A stretch of DNA of 64,000 nt. It comes from an uncultured Gammaproteobacteria bacterium (lineage in GTDB: Bacteria; Pseudomonadota; Gammaproteobacteria; Arenicellales; CALHMG01). A program made the position numbers and the translations under genes. The stretch spans positions 11,263 through 75,262 of the forward strand of contig CALHMG010000046.1 of assembly GCA_938034705.1 (NCBI GenBank), read 5' to 3'. The notes beneath the pieces are model-generated. The model did no database searches. It was not told the origin of the DNA and was given only the letters and a program-made list of their open reading frames with translations. Positions 1-64,000 of this stretch are shown one piece after another. How positions within the stretch are numbered: the stretch's first letter is position 1; every line of letters starts with the position of its first letter.

Positions 1-205
1 CACCTGGCGCGAGCTTGAGCCCGGCATGGTGTTGACCATCGAACCCGGTCTTTACTTCGGACCCGGGCCGGACACCGACCCGCGATTCTCCGGTATTGGA
101 ATACGAATTGAAGACGACGCTGTCGTCACCACCGAAGGTTGCGAGCTCATAACAAGTGACGTGGTCAAATCGGTAGAAGATATCGAAGCGCTGATGGCGG
201 GCTGA
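1..205 (+). CDS. pepP: Xaa-Pro aminopeptidase (M24B family), C-terminal fragment; 5' end lies outside the window
   Basis: Frame 2 is open from the window edge: ..[66 protein letters not shown], stop TGA at 203-205. The TIEPG.Y and GIRIED motifs are typical M24 metal-ligand segments. It lies directly upstream of ubiH-ubiI, as in the E. coli pepP-ubiH-visC cluster. It is absent from the ORF track because it has no start codon in the window. Confidence 0.8.
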
Positions 206-250
206 TGTCGATAGCCGATCTCGACCACGTGGGCGCGACTGAACGAACCG

Positions 251-1495
251 ATGTCGTTAAATAAGCAACATGACGTCATCATTGTTGGTGGCGGGCTGGT
301 CGGCGCGAGCCTTGCGTGCGCGCTGGCGGACGTAAACGTCGATTGCGCCCTTGTTGAGTCAACGCCGTTCGGGCTTGACGATCAGCCAAGTTATGACGAG
401 CGAACGGTTGCGTTGACGCACAGTTCCCGGCAGATATTTACGGGCATCGGCGTCTGGAACGAAATTGCCGAACATGACGCAACCGCAATAACGGCTATCC
501 ATGTGTCGGACAAAGGTCACTTCGGCCACAGTGTGCTGTCATGCACCGACGTCGGGACCGACGCGCTGGGCTTTGTTGTTCCCCATCGCGTGCTGGGCAA
601 GGTTTTTTACCAGCAGATTCAGGCGCGATCCGCCGTCACGTTATACAGCCCGGCAACCGCCACGACGATCGATCCGTCGACAGAGCTGTCGACGGTGACA
701 CTCAACGATGGTGTGAAACTGGATGCCCGACTGGTCGTCATCGCCGACGGTGGTCGATCGGGTCTCGCGCAATCCCTTGGCATGCGTGGCCGCGGTCGCG
801 ACTATCGCCAGCAGGCCCTCATCGCAACGCTGACCACGGACAGGGACCCTGCAGGACTCGCGTTCGAGCGATTTACCTCCAGCGGCCCTCTGGCTCTGCT
901 TCCAGCGGGAGATCATCGCTATGTCATGGCATGGACGCTGGAGCCCGACGAGATACCGGCAATGATCGACGGAACCGACGATGTGTTTCTCGCAAAACTG
1001 CAGCAGACCATCGGGCGCCGGGCCGGCAGATTCACCAACACCAGCGCACGACGCGCGTATCCGCTGCGCCTGCATCAACTGACAACGCCCGTCGCAACGC
1101 GCGCCGTCGCCATCGGCAATGCCGCCCACACCGTGCACCCGGTAGCCGGCCAGGGATTTAATCTGGGTCTTCGCGACGTGGCCGCTCTCGCGGACGTGCT
1201 GTATGAGGCTACCGTTCAAGGCGGCGACATCGGCGATCGAACTTTGCTCCGTCGGTACGCGTCAGGTCGCAAATCTGATACGCGATCGGTGGGATGGATC
1301 ACTGATGGACTCATCAGGGCTTTTGCGAACGACTCAATCCCGCTGGCGGTGGCCCGCAATGGTGGCCTTTCGGCTATCAACCTGCTCCCGGCCGCACGTC
1401 GGGCGCTGCTGCGACAGACCATGGGCCTGAACGCGGCAACGTCGACGCTTGCCCTTGGCCTGCCCCTGGGCAGCCCAACGAGACCGGTTCTGTGA
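251..1495 (+). CDS. ubiH: FAD-dependent ubiquinone biosynthesis hydroxylase (2-octaprenyl-6-methoxyphenol hydroxylase type)
   Basis: 414 aa. The N-terminal DVIIVGGGLVGASLA is a GxGxxG FAD fold, and the C-terminal GNAAHTVHPVAGQGFNLGLRD is the UbiH/UbiF/Coq6 signature. Its position after pepP matches enterobacterial synteny. Confidence 0.8.
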   Translation: MSLNKQHDVIIVGGGLVGASLACALADVNVDCALVESTPFGLDDQPSYDERTVALTHSSRQIFTGIGVWNEIAEHDATAITAIHVSDKGHFGHSVLSCTDVGTDALGFVVPHRVLGKVFYQQIQARSAVTLYSPATATTIDPSTELSTVTLNDGVKLDARLVVIADGGRSGLAQSLGMRGRGRDYRQQALIATLTTDRDPAGLAFERFTSSGPLALLPAGDHRYVMAWTLEPDEIPAMIDGTDDVFLAKLQQTIGRRAGRFTNTSARRAYPLRLHQLTTPVATRAVAIGNAAHTVHPVAGQGFNLGLRDVAALADVLYEATVQGGDIGDRTLLRRYASGRKSDTRSVGWITDGLIRAFANDSIPLAVARNGGLSAINLLPAARRALLRQTMGLNAATSTLALGLPLGSPTRPVL

Positions 1496-2691
1496 AGCAA
1501 GCCTACGATGTGGTCATTGTCGGCGCCGGGATGGTTGGCGCTACGCTCGCCGTGACGCTTCAGAAAAGCGATCTCGACGTCCTGGTAATAGACCGCAGCG
1601 AACCACCGGCTTTCCCGGGAGAGCAGTACGAACTTCGCGTCAGTGCGGTCAACGTTGGCGCACAGACGTTGTTCGAGCGACTCGACGTCATGCAGTCGAT
1701 ATCGGCGGTAAGAGTGAGTCCGATGCGAAGCATGCACGTCTGGGACGAGGCCGGTAACGGCGCCACTCGCCTGCGCGCAGCTGACATCGGTGAGCCGCAC
1801 CTTGGGCACATCATCGAGAACAATGTCGTCACACGTGCACTGATCGACAGTCTCGCTGGCACAGGTCGGATCGACATGGCGTGGCCCGTTGAGGTGCAGT
1901 CGCTTGATTCCGACGATCATCACGTGACGGTAAAGTTAAGCAGTGGTGAGTCAATAAGATCCCGACTGGTTGTCGGCGCCGACGGCGCGAGTTCCGTTGT
2001 TCGTAAGCTCGCCGGAATTGAAGCGTCTGTTCACAGCTATAACCAGCGAACGCTTGTCGCGATTGCGCAAACCGAACGACCACATCAGGACTGTGCCTGG
2101 CAACGCTTCCTCAGGACCGGGCCACTTGCCTTTTTGCCACTGGCCGGCGGCCTGACCTCGATTGCGTGGCATGCCGATGACACACTGGCCGAGTCGCTGC
2201 GAGAAATGTCTTCCGGCGAACTCGAAGCGGCCATTGCCCATCATGCCGGTAATCAGCTGGGCGCCGTGAGACTCGCGGGGCCCGTGGGCGGTTTCCCGCT
2301 CATTCGCATGCACGCGCCGACCTACTGGAGTAACCGGGTGGCCTTGATCGGCGACGCGGCCCACGCCATTCATCCTCTCGCCGGGCTCGGCGCCAATCTC
2401 GGCTTTATGGATGCCGCAACGCTATGCGAAAAGCTGCTCAATCACCCGAATCGTGACCCCGGCGACGCGCGGACACTGCGAGCCTACGATCGGGCCCGCC
2501 GCGCCCAGAATTCAACAATTGTTGGCGTCACCGATGCGTTTAAACATGTTTTTGGCTCCAACAGTCAGGCCGTCGCGGGGATGCGCAACTTCGGCCTGAA
2601 AGCCGCAGATCGCCTACAACCTGCGAAACGTGCAGTGATACGCTACGCCATGGGGATTGACGGCGACCTGCCAGATCTCGCGCGGCGCTGA
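1492..2691 (+). CDS. ubiI: FAD-dependent ubiquinone biosynthesis hydroxylase paralog (UbiI/VisC-like)
   Basis: 399 aa with DVVIVGAGMVGATLA and GDAAHAIHPLAGLGANLGFMD. The GTG start overlaps the ubiH stop (GTGA). The UbiI versus UbiF assignment rests only on gene order. Confidence 0.7.
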   Translation: MKQAYDVVIVGAGMVGATLAVTLQKSDLDVLVIDRSEPPAFPGEQYELRVSAVNVGAQTLFERLDVMQSISAVRVSPMRSMHVWDEAGNGATRLRAADIGEPHLGHIIENNVVTRALIDSLAGTGRIDMAWPVEVQSLDSDDHHVTVKLSSGESIRSRLVVGADGASSVVRKLAGIEASVHSYNQRTLVAIAQTERPHQDCAWQRFLRTGPLAFLPLAGGLTSIAWHADDTLAESLREMSSGELEAAIAHHAGNQLGAVRLAGPVGGFPLIRMHAPTYWSNRVALIGDAAHAIHPLAGLGANLGFMDAATLCEKLLNHPNRDPGDARTLRAYDRARRAQNSTIVGVTDAFKHVFGSNSQAVAGMRNFGLKAADRLQPAKRAVIRYAMGIDGDLPDLARR

Positions 2692-2811
2692 CAGAGATTC
2701 GCTCACAAGTTATCTGCGGGTTATCTGCCGCGTTGTCTGCGACCGCTCGGCGCACCGAACCCCCTCGATTTTTCAACTCAAGCCAACTTCGCAACAGCAC
2801 ATTACTACGCT

Positions 2812-4062
2812 ATGGATCTGCTCGAACTAACCGCAATACTGATCACGCTCACCGCTGTGTTCGCCTACATCAACGAACGCTTTTTTGGTCTTCCGACTAC
2901 CGTCGGCGTGATGTTGATTGCCCTGGTCTTTTCCGTGCTGTTGCTGATGCTTGGCAAGTTCGGCATGGCCAGCGTGACGGCTTCAGCCAAAAGCATTCTC
3001 AGTGAAGTCGACTTTAACAAGACGCTACTCGATGGAATGCTGAGTTTCCTGCTGTTTGCAGGAGCCTTGCACGTCAACCTCGAAGACCTCGCCAAACAGA
3101 AATGGTTGATCATTACTCTCGCCACGTTCGGCGTTTGTCTGTCGACGTTTCTGGTCGGCATCATGGCGTACTTCGGATTGATGCTGTTCGGGATTGAAGT
3201 TTCGCTGCTCTACTGCTTCTTGTTCGGCGCGCTCATCTCCCCCACAGATCCAATAGCCGTACTGGCAACGCTTAAAACTGTCGGTATCGAAAAGAGCCTG
3301 GAAACAAAAATTGCCGGCGAATCCCTGTTTAACGACGGCGTCGGTGTGGTGGTGTTTCTGGTGCTCTACGGCATGGCCACCAGCGGCGGCGACGTGTCCA
3401 TCGCCGCGGCCGGCAAGCTGTTCGTCCAGGAAGCGCTCGGCGGTATCGCGCTGGGTCTTGGACTTGGCTGGATTACCTACATGCTGTGTCGAAGCGTCGA
3501 CAACTATCAGGTCGAGATACTGCTGACCCTCGCCCTCGTTCTGGGCGGCTATATGCTGGCGTTGCAGCTGCATATGTCAGGCCCAATCGCCATGGTCGTA
3601 GCGGGTCTGCTGATCGGCAACCACGGCCGGCTGTTCGCAATGACAGAAAAGACACGCGAACACCTGGATACGTTCTGGGAGCTGACCGACGAAATACTCA
3701 ACGCGCTGCTGTTTGTTCTTATCGGTCTCGAAATACTGATTCTCGATATCACCGGTCAGTATCTGATGTTTGGTGTCATCGCCATACCGATGGTGCTGCT
3801 CGCACGAACGATTGCAGTAGGACTGCCGATCAAAGTGATGGCGCTCAAACGCGAGTTCAGTCCCAACGTTGTGCGCATTATGGTGTGGGGTGGAATCCGT
3901 GGCGGTATTTCCGTTGCGCTCGCGCTGTCATTGCCACCCGGCAAGGCACGCGACATGTTTATCTGCGTGACTTACGTGATCGTGATCTTTTCGATCGTCG
4001 TTCAGGGCCTGACGATCAAGAAACTTGTCGAGCAGGTCGAAACCGAAGAGCCAGGCACCTGA
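2812..4062 (+). CDS. Na+/H+ antiporter, CPA1 (NhaP-type) family
   Basis: 416 aa, polytopic and hydrophobic throughout. It carries LFGALISPTDPIAV and ESLFNDGVGVV segments, which are characteristic of CPA1 exchangers. Confidence 0.8.
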   Translation: MDLLELTAILITLTAVFAYINERFFGLPTTVGVMLIALVFSVLLLMLGKFGMASVTASAKSILSEVDFNKTLLDGMLSFLLFAGALHVNLEDLAKQKWLIITLATFGVCLSTFLVGIMAYFGLMLFGIEVSLLYCFLFGALISPTDPIAVLATLKTVGIEKSLETKIAGESLFNDGVGVVVFLVLYGMATSGGDVSIAAAGKLFVQEALGGIALGLGLGWITYMLCRSVDNYQVEILLTLALVLGGYMLALQLHMSGPIAMVVAGLLIGNHGRLFAMTEKTREHLDTFWELTDEILNALLFVLIGLEILILDITGQYLMFGVIAIPMVLLARTIAVGLPIKVMALKREFSPNVVRIMVWGGIRGGISVALALSLPPGKARDMFICVTYVIVIFSIVVQGLTIKKLVEQVETEEPGT

Positions 4063-4090
4063 CATGACGCCAGGCTGACCGCGTGTGGCT

Positions 4091-5839
4091 TCAGGCCGCC
4101 GCGGTTTTCTGGCGAAACAGGTGGCCCTGAACCAGGTCACATCCGTGGTCGGTGAGCCAGCGATACTGCTCAGGACGCTCGACCCCTTCTGCAACCACGG
4201 TGATGTTGCGCTGTCGGGCGATTGCGATAACGGATTCGATAATCGTTTCGTCCATCGCGCACCGGCCGATGCCCTCGATGAAACTGCCGTCAACCTTCAC
4301 AAAGTCCACCTCGAGGGTGCGCAACAAACCGAGAGACGTGTAGCCTGCACCAAAATCGTCGATCGCAACTCTGATGCCCTGGCGTCGGAGCGATTTCAGA
4401 ATCGGGCCGATTCGTTCGTGGTGTCCGGCGAGCGATGTCTCGGTCATTTCCACGATTAACGAAGAAGGTGGCAGCGCGTGATAGCTGAGCTCCACCAGAA
4501 TTCTTTCAAGCAGGCGCGGATCGAGTAACGACAGTGGCGACAGGTTGACCGATACATCCGGTCGCGTCTCGTCCTTCATCCGACCCATCTGACGCATGGC
4601 GCGTCGCAGGACAAGTCGATCAATGTCGTGAACCAGGCCCATTTCTTCTGCAATGGAAATGAACGTTGTCGGTCCGACCAGTTTGCCGCCACGCCTCCAG
4701 CGAACAAGTGCCTCGCAGAATGCGAGCTGGCCCGTGCAGGCGTCGAGAACAGGCTCGAACGTCAGCTCCAGAGAACCTTCCGCCAGCGCCTTGCGTAACC
4801 GCACTTCGGTTGAAAGTCGCGCAGCCGCATTGCTTTCAAGTTTTTCGTCGTAAAGCATCGAACGCGTACTTCTGCGTCGGGCGCTGCGCATCGCTACATC
4901 AGCGCAGCGCAGCAGGCTGCGCCCGTCAACCGCGTCCAGCGGGTAGCGCGCGATTCCAACATTCAGCGAAACGGGTAGACGTCGGGGTCCAACCGCCACG
5001 GGCTCTACAACCGATTCGATAAGCGACTGGGCGACACTGGCCGCCGCCGCAGAATCAGTGTTGGGTATGACGACTGCAAATTCATCCCCGGCAACACGAC
5101 CCATCCAGCCGCTGGACGGGATGCACTCACGCAATCGTTCCGACAGCGCTACCAGCAGTCCGTCACCAACATCGTGACCCCATGCTTCGTTAACGTCGCG
5201 CAATCGAACGACGTCGACGAGCAACAGCGCCAGCTTGCCGATGTTCTGCATTGAGTCGAGTTCACGCTCGAGCCGGCGCATGACCATCGCGCGATCGTCG
5301 AGACCCGTCAGCGCGTCCGTTGTGATCACGCGATCGAGTTCGCGGCGCAGCGCTTCGCTTTCTGTGATGTCGACAATCTGAAGAAGGTAAGCCGCGAGCT
5401 CGTCGCTCTGGGTACGACTCGCTACAGCCTTGACGCGCGTGTGAACCGTCTGACCATCGCTGCGCCGGTAGCGACGCAACTCGGACGTAACCTTGGCGTT
5501 TGACTCAAGCATCCGCGTGTAGATGCGTGCATCAACGTTGAGATCCATCGGGTCACCAAGATCAGTTGACCCACTCAGTATTTCGCGCTCGGTAGCGCCG
5601 ATCATCGAACAAAACGCGGGATTGACGCGTTCAAGCTCACCGTCGGCGCCATACACCAGCATGCCAATAGGCGACAGCTCAAAAAGAGCCTGGGTAAAGC
5701 GTGGATGCAGGCCGACTCCAGGGTCGATTTTTTCAACGGCCGGCGTAATCGACTGAGGTGCAGTTCGCCCGGCAACTGCAGGGGGAAGCGGTGACGAACG
5801 GCTGTCGCCGGGCGTCGTAGGAGGGGTGATATCGGACAT
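4091..5839 (-). CDS. PAS-GGDEF-EAL cyclic-di-GMP signalling protein
   Basis: The start is set at the internal ATG (MSDITPP.., 5837-5839), because the longer ORF to 6097 overlaps the divergent gene at 5988. It has a PAS-like segment (LFELSPIGMLVYGADGELERVNPAF). The GGDEF domain has the variant motif AGDEF (5078-5092). The EAL domain carries EALVRW, EMTE, DDFGAGYTSL, KVDGSF, EGVE and QG. Confidence 0.85.
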   Translation of the reverse strand: MSDITPPTTPGDSRSSPLPPAVAGRTAPQSITPAVEKIDPGVGLHPRFTQALFELSPIGMLVYGADGELERVNPAFCSMIGATEREILSGSTDLGDPMDLNVDARIYTRMLESNAKVTSELRRYRRSDGQTVHTRVKAVASRTQSDELAAYLLQIVDITESEALRRELDRVITTDALTGLDDRAMVMRRLERELDSMQNIGKLALLLVDVVRLRDVNEAWGHDVGDGLLVALSERLRECIPSSGWMGRVAGDEFAVVIPNTDSAAAASVAQSLIESVVEPVAVGPRRLPVSLNVGIARYPLDAVDGRSLLRCADVAMRSARRRSTRSMLYDEKLESNAAARLSTEVRLRKALAEGSLELTFEPVLDACTGQLAFCEALVRWRRGGKLVGPTTFISIAEEMGLVHDIDRLVLRRAMRQMGRMKDETRPDVSVNLSPLSLLDPRLLERILVELSYHALPPSSLIVEMTETSLAGHHERIGPILKSLRRQGIRVAIDDFGAGYTSLGLLRTLEVDFVKVDGSFIEGIGRCAMDETIIESVIAIARQRNITVVAEGVERPEQYRWLTDHGCDLVQGHLFRQKTAAA

Positions 5840-5987
5840 GAGAAAATCGACCTTCAACTTCAGTCTCGAATTCTCGCACAGCCCACGCACAAGATCAGGT
5901 AGATTCTGGTTGAATCCCACCGTCGGATGCGGATTTTTGTCAAAATGACGACAGGCGATTCCCCCGACAAAATCAAGCCAGGACACG

Positions 5988-6896
5988 ATGATGGCGAAAG
6001 CCAAAGCAGCAAAAGTCGCAAAAAAGACCGCAAAAAAGGTCGTGAAAAGCGTTACCCAGGGTACCGGGGCATTGCGAAAAATGACGGTCGAACACACGGA
6101 CCCGGTGGGCTACAGCCTGCGGCTCGTGACCGCTGACAGTCCGGACGTCGTCATCGATCTGAACAAGGCCATCGGCAAGACCCTGTCGATCAGCTACGAG
6201 GGTCGGATCGAATGCGTCCACTGTGGACGCAAGTCAAACAAGAGCTTTGCCCAGGGCTACTGCTTTCCGTGCATGCGCAAACTCGCGCAGTGTGACACCT
6301 GCATCATGAAACCCGAACTCTGCCACTACCATGAAGGCACGTGCAGAGAACCGCAGTGGGGTGAGGAAAACTGCATGCAGCCTCACACCGTTTACGTCGC
6401 AAACACGTCTGGACTCAAAGTGGGTATTACCCGCGGCACACAGGTCCCGACGCGCTGGATCGATCAGGGTGCGGCCGCGGCCATTCCGCTGTTTCAGACG
6501 CGGGATCGCCGACAGTCAGGTCTCGTTGAAGACGTGGTACGCAAGCACGTCGCTGACAGAACGGACTTTCGTCGCATGCTCAAAGGCCAGCCCGAAGCCA
6601 GAGACATGGTCGAGGCAGCGGCTGAACTTCGTGACGCTGCAGCGGCGGACATCAAGAAAATTCTCAAAGAACACGGCACTGATGCTGTCGTCGAACCGGT
6701 CGACACCGACGTACGCGAGTTCAACTATCCGGTAACGCAGTGGCCGGAAAAAGTTAAGTCGGTAACGCTGGATAAAGTGCCTCAGGTGTCAGAGCGACTC
6801 GTCGGCATCAAGGGGCAGTATCTGATTCTTGAAGAATCGGTGTTCAACGTTCGCAGGCACGGCGGATACGTCGTCTCGGTAGCTGTGAAAAAATAG
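5988..6896 (+). CDS. DUF2797 family protein with Cys-rich zinc-ribbon-like segment
   Basis: 302 aa. CVHCGRKSNKSFAQGYCFPCMRKLAQCDTCIMKPELCHYHEGTCREPQWGEENCMQPHTVYVANTSGLKVGITR matches my memory of DUF2797 proteins. The first ~20 aa are a Lys/Ala-rich tail, so the start is uncertain. Confidence 0.7.
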   Translation: MMAKAKAAKVAKKTAKKVVKSVTQGTGALRKMTVEHTDPVGYSLRLVTADSPDVVIDLNKAIGKTLSISYEGRIECVHCGRKSNKSFAQGYCFPCMRKLAQCDTCIMKPELCHYHEGTCREPQWGEENCMQPHTVYVANTSGLKVGITRGTQVPTRWIDQGAAAAIPLFQTRDRRQSGLVEDVVRKHVADRTDFRRMLKGQPEARDMVEAAAELRDAAAADIKKILKEHGTDAVVEPVDTDVREFNYPVTQWPEKVKSVTLDKVPQVSERLVGIKGQYLILEESVFNVRRHGGYVVSVAVKK

Positions 6897-7030
6897 TGAC
6901 CGTCGTCGACTGAGGTGTCGACCGGTCAGAGGCCTGGCGCGGGAACGCTCATTCAACCGGCCTCAACAACCCGGCCCGGGATTCGGGCCCGGAGACTCTG
7001 CGAAGTTGATGGGCGAAGTTGATAGCTCTG

Positions 7031-7267
7031 CTAGCTGGCTTCTGCCAGGCGTGATGCGCCCGTAATCCAGCCAACGCGCGGATGCAGCACTTCTTCAGAA
7101 ATCATGATGTCCATGCCGAGTCGATCACGGATGCGCTCGTAGTCGTGCAATCCCTCGAGATCATCACGTAATCGCTGAAACTGTTCCTGGCTGACATAGA
7201 GCACATTCGGAGCAAAACCGTGCTGCCTGCGAAAATTGGTGCACAGCCCAACAATAAAGCTCAACAT
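7031..7267 (-). CDS. hypothetical small protein (78 aa)
   Basis: This is the only ORF of reasonable size in the 6.9-7.4 kb gap, divergent from argE. I recognise no motif. Confidence 0.35.
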   Translation of the reverse strand: MLSFIVGLCTNFRRQHGFAPNVLYVSQEQFQRLRDDLEGLHDYERIRDRLGMDIMISEEVLHPRVGWITGASRLAEAS

Positions 7268-7436
7268 TGCACTTACCTCCTTGTTCAGGTCTTCAGGTCC
7301 ACGTTCGGAGATCCAAACTTGCGTTCCGGACTCTCGTCAGACACCGTCACTAATGGTGTGTTCCACATGTGACACTAATATGACACATCAAACTCATCCG
7401 GCCCACTATCAACCCAGTTCGACGGACATTTAACAA

Positions 7437-8594
7437 TTGAAACACTTTCCCGATACTAACGAACTCATCGAGCGGCTGGTCGGCTTCGATACCGTTAGTC
7501 GCAACTCGAATCTGGCGCTCATCAGCTTCATTGCCGACCTCCTCGACGGGCTGGGTGTGCCGACACAGCTGACGTACGACGACGACAAACGAAAGGCCAA
7601 TCTTTGGGCAACTTTTGGGCCGGACGAGTTCGCCGGAACGGTGCTCTCGGGACACACCGACGTCGTACCCGTCGACGGCCAGGCATGGACCACTGATCCA
7701 TTCACGCTGACGCGCAAGCAGGACAGCGTTTACGGGCGCGGCACGTCTGACATGAAGGGCTTCATTGCGATCTGTCTGTCACGCGCCCGAACGTTAAGCC
7801 AGACCCGTCTGCAACGCCCGATTCACTACGCGTTCTCGTTCGACGAAGAGGTCGGCTGTCTCGGTGTACCGCGTCTCATTGCCGAGGTCGCAAAACGAGA
7901 CGTTTTGCCGAGTCAGTGCATCGTCGGAGAGCCCACCGGTATGGAAGTCGTCAACGGGCACAAGGGCAAGCTCGCGACACGCTGTCAGGTGCACGGACTT
8001 GAATGTCATTCAGGGCTGGCGCACCAGGGCGCCAACGCGGTCGAAGCGGCTGCCGAAGCAATTGCTTTTCTGAAAAGGATGTCGCGACGTCATCGTGACA
8101 GTGGTCCCTTCAACGACGAGTTTGATCCGCCTTACACAACCGTGCACACCGGCGTTGTCAATGGCGGCTCGGCGATTAACATTGTGCCGAACGAGTGCAG
8201 CTTCGATTTTGAGTTTCGACTGATACCCGGCGACGACCCCGCCACGCTGCTCGGCGAACTCAAAACGTATATCGACGATGAACTCCTTCCCGAGATGCGC
8301 GAGGTCTATCCTGACGCCAGCTTTGCGTGGTCAACACTGTCGAACTATCCAAGCCTGCTCACTGAACCTGATACGGATGTCGTCAAACTCGCCCAGCGAC
8401 TGAGTGGATCATCAGCGACCGGCAAAGTGAGTTTTGGTACCGAGGGCGGTCTGTTCAAAGCCGCCGGCATCGACGCCGTGATCTGCGGCCCCGGCCTGAT
8501 CAGTGTCGCTCACAAGCCGGACGAGCACGTTTCTCTTGCGCAAATCTCAAAATGCGAACAATTTGTTGACGAACTGATCGCAGGACACGCTTGA
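7437..8594 (+). CDS. argE: acetylornithine deacetylase (M20 peptidase family)
   Basis: 385 aa with a TTG start. It has GHTDVVPV, GRGTSDMKG and FSFDEEVGCLG metal-ligand motifs, and its length is close to E. coli ArgE. Confidence 0.85.
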   Translation: MKHFPDTNELIERLVGFDTVSRNSNLALISFIADLLDGLGVPTQLTYDDDKRKANLWATFGPDEFAGTVLSGHTDVVPVDGQAWTTDPFTLTRKQDSVYGRGTSDMKGFIAICLSRARTLSQTRLQRPIHYAFSFDEEVGCLGVPRLIAEVAKRDVLPSQCIVGEPTGMEVVNGHKGKLATRCQVHGLECHSGLAHQGANAVEAAAEAIAFLKRMSRRHRDSGPFNDEFDPPYTTVHTGVVNGGSAINIVPNECSFDFEFRLIPGDDPATLLGELKTYIDDELLPEMREVYPDASFAWSTLSNYPSLLTEPDTDVVKLAQRLSGSSATGKVSFGTEGGLFKAAGIDAVICGPGLISVAHKPDEHVSLAQISKCEQFVDELIAGHA

Positions 8595-8635
8595 GAAAGC
8601 TCTTCTCTGACCAGCACGTCAGTTAGAATCGCGCC

Positions 8636-10504
8636 ATGAATGTGAGAGCAATCTGCAGAAATCTGATGACGGGCACGGTCGCCCTGCTGGCGGTTGCGCT
8701 GTCGGGCCTGGCGAGTGCCGCAGAGGTTCGGGTGCCGATCAATCTCGACGCGGGCTTTCTCAATCGCGTTCTCATCAACAAAACTTTCCAGGGTGAAGAA
8801 GGCGTGGCAACGCCCTGGAACGACGGTACGGGATGCAACTACCTGGTTCTCAAGGATCCGGTCATCACGATCACCCAGGGCACCGTAGTACTGCTGTCGC
8901 GAGGCGAAGCAAGGGTTGGCAAGCCTCTTACCGAGTCGACCTGCCTCACCTTCCTCGACTGGAAAGGCTTTCTGCAAACCGAACAGGTACCGCGAATCGA
9001 TCCCGATGGCAGTCGCGTTCGCTTCAAGGTCACCGACTCGAAGCTGCTCGACGAAAACATGAAAGAACGGCTGAAGAGCAAGACGGTGTGGGGATGGGTC
9101 AAGCGACACGCCCACCCCGAGCTTGAAAAAGTAGAGCTGGACCTGTCGGCGGTTGTGCAGGATGTAGGCGATCTTCTGCCGGAGTTTCTGTCGTCCGTCG
9201 AAGCATCGCGAATGAAGTCACTGATCGATTCGATGCGCCTGGACGGCGTCAGGTACGGCGCAGACACCGTCATCACCGACCTTGTGATGACTCTGGAAGA
9301 TACCGGCACCACGCCTGTCGTCGATAACGACGCCGAGCCAACGCTGACCGAAGAGGAACTTGCACAATGGCAGGAGCGCTGGCAGGCGTGGGACTCGTTT
9401 GTCACGTACACCATCAAGGAACTGGCCGGCGCGTCCAGCTCACGCGCGACACGCAGTGAGCTGCTGTCGGTAATGCTGCAGGCGAGAATGGAGCTCGACT
9501 CCATGCTCGCTGAACCCGTGCATCTGGATCGAGATCCACTGCGGGAGCTGTTCACGCGATCGTGGCAGCGGCTGACACCCCTGATGCAAAACGTCAGTCA
9601 CAACGTGCCGACCAAATCGGCAATTCAGCTGTTTGGTTTTATCGCCGCAGGCGATGCACTGTCCGCGATGGATAAACTGGGTCCCGTCACGGGCATGGAG
9701 GTCTCCGTTGCCGGGTTGCGAAGACTGGCCCGCATGGTCGCTATGACCGAGAGCGCAACAGATCCGTTCAGCACCCGATCCGATGATGTAGACCCGGCGC
9801 TGCGCGAACTCTTCGACTTCGGACCACCGATACCGGTATCCGACGAACTCCCGCCACAGGGTATTCTCACCACGCTGATCTCGAACGCGTACGCTGATTT
9901 TTCAGTGGACAGACTGTTAGCCAAGCAGCTCAACAAAATTGTTGTCACGCCAAAGAACGCCCGCCAGTACGTGCCCATGGTGAGGCAGCTTCTCGACCAG
10001 ACACTCAACGCATCCTTGCGCAAGAATCCGCTCGATGAAGAATTCTTCGAGATCACCCGTCCGATGGTGCTTGCAACTGCGTGGCAGGAATCGTGCTTTC
10101 GACAGCACGTGCGACGCGGCGGCAAGATGGTGCCGCTGCGGTCGAAGGCCGGTGCGGTAGGCCTGATGCAGGTGCGCCCCAGCATCTGGCGCGGTTTCTA
10201 CGAACCTGCTTCCCTGAAAAACGACATTGGATACAACGCCCGAGCGGGCACCGAAATTCTTCTTCACTACATGCGCGACTACGTCATTGCCAAGGGGGAA
10301 CACAAACGCAGTGGCGGTCTGGACAACGTCGTTCGGGCGACCTACGCCACCTACAACGGCGGCCCGGGACACCTCAAGCGCTATCGGCGAAGTTCAACCT
10401 CGGGTAATCTGCGCAAAATCGACCAGGCGTTCTGGAACAAATTCGAAAAAATCCGCGGGGGCAATGACTCGGCGCCCCTCGCCTGTTTTGGCGTCAGCCC
10501 TTAA
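8636..10504 (+). CDS. secreted lytic transglycosylase (C-terminal SLT domain) with large N-terminal domain of unknown function
   Basis: 622 aa with signal peptide MNVRAICRNLMTGTVALLAVALSGLASAAE. The C-terminal ATAWQESCFRQ...GAVGLMQV...YNGGPG is the SLT catalytic Glu/GLMQ/YN signature. Confidence 0.8.
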   Translation: MNVRAICRNLMTGTVALLAVALSGLASAAEVRVPINLDAGFLNRVLINKTFQGEEGVATPWNDGTGCNYLVLKDPVITITQGTVVLLSRGEARVGKPLTESTCLTFLDWKGFLQTEQVPRIDPDGSRVRFKVTDSKLLDENMKERLKSKTVWGWVKRHAHPELEKVELDLSAVVQDVGDLLPEFLSSVEASRMKSLIDSMRLDGVRYGADTVITDLVMTLEDTGTTPVVDNDAEPTLTEEELAQWQERWQAWDSFVTYTIKELAGASSSRATRSELLSVMLQARMELDSMLAEPVHLDRDPLRELFTRSWQRLTPLMQNVSHNVPTKSAIQLFGFIAAGDALSAMDKLGPVTGMEVSVAGLRRLARMVAMTESATDPFSTRSDDVDPALRELFDFGPPIPVSDELPPQGILTTLISNAYADFSVDRLLAKQLNKIVVTPKNARQYVPMVRQLLDQTLNASLRKNPLDEEFFEITRPMVLATAWQESCFRQHVRRGGKMVPLRSKAGAVGLMQVRPSIWRGFYEPASLKNDIGYNARAGTEILLHYMRDYVIAKGEHKRSGGLDNVVRATYATYNGGPGHLKRYRRSSTSGNLRKIDQAFWNKFEKIRGGNDSAPLACFGVSP

Positions 10505-10734
10505 GCCACCGGGCTGACCCCAAGACCCTTTCAGAGCTGGTATCCCGGGGTCCATCTGACCCCCAGTCACACGGACCAACCGTGCATCAGCGGTGTCACA
10601 ACAGCGGTACTCATCGCGTACACTCGCAACTTCTCAGGGCAACCGTTGACTATCACCGGCAACAGAACCGTAGCTGCCTGATTTTCGTATCCGTTACGCA
10701 ACGATGTCGTGAACTGACCTTTCTGGACGCTTAA

Positions 10735-12069
10735 GTGAAATTCATCTTTCAACTCCTGCTGTGTGTGGTGCTTCTGGGCGCCGGCGTGGCCGGATTCCTG
10801 GTGCTGAAAAACGGCAAACTGCCATCGCGATCTGATGTGATTGAGTCACCCGCGGATGACGCATCCGGCGCGCAGGTGGCAAACGATGAAAGTGCCTCGG
10901 CAGGTGCCCCCGCTGCCCAATCTGAATCAAAGCCGGTAAAACCATGGCCCGTTGCGGTTGAAAACGTTGTCATAGCGGCGACCTCGCCCACGGTCGGAAT
11001 GTTCGGCACCGTTGAGACGCCGCGCGAAACAAACCTGACTGCGGCGGTTAACGCTGACGTCGTCGATGTCAACGCGCTGGAGGGCCAGCGGGTCGGCAAG
11101 GGCGAAGCGCTGGTCGAACTGGACGCCACCGACATCAGGCTGAACATTGCTCAACGCAAAGCCGAGCTGGCGGAGATCGACGCAAACGTTGCCGCGCAGC
11201 AGCGTCGTTATCAGGCCAACCTCGAGTCGCTGGAAGCGGAGCGTGAGCTGCTGCGACTCAGTCAAAATCAGCTTGAGCGTTACAGCAAACTTGCCAAGCG
11301 GCAGATCGGGACCCGAGCCGCGGCTGACGATGCCGCCCGTGTCGTCAAACAGCAGGAGCTCGCCATCACGACACGTCAGAACGCCATCGACGACCACGCA
11401 ACAACCATGGCGACCTTCGACGCGCGCCGCGCCCGTTCCCAGGCTCAGCTGGCCCAGTCAGAACGCGATCTGGATCGAACGTTGATCACCGCACCGTTCG
11501 CCGGTGTTCTCACAGCGGTCACCGTGTCGCCGGGCGATCGTGTTCGTTCGGGCGAACCGCTGATCACGCTGTATGACACAGACTTTGTCGAAGTGCGGGC
11601 GCAAATTCCCAATCGACATGTAGCCACGGTTCAGGAAGCTCTGGCTAACGGCGTGACGATCAACGCGACGGGCACCATCCAGGACACCACCACCGATCTT
11701 CGACTGGATCGACTCGCGGCAGTAGCGAAGGCCGGATCCGGTGGCGTGGATGCGCTGTTAAGGGTGACTGGCGGAACTGCGCCGGGTCTTGGGCGCACTA
11801 TCAACGTTGTGCTCAATCTGCCGCCCGTCGCCAATGCCTTCAGTACACCGGGCGCTGCTGTAGTCGACGGGTGCTGCGTTTTTGTGGTCCGCGACAACAA
11901 ACTGGTTCGCATATCAACCACGCGAGTTGGCGAGATCAAACAGGTGACCGGTGGCTCAAGGGTTTTGATGATCAGCGACGACATCAAAGACGGCGATCAG
12001 ATAGTCGTATCCCAGGTTCCTTCTGCGCGCGACGGACTCGTCGTGCAAGTGACGACGTCGACCGAGTAG
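10735..12069 (+). CDS. RND efflux pump periplasmic adaptor (membrane fusion protein)
   Basis: 444 aa with a GTG start and an N-terminal TM helix. It has a coiled-coil hairpin (AELAEIDANVAAQQRRYQANLESLEAERELLRL), then lipoyl/beta-barrel segments (ITAPFAGVLTAVTVSPGDRV). It sits immediately upstream of the RND permease. Confidence 0.8.
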   Translation: MKFIFQLLLCVVLLGAGVAGFLVLKNGKLPSRSDVIESPADDASGAQVANDESASAGAPAAQSESKPVKPWPVAVENVVIAATSPTVGMFGTVETPRETNLTAAVNADVVDVNALEGQRVGKGEALVELDATDIRLNIAQRKAELAEIDANVAAQQRRYQANLESLEAERELLRLSQNQLERYSKLAKRQIGTRAAADDAARVVKQQELAITTRQNAIDDHATTMATFDARRARSQAQLAQSERDLDRTLITAPFAGVLTAVTVSPGDRVRSGEPLITLYDTDFVEVRAQIPNRHVATVQEALANGVTINATGTIQDTTTDLRLDRLAAVAKAGSGGVDALLRVTGGTAPGLGRTINVVLNLPPVANAFSTPGAAVVDGCCVFVVRDNKLVRISTTRVGEIKQVTGGSRVLMISDDIKDGDQIVVSQVPSARDGLVVQVTTSTE

Positions 12070-12080
12070 CAGAACCCACG

Positions 12081-15000
12081 ATGGCATCGCACGAACAGTC
12101 AAAAGCGACCGACCTGCTCGGGATCTTTGTTCGCCACCCGGTGGCGGCAAACATGCTGATGGTGATCATGATCCTGGCGGGTGTCTGGGGTCTCAACCAG
12201 CTTAACCGTCAATTTTTCCCTGAGTTCAATCTTGATTTTGTGAACGTCCAGACCGTCTGGTCCGGAGCCACAGCAGAAGATGTCGAAAAATCGATTACCA
12301 ACTCAATAGAGCAGGCACTGCGGTCCACCGATGACGTCAAACAGATGACGTCGACATCGGCAGATGGCGTTTCCGCAGTAACGCTCGAGTTTGAAGAGGG
12401 AATCGATCTCAGTAGCGCCCTCGATGAGGTACGTCAGCAGGTTGACCGCATCAGCGGGCTGCCTTCAACGGCGGAACAAAGCGAAGTGTCGCGAATCGTT
12501 CGCTACGAGAACATCGCTCGCATATTGCTGTTCGGAGACGTACCGGAAAGTGAGCTTCGTTCACTTGCGTGGAAGTACGAACGCGAGCTGATAGATCGCG
12601 GTATCGCCAAAGCCGATCCAACGGGTCTGGCGGCCGGAGAAATCGCCATCCAGGTATCGTCGGCGAAGCTGCGTGAAGTTGGTCTGACGCTTGCTCAGGT
12701 AGCCTCTCGCGTTGCGGCGACCTCTCGCGACATCCCGGTTGGTAATGCCGGCAAGGATGAACTTGCAAGGCAGCTGCGTTTTGTCGCGCAGGGGCGCAGC
12801 GTTGCGGATTTTCAGGAGATGACCATTGCGGCCGGTGACGGCCAGATTGTTCGCCTTGGGGACATCGCCAACATCGAGCGAAGAGGCCGCGATAAACAGG
12901 TCACTCTCAGCTATCGCGGCAACCCCGCCGTCTCGCTGATTGTGCAGCGCGCGAGTGACGACGACACCCTGGCGGCGGCAGAAACCATCTCGCAATGGTA
13001 CGAACAGACCAAACCTGATTTACCCCAGGGTGTAGAAATGTTGATCTACACGGAAGACTGGAAGCTGCTGCGCGGTCGTATAAACGTACTGCTTAAAAAT
13101 GGTCTCTCGGGACTCGCTCTGGTCATTCTGATCCTGTTTCTGTTCCTGTCGGCCCGGGTCGCGTTCTGGGTGACCGTCGGCATTCCCATTTCGTTTCTGG
13201 CTACGTTGTTTGTGCTTTATCTCGTTGGCGGCTCGATCAACATGCTGAGTCTGTTCGCGCTGATCATGGCGCTGGGCATCATCGTTGATGACGCGATTGT
13301 TGTGGGTGAAAACGCGCTGGCGCAGTTCCAGGAAGGCAAAAGCCCCGTCGCTGCCGCTGAAGGTGGTGCGCGCAAAATGTTTGCGCCGGTGATGTCATCC
13401 TCGATTACGACCATTGCAGCATTCATGCCGCTGATGCTCGTCAGCGGCATTATTGGCTCGATACTCAAGAGCATCCCCGTCGTAATCATCTGCGTCATTA
13501 TCGCGTCGGTCATCGAGTCGTTCTACATACTGCCCGGACACCTGCGCCATACATTTGAGAGCGCCAAAGAGTGGCGACCCGGCAAGTTCAGAACCTGGTT
13601 CAACAATGCTTTTGACGCGTTTACGGAAAAATTCTTCAGGCGAGTCGTACGAGTCGCCGTTCGCTTCCGCTGGGCCACCTTCGCATCTGCCGTCGCAATC
13701 CTGATCATCACGATCGGCCTGATCGCTGGCCGTCACGTTGGATTTCGGTTTTTTCCAACGCCCGAAGGAACCATTATTTTTGCTAACGCGTCATTCGTTT
13801 CCGGCACGCCCAAGGCGACGGTAAAAAAATTCATGACGCAGATGGAAAACGATCTCTACGAACTGGAGGTTGAGCTCGATGAGAAATTTGTTGTCATCAC
13901 TACGGTTAATCACGGCACAACGATCGATCCGGCTGACCGAGGCGGGAACACTATCGGAGACCAGTTCGGCTCAATTCTTGTTGAACTGAAAGACGCCGAC
14001 TTCAGAAGCGTTCGCAACGCCGACATTATCGAAATGTGGCGCGAGCGGATTCAGGATCCTCCGGGTATTGAGAACATCAATATTGTGGAACCCCAGGTAG
14101 GTCCACCGGGACGTGATCTGGAGTTCAGACTGACCGGTGACGATATCGACATCGTCAAAGCGGCATCACTGGATCTTCAGCAATACCTCAATTCGATAAC
14201 GGGCGTCGCCGCGGTCAGCGACGATCTGCCGTTTGGACGCCAGCAGCTGATTCTTGAGCTGACACCGCTCGCTCAGAATCTGGGGCTCACGGTGGAGACG
14301 GTCAGTCAGCAGCTACGGGCCGGATTCGACGGCTTCAAGGTCCAGGAATTTCCGGAGGGAAATGACGATATTGAAGTTCGTGTCGTCCTGCCCGATGACG
14401 AACGTGGTGACATCGGCGCACTGGAAAACCTGAGCATCGCGGTCGCCGGCGGTGCCAGCATTCCGCTTTCCAACGTTGTCAGCATAAGCCAGCGTCAGGG
14501 CTTTGAGGCCGTCAGGCACGCGGATGGCAAGCTTGCCGTTACCGTGGGCGGCAGCGTGAATCCAAAACTCGCCAACGAAAATGATATTCGCGCGAAAGTC
14601 GTCGCCAACAAAATGCCCGAACTGATCGAACGCTACGGCATCCGTTACTCACAGGAGGGACGTGCGGCCGATCAGGAAAAAACACTTGCCGACATGAAAC
14701 TGGGAGCACTGCTCGCTCTGTCCATCATCTATATCGTGCTGACATGGGTGTTCGGTTCCTACGGCTGGCCCCTGGTCGTGATGGCCGTGATTCCGTTCGG
14801 CATCGTTGGCGCGATCTGGGGGCACTGGTGGATGGGAATCGATGTCACGCTGCTCTCGCTGTTCGGGTTTTTCGGGTTGTCCGGAATCGTGGTTAATGAC
14901 TCCATTGTTCTCGTGGTTTTTTACAAGGAACTGAAAGAGAAGACCGCGAATTTCAATGAAGCGATCGTTGAGGCAGCGTGCAAACGCCTGCGCGCAGTCC

Positions 15001-15233
15001 TGCTGACGTCGCTGACAACCATTGCCGGCCTGCTGCCGCTGCTTTTCGAAAAGTCTCTCCAGGCGCAGTTCCTGATTCCCATGGCGACCACCATCGCGTT
15101 TGGTCTCGCCTTCGCGACACTGCTCGTTCTGGTGCTGATTCCGGCACTGCTCTCCATCCACGAATCGATTCACGACAAACTGGGTTGGGTACGGTCCCGA
15201 TTTCGGCGCCCGGATTCCACCACCGCGGCCTGA
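12081..15233 (+). CDS. RND family efflux transporter permease (AcrB/HAE type)
   Basis: 1,050 aa from the ATG at 12081 (MASHEQSKATDLLGIFVRHPVAANMLMV..). The ORF-track extension to 11871 overlaps the MFP gene in another frame. It has the 12-TM pattern with two large periplasmic loops, plus ALGIIVDDAIVV and GLSGIVVNDSIVL motifs. Confidence 0.9.
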   Translation: MASHEQSKATDLLGIFVRHPVAANMLMVIMILAGVWGLNQLNRQFFPEFNLDFVNVQTVWSGATAEDVEKSITNSIEQALRSTDDVKQMTSTSADGVSAVTLEFEEGIDLSSALDEVRQQVDRISGLPSTAEQSEVSRIVRYENIARILLFGDVPESELRSLAWKYERELIDRGIAKADPTGLAAGEIAIQVSSAKLREVGLTLAQVASRVAATSRDIPVGNAGKDELARQLRFVAQGRSVADFQEMTIAAGDGQIVRLGDIANIERRGRDKQVTLSYRGNPAVSLIVQRASDDDTLAAAETISQWYEQTKPDLPQGVEMLIYTEDWKLLRGRINVLLKNGLSGLALVILILFLFLSARVAFWVTVGIPISFLATLFVLYLVGGSINMLSLFALIMALGIIVDDAIVVGENALAQFQEGKSPVAAAEGGARKMFAPVMSSSITTIAAFMPLMLVSGIIGSILKSIPVVIICVIIASVIESFYILPGHLRHTFESAKEWRPGKFRTWFNNAFDAFTEKFFRRVVRVAVRFRWATFASAVAILIITIGLIAGRHVGFRFFPTPEGTIIFANASFVSGTPKATVKKFMTQMENDLYELEVELDEKFVVITTVNHGTTIDPADRGGNTIGDQFGSILVELKDADFRSVRNADIIEMWRERIQDPPGIENINIVEPQVGPPGRDLEFRLTGDDIDIVKAASLDLQQYLNSITGVAAVSDDLPFGRQQLILELTPLAQNLGLTVETVSQQLRAGFDGFKVQEFPEGNDDIEVRVVLPDDERGDIGALENLSIAVAGGASIPLSNVVSISQRQGFEAVRHADGKLAVTVGGSVNPKLANENDIRAKVVANKMPELIERYGIRYSQEGRAADQEKTLADMKLGALLALSIIYIVLTWVFGSYGWPLVVMAVIPFGIVGAIWGHWWMGIDVTLLSLFGFFGLSGIVVNDSIVLVVFYKELKEKTANFNEAIVEAACKRLRAVLLTSLTTIAGLLPLLFEKSLQAQFLIPMATTIAFGLAFATLLVLVLIPALLSIHESIHDKLGWVRSRFRRPDSTTAA

Positions 15234-15355
15234 AGCACGGCCCGGGCAGCCGGGGCCGATGACGCCTGCGGAATAGTCGCGGGTATTTGCCCACGATGTC
15301 TGGCGACTTATAGTGAGGGCACCATCCTTGCCCTGCTATCCATAAGGAACCGCCA

Positions 15356-16264
15356 ATGTCACTCAACATGAATCGCGACGTCTTTATCACCTGTGCCGTG
15401 ACGGGCTCTGGCGATACCGCAGACAAATCCGAGCACGTCCCGCGCACGCCGGAACAGATTGCAAACTCGGCGCTTGATGCCGCGCGCGCCGGCGCCGCGG
15501 TTGTGCACTGTCACGTGCGAAACCCCGACGGTAGTCCTTCACGTGATCCAAAAATGTTTCGTGAAGTTGTCGACCGCATTCGCGATTCGGATCAGGATGT
15601 CGTGGTCAATCTCACCGCCGGTATGGGCGGCGATCTCACGCTTGGTTCGGTGGAACAGCCGTTACCACCCGATCCGCAGGGAACCGATCTTGCCGGCGCA
15701 ACCGAGCGCATGGAACATGTCGCCCAATGTCTGCCCGAAATCTGCACGCTCGATTGTGGAACGATGAACTTCGGTGAAGGCGACTACATCATGACAAACA
15801 CGCCATCGACTCTTCGGGAAATGGCGAGACAGATGCAGGCACTGGGCGTTCGCCCGGAGGTGGAAGTTTTCGAAACCGGCCACCTGGCTTTCACCAAGCA
15901 GCTGGTCAGCGAAGGGTTAATCGACGATCCCGTGATGGTTCAGCTTTGCATGGGAATCCCGTGGGGCGCGCCCGATGACCCACTCACGCTGATGTCCATG
16001 ATCCACAACATGCCGGCGGGCTGGACGTTTTCGGCCTTCTCAATCGGCCGCAACCAGATGCCGTACGCGGCGATGGCGGCGCTTGCCGGCGGCAACGTGC
16101 GGGTCGGACTTGAAGACAATCTTTATCTTTCCAAAGGCGTCAAGGCGACTAACGCCCAGCTGGTCGAGCGCGCGGTCACCATCATCGAAGCCATGGGAGC
16201 GCGTATCGTCGGTCCCGAAGAGGTACGCCAGAATCTCAAACTGACCAAGAGGGCACCGGCATGA
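15356..16264 (+). CDS. beta-keto acid cleavage enzyme (BKACE / DUF849; 3-keto-5-aminohexanoate cleavage family)
   Basis: 302 aa. FITCAVTGSGDT...VVHCHVRNPDG...VNLTAGMGG are typical of the BKACE TIM-barrel family. Confidence 0.85.
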   Translation: MSLNMNRDVFITCAVTGSGDTADKSEHVPRTPEQIANSALDAARAGAAVVHCHVRNPDGSPSRDPKMFREVVDRIRDSDQDVVVNLTAGMGGDLTLGSVEQPLPPDPQGTDLAGATERMEHVAQCLPEICTLDCGTMNFGEGDYIMTNTPSTLREMARQMQALGVRPEVEVFETGHLAFTKQLVSEGLIDDPVMVQLCMGIPWGAPDDPLTLMSMIHNMPAGWTFSAFSIGRNQMPYAAMAALAGGNVRVGLEDNLYLSKGVKATNAQLVERAVTIIEAMGARIVGPEEVRQNLKLTKRAPA

Positions 16265-17250
16265 GCTTGCCCTCTACCGTCGGAATTATCGGCGGCGGCG
16301 TTATTGGCGGGGCGTGGGCCGCACGGTTTTCGCTCAATGGCGTAGACGCCAGGGTCTATGATCCGGATCCGGAGGCCGAGAGAAAGATTGACGAAGTCAT
16401 GACCAACGCACGACATGCGATGGGCGAACTCGTCGGCGATCTGGCACCAGCACCCGGCTCAATTACCGTTGTCGACACGCTGGAACAGGCGGTCGATGGT
16501 GTCGGGTACATCCAGGAGGCCGCGCCCGAGCGCATCGAGCTGAAGATAAAGCTGTTCGCGGAACTCGACGCCCTGGTGCCAAGCGACGTACTCATCGGTT
16601 CATCGACGTCGGGTCTGCTGCCATCGCAGATGCAAAGTGAGATGAAACACCCGGAACGTCTGATCGTTGCGCACCCTTTTAACCCGGTCTACCTGCTTCC
16701 TCTCGTTGAACTCGTCGGTGGAGAAAAAACGGACCCGCGCAATCTCGACAAAGCCGCGACGATGTTTCGTGAAATCGGGATGCACCCGCTGACGGTCAAA
16801 AAGGAAATCGAGGCCTTTATCGCCGACAGATTGATGGAGGCGCTGTGGCGCGAGGCGCTCTGGCTGGTCAAGGACGGGGTCGCGACTGCGCAAGACGTCG
16901 ACGACGCGATTCGATACGGCTGTGGGCTCCGATGGGCCCAGATGGGAACGTTTCAGACGTTTGACATCGCCGGCGGCGAAGCCGGCATGCGACATTTTCT
17001 GGCGCAGTTTGGTCCGGCACTGAAATGGCCGTGGACCAAGCTGATGGACACACCGGAAATGAACGAAGAACTTATCGACAAAATTGCAGAGCAGGTTGAA
17101 GACCAGGCGGACGGACGGGGTTTTCGCGAACTCGAACGAATTCGCGACGATAACCTGGTTGCGATCATGCACGCGCTCAAGGATCACCGCTGGGGAGCGG
17201 GTCAAACTCTCGCAGATTACGAGAGTACCCTGGCCTCGAAACGGGACTAG
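16261..17250 (+). CDS. 3-hydroxyacyl-CoA dehydrogenase family protein, L-carnitine dehydrogenase-like
   Basis: 329 aa with an ATGA overlap with the BKACE gene. VGIIGGGVIGGAWAARFSLNGVDARVYDPDPEAERK is a NAD Rossmann fold resembling carnitine dehydrogenases, followed by the HADH C-terminal domain (FIADRLMEALWREALWLV). Confidence 0.7.
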   Translation: MSLPSTVGIIGGGVIGGAWAARFSLNGVDARVYDPDPEAERKIDEVMTNARHAMGELVGDLAPAPGSITVVDTLEQAVDGVGYIQEAAPERIELKIKLFAELDALVPSDVLIGSSTSGLLPSQMQSEMKHPERLIVAHPFNPVYLLPLVELVGGEKTDPRNLDKAATMFREIGMHPLTVKKEIEAFIADRLMEALWREALWLVKDGVATAQDVDDAIRYGCGLRWAQMGTFQTFDIAGGEAGMRHFLAQFGPALKWPWTKLMDTPEMNEELIDKIAEQVEDQADGRGFRELERIRDDNLVAIMHALKDHRWGAGQTLADYESTLASKRD

Positions 17251-17290
17251 TCTTCTCTCGCCGCAGTTTTATCAACAGCTCTGACGAACA

Positions 17291-17328
17291 AGTGAACCTC
17301 AAAAAGTGAACCTCAGAATAGTGAACCT
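17291..17328 (+). repeat. three direct copies of AGTGAACCT (spacing 14 and 15 nt) ending at the ATG of the acyl-CoA dehydrogenase gene
   Basis: Read directly: AGTGAACCT at 17291-17299, 17305-17313 and 17320-17328. The ATG is at 17329. Confidence 0.8.
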
Positions 17329-18489
17329 ATGGACTTTGCCTTAACGCAAGAACAGGAAATGCTCGTCGACACGGTGAGGAGCTTTTGTGAAAACGAGCTC
17401 TACCCGCTTGAAGATGAAGTCGAGCGACTGGGAACGGTGCCAATCGAGATCGGCAACGAGATCAAACAAAAAGTCATTGATCTCGGGTTTTATGCGGCCA
17501 ACTTTCCCGAGGAACTCGGTGGTGGTGGATTGAACCACCTCGAGTTTGCGCTGCTCGAACGTGAGCTCGGGCGCGCCTCGATGGCACTGAATCATTTTTT
17601 CGGGCGACCCCAGAATATTCTGATGGCGTGTACGGCCGAGCAGAGGGAGCGTTATCTCATTCCGGCAATAAAGGGCGAGAGAATGGATGCGCTCGCCATG
17701 ACCGAACCCGATGCGGGTTCAGACATCCGCAGCATGAAGTGCGCGGCGGTTCGCGACGGCGATGACTGGATCATCAATGGCTCCAAGCATTTTATCTCCG
17801 GGGCGGAACACGCGGATTTCATTATCGTCTTTGTCGCGACCGGCGAAGACGAAACGCCTCGAGGACCCAAAAAGCGGATCACCACCTTTCTGGTTGATCG
17901 AGGCACGCCGGGATTCCAGATCCTGCCAGGCTATGAATCGGTAAGTCATCGCGGTTATCCAAACAACATCCTGACTTTTGACAACTGCAGACTTCCGTCG
18001 ACACAGGTTCTCGGTGAGGTCGACGGCGGATTCGATGTCATGAACGAGTGGCTCTACGCAACGCGGATTACCGTTGCAACGATGTCCGTTGGACGTGCGC
18101 GCCGGGTCTTTGACATGGCGCTCGGATACGCCGCCGAACGCAAACAGTTCGGCCAGACAATCGGCCGGTTTCAGGGTATCGGTTTCAAAATTGCCGACAT
18201 GATCACCGAAATAGATGCAGCCGACTGGCTCACGCTGGCAGCAGCGTGGCGCCTCGACAAGGGTCTGGACGCCAATCGCGAGATCGCGTCGGCAAAGGTG
18301 TATGCCACTGAAATGCTGGCGCGGGTCTGTGATGAGGCGATCCAGATTCATGGCGGTATGGGTTTGATGAACGACCTTCCCCTGGAACGGTTCTGGCGCG
18401 ACGCGCGGGTGGAACGAATCTGGGACGGCACGTCGGAAATTCAACGACATATCATCAGTCGTGAGTTACTTCGCCCGCTCGGTTCGTAG
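17329..18489 (+). CDS. acyl-CoA dehydrogenase
   Basis: 386 aa. MDFALTQEQEMLVDTVRSF is a classical ACAD N-terminus. It also has MTEPDAGSD, and QIHGGMGLMNDLPLERFWRDARV with the catalytic region. Confidence 0.9.
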   Translation: MDFALTQEQEMLVDTVRSFCENELYPLEDEVERLGTVPIEIGNEIKQKVIDLGFYAANFPEELGGGGLNHLEFALLERELGRASMALNHFFGRPQNILMACTAEQRERYLIPAIKGERMDALAMTEPDAGSDIRSMKCAAVRDGDDWIINGSKHFISGAEHADFIIVFVATGEDETPRGPKKRITTFLVDRGTPGFQILPGYESVSHRGYPNNILTFDNCRLPSTQVLGEVDGGFDVMNEWLYATRITVATMSVGRARRVFDMALGYAAERKQFGQTIGRFQGIGFKIADMITEIDAADWLTLAAAWRLDKGLDANREIASAKVYATEMLARVCDEAIQIHGGMGLMNDLPLERFWRDARVERIWDGTSEIQRHIISRELLRPLGS

Positions 18490-18566
18490 CGTTGATGCAA
18501 TCGCGATATCGACAGTCGCCAGCGTACGTTCGATCAGCGCGGCAGGAAACTTAAGAAAAATCTGAC

Positions 18567-20627
18567 ATGAGCACCAAACTCGATCGACTGCTGAGACCGA
18601 AGAGCGTCGCTATCCTGGGCGGTAGCTGGGCCGGCAATGTCGCCGAACAGTGCAGGCGTGCAGGATTCAAAGGCGACGTCTGGCCCGTGCACCCCCGCCA
18701 CAAAGAGGTTCACGGCTATCGCTGTTATTCGAGTCTTGATGAGCTTCCCGGCGTCCCCGACGCCGTGTTTATTGGCGTCAATCGCAACAAGACGATAGAA
18801 ATGGTCGAGCGCCTCGCCGCGATGAATGCCGGTGGGGCCGTATGTTTTGCGTCCGGGTTCAGTGAAGCCGAAGACCTGACCCGTGATGGCGACGCGTTGC
18901 AGCAGTCGCTGATCGCCGCTGCAGGCGACATGCCTGTACTGGGACCGAACTGTTACGGCCTGATCAACTATCTCGACGGGGCTCTGCTCTGGCCAGATCA
19001 GCACGGCGGTCAGACGCTTGGCGACACGGGTAGCGGTGTAGCGATCGTCATGCAGTCCTCAAACATCGCGATTAACTGCACGATGGCGGCACGTGGGCTG
19101 CCACTGGCTTACGTTCTCTGTGCCGGCAACCAGGCCGTGGTCGATATCGCCGAGATGGTCGACGGACTGATAGCTGACCCACGCGTGACCGCGATCGGAA
19201 TGCACATTGAAGGCATCAGCGACATTGCGGCATTCGAGCAGGTTTCTCTTAAAGCGCGAGCAGCGGGTAAACCACTGATCGCTTTGAAGGTGGGTCGGTC
19301 CGAGCAGGCACAGGAAGCGTCGCTGTCCCATACCGCATCGATTGCCGGCAGTGCCGCCGCGTCAGCTGCGTTCTTTGAACATGTCGGTATTCCGATTGTT
19401 GAATCACTGACCGTGTTTCTTGAGTCGCTGAAACTGCTCCACGTACATGGCGCCTTGCCCGGAACCAGCATTTCCTCCATGAGCTGTTCCGGTGGTGAAG
19501 CGTCCCTGATCGCTGACGTAGCCGAAAACAGCGACGTGACTTTCAGGCCACTGCTACCGGCGGAAAAATCCCGCGTCAAGAACACGTTGAGCGAACTTGT
19601 GGTTGCCGCCAACCCGCTCGACTATCACACTTTTATCTGGGGTGATGAAGCGGCCATGGCCGCAACCTTTGGTGCGATGGTCAGCAACGGATTCGATATT
19701 TCTCTGCTCGTTCTGGACTTCCCCCGTACGGATCGCGGCACCGACCGCGACTGGGATCCAGCGGTTAACGCAATTGCACAGGTCGCCAGAGAAACTCGCG
19801 AACGCGTCGCGGTTGTCACATCGCTACCGGAAAATCTGCCCGAAAGTCGCGCCGAGGCATTTGTCGAAGCCGGCATCGTCCCTTTGTACGGTCTGGATGA
19901 TGCACTCGAAGCCGTCAGCGTGAGCGCAGCCGTCGGCTCATACTGGCGCAGACCGGCGCCGCAGTTCTGGGCGCGTCCAACCGAGTCGCCGGTATCAACA
20001 TCGCCCGGCACCGTGCTCAACGAGTTTGAGGCCAAGGCGACACTTCGTGATGCCGGGATCGACACACCACAGAATTTTCAGGTCAGCGCAGCAGATTTTC
20101 GTCAGCGCCTCGACCAGCTGACATTTCCGCTGGTCGCCAAATCACTGGCGCATTCTCACAAGTCCGAACATGACGCCGTTCGCCTGAACCTCACCGACGC
20201 ACAGCAGGTACAAGCCGCCATTGACGAACTGGGCAGTCACGGCGCGGCGATACTCATCGAGGAGATGGTCGGCAACGCGATCGTCGAACTGATCATCGGT
20301 GTACATCGGGACCCGGTCTACGGTCACCTGATGACTCTCGGTGCCGGGGGAGTAATGGTTGAACTGCTGGACGACACCCGGACTCTTCGAATGCCGGTCA
20401 CCGAAGATCAGGTCAGACAGGCCATTAACGCTTTGCGCGTCGCGCCACTGTTCGCCGGGTTTCGCGGCAAACCCGCCGCCAGCATGGACGCCGTAGTCCA
20501 GACGGCGCTGGCCGTGCAGCAGTTCACGGGCGCAAACCTGGATCAACTCGTCGAGCTGGATCTCAATCCGGTAATCGTGACACCGGATCGCGCGATTGCC
20601 GCCGATGCTCTGCTGCGAATGGCCTGA
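18567..20627 (+). CDS. ADP-forming acyl-CoA synthetase (acetate--CoA ligase family; fused CoA-binding/ligase-CoA and ATP-grasp domains)
   Basis: 686 aa. The N-terminal KSVAILGGS..VWPVHP is a CoA-binding fold. GPNCYGLIN and SCSGGEASL are succinyl-CoA-synthetase-like segments. The C-terminal part is ATP-grasp (LVAKS...ILIEEMV). Confidence 0.8.
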   Translation: MSTKLDRLLRPKSVAILGGSWAGNVAEQCRRAGFKGDVWPVHPRHKEVHGYRCYSSLDELPGVPDAVFIGVNRNKTIEMVERLAAMNAGGAVCFASGFSEAEDLTRDGDALQQSLIAAAGDMPVLGPNCYGLINYLDGALLWPDQHGGQTLGDTGSGVAIVMQSSNIAINCTMAARGLPLAYVLCAGNQAVVDIAEMVDGLIADPRVTAIGMHIEGISDIAAFEQVSLKARAAGKPLIALKVGRSEQAQEASLSHTASIAGSAAASAAFFEHVGIPIVESLTVFLESLKLLHVHGALPGTSISSMSCSGGEASLIADVAENSDVTFRPLLPAEKSRVKNTLSELVVAANPLDYHTFIWGDEAAMAATFGAMVSNGFDISLLVLDFPRTDRGTDRDWDPAVNAIAQVARETRERVAVVTSLPENLPESRAEAFVEAGIVPLYGLDDALEAVSVSAAVGSYWRRPAPQFWARPTESPVSTSPGTVLNEFEAKATLRDAGIDTPQNFQVSAADFRQRLDQLTFPLVAKSLAHSHKSEHDAVRLNLTDAQQVQAAIDELGSHGAAILIEEMVGNAIVELIIGVHRDPVYGHLMTLGAGGVMVELLDDTRTLRMPVTEDQVRQAINALRVAPLFAGFRGKPAASMDAVVQTALAVQQFTGANLDQLVELDLNPVIVTPDRAIAADALLRMA

Positions 20628-20639
20628 GGCATCAGCGGC

Positions 20640-21521
20640 CTACAGATCGATGTCGACCAAAATCGGTTTGTGGTCAGATCCAACCGCATCTTCGATGACC
20701 TGCATCGACCGTATACGATCTGCAAGTGCGGTGCTGACGAAGCAGTAATCCAGTCGAGCACGGTAGTCAGTCACCTCACAGGTTGCGCCGCCAGAGAGCT
20801 CGTTGCCCAGCCAGGTCCACGCGTCAACAAAGCCGTCCGGGCTCACCTGCCTGCCCCCGTATTCTGACAGCGGCCCGGCGATCGCATCGTATTCCGGTGA
20901 TCCCGGCTCCATATTGAAATCGCCAAGTATAATCGCTTCGCGCGAGACGCTCTGATCGCCAACTTCATTCTCAAGCCCCATCAGTTTCAGCGTGTCCTCG
21001 TCGGTGTTGATCGCAAAGCCCTCATGAACGGCGTTGCCGTGCACATCGATCAACGTATCCAGCTGCGAGATTCGTTCTTCACTGGTGAGATGTGACAGAT
21101 GGGTTGAGTAGACACGATAGCGCCCGGACGGAAAATCAATTGCCCCCTCGAGAGCGCAGCGCTGCAGACTCATCGGTGATGACACACTGCCGTACTTGGG
21201 CAACAGGTGGTTGCGTGATGTCACGATCGGAAAACGCGATAACAGCATATTGCCAAAAGTTCGACGGCGGTTCTGAACGCGCCCGTCATCCATCACCTGA
21301 TCCGCACTCATGTCGACGCCGGCGCCGTACACCCAGTGGTAATCCGGCAGCAGTCCGGCGAGCACTTCAACCTGGTCAACGTTGCCACTGCGTGTAAACC
21401 AGCGCTCGACTTCCTGATAGGCGATCACATCCGCGCCGATCGACTCGTTCACAATTCTTTCCAGGTCGACTTCGCCGTCGAGGCCGGTGCCGTACTGAAT
21501 GTTGTAGCTCAGAAAACGCAT
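20640..21521 (-). CDS. endonuclease/exonuclease/phosphatase (EEP) family protein
   Basis: 293 aa. It has MRFLSYNIQYG...ADVIAYQEV at the N-terminus and ..GSDHKPILVDI at the C-terminus, which are EEP catalytic motifs. Confidence 0.8.
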   Translation of the reverse strand: MRFLSYNIQYGTGLDGEVDLERIVNESIGADVIAYQEVERWFTRSGNVDQVEVLAGLLPDYHWVYGAGVDMSADQVMDDGRVQNRRRTFGNMLLSRFPIVTSRNHLLPKYGSVSSPMSLQRCALEGAIDFPSGRYRVYSTHLSHLTSEERISQLDTLIDVHGNAVHEGFAINTDEDTLKLMGLENEVGDQSVSREAIILGDFNMEPGSPEYDAIAGPLSEYGGRQVSPDGFVDAWTWLGNELSGGATCEVTDYRARLDYCFVSTALADRIRSMQVIEDAVGSDHKPILVDIDL

Positions 21522-21750
21522 GCCAATTCCTTGTTAAACTGCGCTGACGGGTTCAAACCGGATCGACGGGATCTGCACTTCAGTCCAAAAAACGCGGTTT
21601 TTCGCCTGAATCGGCCGTTTCGAACACCTTGAAAGCCACGCCAGCGATACACATATATAGACCATTGCCGGCAGCTGTGACCGCGCTGTGTTCCAGTCAA
21701 CACGCTTCGTCACAACCGCCCATGGCAACCGCAACGATGACACAGACACA

Positions 21751-22566
21751 ATGATACGAACAAAAGCTATTTTTCAAACGCCAGGCACGCCACGTTTCCA
21801 GAACGTTGTGAAAATGCTGGCAGCGGCAATTTTTGCAACGGCTATCGCGGGGTGCAGCATGAAAGAAGACAAATTAACCGTGGACGTCAACGTTACGTTC
21901 ATGGATATCGCTCAGTTAAAGACAGGTGATCCGGTTGTGTTCGGTGGGACACAGATCGGTGTCGTCGAGTCAATCCGGGCCGGCGATGACGGACAGCAGG
22001 TTGTTCTGAGTCTTGAAGCAAACAAAGCCGGTATCGTTCAGTCGAATGCCGCGGCCGCCATCGCACGCGGACAGACCAGCGAAGTGCGTATTTCAAATCC
22101 GGCCGGTACCGGCGAGTCCATCGCCGACGGCGGTACCCTGAAACCGCTCGCATCACCGCTCGACGAAGCAGCCTACCAGGCCGGCAAGGCATTCAGTTCC
22201 GTGCAGGAAGCCCTGCAGCAGGCGGCAAACTCGTTTAACGAATTTATTCAAAGTGAAGACTGGAAAAAGACCCAGTCCGATATTGAAAGCAGTCTGCAGG
22301 ATCTCGGTAAACAGTCCCAGAGTGCCGTCAATGAAATTGGCGCTGGCGTGGAACAGATGATGCGGGATCTTGAACAACAGTCTGGCAAGACGCTGAAAGA
22401 CGCGGAAAAACACTTTGGCGACATTGAAGAGAAACTTCAGGAGTACGGCAAAGACGGCCAGAAGGATGTGATCAACTCCATAAACCGATTGCTTGAAAGT
22501 CTGAAGTCAGCCATGGAAGGTGCCCAGGGCAGTCGTTCATCAGACAGCAGATCGACGCCGATCTAG
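21751..22566 (+). CDS. putative lipoprotein with MlaD/MCE-like N-terminal domain and helical repeat tail
   Basis: It has a lipobox (..AIFATAIAGCSM). LKTGDPVVFGGTQIGVVESI resembles the MlaD/MCE beta-barrel core. The C-terminal ~140 aa are Q/E/K-rich amphipathic helices. The start is uncertain (ATG at 21751 or 21814). Confidence 0.5.
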   Translation: MIRTKAIFQTPGTPRFQNVVKMLAAAIFATAIAGCSMKEDKLTVDVNVTFMDIAQLKTGDPVVFGGTQIGVVESIRAGDDGQQVVLSLEANKAGIVQSNAAAAIARGQTSEVRISNPAGTGESIADGGTLKPLASPLDEAAYQAGKAFSSVQEALQQAANSFNEFIQSEDWKKTQSDIESSLQDLGKQSQSAVNEIGAGVEQMMRDLEQQSGKTLKDAEKHFGDIEEKLQEYGKDGQKDVINSINRLLESLKSAMEGAQGSRSSDSRSTPI

Positions 22567-22601
22567 ATAAGGCGATCGCCAGAACTGACGGGCAAACGGT
22601 T

Positions 22602-22641
22602 AGCCCCGGATTTCCACGGGTCGGAAGTCCGGGGCTTTTCT
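22602..22641 (+). terminator. intrinsic terminator after the MlaD-like gene
   Basis: CCCCGGATTTCC / GGAAGTCCGGGG forms a 12-bp stem with a 7-nt loop, followed by CTTTTCTCC. Confidence 0.6.
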
Positions 22642-22729
22642 CCGGGCGCACGCAGGTGACCAACAGTCGTTATGATGCGGCGCCGACTGAACTGCGATAG
22701 CCTGTGAGACCAGTCATCGTATCTCGCCC

Positions 22730-23758
22730 ATGTCCATCACATCACGAAATCTCGAACCTGAACTTTATGTCAGCGACGCGGTTTTCGAAGCCGAACGCGA
22801 CGCAATATTCTCCGGTACCTGGCAGTACCTTGGTGCGGCATCGCGGATTGATCGTCCAGGCACCTATATTTCCGATGTTGTCGCCGGCATTCCGATTCTT
22901 GTTCTGCGTTCGCGCGACGGCAAGCTTCGTGGATTCAGAAACGCGTGCCGCCATCGCGGCGCACCGTTGATTGAACCTGGCGTTGGCAGGTGTCCGCGTA
23001 CTATCCGATGTCCGTACCATCTCTGGGTTTACAGTGATGAGGGGGAACTCGTCGACGCACCATGGTTTGGTGACGCGGACGATTTTTCTCTGGACGACTG
23101 GCCGCTGCAGCGGATCGAAGTTGAAATCTGGCGCGGCCTGCTGTTCGCCGCGATCGAGCCACGCCAGCCCCTGGCTGCGCAACTCGGCGAAACTGTTGAC
23201 GAACTTGCCGATGTGCCCATACACGACTACCGGTACGGCGCTAGCGCCAAGCTCGATTTCGACGCCAACTGGAAAATCTACACCGACAATTTTGTCGAGG
23301 GTTATCACATACCGGGTATTCATCCAGCGTTCTATCAGGCCATTGATTTTGAGAACTTCAAGACCGAGGCGAAAGACGGAATCGTCTGCATGACGGCGCC
23401 AACAGACAATGAGCTGTTCTATCGGGGACGCTGGTACTGGATGTGGCCCAACTGGACGCTATCGCTTTATCCCAACGGGATGAGCACTTCAAGAATCAAC
23501 CCAACCTCGGCAGGCCACACTGAGCTTTTCTACACGTTCTACTTTTCGGACGTTGGCGACGACAGCCAGGCCGACCGCGAGGCGCTGATCGAGCAGAATC
23601 TCAACGTCATCCGCGAGGACTTCGAGATCTGTCTGGGAGTCCATCAGAACTACGCCAGCGGCAACTACACCTCAGGGCCGCTGTCACCGCGCCATGAGCT
23701 TGGCGTTGCGTACTTTCAAAATCGCGTACGAACCGCTCTTGACCGAACCATCGGCTAA
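22730..23758 (+). CDS. Rieske [2Fe-2S] non-heme iron oxygenase, alpha-subunit-like
   Basis: 342 aa with Rieske motif CRHRGAPL...CPYHLW. The catalytic domain carries the NFVEGYHIPGIH iron-ligand region. Confidence 0.8.
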   Translation: MSITSRNLEPELYVSDAVFEAERDAIFSGTWQYLGAASRIDRPGTYISDVVAGIPILVLRSRDGKLRGFRNACRHRGAPLIEPGVGRCPRTIRCPYHLWVYSDEGELVDAPWFGDADDFSLDDWPLQRIEVEIWRGLLFAAIEPRQPLAAQLGETVDELADVPIHDYRYGASAKLDFDANWKIYTDNFVEGYHIPGIHPAFYQAIDFENFKTEAKDGIVCMTAPTDNELFYRGRWYWMWPNWTLSLYPNGMSTSRINPTSAGHTELFYTFYFSDVGDDSQADREALIEQNLNVIREDFEICLGVHQNYASGNYTSGPLSPRHELGVAYFQNRVRTALDRTIG

Positions 23759-23765
23759 CGGGTTT

Positions 23766-24704
23766 TCAGCCGCCTTCTTCCAGGGTCATGATGCGATGGT
23801 TTTCGTACCCGCGAATCCGTTTAATACCGTCGAGCGCCCTGGCGCACTGCACCGGCGTAATCTGCGACCTTGAGCGTCCTCCACCGGCGAACATGAAATT
23901 TTTCCGATTGGTCTCATGACATGTGCAGTTGCCATAGATATGAAAAAGCTCGTGGGCAACGGTGACACCGAGCCCGAGAGTTCGATGAGCGTAATATCGG
24001 TCTTCGCGCTCGCGATGGTTGCCGACAATCAGCGCGATGTTGTCCATCACCTTTTTGTCCGGCAATGACTGCATACCGGTCTTGCGCATGAATTCCGCAC
24101 GGTTGCCCGTGAGACCACGCGTAAAGCCATCGTTGTAGGCCAGCCCCCAGAGCTCTGAGTCGTAAACATCCTGCTGATTCATGAAATAGATGTGGGGCTC
24201 CGCCGTTGTTCGCGTAGCCGATACGAGCTGAAAATATTCGTCCATCTGAACCCGCGTGTAGTGTCGGTCTACATCAACAACAGACACCTCGATATCGGAA
24301 AAGTGAATCCCGCACTGGTTATAGATACGACCGGCCTGGCGGGTTGCGTCAACCAGCTTGGTCCTGGACCAGCCGCTGCTGTCGAGAACCACGTAGTGCA
24401 CACGTATTTCGGCTTTCACATCATCTACTGACGCATTGACGCAGTCGGCACGGATGTCGAACGTATCTTTTTCGACATCCCTGATTCCTTTTGCGGCCTT
24501 GATCGCGGCACTTCCCATCGCACTGGTCAGCTCAACCTGAACCGGATCACCCTCGAGGATATAGTCGACGATACAGCCGTGATTGAACTCGTTGTTTCTG
24601 GCAAAGTCGTCTGTTGCCTGCTCGCCATAGCGGTGCATCTTCGAGAATGAAACAATCACGAAGGTCATGACAAAAAACGCGTAGAAGACGTGCGTTCGAT
24701 CCAT
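23766..24704 (-). CDS. membrane-anchored hypothetical protein with HExxH zinc-metalloprotease-like motif
   Basis: 312 aa with an N-terminal TM helix (VFYAFFVMTFVIVSF). The C-terminal VAHELFHIYGNCTCHE reads HExxHxxGxxxxH. I recognise no family. Confidence 0.5.
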   Translation of the reverse strand: MDRTHVFYAFFVMTFVIVSFSKMHRYGEQATDDFARNNEFNHGCIVDYILEGDPVQVELTSAMGSAAIKAAKGIRDVEKDTFDIRADCVNASVDDVKAEIRVHYVVLDSSGWSRTKLVDATRQAGRIYNQCGIHFSDIEVSVVDVDRHYTRVQMDEYFQLVSATRTTAEPHIYFMNQQDVYDSELWGLAYNDGFTRGLTGNRAEFMRKTGMQSLPDKKVMDNIALIVGNHREREDRYYAHRTLGLGVTVAHELFHIYGNCTCHETNRKNFMFAGGGRSRSQITPVQCARALDGIKRIRGYENHRIMTLEEGG

Positions 24705-24764
24705 GATGACAACGACAGCCGCGGCGGATTTAGCTTAAGCGTAGACCAAGACAATTTCCTAATA

Positions 24765-25397
24765 ATGACCTCGAACTCCAAACGCCTTGTCGACGGACCA
24801 GTCGATGCCGACCTGACCGTTTTGCTCAGCCACGGAGCGGGGGCCGGTATGGACACTCCCGCAATGGACACCATCGCTCTCGGTCTGGCGGACAACGGAT
24901 ATCGCGTTGTTCGATTCGAGTTTCCGTACATGCAGCGCATTCGAGCCGAAGGCACGCGCAGGCCACCAGATCGGCAGCCGGTGCTCACCGCTCACCTGCG
25001 CGAGGAGATCAGAGCGTGCGGCGTGGAAACGTCGCGCCTGATTCTGGCCGGACGTTCAATGGGTGGACGAATGAGTTCCCTTGTTGCCGATGAGTATGAG
25101 GTCGCCGGTCTGGTGTGTCTCGGCTACCCGTTTCATCCGCCGGGCAAACCGGAGCGGCTGCGAACTGAACACCTTGAGGACATCACAACTCCAACACTGA
25201 TACTGCAGGGCGAGCGCGACAAATTCGGCAGCCCGGAAGAAGTAGAGCAATACAGACTGTCCCGAGCGATCGACGTATTCTGGATACCCGACGGAGATCA
25301 CAGCTTTAAACCACGAAAGAAGTCCGGCCATACCGAACAAAGCAATCTCGCGTTGGCGATAACCCGAATGGTCAAATTTCTGTCCGTCATTCGGTGA
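24765..25397 (+). CDS. alpha/beta hydrolase (KANL3/Tex30-like, dienelactone-hydrolase fold)
   Basis: 210 aa from the ATG at 24765. It has LLSHGAGAGMD, the GRSMGGR nucleophile elbow, and LILQGERDKFG...GDHSF. Confidence 0.75.
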   Translation: MTSNSKRLVDGPVDADLTVLLSHGAGAGMDTPAMDTIALGLADNGYRVVRFEFPYMQRIRAEGTRRPPDRQPVLTAHLREEIRACGVETSRLILAGRSMGGRMSSLVADEYEVAGLVCLGYPFHPPGKPERLRTEHLEDITTPTLILQGERDKFGSPEEVEQYRLSRAIDVFWIPDGDHSFKPRKKSGHTEQSNLALAITRMVKFLSVIR

Positions 25398-25488
25398 AGT
25401 CGTACCAGAAGACGCAAACCACGTAGTCACAAACCGTGGCGGTGCGTACAGTTCAAACATGCGCAATACCCTATTTGAGAATGACTGA

Positions 25489-26442
25489 ATGACCACCGGC
25501 TTTATCTATGACGATCGCTACCTGAGCCACGACACCGGTCAGGGACATCCTGAACGCGCGGATCGATTGCGTTCGGCTATTGGAAAGCTTCGAGGCGAGA
25601 GCTGGTACGACTCGCTGGTTCAGCACTCACCCCGCGTGCCTGAACGTAACTGGATCGAATCAATTCATCAGGGCGCCTACATCAATCACGCCGAAACAGA
25701 AATCAAAAGTGGGGCACCGTTTCTGGATTCTGCCGACGTCACGGTAAGTGAACAAAGTTATGATGTCGCGCTGCTGGCAACCGGAGCCGCACTTGAGCTG
25801 TGTGATGCCGTGGCCAACAACGCCGTGAACAACGGCTTCGCACTGATTCGTCCACCCGGCCATCATGCTGAAGCTGCCCAGGCGCTTGGTTTTTGTGTTT
25901 TCAACAACATCGCCATCGCAGCACGCTATCTGCAACGTCATCACGGACTCGACAAGGTTGCGATCGTCGATTGGGACGTGCATCACGGCAACGGGACACA
26001 GCACAGCTTCGAAGACGACCCCTCCGTATTGTTTATCAGCACGCACCAGTATCCGTATTATCCCGGCACTGGCGCCTGGTCAGAAACAGGCACCGGCGCC
26101 GGACAAGGCGCCACACTTAACTGTCCGATGAACGCGGGCGCAACCGACGCCGACTATATGGCGGCGTTCAGCGAAAAGGTGATCCCTGCTCTGGATGCGT
26201 TCAAGCCGCAGATGATTCTGCTGTCAGCCGGTTTCGACGCCCACCGTAACGACCCGCTTGCATCGGTGAACCTCTCTACCGACATCTACGGATGGATGAC
26301 TGAACGCATGATGGAGGTCGCTGACCGACACTCTGGTGGGCGGATCGTCTCGTTGCTTGAGGGCGGATACGATCTGACGGCACTTGCAGATTGCGTGTCG
26401 CTGCATGTTTCAACACTTTCAGAACAACGTGAACCTTCCTGA
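25489..26442 (+). CDS. histone deacetylase-family (arginase-fold) deacetylase
   Basis: 317 aa. It has RPPGHHA, DWDVHHGNGTQ and SAGFDAH...EGGY, which are class II HDAC/acetylpolyamine amidohydrolase motifs. Confidence 0.85.
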   Translation: MTTGFIYDDRYLSHDTGQGHPERADRLRSAIGKLRGESWYDSLVQHSPRVPERNWIESIHQGAYINHAETEIKSGAPFLDSADVTVSEQSYDVALLATGAALELCDAVANNAVNNGFALIRPPGHHAEAAQALGFCVFNNIAIAARYLQRHHGLDKVAIVDWDVHHGNGTQHSFEDDPSVLFISTHQYPYYPGTGAWSETGTGAGQGATLNCPMNAGATDADYMAAFSEKVIPALDAFKPQMILLSAGFDAHRNDPLASVNLSTDIYGWMTERMMEVADRHSGGRIVSLLEGGYDLTALADCVSLHVSTLSEQREPS

Positions 26443-26483
26443 ATAATCAGCGACCCGACAAAGAACCCCCAAGAGAGAACCCG

Positions 26484-27440
26484 ATGGAATTTGGATTTAA
26501 CGTACCCGTACGCGGCGCAATAGCGGACACCGAGTCGCTGAAGACCCTGGCGATACGCGGCGAAGAAAAGGGATTTACCCATCTCGCGATCCCCGATCAC
26601 ATTGTCATTCCGCGTGATATCGAGTCTCGCTATCCGTACACACAGACCGGTCAGTTCCCTGGCGGCTCCGCCGGCAACTGCTTTGAGCAGCTCACCACGA
26701 TGGCTTTTCTGGCGGGCGTCACATCAACCGCTCGATTGCTGACTTCCGTGATGGTGGTGCCCCATCGCGGCGCTGTCCATACGGCCAAGGCCCTGGCGAC
26801 CATCGATCATTTCTCCGGCGGGCGCGTTACCGTTGGCGTCGGAGCCGGCTGGATGGAAGAGGAGTTTGTTGCGGTCAACGCCCCGGAGTTCAAGGCACGT
26901 GGCAAGGTCACCAACGAGTTTCTCGAGGTTTTCAAAGACTGCTGGACCAACGACAGTCCGGAGTTCGACGGTGACTTCGCGAGCTACAGCAACATTGAAT
27001 TCGCGCCACAGCCGCTCCAGAACCCGCATCCACCAATCTGGGTTGGCGGTGAGAGCAATCCCGCAATGCGCCGCGCGGTGAAGTACGCTGACGCCTGGTA
27101 TCCCATCGGGGCTAACCCGCGATTTCCGCTGAATACGCCAGCACTGTATTCAGACTCGCTGCAACGACTGGCAGTCATGTGTGAGAAAGCCGAGCGGGAT
27201 CCGGCCACGCTGGAAACCAACTATTGGGCTAACTGGTACAACGAAAACAATCCTGCGGTAAAACTTGAAAGCGGTGAACGTCATATGTTCACGGGGTCCG
27301 CCGCCGATATTGTCGACGACATTGGCGCAATGAAGGAAGCCGGGGTCTCGAAGCTGCTGTTCAGTTTTCAGAGAGACACCCTGCAGGCGTCACTCGACAG
27401 CATGGACTTCTTCGTCGAGGAAATTCGTTCGAAAATCTAG
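26484..27440 (+). CDS. luciferase-like monooxygenase (LLM) class flavin/F420-dependent oxidoreductase
   Basis: 318 aa. It shows the LLM TIM-barrel pattern (GFTHLAIPDH, DHFSGGRVTVGVGAGW, PPIWVGG). Confidence 0.75.
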   Translation: MEFGFNVPVRGAIADTESLKTLAIRGEEKGFTHLAIPDHIVIPRDIESRYPYTQTGQFPGGSAGNCFEQLTTMAFLAGVTSTARLLTSVMVVPHRGAVHTAKALATIDHFSGGRVTVGVGAGWMEEEFVAVNAPEFKARGKVTNEFLEVFKDCWTNDSPEFDGDFASYSNIEFAPQPLQNPHPPIWVGGESNPAMRRAVKYADAWYPIGANPRFPLNTPALYSDSLQRLAVMCEKAERDPATLETNYWANWYNENNPAVKLESGERHMFTGSAADIVDDIGAMKEAGVSKLLFSFQRDTLQASLDSMDFFVEEIRSKI

Positions 27441-27482
27441 TCGCGATTCCCACCGGGACGGACTTGGTCGACCGGCTCGTGT

Positions 27483-28370
27483 TTACGGGCGCGAGGCCGC
27501 AAGCTCCGCTTCAAGGTCCGCAGCCCTTGAATCGAGCAGCTGATATTCAAGTTCAGCGAGCCGAGCTTCTTCAGTAAGAAGTTCGGCCTTTTTTCTGATT
27601 TCTGCAAACTGCTCAGGATCTACCTTCCCGCGAAAATCCTTAAAACGCTGGAAGTTTGCTGCGGCCTGTTCAGCCTCAACCTGTATCTCAACCGCAAAGT
27701 TCAGCGCTCGGCTCGCGAGTTCTCGTGCGTGAGCCACCTGTTCCTCGATCAACGGTTCGCCCTGTACGGGTGCAGAACCAATGCTCCCCGTGGTTGTAAC
27801 CGTCGAGTCATCCGAAGGAAACGCTTCGGGAACCGGTGCGCTTTCAAAACTTGCCGGATAATTTTCGTCTGTGGACTGGTCGTCGGGTTCCTCGGAGATG
27901 ACGACCTCAGGCGACAGCTGCGGTGACGGAACTTCGACGATAATTGCGGCGTCAACGATGTCCGACGTGATCGCATCGACAATACGATAGTCATATCCTT
28001 CTCGGGTATCCGTGTCGGTTCGCGCAGCTACGGCTTGGTGAAGCTCATTTTGAATTTCGCTGGAGAACTCGTTCAGTCGATGCCACGTCGCCTGAGCGCG
28101 GGCTGCGGCATCACGCAGACGAGCGGCGTGCGCAAGGCCTTCGTCGCGTTGTTCGATCGGCAGAAAGTAGATTTCGTCCATGGCCTGTTCCGCCATTTGT
28201 CGAAATCGCGTCGCAAATTCCAGCGCGGCGCCGGCCTCAAGACTCGCCCGCTCGGCGCGACGTTCAAGATCCGTCATTCGGTCAGTCGCTAGTGCGACAG
28301 TAACGTCACCCACAATGATCGCGACTGCCAGCAAAAGTTTAGCGATGTGCTTCACGGTTACCACGTACAC
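27483..28370 (-). CDS. hypothetical secreted/anchored coiled-coil protein with acidic central linker
   Basis: 295 aa with an N-terminal hydrophobic helix (IAKLLLAVAIIVGDV). It has two Ala/Glu/Arg-rich helical halves flanking a Pro/Ser/Asp/Glu linker. I recognise no family. Confidence 0.45.
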   Translation of the reverse strand: MYVVTVKHIAKLLLAVAIIVGDVTVALATDRMTDLERRAERASLEAGAALEFATRFRQMAEQAMDEIYFLPIEQRDEGLAHAARLRDAAARAQATWHRLNEFSSEIQNELHQAVAARTDTDTREGYDYRIVDAITSDIVDAAIIVEVPSPQLSPEVVISEEPDDQSTDENYPASFESAPVPEAFPSDDSTVTTTGSIGSAPVQGEPLIEEQVAHARELASRALNFAVEIQVEAEQAAANFQRFKDFRGKVDPEQFAEIRKKAELLTEEARLAELEYQLLDSRAADLEAELAASRP

Positions 28371-28591
28371 CCGGTATTGATCTCGTTTGTTCCCGCGTCA
28401 TCCACCTTCCCGTGAACGGCGCTCGGTTTACATCTCGTACTATCGTCCTCGGGACGCCCCTTGCAGGGGACACCTTCCGGTAACCCACCCAGTACTGTTT
28501 TCATACTAGTTAGCGCACAGTTCGGCTGGGGCCGGCTATCGGCTGTTTGGGACGCGCAGTCGCACTTGTTTTGAGGCACAACATTGGGGCG

Positions 28592-28626
28592 AAAAAAAAA
28601 CCCGCGCCAGTCGAAACTGACGCGGG
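28592..28626 (-). terminator. intrinsic terminator downstream of the enol-lactonase-like gene
   Basis: On the minus strand, CCCGCGTCAGT..ACTGGCGCGGG forms a hairpin followed by T9 (plus-strand A-run at 28592-28600). Confidence 0.65.
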
Positions 28627-28643
28627 TCTCGATGCCTGTCGTG

Positions 28644-29435
28644 TCAGGTATTGGCGCTAAGAAATCCGGTCAATGCCGCATTGAATTCGCCGGCCTTTTC
28701 CACATTTGAAATATGCGACGCGTCCTCGAGGATCACGAGATCCGAGTCCTGAATACGCTCATGGATCGCCTCGGATGCGGCCACGGGTGTGGCGCCGTCT
28801 TCACGACCAACGATGAGCAAAACCGGGTGAGAGATCTCCGGCAGTCGTTCGATAAAGTTAAGCCCCTTGATTGCTTCTACACAGCCAATGTACCCATCGA
28901 GGTCTGCACGCTGCATCTGGGCTCTGACGGCCTGAAATTCAGGCGAGTTGCCGGCGATGAATGGCGCGGTGAACCAGCGCTCCATCGTCATATCGAGAAT
29001 CGCTTCAAGACCCCCTTCCCTGATGATCTTGATTCGGTCATCCCAGGCTTCAATCGCCGGCGCTGGCATAACGCTGGCCGTATCGCAGAGCACCGCGGAC
29101 GTAAATCGATCGGGATACCGCAACAACAGACTCTGCCCGTACATTCCGCCGATCGACAGGCCAACCCAGTGCGCCTTCTCGATGCCCAGATGGTCCATGA
29201 CGCCAATGACGTCATCCGCAATCTGGTCGAGCGTATACGGTCCTGCAGGTGCATCACTGTCGCCATGGCCGCGCATATCGACACGGACGATTCGATAGGC
29301 AGACTCAAGGACCGCCATCTGCGGATCCCACATGCGAAGCGAACAGCCGAGAGAATGACCCATTACCACCGGATATCCATCCGGGTTACCGCTCTCTTCG
29401 ATGTTGATACCCACACCGTTCACGTTGATCTTCAT
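28644..29435 (-). CDS. alpha/beta hydrolase, 3-oxoadipate enol-lactonase (PcaD)-like
   Basis: 263 aa with HSLGCSLRMWDPQ...VRVDMRGHGDS...GLSIGGM. The layout is that of the PcaD family. No other pca genes are nearby, so the physiological substrate is unknown. Confidence 0.7.
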   Translation of the reverse strand: MKINVNGVGINIEESGNPDGYPVVMGHSLGCSLRMWDPQMAVLESAYRIVRVDMRGHGDSDAPAGPYTLDQIADDVIGVMDHLGIEKAHWVGLSIGGMYGQSLLLRYPDRFTSAVLCDTASVMPAPAIEAWDDRIKIIREGGLEAILDMTMERWFTAPFIAGNSPEFQAVRAQMQRADLDGYIGCVEAIKGLNFIERLPEISHPVLLIVGREDGATPVAASEAIHERIQDSDLVILEDASHISNVEKAGEFNAALTGFLSANT

Positions 29436-29462
29436 ACTTGTTCGCTCCCGAGCTTGGAGATG

Positions 29463-29996
29463 TCAGTCGACTGATTGAATCGACGCGTTGCTGTAAAAAC
29501 GCTGGTTGTGGAGGCGTTCATCCTCAGCCATTGGCGTGCGTGGACCCGGGATCCAGCGATCCGGATCAATCGCGGGAAAGCGTACCGCCGTCGGATCAGT
29601 CACGCGATCGGGCACCCACGTCACATCCAGTACGTGGCACAGCTCCAGCGCCGACTGGTAGAGCTGTCCACCACCTATAAACCACACCGGCTGCGTTGTT
29701 GCGCTGGCTGCCGCCGCTACCGACGTAAAGCACTCCACACCTTCAATCGTGCTTCTCGTGATCACCATGTTGCGCCGACCGGGCAGCGGTTTGCCGCCAA
29801 TGGATTCCCACGTGAGGCGACCCATGACGATCGCGCTGCCAAGCGTCATGCGTTTGAAACGCTTAAGGTCTTCTGAATAGTGCCAGGGCAGGTCACCGTT
29901 CACGCCGATGACGCGATCTTCGTTCATAGCGACAAATGCGCCGCGAAAATCGTTGTGGTCGTCGGCCGGAATATGCGACGGAATCGTAAAGCTCAA
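29463..29996 (-). CDS. folA: dihydrofolate reductase
   Basis: It has RVIGVNGDLPW, LKRFKRMTLGSAIVMGRLTWESIGGKPLPGRRNMVITR and VWFIGGGQLY. The first beta-strand (FRGAFVAM) lies upstream of the only nearby ATG, so I place the start at the TTG at 29994-29996, 4 nt after the thyA stop. The exact start is uncertain. Confidence 0.8.
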   Translation of the reverse strand: MSFTIPSHIPADDHNDFRGAFVAMNEDRVIGVNGDLPWHYSEDLKRFKRMTLGSAIVMGRLTWESIGGKPLPGRRNMVITRSTIEGVECFTSVAAAASATTQPVWFIGGGQLYQSALELCHVLDVTWVPDRVTDPTAVRFPAIDPDRWIPGPRTPMAEDERLHNQRFYSNASIQSVD

Positions 29997-30000
29997 TGGA

Positions 30001-30945
30001 TCAGACGGCGACTTTGAATGGAATGAACGAATACGGCTCGTAACCCGTAAGCTTGAACTTTTCCAGCAGCACATCGGTATCCGCCTCCAGCAACGCATGG
30101 ATATCGTCGAGACTTTTGATCGACGGATCGATCTCAAGCGTCGGTAACGCTTTGGGTGTTCGCTGAAGTTGATCCTGCAGACCGGGCACGTGATCGTATT
30201 CGGCCTGACTACCGTCAGGTTTCGCCGTGTACACGTGCGCGTCGACGAGCGTGTGCGCGAAGATTCCCGGTCTTATACCCGAAAAATGACTCAGCATGTG
30301 TAACAGGAACGCATAGCCCGCAATGTTATAGGGGACGCCAAGCGCGACGTCCGCGCTGCGCTGCGTCAGGTGCAGACAGAGCATTGGCTCACCGTCATCA
30401 TCAAGCTGCACGTTAACCATCCACAACGCGTGACACGGCGGCAGCGCGCTCGTGTGGGCGTTGCCTGGCGCCCATGCCGAGATGAGCATTCGGCGACTCA
30501 TGGGGTTGGTTTTCAGCTGTTCGACAACCCAGCCAACCTGATCGATGAATTCCGGTCGACCGTCAACGTGCACCGGGAAGTGACGCCAGAAGTTGCCGTA
30601 GGCGCTGGGCACCTTGCCATCGTCGTCAGCCCATGGATCCCAGAACTTGCAGCCATGCTTCTTCAGCAAACCGATATGGGTATCGCCGGAGAGAAACCAG
30701 AGATTTTCGACAACAATATTCTTCCATGAAATTTCCTTGGTCGTGAGAAGGGGAAAGCCTTCCGCCATGTCTATTTCATAGTTGATGTTGAATGTCGAAA
30801 GCGTGTCGATACCCGTGCGGTTAACCTTGCGGGTTCCTTTTTCAAGCACTTCGCGAACGGTGTCCAGATACTGTTGCACGATGGTTTTCTCGTCGATCGT
30901 CTGATCGGGGGAGTTTAACACTGGCAGACCATCTGCGGAGCACAC
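30001..30945 (-). CDS. thyA: thymidylate synthase (ThyA, long form)
   Basis: 314 aa with RTGIDTLS, RRMLISAWAPG, LPPCHALW (catalytic Cys) and QRSADVALGVPYNIAGYAFLLHM. Confidence 0.9.
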   Translation of the reverse strand: MCSADGLPVLNSPDQTIDEKTIVQQYLDTVREVLEKGTRKVNRTGIDTLSTFNINYEIDMAEGFPLLTTKEISWKNIVVENLWFLSGDTHIGLLKKHGCKFWDPWADDDGKVPSAYGNFWRHFPVHVDGRPEFIDQVGWVVEQLKTNPMSRRMLISAWAPGNAHTSALPPCHALWMVNVQLDDDGEPMLCLHLTQRSADVALGVPYNIAGYAFLLHMLSHFSGIRPGIFAHTLVDAHVYTAKPDGSQAEYDHVPGLQDQLQRTPKALPTLEIDPSIKSLDDIHALLEADTDVLLEKFKLTGYEPYSFIPFKVAV

Positions 30946-31033
30946 CGGCCGGCTGATCCGGATCGATGATCGTTTGACTATCGATTAATCGATACTTGAG
31001 AGGCGAGCCGCGCAGGATTCGTGCGGCGGTAGA

Positions 31034-32542
31034 TCAGTCTGTAGAGACGACCTTCAGGGGTTCTTCAAACCAGGTTTCGATTGCAATGCGTGCAACCCGA
31101 CCGGACTTCACCGTCCACTTTTCAATGTTGACGCAAAGCGCCGCGAAAGCGATGCGTTTGTCACCACGAACGGCGTAGCCGACAAACCAGTCGTTGCGTC
31201 CCTGAGGGTCGGCGCCTGTGAGCGTGCCGGTTTTGCCACCGACCTCGATATCAGAATTCTTGCCCTTGAAGAAACCGCGGAAAGGCTTTCGGGCCGAGCC
31301 GCGCTTCACGGTAGCCTGCATCAGTTCACGCATTTCGCTCGCCGTCTGGGATGAGATCGGCTGACCGGCCACTGACCACGTCGGCGAATAAACCAGTTCA
31401 CCCTGGTCGTCGTGCAGTGCCGAGACAAGATGCGGCTGCATCATAATGCCGTCATTGACGATGGCGGCTGCCATCATCGCACCATGAATCGGGCTGAGTT
31501 TGTTGTTCTGTGTAAATCCCGACGCCGCCTCGGCAAGCGCCCACTCGTCCTCGGGATCCAGCATCATCGCACTGGTTGGCACCGTGATATCCGCTTCGAG
31601 CGTCCGATTAAAGCCAAACTCTCGCGCGTAGTCGCTCAGCGCGGGCGCGCCAACCTGGAATACGCCGATACGGCCAAACACCGGATTGATTGATTTGGCG
31701 AAGGCTTCAACAAGCGTCGGCTTGCGAGTCCATTTGTTGTTTTTGTGTTTGAGCACGTTCTTGCGATACAGCGTCGTGCTTTTGCCGTTAAAGGGAATGA
31801 CGGTGCCGGGCGAAAGAATGTCCTGATCAAGGCCGGCCGCCGCCGTCACAATTTTAAAAACCGATGCTGCAGGAAAGCTCGCGCGAACCGCCAGGTTGCC
31901 AAGATTCTGATCGCCTTTGGTAAAGCTTGTCATCGCGAGAATGCGACCGGACTCCGGATCCAGCGCAACGAACGTGCCGTAGTCGGGCTTGTATCGTTCA
32001 AACACCCGTTCGGCGGTTGCCTGCAGCGCAGGATCAAACGAGTACTCCACGACCGTGTCGATCTGTTCTTTGCCACGTGTTACGGCGAGGCGCGCGGGGT
32101 AAACGTTTCTCGACACCGGCTCCGTAAGAATTTCCGCCAGCTGTCCTGCGGTGACGGGTGGCGGCGGGGGCTCAACGGGCGTGACCTTCGCGGTCGTCAC
32201 GGCTGACTTTACCGAACCCGTCAACGCGGCAAACCCGCTCTGCGCTCCACCGGCAAACCCCTTGAAATAGCCGTTGTGGCCAAGCCAGACAATACCGCCA
32301 ACCAGCGCTACCACGAGGCCAAGCTTCATAACGCGACCACCGCGTCGTGCGGGAGCCGGTTTCAGCTTGGCTGACAGTGACGGTGCGAAATCAAGGCTTG
32401 TTGTTTTGGCGACCGGCTTCGAACGCATACCGCGCCAGAGCGCGCGTTCACGCTTTTTACGTGACTTCTGGTTTGGATACAGGTCGTCAAGTTGAGTTCG
32501 GCGCATCAAGTCGTTGGGGCAGATAGTTCGGGATCGGGACAT
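31034..32542 (-). CDS. penicillin-binding protein, transpeptidase-domain (class B-like/monofunctional)
   Basis: 502 aa with a basic cytoplasmic N-terminus and one TM helix. It has SxxK (SVFK), SxN (SIN) and KTG (KTGT) motifs in the canonical order. Confidence 0.8.
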   Translation of the reverse strand: MSRSRTICPNDLMRRTQLDDLYPNQKSRKKRERALWRGMRSKPVAKTTSLDFAPSLSAKLKPAPARRGGRVMKLGLVVALVGGIVWLGHNGYFKGFAGGAQSGFAALTGSVKSAVTTAKVTPVEPPPPPVTAGQLAEILTEPVSRNVYPARLAVTRGKEQIDTVVEYSFDPALQATAERVFERYKPDYGTFVALDPESGRILAMTSFTKGDQNLGNLAVRASFPAASVFKIVTAAAGLDQDILSPGTVIPFNGKSTTLYRKNVLKHKNNKWTRKPTLVEAFAKSINPVFGRIGVFQVGAPALSDYAREFGFNRTLEADITVPTSAMMLDPEDEWALAEAASGFTQNNKLSPIHGAMMAAAIVNDGIMMQPHLVSALHDDQGELVYSPTWSVAGQPISSQTASEMRELMQATVKRGSARKPFRGFFKGKNSDIEVGGKTGTLTGADPQGRNDWFVGYAVRGDKRIAFAALCVNIEKWTVKSGRVARIAIETWFEEPLKVVSTD

Positions 32543-32598
32543 CGATGTGCTTAAGTGTAATCGGTGTAAGGTAGATTACGAGCCGTTCTGGAGTTTTC

Positions 32599-33450
32599 TC
32601 AGGCTCGATTTTTCATCAATACACGAATGGCACCATCCGCCAGATTGATGGAAAACCCGTCCGAAAAGTCGTCCCCGTCGCGGAAAAGTCGGCCGAATTC
32701 GACCGACCGCTGTCCCGGGTTCAGATATCTGAATGGCACGTTACGCCCGGCCATAAGGCTTAGAAAACGCGTTGCGTGGCCGACACGCCATGTCGGGAAA
32801 ACCCGATAGTCAGCAGGGACCGGCGATCGGTGCCACAGGCCCCGGTCCGTGATCACGTCGTTGTCCAGTGCCGACACCGGATCTGTCGACTGTGGCCCAC
32901 ACACAAGCATTACGCCTTTGCGTGCAATCCGGTCTTCGAGCGCAGCTTCGGTATCCCCGGACTCGATCTGAATCTCGGCGCTCGCGCGAACGGGCCCGGT
33001 GTCCATGCGGTCTGCAAGATCATGAACGGACACCGGGATCACGCTGTAGCCGGCGCGCAACTGCCAGAACAAAGGATCCGGACCACGCCATGCAGGCAGT
33101 CGTGACGGGTGGATGTTCAAACAGCGTGACGCAACGGCCTTCAGGGTATTGACGGGTAACCGCCACGGAAAGCACGACGACAGCGCGATATCGGCGCGGA
33201 TGGACTTGAGTTCGTCGATCACGTCCGAGGGTTCACTGACCCCGCGAAACGTGACACCCAGCTTGCGCGCCATCGCCTCGAGCCCCGACGTTGCTCGCAC
33301 CGCCATGATGTCGCGATCAGAACTGATGGCTCTGGAAACCACACCGACAACCGTGACGTTAAGCCCAAGCTCAACAAGCTGCGCCAAAGCGGCGGTGGAA
33401 CCCGCACCGTTAGCCCCGAACAGCAGTACATCACAACGAACAAAATTCAC
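32599..33450 (-). CDS. formyltransferase-family protein (Fmt N-terminal-domain-like)
   Basis: 283 aa with a GTG start overlapping the TauE stop. CLNIHPSRLPAWRGPDPLFW corresponds to the HPS-LP-.RG formyltransferase active-site motif. Confidence 0.65.
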   Translation of the reverse strand: MNFVRCDVLLFGANGAGSTAALAQLVELGLNVTVVGVVSRAISSDRDIMAVRATSGLEAMARKLGVTFRGVSEPSDVIDELKSIRADIALSSCFPWRLPVNTLKAVASRCLNIHPSRLPAWRGPDPLFWQLRAGYSVIPVSVHDLADRMDTGPVRASAEIQIESGDTEAALEDRIARKGVMLVCGPQSTDPVSALDNDVITDRGLWHRSPVPADYRVFPTWRVGHATRFLSLMAGRNVPFRYLNPGQRSVEFGRLFRDGDDFSDGFSINLADGAIRVLMKNRA

Positions 33451-34202
33451 TGAACGAGTCCGTCAAACAGAAGCTTGCAGCCCGTCAGCAACAAAAAGAT
33501 AAAGCAGATCCGGTAGAAGCGGTCGACGGGGACACGATCGTGAAGCTTTATCCCGGCATAAAGTCCGAGTAAGGCGACAGGCAGACACGCCACTGACGTC
33601 GCCAGCGTTGTGGTGGAGAACAGACCCAGCATCCAGAACGGCGCGATCTTCAGATAGTTGATCAGGATGAAGAAAACGACCGTCGTGGCCTGATACACCG
33701 TCTTGTCGAGTTTCAGAGGCAACAGCCAGGCGTTGGCAGCCGGCCCTCCGGCGTTCGCTGTAAAGCTCGTAAATCCCGACAGGGCCCCCCAGAAAATGCC
33801 AGCCGAGGTCCGTGGGCGTTTTGCCGCCAGCGACGTGGATTTTCTGGTGAGGAAAAATTGCAGAGAAAAAAACACCGCAACAACACCAACCAGCACCTTG
33901 ATGTGTTCCGATGACAGCTGCCGCAACAGAACTGCCCCAAGCGCGGTTCCGATGATGCCGCCAACTACCAGCACGGGCACGAGTTTGCGATCCCATTTAC
34001 CGCGATAAGCCCACGTCCCGAACAGATCCATCACACACAGCACGGGCAACAAAATTCCAAGCGCAAGCGTTGGGGAAATTGCGAGCGTCATCGCCGGCAC
34101 CGCGATCGCACCCAGACCACCACCGAAGCCGCCTTTGGAGATCCCGACAACAAACAACGCCGGGACGGCGAAAACGTAGAACCAGATATCGGTGATGGGC
34201 AA
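33447..34202 (-). CDS. TauE/SafE family sulfite/anion exporter
   Basis: 251 aa with ~7-8 TM helices and a GISKGGFGGGLG motif. Confidence 0.75.
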   Translation of the reverse strand: MPITDIWFYVFAVPALFVVGISKGGFGGGLGAIAVPAMTLAISPTLALGILLPVLCVMDLFGTWAYRGKWDRKLVPVLVVGGIIGTALGAVLLRQLSSEHIKVLVGVVAVFFSLQFFLTRKSTSLAAKRPRTSAGIFWGALSGFTSFTANAGGPAANAWLLPLKLDKTVYQATTVVFFILINYLKIAPFWMLGLFSTTTLATSVACLPVALLGLYAGIKLHDRVPVDRFYRICFIFLLLTGCKLLFDGLVQ

Positions 34203-34237
34203 GGTAGACTTCCTCTTCTGCCGCCCGCAGCATACCG

Positions 34238-35728
34238 CTATTTTGTGGCGTCAGGTTTTGGCGCTTTTATTTTTTCATACGCTTCAAGCGCTCGCATTCG
34301 CGCCATGGCGTGACTGACGACAGGTTCTGGATAGTCTTTGCCGAGCACCACGCCGCATGCTTCGAGCACTTCAGGTGGTGCCACCCAGGGCTCGTGAATA
34401 TATTTGTCCGGGAGACTCGCTATCTCTGGAACCCATTTGCGAACGTAGGCAGCCGACGGATCGAACTTCTTGCCTTGCGTCACCGGATTAAAGACTCTGA
34501 AATACGGTGCCGCATCGGCGCCGGAACCTGCGACCCATTGCCAGCCGGCGGCGTTGTTGGGGAGATCGGCATCAACCAGTGTGTCCCAGAACCATTTCTC
34601 TCCTTCGCGCCAGTGGATCATGAGATCCTTGATCAGGAATGACGCGGCGATCATTCTCACGCGATTGTGCATCCAGCCGATATGCCACAGCTGCCGCATC
34701 CCGGCATCGACGATGGGATAGCCTGTCATTCCGCTGCACCACGCCTGCAGGCCGGCCTTGTCCTTGCGCCACTTGAAGTTGTCGAACTGTGGTTTCAGAT
34801 TTTTGTGTGGCAAATCTGGATGATGAAAGAGCAGGTTGTAGCAGAACTCGCGCCACGCAATCTCCCGCAGAAACGCCATCGCGTCTTCTCGCCGTTTTGC
34901 CGACCGCCCGATCGCGTCATGTGTGCGCCACCAGACTTCCAGCGGGCTGATATCGCCGAAATGCAGATGCGCGGACAGACCTGACGTCATGTCCTTGTCC
35001 GGGCGATCACGGCCTTCGTCGTAGCCACCGACGACCTCTTTGAAAAATCGCTCAAGCCTGGCGTCGGCGCCGTCTTCACCTGGCGTCCAGTACTCCCGAA
35101 ATCCTGCGGCCCAGTCCGGCTTCGACGGCAGAAGATCAAGATCGTCGAGACTCAGACTCGTCAGTGTTGCGCGGCTTGCCCTGATTTTGGTCGGCGCTGC
35201 CAGTGGCTTGTCCTGAACGCCGGTCTTCAGCAGAGATTTCCAGAAAGGAGTAAACACGCCGTAATGCTTGCCCTGGCCGGTTTTCAGCTCCCACGGTTCT
35301 TTGATCAGCGACCCCTTGAAGCTCTCGGCATTCACCTCGAGTTCTGTCAGCGCACTTTTGATTGCCGTGTCTCGCGCAATTGCAAAAGGCTCGTAGCAAC
35401 GGTTCCAGTAGACTGCATCGGCGCCGGTTTCGCGAACAAGATCCGGAATCACCACGGCGGCATCACCCCGGGCAAGGATGAGTTGAGCCCCGGCCTTTTT
35501 CAGATTTTTGCCAAGACATTTCAGTGAGCCATGCAGCCACCATCGACCGGCTCCTCCGATCGACCAGTCCTGTCTGCCTCGCGTCTTGGCTGGACTGATG
35601 TCATCGAGCACATACACGGGCACGACAGCGGCTCCGCTGTCGATGGCAGCCTGCAGCGCAGGATTGTCCGAAAGACGCAGATCCTGACGAAACCATACAA
35701 TCGCCGTTTTGTTGCTTTTTGAATTCAT
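34238..35728 (-). CDS. phrB: deoxyribodipyrimidine photolyase (CPD class I)
   Basis: 496 aa from the ATG at 35726-35728 (MNSKSNKTAIVWFRQDLRLSDNPAL). The C-terminal part has WREF, GYPIVDAGMRQL..GWMHNRVRMIAASFL and NNAAGWQWVAGSGADAAPYFRVFNP. Confidence 0.9.
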   Translation of the reverse strand: MNSKSNKTAIVWFRQDLRLSDNPALQAAIDSGAAVVPVYVLDDISPAKTRGRQDWSIGGAGRWWLHGSLKCLGKNLKKAGAQLILARGDAAVVIPDLVRETGADAVYWNRCYEPFAIARDTAIKSALTELEVNAESFKGSLIKEPWELKTGQGKHYGVFTPFWKSLLKTGVQDKPLAAPTKIRASRATLTSLSLDDLDLLPSKPDWAAGFREYWTPGEDGADARLERFFKEVVGGYDEGRDRPDKDMTSGLSAHLHFGDISPLEVWWRTHDAIGRSAKRREDAMAFLREIAWREFCYNLLFHHPDLPHKNLKPQFDNFKWRKDKAGLQAWCSGMTGYPIVDAGMRQLWHIGWMHNRVRMIAASFLIKDLMIHWREGEKWFWDTLVDADLPNNAAGWQWVAGSGADAAPYFRVFNPVTQGKKFDPSAAYVRKWVPEIASLPDKYIHEPWVAPPEVLEACGVVLGKDYPEPVVSHAMARMRALEAYEKIKAPKPDATK

Positions 35729-35898
35729 AGAGGTCAGATCACACAGGAACCAGTGGCACACTGGTGCGGGAATGCTGGAATCGGGGCGCGCAGGGATTTT
35801 ATACTGTACCAGTCCAGCCCATACATCTTATACGTCGAGCGTGACGATTCGGTTCTTTGCCAGTCTGGCAACTCACACTCTGGAGCTTCGAGCCTCTT

Positions 35899-36588
35899 AT
35901 GACCACATTCGCAATTACACCACCGGCCACACCAACTCTCTCTGTCACCGATAGCGATGATCTGTTTCCGGTCCGACGTGTGTACTGCGTTGGCCGCAAC
36001 TACGCGGCTCACGCAATTGAGATGGGTCACGACCCGGATCGTGAAGACCCGTTCTTCTTTCAGAAAAATCCAGACAACCTTGTCTGCGGCGCCACACAGT
36101 TCCCCTACCCGGCCCAGTCCGCCGACGTACATCATGAAATCGAGATGATCGTCGCGCTGCAAAGCGGCGGAACCGATATCGCGATAGCAGATTCCATGAA
36201 CCACGTCTGGGGTTACGGCGTCGGGCTCGACATGACCCGGCGAGATCTGCAGGGACAGATGAAAAAAGCCGGACGCCCCTGGGAAATTGGCAAAGCGTTT
36301 GAGGATTCAGCACCCTGCACGCCACTTGTCCCGGCTAGCACGCTCGGTCACCCGGAGGCCGGACTGGTCTGGCTGGACGTCAACGGCGTGCGCAAACAGG
36401 AAGGTGACCTGAATCAGATGATCTGGAAGATTCCGGAAATGATCAGCTACCTGTCGGGGCTTTTCGAACTCGCCGCCGGCGATGTGATCATGACGGGCAC
36501 GCCGTCAGGTGTCGGGCCTGTCGAGCGCGGCGATACCATGACAGGCGGCGTTGAGGGCGTGGGTGAATTCAGCATCAAGGTGGTCTGA
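35899..36588 (+). CDS. fumarylacetoacetate hydrolase (FAH) family protein
   Basis: 229 aa from the ATG at 35899. It has VYCVGRNYAAHA, HHEIEMIVAL and DVIMTGTPSGVGPV. Confidence 0.85.
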   Translation: MTTFAITPPATPTLSVTDSDDLFPVRRVYCVGRNYAAHAIEMGHDPDREDPFFFQKNPDNLVCGATQFPYPAQSADVHHEIEMIVALQSGGTDIAIADSMNHVWGYGVGLDMTRRDLQGQMKKAGRPWEIGKAFEDSAPCTPLVPASTLGHPEAGLVWLDVNGVRKQEGDLNQMIWKIPEMISYLSGLFELAAGDVIMTGTPSGVGPVERGDTMTGGVEGVGEFSIKVV

Positions 36589-36696
36589 ACTCTCGCGGGC
36601 AGCGACTCGCCAGACACGGGCTGGACTGAACCCGACCAGGCACGGACAGGAGCCGGCCTGGTTGAGATCAATCACCCGGTCGAGAGCACTGACGAA

Positions 36697-37335
36697 CTAG
36701 ATCTGTGGAATCTGCTGATCCGTTTCAGGCACGTTCCATCCACGCGCAATAGCCGGACGCGCAGCGATGGTTCTGAACCAGCGTGCTACGTTAGTAAATT
36801 CACCAGCAACGTCTACCTCGTGCCACTCGTGACGGGCAGCCCAGGGCCACGCCGCCATGTCGGCGATGGAATAGTCGCTGCCGTTGATCCATTCGTTATC
36901 GGCGAGTCTTCGATCAAGTACGCCGTACAGACGTTTGCACTCCGTGGCGTATCGCTCTTCAGCGTATTCACTTTTGCCCTTGTTGAATTTGAGAAAGTGA
37001 TGCGCCTGACCCAGCATCGGACCAAAGCCCCCCATCTGCCACATGAGCCACTCAATAGTCTTCCACCGTGCCTCGCCAGACGCTGGCAGAAACTTGCCCG
37101 TCTTCTCCGCGAGGTAATGCATGATCGCGCCCGTTTCCATCAGCGTCATACCGTTGTCGTTGTCCACAATCGCCGGGATGCGATTGTTCGGTGCGATTTT
37201 CAGGAAGTCCGGCTGAAACTGTTCGTCCTTGGAAATATTGATGGGATGAAAATTGTATTCAAGCTCCATCTCTTCAAGACAGATTGAAACCTTGCGTCCG
37301 TTCGGGGTGCCCCAGCTGTAGAGTTCAATACTCAT
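36697..37335 (-). CDS. glutathione S-transferase (YfcG/Nu-class-like)
   Basis: 212 aa. YSWGTPNGRKVSICLEEM...NNRIPAIVD is the thioredoxin-fold N-domain typical of YfcG-like GSTs. Confidence 0.8.
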   Translation of the reverse strand: MSIELYSWGTPNGRKVSICLEEMELEYNFHPINISKDEQFQPDFLKIAPNNRIPAIVDNDNGMTLMETGAIMHYLAEKTGKFLPASGEARWKTIEWLMWQMGGFGPMLGQAHHFLKFNKGKSEYAEERYATECKRLYGVLDRRLADNEWINGSDYSIADMAAWPWAARHEWHEVDVAGEFTNVARWFRTIAARPAIARGWNVPETDQQIPQI

Positions 37336-37605
37336 GATTTTTCTCCGATCACTGATACTTGTTGGGTCGAAACTTGTATCGTCACCGCACGTATTGGCCG
37401 GGCAGCGGTTGCCCCGCTCGAGCGCAGTGAACGACTTGTTCTGTATCCGTATTGTGCCTGACGAAACTGCTCAGTCCCTACCGCCACCGCTGACTGTCTC
37501 CGCTGGGCGGACTTATCTGAACGGGCGATCGCTCCCGGGCGGACGTATCAAAAGTTGTCGGAGAGGTTGCCTACACACATCGCGGCTTTGGCGTACAATA
37601 AAGCT

Positions 37606-37830
37606 ATGAATGCACCACCCGATAACCGAGATATTGCCAAGTCTGTCCGCATTATCCTGTGGCCGGGAGAAGGACTCGTGGCCGAAGTCGAAACTGACAG
37701 CGGGCAGCAGATGTTTACGCTGCAGGGACTTCAGTGGCACGTGCTCGACCTCCAGAAGCGCGGGCTGTCATCGACGCTTGAAGAAGCCGCCCTGCAGATG
37801 CTGTCTTCCGCATCCGTGGACGCCGGGTGA
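37606..37830 (+). CDS. hypothetical small protein (74 aa)
   Basis: This is the only plausible ORF in the 555-nt gap. It has no recognisable motif, and its coding status is uncertain. Confidence 0.25.
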   Translation: MNAPPDNRDIAKSVRIILWPGEGLVAEVETDSGQQMFTLQGLQWHVLDLQKRGLSSTLEEAALQMLSSASVDAG

Positions 37831-37890
37831 ACCGCGTCCGTTGCCACGACCCGGCGAATGTCTTACCAATTGATTTAGAGTTTTTAGAAA

Positions 37891-38211
37891 ATGAGTGATG
37901 GAAACTGGCAGGACGTTGCTGCCCTTGACGATATCGAAGACGACGAGCCCCTTTGCATCAAGGCGGCTGACTGTCAGATCACGTTGTGCAAACTCGATGG
38001 CAGCGTCTATGCACTTGACGACATCTGTACCCACGAATACGCGTCCATGTCTGACGGATTTATTGAAGGGGACACCATTGAGTGCCCGCTTCATCAGGCA
38101 CAGTTCAGCATCAAAACCGGTGAGGCCCTTACGGCTCCGGCGACTGAAGATCTGAAAACCTACGAGACCAAAGTCGAAGACGGTCGCGTCTTCGTCAAGT
38201 TTGAAAAGTAG
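37891..38211 (+). CDS. Rieske-type [2Fe-2S] ferredoxin (oxygenase ferredoxin component)
   Basis: 106 aa with CTHEYASMSDG...CPLHQAQF (CxH...CxxH). Confidence 0.85.
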   Translation: MSDGNWQDVAALDDIEDDEPLCIKAADCQITLCKLDGSVYALDDICTHEYASMSDGFIEGDTIECPLHQAQFSIKTGEALTAPATEDLKTYETKVEDGRVFVKFEK

Positions 38212-38212
38212 A

Positions 38213-38791
38213 TCAGCCCGCAGAACGACGCCGGGTCGACAGACTCACGTCCAGATGCCCTGACGCGGCGGCGAGCAGCACACACAACGTTGTTGGACCA
38301 CCGTCGAGCTTACCCGCCAGTGCGTCGGCTACCAGATCCGCGATCGGTACCAGGCGAACGGTAATCTGCTCGGTGTTTTCGTGAGCGACTTTGCCGCCCG
38401 GGACAACATTAGGCGCAAGAAACAGACTGAAGTTCTCGTTGCTGCTGCCAGGGCCACCATCGAAACTGCCCAGGGGTAAAAGTTCGCTGGCGACGTATCC
38501 CGTTTCTTCTTCCAGTTCCCTGATCGCGGTCGTCTCCGGCGAGTTGCCGTCAAGACCGCCTGCCGGACACTCAAAGCTGGTTTTCTTCAGGGGGTGGCGA
38601 TACACGTCGACCATCACAGCCTCATCGAGGCGGGTTATCGGGAGCACCATGGCGTAACCCGGATGCTCGACGAAGGTGTACGTGATGTCATCGCCGCCGG
38701 GCAGCGTGATGTCGTCCTGACGCAGATCGAACCACTTACTCTGGTAGAGATACCGCGTGGCACGAATACGCCAGCGCGGATCAGCCGTCAT
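38213..38791 (-). CDS. NUDIX hydrolase (ADP-ribose pyrophosphatase-like)
   Basis: 192 aa from the ATG at 38789-38791. It has the Nudix box GGLDGNSPETTAIRELEEETGY. The longer ORF-track N-terminus is Arg-rich and overlaps the next gene. Confidence 0.8.
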   Translation of the reverse strand: MTADPRWRIRATRYLYQSKWFDLRQDDITLPGGDDITYTFVEHPGYAMVLPITRLDEAVMVDVYRHPLKKTSFECPAGGLDGNSPETTAIRELEEETGYVASELLPLGSFDGGPGSSNENFSLFLAPNVVPGGKVAHENTEQITVRLVPIADLVADALAGKLDGGPTTLCVLLAAASGHLDVSLSTRRRSAG

Positions 38792-38820
38792 GAAAAGAAA
38801 CCCGAATGCACACCGGCGTG

Positions 38821-39270
38821 CTAGCTGATGCCAAGTTGAGCGAGCAGAGACACCATGTCTGCATTTTCCCAGCGTTCCTTGATCAGCCCGTCTTCGATCC
38901 TGAAGATCGAGATGATCCGAATATTGATCGCGTGACCGGTGGGTGCGAATCCACGCCATTCGCCTTCGTGGGTTCCCGTCACACTGATTCTCGTCACGAC
39001 ACGATCGCCTGTTGCGATGACATCTTCGATCGTCGCGTGCACGTCGGGAAACGCCATTCGCCACTGTTCGACCATGTCGCGAACACCGTCGTGGCCGGTG
39101 ACGGTACCGACAACAGCAGTGGTGTGGTTTTCGTAATCTTGCGCGTAGATTTCGGGAATAACGTCGAGGTTGCCCTGATTAACAACCTCGTTGACGTAGC
39201 GCTTTGCGAGTTCGGCGTTGGCCTGACTCAAAATCTCGATGTTCGTTGCCGCGGGTTGTTCATCAGCCAT
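38821..39270 (-). CDS. SnoaL-like ester cyclase family protein
   Basis: 149 aa from the ATG at 39268-39270 (a 1-nt TAATG overlap with the ccsA stop). It follows the ester-cyclase pattern YVNEVVNQGNLDVIPEIYAQDY...WRMAFPD...GTHEGEWRGFAPTG. Confidence 0.7.
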   Translation of the reverse strand: MADEQPAATNIEILSQANAELAKRYVNEVVNQGNLDVIPEIYAQDYENHTTAVVGTVTGHDGVRDMVEQWRMAFPDVHATIEDVIATGDRVVTRISVTGTHEGEWRGFAPTGHAINIRIISIFRIEDGLIKERWENADMVSLLAQLGIS

Positions 39271-40418
39271 TAAAGCTCGCCGTAGGAGTGAAGGCCAGAT
39301 AAGAACATATTTACCCCTATGAATGCGAACAGCGTAATAAAGAGACCGATGATCGCCCACCAGGCCATCACGCCACCGCCCCAGCCTTTGGTCAGACGCA
39401 GATGCAGCCAGGCCGCGTAGTTCAACCACACGATCAGCGCCCAGGTTTCCTTGGGATCCCAGGACCAGTAGCTACCCCATGCTTCAGCGGCCCATAACGC
39501 ACCGAGCACCGTGGCGATGGTGAAAAATGCGAAGCCGAGCGCGATCATTCGATAGATCAGGTCGTCGATCACCGCCGGTTCGGGCAGCCTCGACTGAAAC
39601 CAGCCACCACGCGCCGCCAGCAGCTGTGCGCCGCCGAGCATCGCGGCGAGAGCAAAAGCACCGTAGCCAATAAAGTTGGCCGGCACATGGATCTTCATCC
39701 AGTAGGAATTCAGCGCGGGTACCAGTGGCTGAATAGCGTCCGCCTCGCGCTCAAACGAATACCACAGCAAAAAGCCTACCGCGGCCGAAATTACCAGCAG
39801 CGCAAAACCACCAAGACTGCGAGTGTTGCTCTTCTGTTCGTAGTACAGGTACATCAAACCTGCAATCGCACAGAATAAAATGAACACCTCATAGAGATTG
39901 CTGACCGGGATATGGCCGTATTCAACGTTGATCAGATATGACTCGCGCCAGCGCACAAACAGGCCAACAAAGCTCATGGTGACGCCGCACCACGCAAGCC
40001 CGCTGCCGGTGGCCAACCCGAAATCAGAGCGCGCAATCATTCCGAGAAAGTAGGCCACGGTCGAAAGCACCAGAAGCGCACTCATCCACATAATTGCCGA
40101 CTGACTTGCGAGCATGTACTTGAGAAAGAAATTCTCGGTGCCGCGCCCGATGTCGGCGCCGTAAAGCCAGATCGCAAACAACGACAGCAGCGCAACAGCA
40201 ATCGTGAATATCTGGACGGAACGCCAGGACCAGCCGAGCCAGGCGAGACTGATGCCCGTGCCGATCGTGATCACGATTTCGTAGATGTCCATCGCCGAGC
40301 CGTAGCGGGTCAGCACAAAAGCGGTGAGAGCGGCAACCGCCACCAGCCAGATATAGTCTCGGACGGACGTCGGTGTGCGTTCGTTCAGCTGATTAAGATG
40401 TTCGGATGTAACTGACAT
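39270..40418 (-). CDS. ccsA: cytochrome c biogenesis System II heme-handling protein CcsA/ResC
   Basis: 382 aa, polytopic. It has the Trp-rich WWD motif WGSYWSWDPKETWALIVW. Confidence 0.85.
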   Translation of the reverse strand: MSVTSEHLNQLNERTPTSVRDYIWLVAVAALTAFVLTRYGSAMDIYEIVITIGTGISLAWLGWSWRSVQIFTIAVALLSLFAIWLYGADIGRGTENFFLKYMLASQSAIMWMSALLVLSTVAYFLGMIARSDFGLATGSGLAWCGVTMSFVGLFVRWRESYLINVEYGHIPVSNLYEVFILFCAIAGLMYLYYEQKSNTRSLGGFALLVISAAVGFLLWYSFEREADAIQPLVPALNSYWMKIHVPANFIGYGAFALAAMLGGAQLLAARGGWFQSRLPEPAVIDDLIYRMIALGFAFFTIATVLGALWAAEAWGSYWSWDPKETWALIVWLNYAAWLHLRLTKGWGGGVMAWWAIIGLFITLFAFIGVNMFLSGLHSYGEL

Positions 40419-40423
40419 GAGCG

Positions 40424-42448
40424 TTACCTGGTTGATTCGATCGTGCTTGATTCAAGCCCAGTCTGAATGACCGTTCTTAGCGCATCGAGTTCCGCCTCAA
40501 AGCCCGGGACCTTGCGATGATTGACGCCTGCCAGGACGACAGCCCCGTCCTCGCGCGCCATTGCCCAGATTCTACGGGGATTTATGTAAAAGAGCAGGAA
40601 AACACCGATGCACAGCAGTGCACTGCCGAGATAAACCAGGGGTTTTCCGGGTGATTTGGTCATTTCCAGGCCGCTCGCTTCCCGATGCTCGAACTGCTTC
40701 AGCTGCAGGTATACCGGCGGTCCATAGTCCGGCAGCGCTGTCGCAGCCGAGAGGAAGTCCGCGATGTAGCGGGTGTCGTCGTCGGTCCAGGCCTGTCCGG
40801 AGCTTATGCCTTCACTCGCCAGCTGATCGGAGTACAGCTGCGCTGCCGCAATTCGGATGATGTTGAAGTAGGCCTGAAATACATCGGCATGCTCCGTCTC
40901 CGGTACGTTCTTTTTGACCAGCTCATCGACTCCGTTAAAACCTCTGCTGTTAAACAGCTGCAGCAGCGCCAGTGTCTTGCCGCCGAGATCATCTCTGGGC
41001 GTTGCGGCGTCATTCGCGCCACCGGAAGACGCAAGGCCGTCGGCGATACGCGCGAGCTCCTCGTCATCGCGGAATCGATTGAGCAGCGACATGAACCGAT
41101 TGATGTCACCGGTCTTGCCGAGCGGGATATGGACATAGTTGAACTCTTCAGCGGGCGTGGAGCGCACGCCGGCGAGCAGGTACGGACGACCTTCTACCAG
41201 AATCGGCGACATGTAGTTGTGGTATTCCAGCGCCTTGCCGTCGGGGCCGCGAACCTTGAACGTCACCGACGATCCAATATTGTTGAAGTCCGGCTGTATC
41301 TTGTCCTTGGCGACGTCGATGACGTTGAATTTTCGAAAGTCGTCGAGCTCCAGCTCGTACTGTCGGCCACCAATGCGCAACGTTTCGTTCTGTCCAACCA
41401 CGCCCTCGATGTCGAAGGGCCTGTCGCCGGACCCCAGTGGCCACGCGGTGAAGGACAGGCTTGAACCACCATCCTGAAAACTCGCCTGGTAGATGGTCAC
41501 GCCTTTGTGAGTGAGCGGATGATTGACGGCTATGGTGTGCTCGAGCGGCTCGGCGAGATCATCGTCGTGAATGATCAGGTCGGTTTCAAACGACTTCGGC
41601 TGCCCGGTGTCATAGTGCTCAACGCGAAATTCCTTCACCTCGACGCTGAACGGCAGGTGCTGAATGACGTAGCCGTCTTTGATGTTCAGAAATATGAAAT
41701 CTGCCTGTGATCCCTCGGGGATGTTGACCTGCCCCCTGAACGTCGACGAACCCGTGTCGAGTCGACTGCTTTCTCCCACCTCGCTCGCCGGGATCGCTCT
41801 GCGCTCGATCTGAATGCGTCCGCTCATCTCGTCGAACATCAAACCGAAATTTCCATCGAACAGGCCGCCGACACAGATAACGATGATGCCGATGTGCGTC
41901 GCGAGGTAGCCAAAGCGATTACCCTCGCCTCGTTTGGCGCTCACCAGCGTGTTGGGGCCGGCGGCTTTTACCCTGCACCGATACCCGGCCTTGGCGATGG
42001 CGGCACGACAGAACTCGGCTGTCGCTGCGGGATCGGCGGTCGAGTTCTGCGCAGGAGCCAGCACCCGGGCGTTGCGCATCCTTTCGAGTGACCGTGTTGT
42101 CATATCGTCACGCCAGCGTCTGACATCACGCATCATCCCCGGTGCATTTCTGTAGACACAGACGGAGACGGAGATACACAGAAAAACCAGAATGGCGAGA
42201 AACCACCAGGCGCTGTACACGTCGTACAGGCCGAGGTTGCGGTAGACCTGAAACCAGAAAGACCCAAACTTGATAACGTAGTCTTCGTACGGCTGGTTCT
42301 GCTGCAGCACCGAGCCCACAACTGATGCCACCGCCAGAATCATCAGCAGCAGTATCGCGAAGTTCATGGAACCGAGTGTCGGCAGCCAGATGCTCGACCA
42401 GGTGCCGCGGGTACGCGTGGGTTTTGAATTTGTCGTCACGTCAGACAT
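40424..42448 (-). CDS. resB: cytochrome c biogenesis System II protein ResB/Ccs1
   Basis: 674 aa. It has N-terminal TM helices, a large soluble domain and a C-terminal TM helix, sits directly upstream of ccsA, and carries a MNFAILLLMILAVASVVGSVLQQN-type N-terminus. Confidence 0.85.
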   Translation of the reverse strand: MSDVTTNSKPTRTRGTWSSIWLPTLGSMNFAILLLMILAVASVVGSVLQQNQPYEDYVIKFGSFWFQVYRNLGLYDVYSAWWFLAILVFLCISVSVCVYRNAPGMMRDVRRWRDDMTTRSLERMRNARVLAPAQNSTADPAATAEFCRAAIAKAGYRCRVKAAGPNTLVSAKRGEGNRFGYLATHIGIIVICVGGLFDGNFGLMFDEMSGRIQIERRAIPASEVGESSRLDTGSSTFRGQVNIPEGSQADFIFLNIKDGYVIQHLPFSVEVKEFRVEHYDTGQPKSFETDLIIHDDDLAEPLEHTIAVNHPLTHKGVTIYQASFQDGGSSLSFTAWPLGSGDRPFDIEGVVGQNETLRIGGRQYELELDDFRKFNVIDVAKDKIQPDFNNIGSSVTFKVRGPDGKALEYHNYMSPILVEGRPYLLAGVRSTPAEEFNYVHIPLGKTGDINRFMSLLNRFRDDEELARIADGLASSGGANDAATPRDDLGGKTLALLQLFNSRGFNGVDELVKKNVPETEHADVFQAYFNIIRIAAAQLYSDQLASEGISSGQAWTDDDTRYIADFLSAATALPDYGPPVYLQLKQFEHREASGLEMTKSPGKPLVYLGSALLCIGVFLLFYINPRRIWAMAREDGAVVLAGVNHRKVPGFEAELDALRTVIQTGLESSTIESTR

Positions 42449-42662
42449 GGACAGGAATCAGGTTGTCACCCGGAATCATTTCCGCGTGTTGTATCGGTAC
42501 CGGGTGCGACAGCCGTCGACGCCGGACAGACACCACTCCCGCCAGCGAGAATAAACCTCGGAGGTGGCGCACTCTGGTTGGACAACGCGAACGGCCCAAA
42601 GTGCCCGCGGACCCGCCGGTGCTCCGGCGGGTAAAGCTGTGAAATGCGCCTTTGGACCGCCT

Positions 42663-43298
42663 TTACTTCAGCCCTGATACGAATAACGAGACCTGGCGGA
42701 TCTGCTCGGCCGACATCTTGAAAGCAATCGGCTGCATTACAGAATTAGCCCGGGATCCGTTTTTGAATGCGAGGAGCTGTGCTTCGATGTATTTGGCTTT
42801 CTGACCCGCCAGGCGCGGATACTTTGGCATGAGACCGGTACCGGCAGGCCCGTGACACGCCATGCAGGCCGGGATCTGGGTGTCCTGAACGCCACCGCGA
42901 TAGAGCTTGGCACCCTTTTTCGCATCAGAAGCATTGTTCTCGCTCACCGCGCCGGCGATTGGCGGCAGCGAAGCGTAATACGCATCGAGGTTTTCCATAT
43001 CGGCATCCGTTAACGCCGCAACCTGTCCGAGCATGATGGCGTTGTTGCGCTTGCCGTTTTTGAACATCTTCAGCTGGGAGGCGATATAGCCTTTGACCTG
43101 GCCTGCGAGATTCGGCCACTCGGGTGTGAGTCCTTTGCCGTCGGCACCGTGACAGGCAACGCAGGTCACAGACTTGGCCTTGCCGGCCTCGATATCACCT
43201 GCGCTGGCAACGCCACCCGCGCCGGTCACGAACAAACTGACGGTTACGGCAAGCGTTAGCTTCAACGCGCTCAACAGGGCGAACTGCTTACTGGTCAT
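42663..43298 (-). CDS. cc4: dihaem cytochrome c4
   Basis: 211 aa from the ATG at 43296-43298 with a signal peptide. It has two CxxCH sites (CVACHG, CMACHG), each followed by a distal Met region. Confidence 0.85.
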   Translation of the reverse strand: MTSKQFALLSALKLTLAVTVSLFVTGAGGVASAGDIEAGKAKSVTCVACHGADGKGLTPEWPNLAGQVKGYIASQLKMFKNGKRNNAIMLGQVAALTDADMENLDAYYASLPPIAGAVSENNASDAKKGAKLYRGGVQDTQIPACMACHGPAGTGLMPKYPRLAGQKAKYIEAQLLAFKNGSRANSVMQPIAFKMSAEQIRQVSLFVSGLK

Positions 43299-43562
43299 CT
43301 TCTGACTGCTCCAAGCTTGGGTCTTTGCGGAGTGCCCGAATCGGGCTGATAGGGCGCGAAGTTTACCCGAATCAGGCGCCTCGGCCCATGGGCGAACCGG
43401 TTCGTTCAGACACGAACAGGGCAATTTTGGCCCTGCGGGGGACCGGCGAACGGCCCAGCGCGTCCCGGGGCCCTGATGCAGTCACGACAATCCCGGCCTG
43501 AAGCTGATTTCGCGCGATTTGGGGCCAGATTCCGAGCCGACGGGTCGTATACAGTTGCGGTC

Positions 43563-44159
43563 ATGGACTTCAGCAAAACCCACTTCATCAAGAGCGCCCA
43601 TCTGCCGAGCCAGTGGCTCCCGGACCGGGGCGCCGAGGTCGCTTTCGCCGGGCGGTCCAACGTCGGCAAATCCAGTGCCATCAATGCGATTACCAACCGC
43701 AAAGGCCTGGCCAAAACCAGCAAGACCCCCGGTCGCACCCAGCAGATCAACTTTTTCGAGGTCGAGGCGATGCGACGCATTGTCGACCTTCCGGGTTACG
43801 GCTTTGCGAATGTGCCCGATCACGTGCGCAAGCACTGGGCGCAGAGCATCGAAGAGTATCTTGCCGAACGGCGCTGTCTGCGAGGACTGGTACTGCCAAT
43901 GGATTCACGTCGACCGCTAACGGATCTCGACGTGCAGATGCTTGAGTGGTGTGAGAGCGCGGAACTGGATGTACACATTCTGCTGACCAAGGCCGACAAA
44001 CTGAAAAGCGGCAAAATGAAAGCTACGGTCAATGACGTTCAGCGTCAGCTGGGCGATGTACCGGGCATTACCATCCAGGCATTTTCTGCCGTTAACAAAA
44101 CCGGCATCTCCGCGGCGCGTGGTCTTGTTGCAAAATGGCTGAGCGAAACCATCGACTGA
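43563..44159 (+). CDS. engB: ribosome biogenesis GTP-binding protein YihA/EngB
   Basis: 198 aa from the ATG at 43563. It has GRSNVGKSSAIN (G1), DLPGYG (G3) and TKADK (G4). Confidence 0.9.
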   Translation: MDFSKTHFIKSAHLPSQWLPDRGAEVAFAGRSNVGKSSAINAITNRKGLAKTSKTPGRTQQINFFEVEAMRRIVDLPGYGFANVPDHVRKHWAQSIEEYLAERRCLRGLVLPMDSRRPLTDLDVQMLEWCESAELDVHILLTKADKLKSGKMKATVNDVQRQLGDVPGITIQAFSAVNKTGISAARGLVAKWLSETID

Positions 44160-44282
44160 CTTTCGACGGTGACCCTGGCGAATTTCTGGACTGCAGGTAG
44201 ACGCAAGCGCACGCGTTGCGATAAACGAAGGCGTGAAGACCTGAGTCAGGCGTGGTGGCGCGGCTTGCGTAAACTGCAGGCG

Positions 44283-44331
44283 CAAAAAAAGGCCTCGGAA
44301 AAGGAGAGGACACTCCGAGGCCTTTTATTTT
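44283..44331. terminator. bidirectional intrinsic terminator between convergent engB and polA
   Basis: GGCCTCGGA (44291-44299) pairs with TCCGAGGCC (44314-44322). The hairpin is flanked by A8 upstream and TTTTATTTT downstream. Confidence 0.7.
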
Positions 44332-44609
44332 GTTTCCGACGCCAGTCGGAAGTGGCCTATCCAGGGAGGAAGAATAGACCGTGACAACATCCCTATCGTC
44401 GAAGATCAGTATAGTCGGGTTCCCAATTCGGCAAGGCGAACTAGTTGAAAAAACCGTTTGTCTCCGATGAGCGGATTACGTAGACCGGCGTTCGTTTAAT
44501 AGTGCGGTTCGTCTGTACCGCTCATCACCGACGAGTGGATAGCAGGCGGCTTCGGCACCGGCAAAACCCACACCAATATCCTAGGCTGGCTGGCGCGTCT
44601 CCCGAAACC

Positions 44610-47315
44610 TTACGAGTGCGCCTTCGCCCAGTTGTTACCGCTGCCGCTGTCGACTTCCAGCGGTACATCGAGTTCGGCAATCCCCGACATCAATTCGGCC
44701 ACCTTTTTCTGGGTCTTCGCGACTTCCTTTGTCGGCACCTCGAGCACCAGTTCATCGTGCACCTGCATGATGATGCGTGACTTCGATCCGGACTCAAGCA
44801 GCCAGGCGTCAACCGCAATCATCGCTTTCTTGATCAGATCGGCCGCCGTACCCTGCATCGGCGCGTTGATGGCCGTGCGTTCGGCGTACTGTCGACGCAC
44901 GTGGTTGGACGCGTTGATTTCCGGGAGGTACAGACGCCTGCCAAAAACCGTCTCCACAAAACCGTTTTCGCGCGCTGACTCTCGCGTTCTGTCCATGAAT
45001 TCACGAACGCCGGGGTAGCGCGCAAAATAGGTATCAACATAATCCTGGGCCTGTCCACGCTCGATCTTCAGCTGCTTGCCCAGACCAAACGCCGACATGC
45101 CATAAATCAATCCGAAGTTGATTGCCTTTGCGGCGCGTCTCTGTTCGTCGTCAACCTTGGACACCTTCACACCGAAAACTTCGGCGGCCGTGGACTTGTG
45201 CACGTCTTCACCATTCGCAAAGGCCCGCGTAAGACCTTCGTCGCCGGACAGGTGCGCCATGATGCGCAATTCGATCTGGGAATAATCTGCGGCCACCAGC
45301 TTGAAACCTTTGGCGGGCACAAAGGCTTCGCGAATGCGACGACCTTCAGCGGTGCGAATCGGGATGTTCTGTAAATTGGGTTCTGACGACGACAGACGTC
45401 CGGTAGCGGCAACCGCCTGATGATAGGACGTGTGGATACGGCCGGTGTCAGCATTGACCAGCGTTGGCAGTTTGTCGGTATAGGTCGAGCGCAGTTTGGC
45501 GAGACTGCGATGCTCGAGAATCATCCTCGGCAAGTCATAGTCGTTGGCAAGTTCAGCGAGAACCTCCTCCGCCGTTGACGGTTGACCCTTTGGCGTCTTC
45601 TTGAGAACCGGCAGTCCCAGTCGATCAAACAACACCTCCTGAATCTGCTTGGGGGATGCGATATTGAACTCGGTTCCGGCGGCGTTATGCGCCTGGCTCT
45701 CGATCTCCGCCGCGCGATCCGTGATCTCGGCGCTCTGTTCACGCAGCATGTCGGCATCGATCATGACGCCGTTGGACTCGATACGCGCCAGCACCGGCAC
45801 CAGCGGCATTTCAACATTCTCAAACAGATCCGTCAGGATCTTGTTGTCCTTGAGCTTGGGCCACAGCGCGTCATGCAGGCGCACGGTGATATCGGCGTCC
45901 TCGGCCGCGTACTGCGACGCAACATCGACTTCAACCTTGTCAAACAGCACCTGCGACTTGCCCTTGCCCGCGACGTCTTCGTATTTAATCGTCTTCAGAC
46001 CAAGGTACTTCAGAGCCAGACTGTCCATGTCGTGACGCGACGCGGTGCTGTCGAGCACGTAGCTTTCAAGCATCGTATCGAACGCAATACCGTCAACGTC
46101 CACATCGTATTTTTTCAGAACCAGCATGTCGTACTTGAGGTTCTGTCCGATTTTTTTCAGCTTTGGGTTTTCAAGCAAAGGTTTGACCTTGGCGATGACC
46201 TTGTCTCGGTCAAGCTGCTTCGGGGCACCTTCGTAATTGTGCGCGAGAGGTACGTAGCAGGCTTCGCCCGCGACATTGCTGAATGAGAAACCCACCAGCT
46301 CCGCCTCAACGGCATTGATGGAGGTCGTCTCGGTATCAAAGGCAAAGACACCCGCCTTCTTCAGCTTGGCAAGCCATGCGTCGAGAGCCTTCATCGTGGT
46401 GATCGTTTCGTAGTTCTTGTCTACCTTCGGCTTTTTCTTCGAATCACCAGCACCCGCTTCGACACCGCCAAGATCGGATAGCCATGTCTTGAACTCAAGA
46501 TGAGCAAACAGCTCCCGCAGTTTGTCCTCGTCGGGCTCACCCATCTTGAGATTCTTTACCGGTGTGCCCACATCTACATCCAGCTTGATCGTGACCAGCT
46601 CTTTGGCCATCGGTATCTGCTCAAGACTGTCGCGCAGGTTTTCGCCAACCTTGCCCTTGATTGCATCCGCGTTGGCAATGACGCCCTCGAGGTCGCCATA
46701 TTCGGCAAGCCACTTCACGGCGGTTTTGGGGCCACATTTGGGAACGCCGGGGATGTTGTCGCTGGTATCACCGATCAGTGTCAGGTAGTCGATGATGAGT
46801 TCTGGCGGAACGCCATATTTTTCGACCACACCATCGATGTCGTAAACAACATCCTTCATCGTATCGACAAGATTTACCTTGTCGTTTACCAGTTGCGCGA
46901 GGTCCTTGTCGCCAGTTGAGACCAGCGTGGTGAAGCCACCTTTTGTGGCTTCCGCCGCCAGCGTACCAATGACGTCGTCTGCCTCTACACCCGGAATGAC
47001 CAGCAGCGGCATCCCCATCGCTTCGACGATCTGATGCACGTAGTCAATCTGGGGTCGCAGCTCCTTGGGCATTGACGGTCGATTCGCCTTGTACTGATCG
47101 TAGATTTCGTCGCGAAAAGTTTTGCCCTTTGCATCGAAAACGAACGCCATGTACTGCGGCGACTCGTCGCTCAGAAGACGCTTGAGCATGTTCGTCACGC
47201 CATAGACAGCGCCGGTGAATTCACCGCTGCTGTTGGTGAGGTTGGGCATCGCGTAGTACGCGCGATAAAGGTACGAGGCGCCGTCGACGAGCACCAGGCG
47301 CTTGGATTTGGCCAT
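44610..47315 (-). CDS. polA: DNA polymerase I
   Basis: 901 aa. It has a 5'-3' exonuclease N-terminus (LVDGASYLYRAYYA), a 3'-5' exonuclease domain (FAFDTETTS) and polymerase motifs (DYSQIELRIMAH, QVHDELV). Confidence 0.95.
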   Translation of the reverse strand: MAKSKRLVLVDGASYLYRAYYAMPNLTNSSGEFTGAVYGVTNMLKRLLSDESPQYMAFVFDAKGKTFRDEIYDQYKANRPSMPKELRPQIDYVHQIVEAMGMPLLVIPGVEADDVIGTLAAEATKGGFTTLVSTGDKDLAQLVNDKVNLVDTMKDVVYDIDGVVEKYGVPPELIIDYLTLIGDTSDNIPGVPKCGPKTAVKWLAEYGDLEGVIANADAIKGKVGENLRDSLEQIPMAKELVTIKLDVDVGTPVKNLKMGEPDEDKLRELFAHLEFKTWLSDLGGVEAGAGDSKKKPKVDKNYETITTMKALDAWLAKLKKAGVFAFDTETTSINAVEAELVGFSFSNVAGEACYVPLAHNYEGAPKQLDRDKVIAKVKPLLENPKLKKIGQNLKYDMLVLKKYDVDVDGIAFDTMLESYVLDSTASRHDMDSLALKYLGLKTIKYEDVAGKGKSQVLFDKVEVDVASQYAAEDADITVRLHDALWPKLKDNKILTDLFENVEMPLVPVLARIESNGVMIDADMLREQSAEITDRAAEIESQAHNAAGTEFNIASPKQIQEVLFDRLGLPVLKKTPKGQPSTAEEVLAELANDYDLPRMILEHRSLAKLRSTYTDKLPTLVNADTGRIHTSYHQAVAATGRLSSSEPNLQNIPIRTAEGRRIREAFVPAKGFKLVAADYSQIELRIMAHLSGDEGLTRAFANGEDVHKSTAAEVFGVKVSKVDDEQRRAAKAINFGLIYGMSAFGLGKQLKIERGQAQDYVDTYFARYPGVREFMDRTRESARENGFVETVFGRRLYLPEINASNHVRRQYAERTAINAPMQGTAADLIKKAMIAVDAWLLESGSKSRIIMQVHDELVLEVPTKEVAKTQKKVAELMSGIAELDVPLEVDSGSGNNWAKAHS

Positions 47316-47443
47316 TGGTCAGTTGAACCCGTTTTGTTCGTATTCAGATTCTACCTGAGCCCGTCCGTTTCGACTGCCTGCAACGTGCTGTGTGCCATCA
47401 GGTTTTACTCGATGTTCGAGCGATATGTGCTAAGAATAGGACT

Positions 47444-48172
47444 ATGAACGAACCAGAAAACAACAAGGGCAACACGCCCACTCGAGCCTCGGTTTCACAG
47501 ATGATGTCGAGGGAGTCATGGAAGATCTTCCAGATCATGGCGGAGTTTGTCGAAGGCTTTGAAAAGCTTTCCCAGATTCATCCTTCGGTGAGCATATTCG
47601 GCTCCGCGCGAACGCCCGAGGATCATCCTTACTACGGCATCGCCGAGGACATCGCCCGGCGCCTGTCAGATTCGGGATTCGCCGTCGTCAGTGGCGGCGG
47701 ACCCGGCATCATGGAGGCCGTCAACAAAGGTGCCCAGGCCGGGGAAGCGCCGAGCATCGGTGTCAACATCGTGTTGCCCAACGAAGAAAAGCCCAACCAG
47801 TATCAGGACATCAGCTTAAGCCATAAGTTCTTTTTTGCGCGCAAGGTCATGTTCGTCAAGTACGCCTCGGCCTATGTCGTGATGCCGGGCGGCTTTGGCA
47901 CTCTCGACGAACTGGCCGAAATCCTGACGCTCATTCAGACGGGCAAAAGCCGACGAATCCCCATAATTCTGGTGCATTCCCCCTTCTGGGAGGGTCTGCT
48001 CGACTGGTTTCGAAATACACTGGTAAAAGAAGGCACTATCAGCGCAGAAGATCTGGACCTGATGACGGTTCTTGACGACCCAAAAGAAATCGTCGACGTC
48101 ATATTTAGGTACTATGAGAAGCGCGGCATGGAGCCCACCGCCGAGGAAGCCGAAAGACAGCTCAACCTGTAG
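47444..48172 (+). CDS. LOG family (TIGR00730) Rossmann-fold nucleotide-binding protein
   Basis: 242 aa from the ATG at 47444. It has SIFGSAR, VVSGGGPGIMEA and MPGGFGTLDELAEILTLIQT (PGGxGTxxE). Confidence 0.85.
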   Translation: MNEPENNKGNTPTRASVSQMMSRESWKIFQIMAEFVEGFEKLSQIHPSVSIFGSARTPEDHPYYGIAEDIARRLSDSGFAVVSGGGPGIMEAVNKGAQAGEAPSIGVNIVLPNEEKPNQYQDISLSHKFFFARKVMFVKYASAYVVMPGGFGTLDELAEILTLIQTGKSRRIPIILVHSPFWEGLLDWFRNTLVKEGTISAEDLDLMTVLDDPKEIVDVIFRYYEKRGMEPTAEEAERQLNL

Positions 48173-48244
48173 CTCGGATGTTTCGGCGGTGTGACTCGGA
48201 TTGCGACGCGCACCGGTAAGACGACAGTGGAAGAGGGTGTAGAG

Positions 48245-48769
48245 ATGGTTCACAGAATCAAGCGAAACGGAACAGACAGCAGAACTCGCCGAGCCGCGAT
48301 AGCGGCACAACGGTCCAGGACCAAAGCCATCGCGATAGATGCCCCGGGCGATCAATGTGGCAATGCGTCGAGCAAGCCGACGCCGGGTGTCGACGCTCTG
48401 CGCATCTTCGTGACGCTGCTTCTTGTTGCCGGTGCCGGCGCTATGTGTGCGACCGCTCTTGCACAGAACACGACGGTTACCGACGCGCCTGACGCACCGC
48501 CACCGCTGACGGCAGCGGACCTCGAGCGCTCTCTGAATTCAGACAATCCGCAACAGGCCGCGAGCGCCACGAATCGGGCGCCGCGAACGACTGACGGTGT
48601 GGTGACCGAGTATCGCGACGGCAATCGCACCTATCTGATCCAGGTTAACCCCCAAACCGGCGCCCGTTACTACGTCAACGACGCCGACGGAAACGGCAGT
48701 CCGGAGTCATATCGGGATAATGCCGAGTCTGACGTAAACATCGGCAAGTGGAAGATCACAAGCTGGTAG
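48245..48769 (+). CDS. DUF2782-like secreted protein
   Basis: It has a signal-like segment (LRIFVTLLLVAGAGAMCATALA). The C-terminal VTEYRDGNRTYLIQVNPQTGARYYVNDADGNG matches my recollection of DUF2782. Its position between polA and thrB is as I recall for Pseudomonas. The start is uncertain. Confidence 0.55.
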   Translation: MVHRIKRNGTDSRTRRAAIAAQRSRTKAIAIDAPGDQCGNASSKPTPGVDALRIFVTLLLVAGAGAMCATALAQNTTVTDAPDAPPPLTAADLERSLNSDNPQQAASATNRAPRTTDGVVTEYRDGNRTYLIQVNPQTGARYYVNDADGNGSPESYRDNAESDVNIGKWKITSW

Positions 48770-48865
48770 TACCCGCTCCGGGCAGCGTTGTTGCCACAGC
48801 GGCCGCCTGGATTTAAAGCGCGGGCTGCGTCATCAATCAATCTGCCGCGAGACGCCTGCTGCCCC

Positions 48866-49804
48866 ATGTCCGTTTTCACCAGTGTCAGTAAAGATGAACT
48901 GACAGATTTCCTCACGGCCTACGATGTCGGCACGCTGGTCGAACACACCGGCATCGAAGACGGCATTGAGAACAGCAACTTCTTCTGTACCACCACAGGT
49001 GGCGAATTCGTACTGACGCTGTTCGAGCGAGTTCCGAGCGAAGATGTTCCGTATTTCATGGACCTCACCGCGTGGCTGGCCGACAACGGTGTTGCCTGCG
49101 CACACCCCGTTGCCGGCAAAGACGGATCCTACTCCAGAATCCTCAATGGCAAGGACGCCGCCCTCGTCCAGCGTTTGCGTGGCAAGGAGCTTGCAACGAT
49201 TGAACCTCAGCATTGCCATGCCGTCGGTGCTGAGCTTGGAAAACTGCATCTTGCCGGGATGACGTTTCGCCACGAACGCGAAAACGCTTTTGGAATACCG
49301 TGGCTGAAGAGCACGATTGAACTGGTTACTCCAAAATGCGACGAGTCAACAATTGAACTGATGCGCTCGCAGCTTGCCGATTTTCAGCGCGTATCCGCCG
49401 ACCTGCCCACCGGCACCATCCACGCTGACATGTTTACCGACAACGTTCTGTTTGACCATGACCGGCTCTCCGGTGTCATAGATTTCTACTACGCGTGTAA
49501 CGAATTCCTGGTTTACGACCTCGCAATAACCATCAACGACTGGTGCAAGCAAGACGACGGCAGTCTCGAACAACAGCGTTTGAAGTCACTGACTGAAGGT
49601 TATGAGAGCGTCCGGCCTCTGGAAGCCATCGAACGTTCGGCGATGCCGGTAATGTTGCGGCGGGCCGCGTTCAGGTTTTTCCTGTCTCGACTGAAAGACA
49701 AGGTATTTCCAAGACAGGGCGAAATGGTCAAAATCAAGGATCCTGAAGTGTTCAGGCGCATTCTCAATCATCATCTTGAAACACAGAGCACGAGCACCGG
49801 TTGA
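48866..49804 (+). CDS. thrB: homoserine kinase (type II, aminoglycoside-phosphotransferase fold)
   Basis: 312 aa from the ATG at 48866. It has MSVFTSVSKDELTDFL..GIENSNF and the kinase core HADMFTDNVLF..VIDFY. Confidence 0.85.
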   Translation: MSVFTSVSKDELTDFLTAYDVGTLVEHTGIEDGIENSNFFCTTTGGEFVLTLFERVPSEDVPYFMDLTAWLADNGVACAHPVAGKDGSYSRILNGKDAALVQRLRGKELATIEPQHCHAVGAELGKLHLAGMTFRHERENAFGIPWLKSTIELVTPKCDESTIELMRSQLADFQRVSADLPTGTIHADMFTDNVLFDHDRLSGVIDFYYACNEFLVYDLAITINDWCKQDDGSLEQQRLKSLTEGYESVRPLEAIERSAMPVMLRRAAFRFFLSRLKDKVFPRQGEMVKIKDPEVFRRILNHHLETQSTSTG

Positions 49805-50223
49805 TGTTTAACACAATCGCCAGAATGACGGCCCTCATTGTCCTGGTTACGGTCGCGATGCCATTTGACGCGATCGCCGACAAGCGCACTCTCATCCGCT
49901 TTTACAAGACGATCAACGACGAGGGGCAGGAGCGCGCGCTCATGATGATCAAAAACGATGACGAGCCGGGTTGTCAGACCGTCCACAGCCTGCGCAAGGC
50001 CAGTCGTGTTGCCGTAATGGGCTTTGAATATTGCGAGATCTACGCAGAACCGGAGTGTGCCGCCGAGACCAGAATTCACCCGCTATGGGCGAAGAAAAAG
50101 AACAAAACGGAAAAGCTGATCGACCGCGCCAAAAATGGCCGCATGACCCAGGGCACGCGTTGGATGCTCGGCAGCGGTGACAACGTCGGATTCAGATCGT
50201 TTCGCTGCGAGCGCACGCCCTGA
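49804..50223 (+). CDS. hypothetical small secreted protein (4 Cys)
   Basis: 139 aa. The ATG overlaps the thrB stop (TGATG). It has signal peptide MFNTIARMTALIVLVTVAMPFDAIA. I recognise no family. Confidence 0.45.
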   Translation: MFNTIARMTALIVLVTVAMPFDAIADKRTLIRFYKTINDEGQERALMMIKNDDEPGCQTVHSLRKASRVAVMGFEYCEIYAEPECAAETRIHPLWAKKKNKTEKLIDRAKNGRMTQGTRWMLGSGDNVGFRSFRCERTP

Positions 50224-50244
50224 CGCCAATCACCTGACAGCAAT

Positions 50245-50279
50245 AAAAAAGGGCGACAGCGTCATCAACGCTGTCGCCC
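50245..50279 (-). terminator. intrinsic terminator of the giant repeat-protein gene
   Basis: GGGCGACAGCG (50251-50261) pairs with CGCTGTCGCCC (50269-50279). On the minus strand the hairpin is followed by T6 (plus-strand A-run at 50245-50250). Confidence 0.65.
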
Positions 50280-50342
50280 CCGGACTTCAGAACAGAACAC
50301 CCTGAACGGTTTCCCGCATGGCGTCAGTTCTTTCCGATTTCC

Positions 50343-53300
50343 CTAGATGTCAGTTGGCACGACCAAAGCATCATCCACCGACGTCTCTCCTGACTCTACG
50401 GCAACGCCTTCAGCCGCCAGCGGATCCGCGGTTTCCTGTGCGGTCGCGGCATCGTCCGCAGGCGTCAGCGCTTCGTCTGCCAGGGGGTCAGCATGAGCTT
50501 CTACCCGGGGTTCCTGCGCGCTGTCGTTAGCGTCGATATCTTCCGTCCAGTTGCTTGACGTCGCGGGTGCGTCGTTCTCAAGCATCGCGTCCACGATTGC
50601 ATCTTCAGTCGTGTCGTCAGTTGCCTCTTCAGTCTCAACTTCCGTTTCAATCACATCGGTCGATGATGCAACCGCTGGTGCCGTCGTGCTTGAAGCCGCA
50701 TGCATTTCCATGCTGTCGACCGCCGAAGCACTGTCTGCGGCTCGGAACTGCTGCGTCTCTGTCACCGCAACCTTCAACGTTGTTGACGCTGTCGCAACAT
50801 CACCACTGTCTTCGGTCGCGACGGCTTCAACGTTGAGGTTAAGCTCGCCTACAAAGTCCTCGGCCGCCGTCACCTTCAGCGTGGACAGATCCGAACGGGC
50901 CACGGTCCAGCTTCCGTCTTCGTTGCGACTGCCGGCAGACAGTGTCGCGTCGTCCGGCAACCCGGTCACAACTACGTCAAGCTGTTCTGATCCATCGAGA
51001 TCCGTGAGTTCAGCCTGGATGTTCAGTGCGATTTCGCTATTGCTTTCGCCCTCCACATCCTGCGCTGAAACAACCGGTGCATCGGCAACTCCTGCGACGT
51101 CAACCTCGAATCGTTTGGTATTCACGACCTGACTGTCGTTAGAGCTCTCGACGGTCGTTGTGATCAAAGTCATCTCGACAACACCACTGAAATTCTCAGG
51201 CGTCATCATGGTAACGAGTGCAAGGTCTGCCGAGTTCACGTTCCAGCCGCCATCAACACGCTGGGTACCGTGACTCAACGAACCGCCTTCGGGTACGCCG
51301 GTAACAATCGCTGAGAGCGTTTCCGACCCGTCGTCGTCACTCAGTCGAGCGGCGAGATCCAGAGCAATTGCTGTATCTTCTTCGCCCGAAACATCGTTGG
51401 CGGTGACATCCGCATCGTCAGCTGCAGCCTCGACCCGAACGCGCACCGTGGTGTCTGTCCTTGCCTGGTCGCCAGTCGCTTCGGTTGAAACAACCGTCAC
51501 GGACATGTCGAAGTCATCGCTGCTGTTCGCAGGTGGCGTCACCGTCAGACCGTCAAGGTCCTCACCAGCGACTTCCCAGCCGTCGGCGCCCATCTGGCCG
51601 CTTGAGAAAACCGCGCCCTCCGGGTAGTCCGAAAACACTGCGCTCAGTGTTTCGGAACCGTCTGCGTCAACCAGTGACGCATTCAGCAATACCGGGATCG
51701 CATTGTCTTCAATACCGTACGCAGACTGCGGGTCTACGGTTGGCGCATCCGCGATGCCAAGCACGGTGACACTGAAAGGAACGGTCGGTGTCTGAGCGGT
51801 TTCGCCCGTATCCATCTCCATGGAGATGCCGGTTATACCCATCTCGATTTCGCCACTGAAATCCTCTGGTGGATTCAGAGAGAGACCGTTGAGCTGGTCA
51901 CCGGTGACTGTCCAGGTTCCATCACCGTTGTTGAAGCCCGTCGACAAAGTCGCGCCGTCCGGAATGCCGTCGATGCGAACCGACATCACTTCCGATCCGT
52001 CGGTGTCCACAAGGTTCGCCGACAGATTCAGTGCAACGCTGTCATCTTCAACACCCTGCACGTCGCTCGCAACGACAGTTGGCTGATCAGGATTCGACGC
52101 CACGCTGAAAGACACTTTGCTGCTCGTGACTGCCTGATCGCCATTTGGCTCTTCGGTGGTCGCGTTAACGGTAACGTTGAACGCACCATGGGCATGCTGT
52201 GGTGGCACGATCTGAACGGTATCAAGCGCGGTCGGATCAACTTCCCAGGTGCCGTCACCGTTGTCGGTTGCGTTAATCAACGTTGCGCCTGCTGGCAGAC
52301 CGCTGATGTTCACAGCTACGACCTTCTCGGAACCGTCTTCGTCCGTGGTCTCAACCATAAGGTTCAGATCAAGGGCCGTGTCTTCCACGCCAACTTCTGG
52401 CACACCACCAATCTCGGCTTCATCGGCTACCGGCACGACGTAGACGTTGGCTGGCTTCAGATTGACGGCATAGTCACCGCTTTGCTCTGTTGCAACAGCA
52501 CCTACGGTGAAGTCCATATCGCCACTGAAATCTTCCGGCGGCGTAACGGTCAGCCCTTCCATATCTTCTGGCGTCAGCGTCCACACCCCGCTGATGGGGT
52601 TCAGATAACCCGCTGACAGCGTTGCGCCTTCTGGCAGATCTTTGACGACGAAAGAGAGCTTCTCTGACCCGTCGAGATCAAAAATCTCACCCGTCACGGT
52701 AATGGAAATTGGCGTGTCTTCGTCGCCGCCCTCGGTTGAGAGCTCAACATCGGGCATGTCGGCAACGCCGAGCACCTCAACCAGCGCACCTGAAGTACCC
52801 TCGTTTCCATGCTCGTCTATCCAGCTGAATTTCAGCCGCATGTCATCGTCGCTGTCCTTTGAAGGAATCAGGGCAAGGTCTGCGGTATCTTCAATATCAA
52901 CCGTCCAGGTACCGTCTTCACCTCGAGTGCCGGCTGAAAATTCTACGTCAGCTGGAACATCAGAGATAACTACCTGGCGTGCGCCGCGCTCTTCGAGCTT
53001 GGAAATGTCAAAGCCAATGTAGTTGTCCTCAAGACCAAAAAAATAGAAATCGCCAGGACCGGTTGTTCGATCAACGTCCATCACAAACGTGGTCGTGTTA
53101 CTCGCGATGTCGCCGTCATTCTCACGTGACACTGCTCGTACCGTGAGGTGCAGTTCGCCTTTGTAGTGAAAAGGCGATGTGCCTGTCAGACCTTCCAGAT
53201 GCGCCTCTGGCACCGTCCAGGTTCCGTCACCATTGTTGAATCCCTTGTTGAAGTGCATGCCTTTGGGAATGTCTTCAATAATGAAATACAGGGTTTCAGA

Positions 53301-56300
53301 GCCGTCGAGATCATTCAGTTGACCACCGAAATCAAGCGCAATAGGCGTGTCGGATTTTCCCGATACGTCATAAGCCCAGACGTCCGGCGTGTCTGCATCA
53401 CCAATCACGTTAACGTTCATGCTTCGGTCAAATGTCGCGGTAGTACCGTCAGCTTCTTCCACCGTTGACTCAACTGTCAGACGAAAATCAACATTCGAGT
53501 TGTAGCCCGGATGCACGCGCAGTCCGTCAAAGTCGCCAGGACTAACCTGCCAGACACCGCTTTCAATCTCGGTACCGGCACTCAGACGCGCTCCGACCGG
53601 AACACCGCGAACGATCGCGCCAACAACAGTTTCAGATCCGTCGATGTCAGTCGTTCGGGGAACGATATCGATTTCAACAGAGGTGTCCTCGAGAACGAGT
53701 GTGTTCGAGAGACCACCCGGCGTATCCACAACACCATCCACCTGCACATTGAACGTGCGGCTGGTGCTGGTTGAGTCGCCATCGTTTTCAGTACTGATGA
53801 CCCGCAGGCTCATCTCGACGTTACCGCTGAAATCACGCGGAGGCGTCATGGTCAGCGACGGCAGATCTGCCGGATCGATCGACCACGTACCGTTGCCGTT
53901 ATAAAGGCCATGGGAGAGTCGGGCGCCGCGAGGCAGCCCGCCAAGCACCACCGACACCTGCTCCGATCCATCGATATCGGCTACCTCGGCTCCAATGTTG
54001 AGCGCGATCGCCGTATCTTCGTCACCACGCGTCTCGCCGACTGTCGCAACTGGCGTGTCGGCTACACCGGTAACCTTGACCGGCAGGGCCAGAGTAATCG
54101 TCGAGGTGTCACCATCGGCTTCGGTCGTCACCGCCGTTACCGCCAGGGAGAAATCCTCGTTCGAGTCTTTCGGTGGAGTAATCGTCAATCCAGCGACGTC
54201 GGCGGCACTCAGGCTCCAGGTGCCGTCACCGTTCTGTCGACCGGCTGACAGCTTCGCGCCACCGGGAACTTCGGCAATGACGAAAGACAGCGTTTCTGAA
54301 CCATCTGAATCGATGAGGCTGGAACGAATATCGAGCGCAATTGCGTTGTCCTCGAGACCTTCGGCAGGACGGATATCAAGATGTGCACGATCGGCCACGC
54401 CTTTGACGTAGAGCGAAAACGGAACTGCTGAATGCGCGGCGTCACCATCAGATTCAGTAGCCGCTGCGTCCATTTCGAGATCGATACGACCGCTGAAGTG
54501 GCGCGGAGGCGTCAAAGTGAGATCTGCCAGTGACTCGGGCGCCACGCTCCATACGCCGCTTGAAATTTCTGTTCCCGCGGAGAGTACTGAACCTGCCGGT
54601 ACGCCCTTGATGAGGACAGACAGCGTTTCAGAACCGTCCGTATCCACGAGGCCGGCATTCAGCTCGAGATCGATTGGCTGATCTTCTTCACCGTTGGTGT
54701 CCAGCGCGTTTACAACAGGCGCATCTGCCACACCGGTGAGCTTCACGGACATGTTGCGTGAAGTTGAACGGGTGCTGCCGTTGCTTTCAATCGTCTCAGC
54801 CGTGATTCGAATAGAAAAGTCCTGATTGCTGTGCAACGGTGGAGCGAGAGTCAAGCCAACGAGTTCTTCTTCGGAAAGCGTCCAGCTGCCATCTCCGTTG
54901 TCGATTCCTGCCGACAGCGTGCTGCCTTCGGGGAGTCCGCTGAGGACAACGCTACCCACCCGCTCGGAGCCGTCTTTGTCGCTTGGTGAGATGCTGATCG
55001 ACAGAGGCACCTGGCCATCTTCGAGACCACGAGCGGTTTTGCGCGTGATCAAGGCCGCGTCCGCAACCGCATCAATGCTGACGACAAGCGAACCTGCCGT
55101 TGTAGCGACATCACCATCGTTTTCGGTAGAAACCGCGCTGACGCCAAGAACGATCTCGCCGCTGAAATTCTGTGGCGGTGTGATCATCAGGCCTTCAAGG
55201 TCATCCTCAGTGAGGCTCCAGCTGCCGTCTTCGTTGGCGACACCCTGGTTCAGGGATGCACCCTCGGGCACATGGTCAACGATGAACGAAAGCGTTTCTG
55301 ATCCATCAAGGTCAGTCAGCGCACCACCAAAGTTGATAGCCACCGGCAGGTCTTCAGTGCCCACAGCGTCCTCTGTCACCAGAGTCGGCGCATCTGCCAC
55401 ACCCGTTACGCGCACAGGCAGATCAATGGTCGTGGATGCGCGCTCGCCGCTGCTCTCAACAGAGGTTGCGGTGACGACGAGCATCATGTCTTCGTTGCTG
55501 TCCGCCGGTGCAGTAATCGTTGCGTTAGCGAACTGATCAGATGTCAGCGTCCAGGTGCCGTTTCCGTTGTCGACACCCGTTGAAAGCATCGCACCTTCGG
55601 GCAGGTTGCCGATTACTACGGATTCGATGCGCTCGGAACCATCGATATCAACCAGCGCTGCTGTCAGCGCCAGGTCGATTGGCTGGTCCTCGTAGCCGCG
55701 CGCGCCACCGGTGCCTGCATTATCTGTGGTGTCGAACTGAAGCGATCCAGTCCACCACATCTTTTTCATGCCCGTAAACACCTTGCCGTCGGCGCCACGA
55801 ATGAACTGTGCACTCATGGAGTCGTAACTGGTGCCGTTGACCTCGAGTTCGTGAACGACAAGGTTGCGATCTTTACCGGGACCTTCCCATCGGTCATTTA
55901 GAAATTTCACTTCCACCGAAGCCGGGCCGTCCAGACCGAACTGGCCAGTGATTTCCAGCGTTTCCGTTTCGTTGTTGGCGAAGTCGGCTTCGACGGTGTA
56001 GGTATCACCGTACTGCTCGCCGTTGATGAAAATCTGATAATCAGGCGCACCTTTGTAGTGCTGACCCGAAACGGTCAGACGGATCGAACTGGTGAGGCCA
56101 TCACCATTGTCGTGAATAAACGCAGGCGCATCTGCAACCGCACCTACCGCAACAGACAGAGTCGACACTTTGCTGGCGGTGTCGCCCGTATCCTTTTGGG
56201 TCGAGATAACCTCAACCTTCAGATCGAACGGCTCGTCGCTATGCAGCGGCGGTGTTATCGTCAGTCCTTCGAGTTCATGGGCTGCCAGAAACCAGTTGCC

Positions 56301-58736
56301 CGCCTCGTTACGTGTGCCCGCCGACAGCGTCGCGCCTTCGGGGACATCGGCGACAAGAATCGTGACGACCTCGTTCGGGTCCGCGCTGTACGCGTCAATA
56401 TTGAGCTCAATGGCGTTGTCTTCGAGACCGGCAGCGTGCTCAATCGTCACAACCGGCTCACCGGCAACGCCGTCGAGCGTAATTTTGAAGTTGGTCTGTG
56501 TGGTCGCCTGGTCGCCGTTTTCGGCCTCCGTCGCTACCGCCGTCACACCGATGATGACTTCACCACTGGTGTTCGCCGGTGGCGTCAGTACGACGTCACC
56601 AATCTCGCTACCGTCAACGGTCCAGGTGCCATCCTCATTGCTGACACCGTGCGAAAGAGTCGAACCCGCGGGTACGCCTGTGAGAATCAGCGTAAGCGCT
56701 TCCGATCGATCGATATCCGTAATCGCCGCGTCCAGGGATAGCTTTACGGGCTGTCCCTCCGTTCCGCGAACGTCCTCGGCGCTCACGACCGGAGCATCCG
56801 CTACGGCGTCCACCGTCACTGGCACCACGAAATCCTGAGACCGGGTATCGCCGTTTGCGGTTTCCGTCGTGTTAAAGGTGAAATTCAGATCGAAGTCCTG
56901 ATCACTGTCCTGGGGTGCAGTAACGGTCAGTCCCTCGAGCTCGGCTTCGCTGAGCGACCATTCGCCATTGCCTCTATCGACGCCGGCAGAAAGAGCGGCG
57001 CCCGCAGGAATGTTGCTGACGATGATTTCGCGAATTTTCTCTGATCCATCGCTGTCGATCAGGCTCATGTCGAACACGATTGCGATTGGAGAGTCTTCGT
57101 CGCCGCGAGCACCGGCAGGTCCGCCGTTGTCGGCTGTTGCGAATACCAGACGTCCTTCCCAGTTCATGCGCTCACGTGCGCTCATCCATGTCTGAGCCTG
57201 GTATCCGGTTGCTACCTCATTGCCGGGATCAATTGGATTGCCAAACTCATCGCAGTGTTCAGTACCGGCATCCGCTGCGATTTCATAACGCAGGTAACGC
57301 GAGTCGGTTTCTGACTGGTACACGTGACCGTTAACTTCAATCCAGTCAACAATCAGATTTCGATCTGCACAGTTTGGTTTGCACCAGAGGTCGTTGGTGA
57401 ATTCAACTTCGACCGTTTGCGGCCCCGTGTCACCGTAATCGCCCGTGATGCTGAAGATTTCCCACTCGCCTTCAGCGTAGGAGGCGTTCGCTTTATGTAC
57501 CGGACCAGTTGCCTCACCGTTGACAAGAACCCGGAACTCCGGCGGGCCGTCAAAGCGGTCGTTAATGCTGTCAAACCCTTCACCCGACAGACGCACCCTG
57601 ATGATGCTCAGCTCGTCAGGAGTCTTGATCGCAACACCGTCAGCTACGGCGTTGACGTCCACGGCAACATTGTGGACCGTAGTAGAGCGGGACTCGCTGT
57701 CCTGCTCTCGTGTCGTGACCGCGACATCCAGTGAAAAATTCTCGTCCGAGTTTTTCGCCGTCATCAGCTCAAGCCCTTCGAGATCATCGGCTTCGAGTTC
57801 CCACTTGCCGTCCTCGCGCAGTCTGCCGGCGGTGAATGAGGAACCGCCGGGCATACCACCAACAACGATCGAATCCACGACTTCCGACCCGTCGTGGTCC
57901 GTCAGCGCAGGGGTAAAGTCCATGGCGATGCCGGTGTCTTCTGTGCCGCTGGCAGAGGAGATCGCAATCGCGGCGACATCAGCGACCGGATTGACACGCA
58001 CAAACACAGGAACCGTTTCCTGCTGTGCCTCGTCTGTCTCGGTGTTTACACCGCGGGCGGTGATGTCGAGATTGAAATCGTCACTGGAGTTTTCACCAGG
58101 CGTGATGGTGAGATCCGCTGCGTCATCGACACCAAGAGTCCATGAACCGTCTTCGTTACGCGTGCCGGCGGAAAGCTTGGCCTCGGCGGGGACGCCGGAG
58201 ACTGTGAGCTCGTTCACCGCAAAGCCGTCTGCCTCGCCCGGGATATCCAGATTCAGGGCAATCGCGCTGTCTTCGTCTCCCTCGATCCAGTTCGGACCGC
58301 CAACATTCGAGGTGTCCAGAACAAGTTGACCGGACCAGGCCATTACGGCGTGGCCGGCAAGTTCCTTGCCGTCGTAGCCGCGACGATAAGATGCGTCGCC
58401 GGCTTCGAATGCCTTGCCGTTCACTTCGATGGAGTTGACGACAAGGTTTCGATCCTGGCTGGCGCTGTCGTAACGGTCGTTCAGAAACTCGATGGAAACA
58501 TTCGTCGGCCCATTGGCACCAAAGTCGCCGCGAACCTGAAACTGCTCGTTCTGCTCAAGCGCACGTGAAGCGGATACGACAAACGTGTCACTCGCGATTT
58601 CGCCGTTTACCCAGACACGGAATTTTGGCTCACCAAGATAATGGTCGCCTGATACGTCAACGATAATCGTGGACAAACCGTCGCGCTCTGCGACGTTGAA
58701 TTTGGTGTTTGAGACGGTGCGAGTATTGTCGTTCAT
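50343..58736 (-). CDS. giant (2,797 aa) secreted repeat protein / putative T1SS-exported adhesin
   Basis: The start is taken at the ATG at 58734-58736 (MNDNTRTV..); the ORF track begins at a TTG 72 nt upstream. It has ~22 tandem ~111-aa repeats of the form EDTAIAL.I....D.DGSETLS..I.GVP.GA.LSAG..NGDGTW......L.GLT.TPP..FSG, with 16 exact DxDGSE motifs. Three ~130-160-aa modules share the ..ND(R/L)(Y/W)......DRNL(V/I)V..(I/L)EVNG pattern. The C-terminal tail is acidic. It lies immediately downstream of HlyD/ABC genes. Confidence 0.9.
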   Translation of the reverse strand: MNDNTRTVSNTKFNVAERDGLSTIIVDVSGDHYLGEPKFRVWVNGEIASDTFVVSASRALEQNEQFQVRGDFGANGPTNVSIEFLNDRYDSASQDRNLVVNSIEVNGKAFEAGDASYRRGYDGKELAGHAVMAWSGQLVLDTSNVGGPNWIEGDEDSAIALNLDIPGEADGFAVNELTVSGVPAEAKLSAGTRNEDGSWTLGVDDAADLTITPGENSSDDFNLDITARGVNTETDEAQQETVPVFVRVNPVADVAAIAISSASGTEDTGIAMDFTPALTDHDGSEVVDSIVVGGMPGGSSFTAGRLREDGKWELEADDLEGLELMTAKNSDENFSLDVAVTTREQDSESRSTTVHNVAVDVNAVADGVAIKTPDELSIIRVRLSGEGFDSINDRFDGPPEFRVLVNGEATGPVHKANASYAEGEWEIFSITGDYGDTGPQTVEVEFTNDLWCKPNCADRNLIVDWIEVNGHVYQSETDSRYLRYEIAADAGTEHCDEFGNPIDPGNEVATGYQAQTWMSARERMNWEGRLVFATADNGGPAGARGDEDSPIAIVFDMSLIDSDGSEKIREIIVSNIPAGAALSAGVDRGNGEWSLSEAELEGLTVTAPQDSDQDFDLNFTFNTTETANGDTRSQDFVVPVTVDAVADAPVVSAEDVRGTEGQPVKLSLDAAITDIDRSEALTLILTGVPAGSTLSHGVSNEDGTWTVDGSEIGDVVLTPPANTSGEVIIGVTAVATEAENGDQATTQTNFKITLDGVAGEPVVTIEHAAGLEDNAIELNIDAYSADPNEVVTILVADVPEGATLSAGTRNEAGNWFLAAHELEGLTITPPLHSDEPFDLKVEVISTQKDTGDTASKVSTLSVAVGAVADAPAFIHDNGDGLTSSIRLTVSGQHYKGAPDYQIFINGEQYGDTYTVEADFANNETETLEITGQFGLDGPASVEVKFLNDRWEGPGKDRNLVVHELEVNGTSYDSMSAQFIRGADGKVFTGMKKMWWTGSLQFDTTDNAGTGGARGYEDQPIDLALTAALVDIDGSERIESVVIGNLPEGAMLSTGVDNGNGTWTLTSDQFANATITAPADSNEDMMLVVTATSVESSGERASTTIDLPVRVTGVADAPTLVTEDAVGTEDLPVAINFGGALTDLDGSETLSFIVDHVPEGASLNQGVANEDGSWSLTEDDLEGLMITPPQNFSGEIVLGVSAVSTENDGDVATTAGSLVVSIDAVADAALITRKTARGLEDGQVPLSISISPSDKDGSERVGSVVLSGLPEGSTLSAGIDNGDGSWTLSEEELVGLTLAPPLHSNQDFSIRITAETIESNGSTRSTSRNMSVKLTGVADAPVVNALDTNGEEDQPIDLELNAGLVDTDGSETLSVLIKGVPAGSVLSAGTEISSGVWSVAPESLADLTLTPPRHFSGRIDLEMDAAATESDGDAAHSAVPFSLYVKGVADRAHLDIRPAEGLEDNAIALDIRSSLIDSDGSETLSFVIAEVPGGAKLSAGRQNGDGTWSLSAADVAGLTITPPKDSNEDFSLAVTAVTTEADGDTSTITLALPVKVTGVADTPVATVGETRGDEDTAIALNIGAEVADIDGSEQVSVVLGGLPRGARLSHGLYNGNGTWSIDPADLPSLTMTPPRDFSGNVEMSLRVISTENDGDSTSTSRTFNVQVDGVVDTPGGLSNTLVLEDTSVEIDIVPRTTDIDGSETVVGAIVRGVPVGARLSAGTEIESGVWQVSPGDFDGLRVHPGYNSNVDFRLTVESTVEEADGTTATFDRSMNVNVIGDADTPDVWAYDVSGKSDTPIALDFGGQLNDLDGSETLYFIIEDIPKGMHFNKGFNNGDGTWTVPEAHLEGLTGTSPFHYKGELHLTVRAVSRENDGDIASNTTTFVMDVDRTTGPGDFYFFGLEDNYIGFDISKLEERGARQVVISDVPADVEFSAGTRGEDGTWTVDIEDTADLALIPSKDSDDDMRLKFSWIDEHGNEGTSGALVEVLGVADMPDVELSTEGGDEDTPISITVTGEIFDLDGSEKLSFVVKDLPEGATLSAGYLNPISGVWTLTPEDMEGLTVTPPEDFSGDMDFTVGAVATEQSGDYAVNLKPANVYVVPVADEAEIGGVPEVGVEDTALDLNLMVETTDEDGSEKVVAVNISGLPAGATLINATDNGDGTWEVDPTALDTVQIVPPQHAHGAFNVTVNATTEEPNGDQAVTSSKVSFSVASNPDQPTVVASDVQGVEDDSVALNLSANLVDTDGSEVMSVRIDGIPDGATLSTGFNNGDGTWTVTGDQLNGLSLNPPEDFSGEIEMGITGISMEMDTGETAQTPTVPFSVTVLGIADAPTVDPQSAYGIEDNAIPVLLNASLVDADGSETLSAVFSDYPEGAVFSSGQMGADGWEVAGEDLDGLTVTPPANSSDDFDMSVTVVSTEATGDQARTDTTVRVRVEAAADDADVTANDVSGEEDTAIALDLAARLSDDDGSETLSAIVTGVPEGGSLSHGTQRVDGGWNVNSADLALVTMMTPENFSGVVEMTLITTTVESSNDSQVVNTKRFEVDVAGVADAPVVSAQDVEGESNSEIALNIQAELTDLDGSEQLDVVVTGLPDDATLSAGSRNEDGSWTVARSDLSTLKVTAAEDFVGELNLNVEAVATEDSGDVATASTTLKVAVTETQQFRAADSASAVDSMEMHAASSTTAPAVASSTDVIETEVETEEATDDTTEDAIVDAMLENDAPATSSNWTEDIDANDSAQEPRVEAHADPLADEALTPADDAATAQETADPLAAEGVAVESGETSVDDALVVPTDI
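50754..55703 (-). repeat. uninterrupted run of ~15 diverged coding tandem repeats (~333 nt / ~111 aa period) inside the giant gene
   Basis: DxDGSE motifs recur at ORF-track aa 1055, 1167, 1279, 1390, 1501, 1612, 1722, 1834, (degenerate ~1945), 2045, 2157, 2269, 2382, 2492 and 2604. Confidence 0.8.
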
Positions 58737-58968
58737 CGGATTGGTCCTTGAGTTGGCCTCTTGCCGAGGCGTACTGAATTTGAAAAAGTTCTGGTGTTGG
58801 TAACGCAAGTTCTGTGCCAGATCTGGGCCTTGATCTGACCGGCTGTTTTTCCCTCAAAAAGCAGGAAGAACTGCGTTAAATGGCTGGTTCGGGTCAACTA
58901 TTGCTGCTGTGCCGGATGCTGTTTGCGAACCGCGAACATCGCCTTTGCATTTTGCGAATCGATTGGCA

Positions 58969-60282
58969 TCACCGTTCGCGAAAGCCTCCATCGAGGCTGG
59001 TGTAGATGGGTTTGAGCATGTATTCGAACAGCGTTTTGCTGCCCGTTCGGATATCGGCTTGCAGCGTCATGCCCGGGAGAATCTTTTTTTCGGGCCCCAG
59101 ATGCGCCTGCTTCAAAATGACTCGTCCCCGGTAATAAACGGATCCGTCATCTCGCGCGTATGTCGTTGGAGATACGCTGTTCAGCATCCCCTCGACCGCA
59201 CCGAATCTTGCAAAATCGAATGCGTTAACCTTTACGGCAACTTCCTGACCGGACTGAACAAACCCGATGTCTCGTGGCGAAATCTCTATGTCGGCAATGA
59301 GTTCTTCGTCTACAGGAACAATCTGCGCAATCATCGAACCGGCGGCGAGTACGTCACCGACGGACGTGACGCTCAGATTCTGGATAACCCCGTCCACGGG
59401 AGCCGTCACCTCAAGCCGAACAACCCGGTCCTCCAGTCCTTTTGCAACCTCGTGGAGCTCAGAAAGCTGTGATGTCGTTTCCGCAAGCTCGACCGTTGCG
59501 CGTTCGCGATAGCGATTTTCCAGTTCAGCGATCCGGGTTCTGGTTTCACTGATGTCTTCGCGGGACTGCGCGATATCCCCGTTGAGTCTCGCGATATCGG
59601 TATTAATCGACTCGTAGGTTTCCTGAATCTTGATGAGCTCAAGACGGCTGCCCGTGCCGGACTTGCTCAGCCGTTCACGCATTTCGACTTCTTTGGCTAC
59701 CAGGGAGCGTCTCTTTTTGTAACTTTCGATCTCCGCGTTAAGAGACACGATCCGAGCATCACTCGCGACCAGACGACCCTTCAAAACATTTCGCTCACTG
59801 TTGAGACTGGCTCTGCGGGACTCGAAAACGGCCAGTTCATTTTTGGTGATCGTGCTGCCGGGGTTTTCAAAAACCGGTTTTTTGCCTTCAAGCTCGGCGC
59901 GAATGCGAACCGCTCGTGTCTTAAACACTTCTGATCGTGCCAGCATGCGATCGCGTTCAGCCGTTGCCGACTTTCTCTTCAGACGAACCAGCGCATCGCC
60001 GGCCGCGACTCTGGAACCGTCGCTGACCAGAATCTCATCGACGATTCCACCTTCAAGATGCTGAACACTTCGAATCTCTCCGGCCGGGATTATTCGACCT
60101 GGCGCGATCGCCTTTTCTTCGAGCGATGCGGTTGCGGACCACGTGATCAACGCGCCCAGAGCACCAAACACGACCAGCATCATTCGGCCGGTTAAAGCCG
60201 AGGCTCTTCGTGAGTTGATCGGCGACAGGTCCGGGTGCCGTGCCGCAATGGATTTTGAGTTCGTCATAACCTTCGTTTCCAC
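58969..60282 (-). CDS. type I secretion system membrane fusion protein (HlyD family)
   Basis: 437 aa with an N-terminal TM helix (MMLVVFGALGALITW). It has GRIIPAGEIRSVQHLEGGIVDEILV, a long coiled coil, and C-terminal VTAPVDGVIQNL...GMTLQADIRTG, which is the typical T1SS HlyD layout. Confidence 0.9.
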   Translation of the reverse strand: METKVMTNSKSIAARHPDLSPINSRRASALTGRMMLVVFGALGALITWSATASLEEKAIAPGRIIPAGEIRSVQHLEGGIVDEILVSDGSRVAAGDALVRLKRKSATAERDRMLARSEVFKTRAVRIRAELEGKKPVFENPGSTITKNELAVFESRRASLNSERNVLKGRLVASDARIVSLNAEIESYKKRRSLVAKEVEMRERLSKSGTGSRLELIKIQETYESINTDIARLNGDIAQSREDISETRTRIAELENRYRERATVELAETTSQLSELHEVAKGLEDRVVRLEVTAPVDGVIQNLSVTSVGDVLAAGSMIAQIVPVDEELIADIEISPRDIGFVQSGQEVAVKVNAFDFARFGAVEGMLNSVSPTTYARDDGSVYYRGRVILKQAHLGPEKKILPGMTLQADIRTGSKTLFEYMLKPIYTSLDGGFRER

Positions 60283-60295
60283 TTATCCAAAAGGA

Positions 60296-62437
60296 TCAAG
60301 CTTTGAGTTTTTCTTCCAGTTCACCGGCTTCGCCAAAGAACCGAACCGCGCCACGATCCAACATCAGTGCCTTGTCACAAACACCGAGGTGCTCGGGTCG
60401 ATGAGTGACCAGAACGATCGTGCTGCGCTGGCGCAAAGATTCAATCGCCTCTATCAGGGCGTATTCGCTCTCGAAATCCAGACCCACGGTCGGCTCATCA
60501 AGAAGCACGATCGGGGCGGGTCTGATCCACGCGCGGGCGAGGGAGATTCTGGCAACGAGACTGGTCGGGAGCGCTGCCGGATTGCGGGGATCAACGGCGG
60601 TGTTTAAACCCTCGGGCAAGCTCTCCACGACCTCACGCGCCCCGGCGAGTTCAAGCGCAGCCCAGATGTCCTGCCGGGAGATCCCGGGCTCGGCAACGAT
60701 CAGGTTCTCCGCCAGGGATCCCGCAATCAGTTTCGGGACCTGGGGCGCATAGGCGATCACACGACGCAAAGACGCCGGATCGGTCTGCTTGAGGTTGCGT
60801 CCGTCCAGAAGAATTCGACCAGCCTGGGGGTGGTACATGCCGAGTAACAGTTTCAGGACGGTCGATTTACCGGCACCGTTACTGCCTATGACACCGAGAA
60901 CCTCACCCGGCTGGACCTCGAAACTCACGTTTGCCAGTTCCGGCTCGGCCGCGCCATATCGGAAAGTCACACGATCAAACTTTATCTCGCCACCGAAATG
61001 CGGCAACACCTCGGGCACCCGGGACGGGCTCCCGTCAGTTTCCAGATTCAGAAAACTCGCCACGTGGCCAAAAGACCGTTTTGCCTGTTTGATCTGGGGT
61101 CCCGCCGCGAATACAGCCTGGACCGGTGCGAACACACGCCAGGTCAGCATCACTGTTGCGATGAGCGCACCCGGGGACATGGCGCCGTCAATAACAAGAC
61201 CGATACCTGCGAGCAACGTCGCGAGACCGGTCCCCATCGTCATACCCTGACCCAGTGAGCTCAGCCAGGCACGAGTACTCGCATTACGCGCGTTAGCCTG
61301 CGCCGACGCCTCGTGTATTTCGTCAAATCGCTCGTTCCATTCATCCGCCGTACCGGTCTGGCGAATCGATGGCGACTTCTCGATAGTTTCCAGCACAAGA
61401 TCCTGACGTTGCTGGTCGAGCATCGACGCTGCGGTTTCGCGTTGATTGATTCTGCCCGCGAGCACAATCCCGATCGCCACAAAGATACAAATGGCGATGA
61501 GCGGAACCAGGGCAAGCTTTCCGCCAATGACAACAATCGCGCCGAGAAAAATCAGCACAAACGGCGCGTCGATCAGCGATACAACGGTGGTTCCGGAAAG
61601 CACGCGCCTGATCGAGTCGAAACCTTTCAAGCGCATGATCTGCGTTGAAACCGTCGAACGTTCGGTCAACGCTGACGGTAGCGACATCAGATGTTCGAAC
61701 AGCCGAGTCGATGACACATAGCCCATCTCGGCGCTCGTTGCAGACGCAAGCTCCGTGCGCAACATGCGCAGCAGCAGATCAGCAATCAGAGCAATCGCAA
61801 CTCCCGGCAACAGGTGTACCAGTGTCAGAGAACCCGTCGAACCAACGACCCGGTCATACACGGTCATGACAAAGATCGGAGTCGCGAGCGCCAGCAGATT
61901 GATAAAAAGGGAGACCGCCGCGATCCGCTTGATTCGACTCCTGGCATGAGAGACAAGTTCTGACACCCATGCGCCTTTGGCTTCGCCCGAACGCGCGCCC
62001 CCGGGCAAACCTGCAAGAAGCACCTTACCTTTGATGCGTTTTGACTTGACCACGCGCTCTTCGCGCAGGCCGAGATCATGAATGCGATATCCATGGGCCG
62101 TAACGGCCAGCACCACCCACCACTGATTCTTTTTCGTACACAAAATTGCCGGCAGTCTTGATTCGTCGAGATCACCAAGAACACACGGTTGAACACTGGT
62201 TTCGTAGGCAAGTCGGTGAAGCGCGAGCTCAAGGATGCCGTGATCGATCTCTTCAAAATCACGCTGACCTGCGGCTTCGGCAATGCTTCGTGGGCTGCGC
62301 GAGTCGCCCATGGCATTCAGCAATACGGTCAGCGCGTAAGCGGCTACCGGCTGTTGCTCATAAGCGAGCGCCGGTTCGTGGCTGGATGACGAATCCAGTC
62401 CCAGAAAATCCCACCCGTCACCTGTATTCGTGGTCAC
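60296..62437 (-). CDS. T1SS ABC exporter (TMD+NBD) with N-terminal C39-like domain lacking catalytic residues
   Basis: 713 aa with a GTG start overlapping the upstream ABC stop (GTGA). The N-terminal ~150 aa resemble the HlyB C39-like domain. The TMD has the VYDRVVGS motif. The NBD has Walker A GSNGAGKST, Q-loop YAPQ, Walker B IVLLDE and H-loop VTHR, but reads LPTSL where LSGGQ is expected. Confidence 0.9.
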   Translation of the reverse strand: MTTNTGDGWDFLGLDSSSSHEPALAYEQQPVAAYALTVLLNAMGDSRSPRSIAEAAGQRDFEEIDHGILELALHRLAYETSVQPCVLGDLDESRLPAILCTKKNQWWVVLAVTAHGYRIHDLGLREERVVKSKRIKGKVLLAGLPGGARSGEAKGAWVSELVSHARSRIKRIAAVSLFINLLALATPIFVMTVYDRVVGSTGSLTLVHLLPGVAIALIADLLLRMLRTELASATSAEMGYVSSTRLFEHLMSLPSALTERSTVSTQIMRLKGFDSIRRVLSGTTVVSLIDAPFVLIFLGAIVVIGGKLALVPLIAICIFVAIGIVLAGRINQRETAASMLDQQRQDLVLETIEKSPSIRQTGTADEWNERFDEIHEASAQANARNASTRAWLSSLGQGMTMGTGLATLLAGIGLVIDGAMSPGALIATVMLTWRVFAPVQAVFAAGPQIKQAKRSFGHVASFLNLETDGSPSRVPEVLPHFGGEIKFDRVTFRYGAAEPELANVSFEVQPGEVLGVIGSNGAGKSTVLKLLLGMYHPQAGRILLDGRNLKQTDPASLRRVIAYAPQVPKLIAGSLAENLIVAEPGISRQDIWAALELAGAREVVESLPEGLNTAVDPRNPAALPTSLVARISLARAWIRPAPIVLLDEPTVGLDFESEYALIEAIESLRQRSTIVLVTHRPEHLGVCDKALMLDRGAVRFFGEAGELEEKLKA

Positions 62438-64000
62438 GTGCTGACTCCCTGCGCTGTCTGTTGCTGTTCCGTAGTCGGTGTTTCCGAGTTCAGTTCAGCC
62501 TGCCAGAGATCTATCACCTGATCGGCCTCAGCCAGGAGTTCAGGGTCATAGGTAACGTAGATGACCGTCGTGTGTCCGCGAAGTTGATTGAGCAGGCGTT
62601 TAACTGCGTTCTTGCCCTGCGCGTCCATCGCCGAAAACGACTGATCGGCCAGAATCACGCCCGGCTGGTCGAGCAGACTGCGCGCAAGACACATGCGCTG
62701 GACAAAACCCCGGGAGAACGTGTTGGCGACATCAGATACCGGCGTGTCAAAACCTTTGGGCAACACATCGATATCGTCCGCGAAGTCAAGAAATCGAGCG
62801 GCCTTGATAGCCGCATCACGCAGGTGCGGCCGAAACCCTGTCAGGTTTTCAACGAACGTCCCTTTGAAAAGAGAATCGCCCTGATCAAGTCGAACAATAG
62901 TGCGACGCCTGTTCGTTGGCGCAATCGAGGCGACGTTAGCGCCATCTACAAGCACCACGCCGGACTCCGGCGCGAGCTCACCCGACAGCACCTGCAGAAC
63001 CGTGCTCTTGCCGCTTGCGTTGGGTCCGATCAGAGCGACAATCTGACCAGGCTCAATGTCGAGATCCACCGGCGCAACGGTTGCTCTGGTTGCGGAGGGA
63101 ACGGCAAACCGCACGCCTCGCAACACCACATGACCGCGAACCGTCGACGGCGCCAGAGACGCAAGACCCGGCTCGGATTGAGGCACATCCATGAGCTTGT
63201 TCATGCGATGTCGAGTCGTTGCGACCGAAATGTATTTGGTCCACATACCCACCGCCGAGCGCAGTGGTTGAAGCGCACGGCCTGCGAGAATCGTGCAGGC
63301 AGCGAGGGCACCGGTAGTCAACTCGGTAGCGTTCACCAGCAGCGCGCCATGGCACACGACACAAACGGTGCAGCACTGACCGAGGAACCCGACAAAATCA
63401 CCCAGGTGCACGCCAACTTTTTCGCTTTTCGCCTGGGCCCTGATTCGTGCCACCTGAAGCGCTTCGTAGCGATCGGTCATCGCAACTTCCATCGCGAGTG
63501 CGCGTATGTTGTGACCCGCGCCCAACACGCTGATAAGAAAATCGTTGACCGCAGAATCCGCGTCAATCTGTGCGTTGTGGCGCAACCGCAACGACGGGGT
63601 CACGGCGATGACAATGAGCGCGGCGACGGCGAGCGCTGCCACCGGCCACGCCACCAGCCAGCCACCCAGCACTGCGATGAACAAAAGAAAGACCACCGCG
63701 AAAAGTACGTCAAAGATCAACACCATGGGTTGACCCGCTTCGAACTCGCGAACGGCATTGACCGCGTTGAATCGATCAAGATGTTCGCCCGTTCCGGTTG
63801 AGTTCAGAGAACGCGGGTCGGCACCGAGAATCCGGTTGAACAGCGTTTTACCTGTTTGGCTTTCGAATCGGTGGCCGGCGTAAGCGAGAATTTTTGACCG
63901 AGCGACGCGCAGAAGAAGTTCTACGACAATTGCCGAAGCGACCGCGAGGCCGAGCAGCATCGCGGTATCACGAGATTCGTTGGGAATTATGCGGTCATAG
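62434..64000 (-). CDS. second T1SS-type ABC exporter (TMD+NBD), 5' end outside the window; degenerate NBD
   Basis: The reading frame stays open upstream of the track's ATG at 63960 (..YDRIIPNESRDTAMLLGL.., the conserved TMD YDR motif), so the gene continues past 64000. The NBD has Walker A GPNASGKS, but FSRGF for LSGGQ, VILADQ for hhhhDE, and VTYD for the H-loop. Confidence 0.85.
   Translation of the reverse strand, partial: YDRIIPNESRDTAMLLGLAVASAIVVELLLRVARSKILAYAGHRFESQTGKTLFNRILGADPRSLNSTGTGEHLDRFNAVNAVREFEAGQPMVLIFDVLFAVVFLLFIAVLGGWLVAWPVAALAVAALIVIAVTPSLRLRHNAQIDADSAVNDFLISVLGAGHNIRALAMEVAMTDRYEALQVARIRAQAKSEKVGVHLGDFVGFLGQCCTVCVVCHGALLVNATELTTGALAACTILAGRALQPLRSAVGMWTKYISVATTRHRMNKLMDVPQSEPGLASLAPSTVRGHVVLRGVRFAVPSATRATVAPVDLDIEPGQIVALIGPNASGKSTVLQVLSGELAPESGVVLVDGANVASIAPTNRRRTIVRLDQGDSLFKGTFVENLTGFRPHLRDAAIKAARFLDFADDIDVLPKGFDTPVSDVANTFSRGFVQRMCLARSLLDQPGVILADQSFSAMDAQGKNAVKRLLNQLRGHTTVIYVTYDPELLAEADQVIDLWQAELNSETPTTEQQQTAQGVST

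Follow-up and report, generated by a model that had tools for sequence, protein, structure and literature searches.

The gene at positions 50343..58736 (minus strand) of the window, by which we mean the whole 64,000-nucleotide stretch of DNA from an uncultured Gammaproteobacteria bacterium that was analysed, probably encodes a giant adhesin or matrix protein, hereafter the cargo, that is secreted by a type I system, stiffened by Ca2+ and able to bind glycans; it belongs to a conserved four-gene cassette and would carry its secretion signal in an acidic C-terminal tail. Judged from sequence, the actual peculiarity of the cargo is a C-terminal module swap relative to its closest colinear orthologue; in other respects the protein is an unremarkable representative of its large, uncharacterised family.

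Domain architecture of the cargo protein

The open reading frame extends across 50343..58808 (minus strand), with the likely start being the ATG at 58736, which has an AAGGA sequence 8-12 nt upstream. This start gives a protein of 2,797 aa, the length at which a giant repeat protein had been proposed in a preliminary description of this DNA. The cargo is very acidic (computed pI ~4) and its N-terminus lacks a hydrophobic segment. The thrB gene adjoins the acidic C-terminus of the cargo gene. The features of the region are as follows:

50249..50281, minus strand: intrinsic terminator with a 15-bp stem (9 G-C pairs) and a T tail, beginning 62 nt past the stop codon
50343..58736, minus strand: giant cargo gene (2,797 aa, 292 kDa, 506 D+E versus 128 K+R, 3 Cys)
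50346..50753, minus strand: acidic disordered tail, residues 2662-2797, candidate T1SS secretion signal
50754..52763, minus strand: cadherin-like repeats R15-R20, residues 1992-2661 (self-built HMM, AF2, Foldseek)
52764..53063, minus strand: degenerate repeat and linker, residues 1892-1991, without D-x-D-G-S-E
53064..55733, minus strand: cadherin-like repeats R6-R13, residues 1002-1891 (self-built HMM)
55734..56135, minus strand: CBM60 module 3, residues 868-1001 (Pfam, alignment)
56136..57140, minus strand: cadherin-like repeats R3-R5, residues 533-867 (self-built HMM)
57141..57644, minus strand: CBM60 module 2, with an insertion, residues 365-532
57645..58316, minus strand: cadherin-like repeats R1-R2, residues 141-364 (self-built HMM)
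58317..58688, minus strand: CBM60 module 1, directly at the N-terminus, residues ~17-140 (best Pfam stretch 23-115)
58969..60282, minus strand: HlyD-family type I secretion adaptor, 437 aa (TIGR01843, 344 bits versus a cut-off of 209)
60296..62437, minus strand: ABC-2, 713 aa, exporter with an N-terminal extension of ~160 aa
62434..64000, minus strand: ABC-1, short exporter, running past the window end to C46:75423 at most

A self-built HMM identified 20 repeats, 19 of them full and one degenerate, rather than the ~22 initially proposed, whilst the reported period of ~111 aa and 16 copies of D-x-D-G-S-E were reproduced, with D.DGSE present in 16 exact copies at intervals of 110-113 aa and D.DRSE in one. 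Alignment of 51 repeat pairs recovered the GVP.GA.LSAG core, also described previously, within the consensus IxGVPxGAxLSAGxxNxDGxWxxxxxxLxGLxxTPP, and the residues D2, E15, D16, D29, D31, S33, E34 and E92 showed full or almost full conservation (at least 90%) across these pairs. The degenerate repeat and its linker occupy the same place in the orthologue P0008.

Pfam searches matched the repeats to Cadherin_4 (PF17803; 98.7 bits versus a cut-off of 25.1, E 2.7e-28, 9 stretches), and also to Cadherin_5 and Big_9. The sole NCBIfam match of the whole protein at E<=1 was tandem-95 (NF012211), at 64.3 bits, below the curated cut-off of 90. Structure prediction of the last two repeats, a check that had been suggested at the outset for a single repeat, gave a cadherin-like fold (AF2 pLDDT ~98), for which the best PDB matches found by Foldseek were the EC tandems of protocadherin and cadherin-23 (E ~3e-7, probability 1.0). 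By Cadherin_4, AF2 and Foldseek, the repeats are cadherin-like and of the RapA2 type, in agreement with the Ig/cadherin-like character first ascribed to them, and from their conserved acidic positions they are probable Ca2+ binders. Two homologues, P0044 and P0046, are named 'RapA2 cadherin-like domain' in UniRef.

The repeat array is interrupted in the N-terminal third of the protein by three CBM60 lectin modules (PF16841; 170.6 bits in total versus a cut-off of 28.2, 3 stretches, profile positions 1-86 of 91), which, like the C-terminal module swap, had been missed in the preliminary description. All three Cys residues of the protein sit in the second module, whilst an AF2 model of the third together with R6 had a mean pLDDT of 88. 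A solved CBM60 structure was recovered neither by phmmer nor by a Foldseek search with this two-domain model, the latter returning only diffuse matches. The modules, assigned by profile only, are putatively glycan-binding, and we infer that they recognise a sugar ligand. Their N-proximal position is the reverse of the layout in LapA-type adhesins, where the ligand modules are at the distal, C-terminal tip, and this, like the profile-only assignment of CBM60, counts against the interpretation favoured here.

Absence of RTX, retention and LapG features

The profile searches suggested in the preliminary description revealed neither an RTX block nor a T1SS C-terminal target domain. HemolysinCabind (PF00353) had no match in the cargo at E<=1 in Pfam, the same model finding five RTX repeats in another gene of the genome (contig C244), and NCBIfam yielded no T1SS C-terminal target domain in the whole protein at E<=1. 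The pattern GG.G.[DN] occurred zero times in the protein, as had been read from the translation by eye. The possibility of a frameshifted or hidden RTX or terminal domain was rejected, as no remnant was found in other frames or in the downstream sequence. The RTX-bearing contig C244 was likewise rejected as a missing 3' end of the gene, given that its protein is a different one, which carries thrombospondin-like and VCBS-like repeats and terminates in DFVV.

The other two absences claimed at first, of a LapA-type retention module and of a di-alanine LapG site, were also upheld. No retention module was detected at E<=1 in Pfam or in NCBIfam, the latter presumably including a model for it, and the sole N-terminal match in these databases was CBM60, from residue 23. 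The LapG cleavage motif has the consensus [T/A/P]-A-A-[G/V] and lies near the N-terminus. A regular expression search for [TAP]AA[GV] found no such site anywhere in the cargo, and AA pairs in residues 1-400 occurred only in DDAADL and DVAAIA. LapG itself (Peptidase_C93, PF06035) had no match at E<=0.01 in this genome, which is 85% complete, and its absence is thus unproven.

It was found that 46 of 112 homologues (~40%) were without any nonapeptide; going by these sequences, the absence of RTX is hence a family trait, not a novelty. The claimed departure from the RTX and LapA/BapA paradigms was therefore overstated, the more so as there are published T1SS cargoes outside both, namely SiiE, RapA and BapP.

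It is conceivable, but in our view unlikely, that the cargo is a cell-anchored adhesin, whose N-terminal CBM60 or another N-proximal element folds before translocation has ended and plugs the TolC-like channel, resembling LapA and MpIBP in function whilst being unrelated to them and not LapG-regulated. A folded domain indeed begins at about residue 17, right at the N-terminus of the cargo, giant T1SS adhesins are typically held by N-terminal elements (PMC12153261), and SiiE undergoes transient retention with no LapG system involved (PMC5466336). However, CBM60 is described in Pfam as Ca2+-dependent, so that folding in the low-Ca2+ cytoplasm would not be expected, and anchoring in this way would place the sugar-binding modules next to the cell and not at the tip. 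In addition to the lack of a retention-module match, the N-terminal element is not conserved, since P0008, P0003 and P0090 begin not with CBM60 but with an extra degenerate repeat that the cargo lacks. Because there is neither a LapA-type plug nor a LapG site, the secreted adhesin or matrix protein that we favour would probably be released, associating with the cell or matrix through its lectin modules, as RapA does, and not by plugging the outer-membrane channel.

The export cassette and its conservation

The linkage to a T1SS, claimed from the start, is borne out by the genes that immediately precede the cargo gene in the same orientation, those for two LssB/HlyB-like ABC exporters and an HlyD-family adaptor, in the order ABC-1, ABC-2, HlyD, giant cargo. 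The cargo shows the general characteristics of T1SS substrates, in that it adjoins an ABC exporter and an HlyD-type adaptor, has no Sec signal, is acidic and is poor in Cys. In ABC-2, LPTSL replaces LSGGQ, with Walker B and the H-loop intact. Residues 28-123 of this exporter gave a weak match to Peptidase_C39 (E 0.008; 16.4 bits, below the cut-off of 22), its alignment with HlyB begins at HlyB residue 64, and a profile built from six N-termini of the family had no match to the HlyB CLD in the PDB. The ATP site of ABC-1 is degenerate (FSRGF, ILADQ, VTYD), and such degeneracy is a cassette-wide trait. The genome has TolC-family genes at five sites away from this locus. The interval separating hlyD from the cargo gene contained no sigma-70 promoter by consensus and, on the coding strand, no terminator, hence co-transcription of the two genes is possible.

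The same order of short ABC, long ABC, HlyD and giant Cadherin_4 protein was found at five other loci (L004, L010, L011, L012 and L013), the hosts being an unclassified gammaproteobacterial MAG, Microvirga, Pseudodesulfovibrio, Thalassospira and Desulfobaculum, with gaps of 7-303 bp between the HlyD and cargo genes. A sixth locus (L003, encoding P0008) is cut by a contig end and retains a partial ABC-2, HlyD and the giant gene, the latter two separated by 44 bp. The pump proteins of these cassettes are only 29-40% identical to those of the window over their full length. RTX-less and RTX-bearing giants alike follow the two-ABC/HlyD cassette.

The C-terminal module swap

Two relatives, P0008 (ENA metagenome) and P0003 (Gammaproteobacteria MAG OZ246012.1), were 47-48% identical to the cargo. 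P0008, the closest full-length relative, is colinear with it module by module, including the three CBM60 modules and the degenerate repeat. Both relatives end in a conserved '...LEFYDV(V/T)RVEW' domain that the cargo lacks, preceded in P0008 by three RTX nonapeptides, of which the cargo has none. The homology between P0008 and the cargo ends abruptly at '...TLKVAVTETQQ', beyond which P0008 has a further repeat, followed by RTX and '...EFYDVVRVEW'. As the terminal domain of P0008 and P0003 is missing from the cargo, the cognate pump might expect a signal that has been lost, which counts against the favoured interpretation.

The last 136 aa of the cargo form instead a non-repeat tail with no Lys, 2 Arg and 1 Trp, in which the conserved blocks AIVDAM..ND.PA..SNWTEDID, EPRV.A.ADPL.DEAL, ADPLAA and TS.DD.L.V were recognised. 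The tail was predicted by AF2 to be fully disordered with no helix, another point against the favoured interpretation. Among 1.84 billion representatives, its only relative was P0123, a metagenomic fragment of 278 aa encoded by a 1,231-bp JGI contig from a different sample; that there is just one also counts against the favoured interpretation. This fragment has the same junction between last repeat and tail, is 57% identical to the cargo overall, and keeps the blocks through to its end. Since the ordered blocks are kept even though the repeats of P0123 are only ~70% identical to those of the cargo, the tail has persisted through speciation. The GC3 of the tail lies inside the range of the gene body. 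From the P0123 junction, the terminator and the GC3, the tail is judged genuine, and it is a candidate secretion signal.

No further relatives of the tail were found in 40 genomes of the same order, among which the same family and genus have no representative, and pattern plus tblastn searches of GTDB genomes and of contigs from JGI metagenomes yielded none either. Homology to the Microvirga-type 'AWTEQID...ARTHWS' tails was considered but is not supported: the best phmmer E was 0.017 in the set of 112, an HMM gave 3.3 bits with 15 of 2,000 shuffles as good or better, and P0123 did not score above shuffles. The likeness is limited to the W-T-E-x-I-D motif and is not significant, a further point against the favoured interpretation.

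The source assembly comprises 380 contigs at 85% completeness, and long repeat genes misassemble readily, such that the repeat array might have been joined artificially to an unrelated acidic C-terminus next to thrB. We regard such a chimera as highly improbable, as P0123 has the identical junction despite its different origin, there is no compositional break, and, with repeats whose protein identity to the reference pair is only 30-45%, the DNA is too little repetitive to collapse.

Another reading considered was a gene in decay or no longer competent for export, from which deletion or recombination would have stripped the last repeat together with the RTX block and terminal domain, leaving a large cytoplasmic protein unrecognised by the pump. 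The abrupt end of the P0008 homology, the absence from the cargo of the relatives' N-terminal degenerate repeat as well, and the degenerate catalytic residues of ABC-1 could all be read in this manner. Nevertheless, decay appears improbable, as the 8.4-kb frame is intact and closes with a proper terminator, no RTX or terminal-domain remnant persists, the tail blocks are kept up to the C-terminus in the independent P0123, and 46 of the 112 family members do without RTX. The degenerate ABC-1 sites, being cassette-wide, give no sign of local decay. An intact, exported protein with its signal in the tail remains the preferred reading.

Comparison with known type I-secreted proteins

RapA1 and RapA2 of Rhizobium leguminosarum are built of the same repeat family (Pfam Cadherin_4). 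They are Ca2+-dependent, T1SS-secreted and without RTX, and the cargo shares these properties, those of export and Ca2+ dependence presumably. The RapA lectins have two cadherin-like domains only, are exported by PrsDE (PMC5061743), and act as extracellular polysaccharide-binding matrix proteins (PMC5061743, PMC9298526). In contrast, the cargo has 20 repeats and three CBM60 modules, the latter being the more likely lectin part, and is served by a two-ABC cassette that its gene adjoins, whereas the rap genes lie apart from their pump (PMC5061743).

SiiE of Salmonella enterica (exported by SiiCDF) is likewise a giant T1SS adhesin with a C-terminal signal, lectin-like binding and no LapG system, and its Ca2+ sites, distinct from the RTX motif, have been proposed for an RTX-like ratchet role (PMC5466336). 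It is composed of BIg domains, not Cadherin_4, and has no CBM60; its pump has a single ABC protein, SiiF, with the accessory proteins SiiAB, and the binding modules of the cargo are N-proximal, unlike those of SiiE. The Vibrio MARTX system (RtxB, RtxD, RtxE and TolC) is comparable by gene content, having two ABC proteins, one adaptor and one very large cargo, with tolC elsewhere (PMC3034196), yet its order is B-D-E as opposed to ABC-ABC-HlyD and its cargo is an RTX toxin.

LapA and MpIBP resemble the predicted cargo in having a giant Ca2+-stiffened beta-sandwich extender, sugar-binding modules and a dedicated T1SS (LapBCE, LapG/LapD), but the cargo has no RTX block, retention module or [TAP]AA[GV] site, and LapG was not found in its genome. 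BapP of Pseudoalteromonas tunicata is a Ca2+-dependent adhesin of marine origin that combines cadherin-like with Big_9 repeats, has a putative T1SS and also lacks a LapA-type retention module (PMC12153261); the cargo differs from its 12 beta-sandwich repeats, its N-terminal beta-propeller and its lack of CBM60.

Proposed route of export and implications

The cargo would be made without a Sec signal and stay unfolded in the low-Ca2+ cytoplasm, where its acidic tail, probably the conserved distal half, would be recognised by the heterodimeric ABC exporter and HlyD. It would then leave, C-terminus leading, by way of a TolC-family channel whose gene lies at another site in the genome. Outside, Ca2+ would bind the acidic motifs of the repeats (the A-D-x-P linker, G-x-E-D, D-x-D-G-S-E and T-E-x-x-G-D), and the 20 beta-sandwiches would fold in succession into a rod of ~90 nm, substituting for the RTX ratchet. 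The three CBM60 modules could then bind polysaccharide in a Ca2+-dependent and multivalent manner.

A broader and more tentative proposal, possible though short of probable, is that within one cargo lineage and behind the same type of two-ABC pump, a disordered acidic tail free of Lys, acting as an RTX-independent type I secretion signal, has taken the place of the folded '...VERIEW' domain, which may or may not be accompanied by RTX. The C-terminal export module would then be interchangeable, the ratchet being provided by Ca2+-driven folding of the repeats, and acidic tails in the ~40% of members that are RTX-less may constitute a second, undescribed T1SS targeting class.

Cargo recognition by T1SS pumps is still poorly defined, and a correlation between ABC exporters with C39-like domains and RTX cargo has been published (PMC8277102). 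The near-colinear cargoes of this family, whose C-termini consist of RTX and a folded domain, of that domain by itself or of a disordered acidic tail, offer natural matched sets behind the same pump type. The architecture of three CBM60 modules and cadherin-like repeats suggests a class of marine adhesins that bind glycans and whose lectin modules lie at the last-exported end, and bears on attachment without a LapA-type plug.

Sequence and module layout of the giant protein

A minus-strand ORF at 50343..58808 holds 2,821 open codons, and the ATG at 58736, with AAGGA 5' of it, reproduces the 2,797-aa giant (50343..58736) of the preliminary description. The protein has a mass of 292 kDa and a computed pI of ~4, with 506 acidic (D+E) versus 128 basic (K+R) residues, and its three cysteines all fall inside one 44-residue stretch. 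Regular-expression counts returned 16 exact copies of D.DGSE, the number previously reported, and a single D.DRSE variant; spacing was 110-113 aa, and wider where other modules interrupt the repeat array. Neither a hydrophobic N-terminal segment nor the motif [TAP]AA[GV] was found in the protein. The pattern GG.G.[DN] had no match over its whole length and Pfam (E<=1) retrieved no HemolysinCabind, bearing out the earlier statement that GGxGxD/N nonapeptides are absent.

The same Pfam scan matched CBM60 (170.6 bits in three stretches), Cadherin_4 (98.7 bits in nine stretches), Cadherin_5 and Big_9, and the sole NCBIfam match (E<=1) was tandem-95, under its cut-off; no RTX or T1SS target domain missed by eye came to light in either. 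A repeat HMM trained on the 16 motif-anchored units of the giant counted 20 cadherin-like repeats (R1-R20), one of them degenerate, rather than the ~22 first estimated. None of the tested hallmarks of RTX proteins or LapA-type adhesins is present in the giant; those tested for Cadherin_4 repeat proteins and for CBM60 are.

Modules of the giant (50343..58736, minus strand)
Residues about 17-140: CBM60-1
Residues 141-364: repeats R1-R2
Residues 365-532: CBM60-2
Residues 533-867: repeats R3-R5
Residues 868-1001: CBM60-3
Residues 1002-1891: repeats R6-R13
Residues 1901-1988: degenerate unit
Residues 1992-2661: repeats R15-R20
Residues 2662-2797: tail, 136 aa

Fold and predicted calcium positions

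AlphaFold2 was supplied with the last two repeats and the tail, using an alignment of 51 repeat pairs from the giant and two relatives. Both beta-sandwiches were predicted with pLDDT ~98, and the tail with pLDDT 42-58 and without secondary structure; a model of CBM60-3 plus R6 had a mean pLDDT of 88. Foldseek comparison of the repeat model with the PDB gave protocadherin and cadherin-23 EC tandems as top matches (E ~3e-7, probability 1.0), and a sequence profile matched a large adhesion protein from Aeromonas hydrophila (9cse, E 2e-10). Invariant or near-invariant (>=90%) positions over the repeat pairs were acidic, and conserved positions included D2 of the A-D-x-P linker, E15-D16, D29/D31/S33/E34 of the D-x-D-G-S-E motif, and E92. 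The conserved acidic positions fit cadherin-type interdomain Ca2+ sites, and the repeats would, judged from their sequence, bind Ca2+.

Exporter cassette and genomic surroundings

Three genes on the giant's own strand directly precede it at the 5' side, encoding an HlyD-family adaptor (TIGR01843, 344 bits), a 713-aa ABC exporter (ABC-2) and a shorter one (ABC-1) that extends beyond the window end. In ABC-1, FSRGF replaces LSGGQ, ILADQ occupies the site of the Walker B Glu and VTYD that of the H-loop His; ABC-2 has LPTSL at the signature site, retains its Walker B and H-loop residues, and carries an N-terminal extension of ~160 aa with weak C39-like resemblance. Amongst the two-ABC cassettes compared (window 60296-64000, minus strand, and loci L004 and L010-L013), the LSGGQ signature was kept by neither subunit in 6/6. 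ABC-1 variably lacks residues of Walker A, of Walker B or of the H-loop, even Walker A being missing at the two Desulfovibrionales loci, and ABC-2 retained Walker A together with the Glu of Walker B and the His of the H-loop in all six.

The 232-bp gap between the hlyD stop and the giant start (58737-58968; 7-303 bp in relatives) contains neither a promoter of the sigma-70 consensus type nor a terminator on the coding strand. An intrinsic terminator with a 15-bp stem begins 62 nt 3' of the giant stop codon (50249-50281), separating the giant gene from a convergent 140-aa ORF (49801-50223, plus strand) that overlaps the thrB stop codon and has no Pfam or NCBIfam match. The polA-DUF2782-thrB neighbourhood here occurs in Pseudomonas as well, and this, with the origin of the nearest relative, makes the organism probably a gammaproteobacterium.

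The locus has no TolC gene, TolC-family genes being found at five other sites in the genome, and LapG was not found in this 85% complete assembly, whose source organism is the sole representative of its family within the genome set searched. Another contig of the genome, outside the window (C244:1-3164; L005-L009), carries an ORF cut by the contig end (>=758 aa), in which thrombospondin-type-3-like D-x-D-x-D-G repeats occur with a VCBS-like segment and five HemolysinCabind matches; its C-terminus reads ...NETDFVV. The product is an RTX T1SS substrate of the classical kind, so RTX and RTX-less cargoes coexist in one organism.

Relatives and C-terminal classes

A word-seeded search retrieved 320 proteins at E<=1e-10, the closest being P0003 (4,432 aa, 48% identity; Gammaproteobacteria MAG chromosome OZ246012.1) and P0008 (3,001 aa, 47% identity, 94% coverage). 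P0008 is colinear with the giant in every shared module, including the three CBM60 and the degenerate unit at the matching place, and has an additional degenerate repeat at its N-terminus. Homology ends exactly at '...TLKVAVTETQQ'; C-terminally P0008 has one additional repeat, RTX nonapeptides (three) and a domain that closes with '...LEFYDVVRVEW'. P0003 has this terminal domain without a nonapeptide; no NCBIfam family covers the domain in either protein.

The order ABC-short, ABC-long, HlyD, giant recurs at five further loci (the P0003 MAG, Microvirga mediterraneensis, Pseudodesulfovibrio piezophilus, Thalassospira sp. SN3W and Desulfobaculum bizertense), and does so for a cargo with 13 nonapeptides (Thalassospira) as well as for cargoes that lack them. 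The P0008 locus, cut by a contig end, shows a partial ABC-2 and HlyD, then the giant. Amongst the 112 homologues with a non-repeat C-terminus, to which the tally was restricted, at least three GGxGxD/N nonapeptides were present in 56, one or two in 10 and none in 46, so RTX absence is a common state in the two-ABC cassette family. Recognisable classes of C-terminus were a domain ending '...VERIEW', acidic tails of the Microvirga type ('AWTEQID...ARTHWS'), ends with RTX plus 'TLTIDxx', and assorted acidic tails. The first of these, a ~60-aa domain ('...DWTLxLDEG...SGxIxFxDGxELxFxNVERIEW'), closes at least 53 of the 112 homologues, and also occurs in members without RTX nonapeptides (P0010, P0078, P0100, P0101, P0115).

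The acidic tail

HMMER searches of 1.84 billion representative proteins found a single relative of the tail, P0123, a 278-aa fragment on a 1,231-bp JGI contig, in which the same last repeat (~70% identical) leads into the same tail. Conservation reaches the end of the tail, in the blocks AIVDAM..ND.PA..SNWTEDID, EPRV.A.ADPL.DEAL, ADPLAA and TS.DD.L.V. Four findings speak against two rival readings, a misassembled repeat-to-tail junction and a recently broken gene leaving an export-incompetent remnant: the junction recurs in this independent sample, a terminator follows the stop codon, tail GC3 (0.588) lies inside the range of the gene body (0.612 +/- 0.048), and no RTX or terminal-domain remnant was found in other frames or downstream of the gene.

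Two 'ADPL(A/S)x(E/D)' units ~24 residues apart form an internal duplication in the tail (50346-50560, minus strand; residues about 2735-2797), and both are retained in P0123. A W-T-E-x-I-D motif is common to this tail and the Microvirga-type tails, a similarity that has no statistical support. The tail ends in DDALVVPTDI in the giant and DDTLTVVDV in P0123, with hydrophobic residues after an acidic one; this resembles the motif at the very C-terminus of T1SS substrates of the protease and lipase types.

Proposed export and relation to known systems

The giant is most likely a T1SS cargo whose export signal resides in the tail. Outside the cell, the cadherin-like repeats would fold one by one with Ca2+, making export directional as RTX beta-rolls do in other systems, and with its three CBM60 modules the giant would bind glycans multivalently. 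Retention by an N-terminal plug is the alternative fate, yet release is the more likely, since no retention module, LapG site or LapG was found. Once released, the giant may attach via its lectin modules, like the PrsDE-exported RapA cadherin-like lectins (PMC5061743, PMC9298526).

MARTX toxins likewise have two unlike ABC proteins and one adaptor (PMC3034196), and SiiE, RapA and BapP are published T1SS adhesins that lack RTX or a retention module (PMC12153261). The departure from both the RTX-toxin and LapA/BapA paradigms claimed initially is therefore a family trait with precedents, not unique to the giant. A review links C39-like-domain exporters with RTX cargo (PMC8277102), a correlation that the present locus would call into question solely if the N-terminal domain of ABC-2 were truly C39-like. 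The giant belongs to a family of two-ABC cassette giants that is present in databases and undescribed. New for this gene are the C-terminal module swapped within an otherwise colinear orthologue, the near-unique acidic tail, and the rare pairing of three CBM60 modules with a cadherin-like array, common in the searches made only to P0003, P0008 and the fragment P0090.
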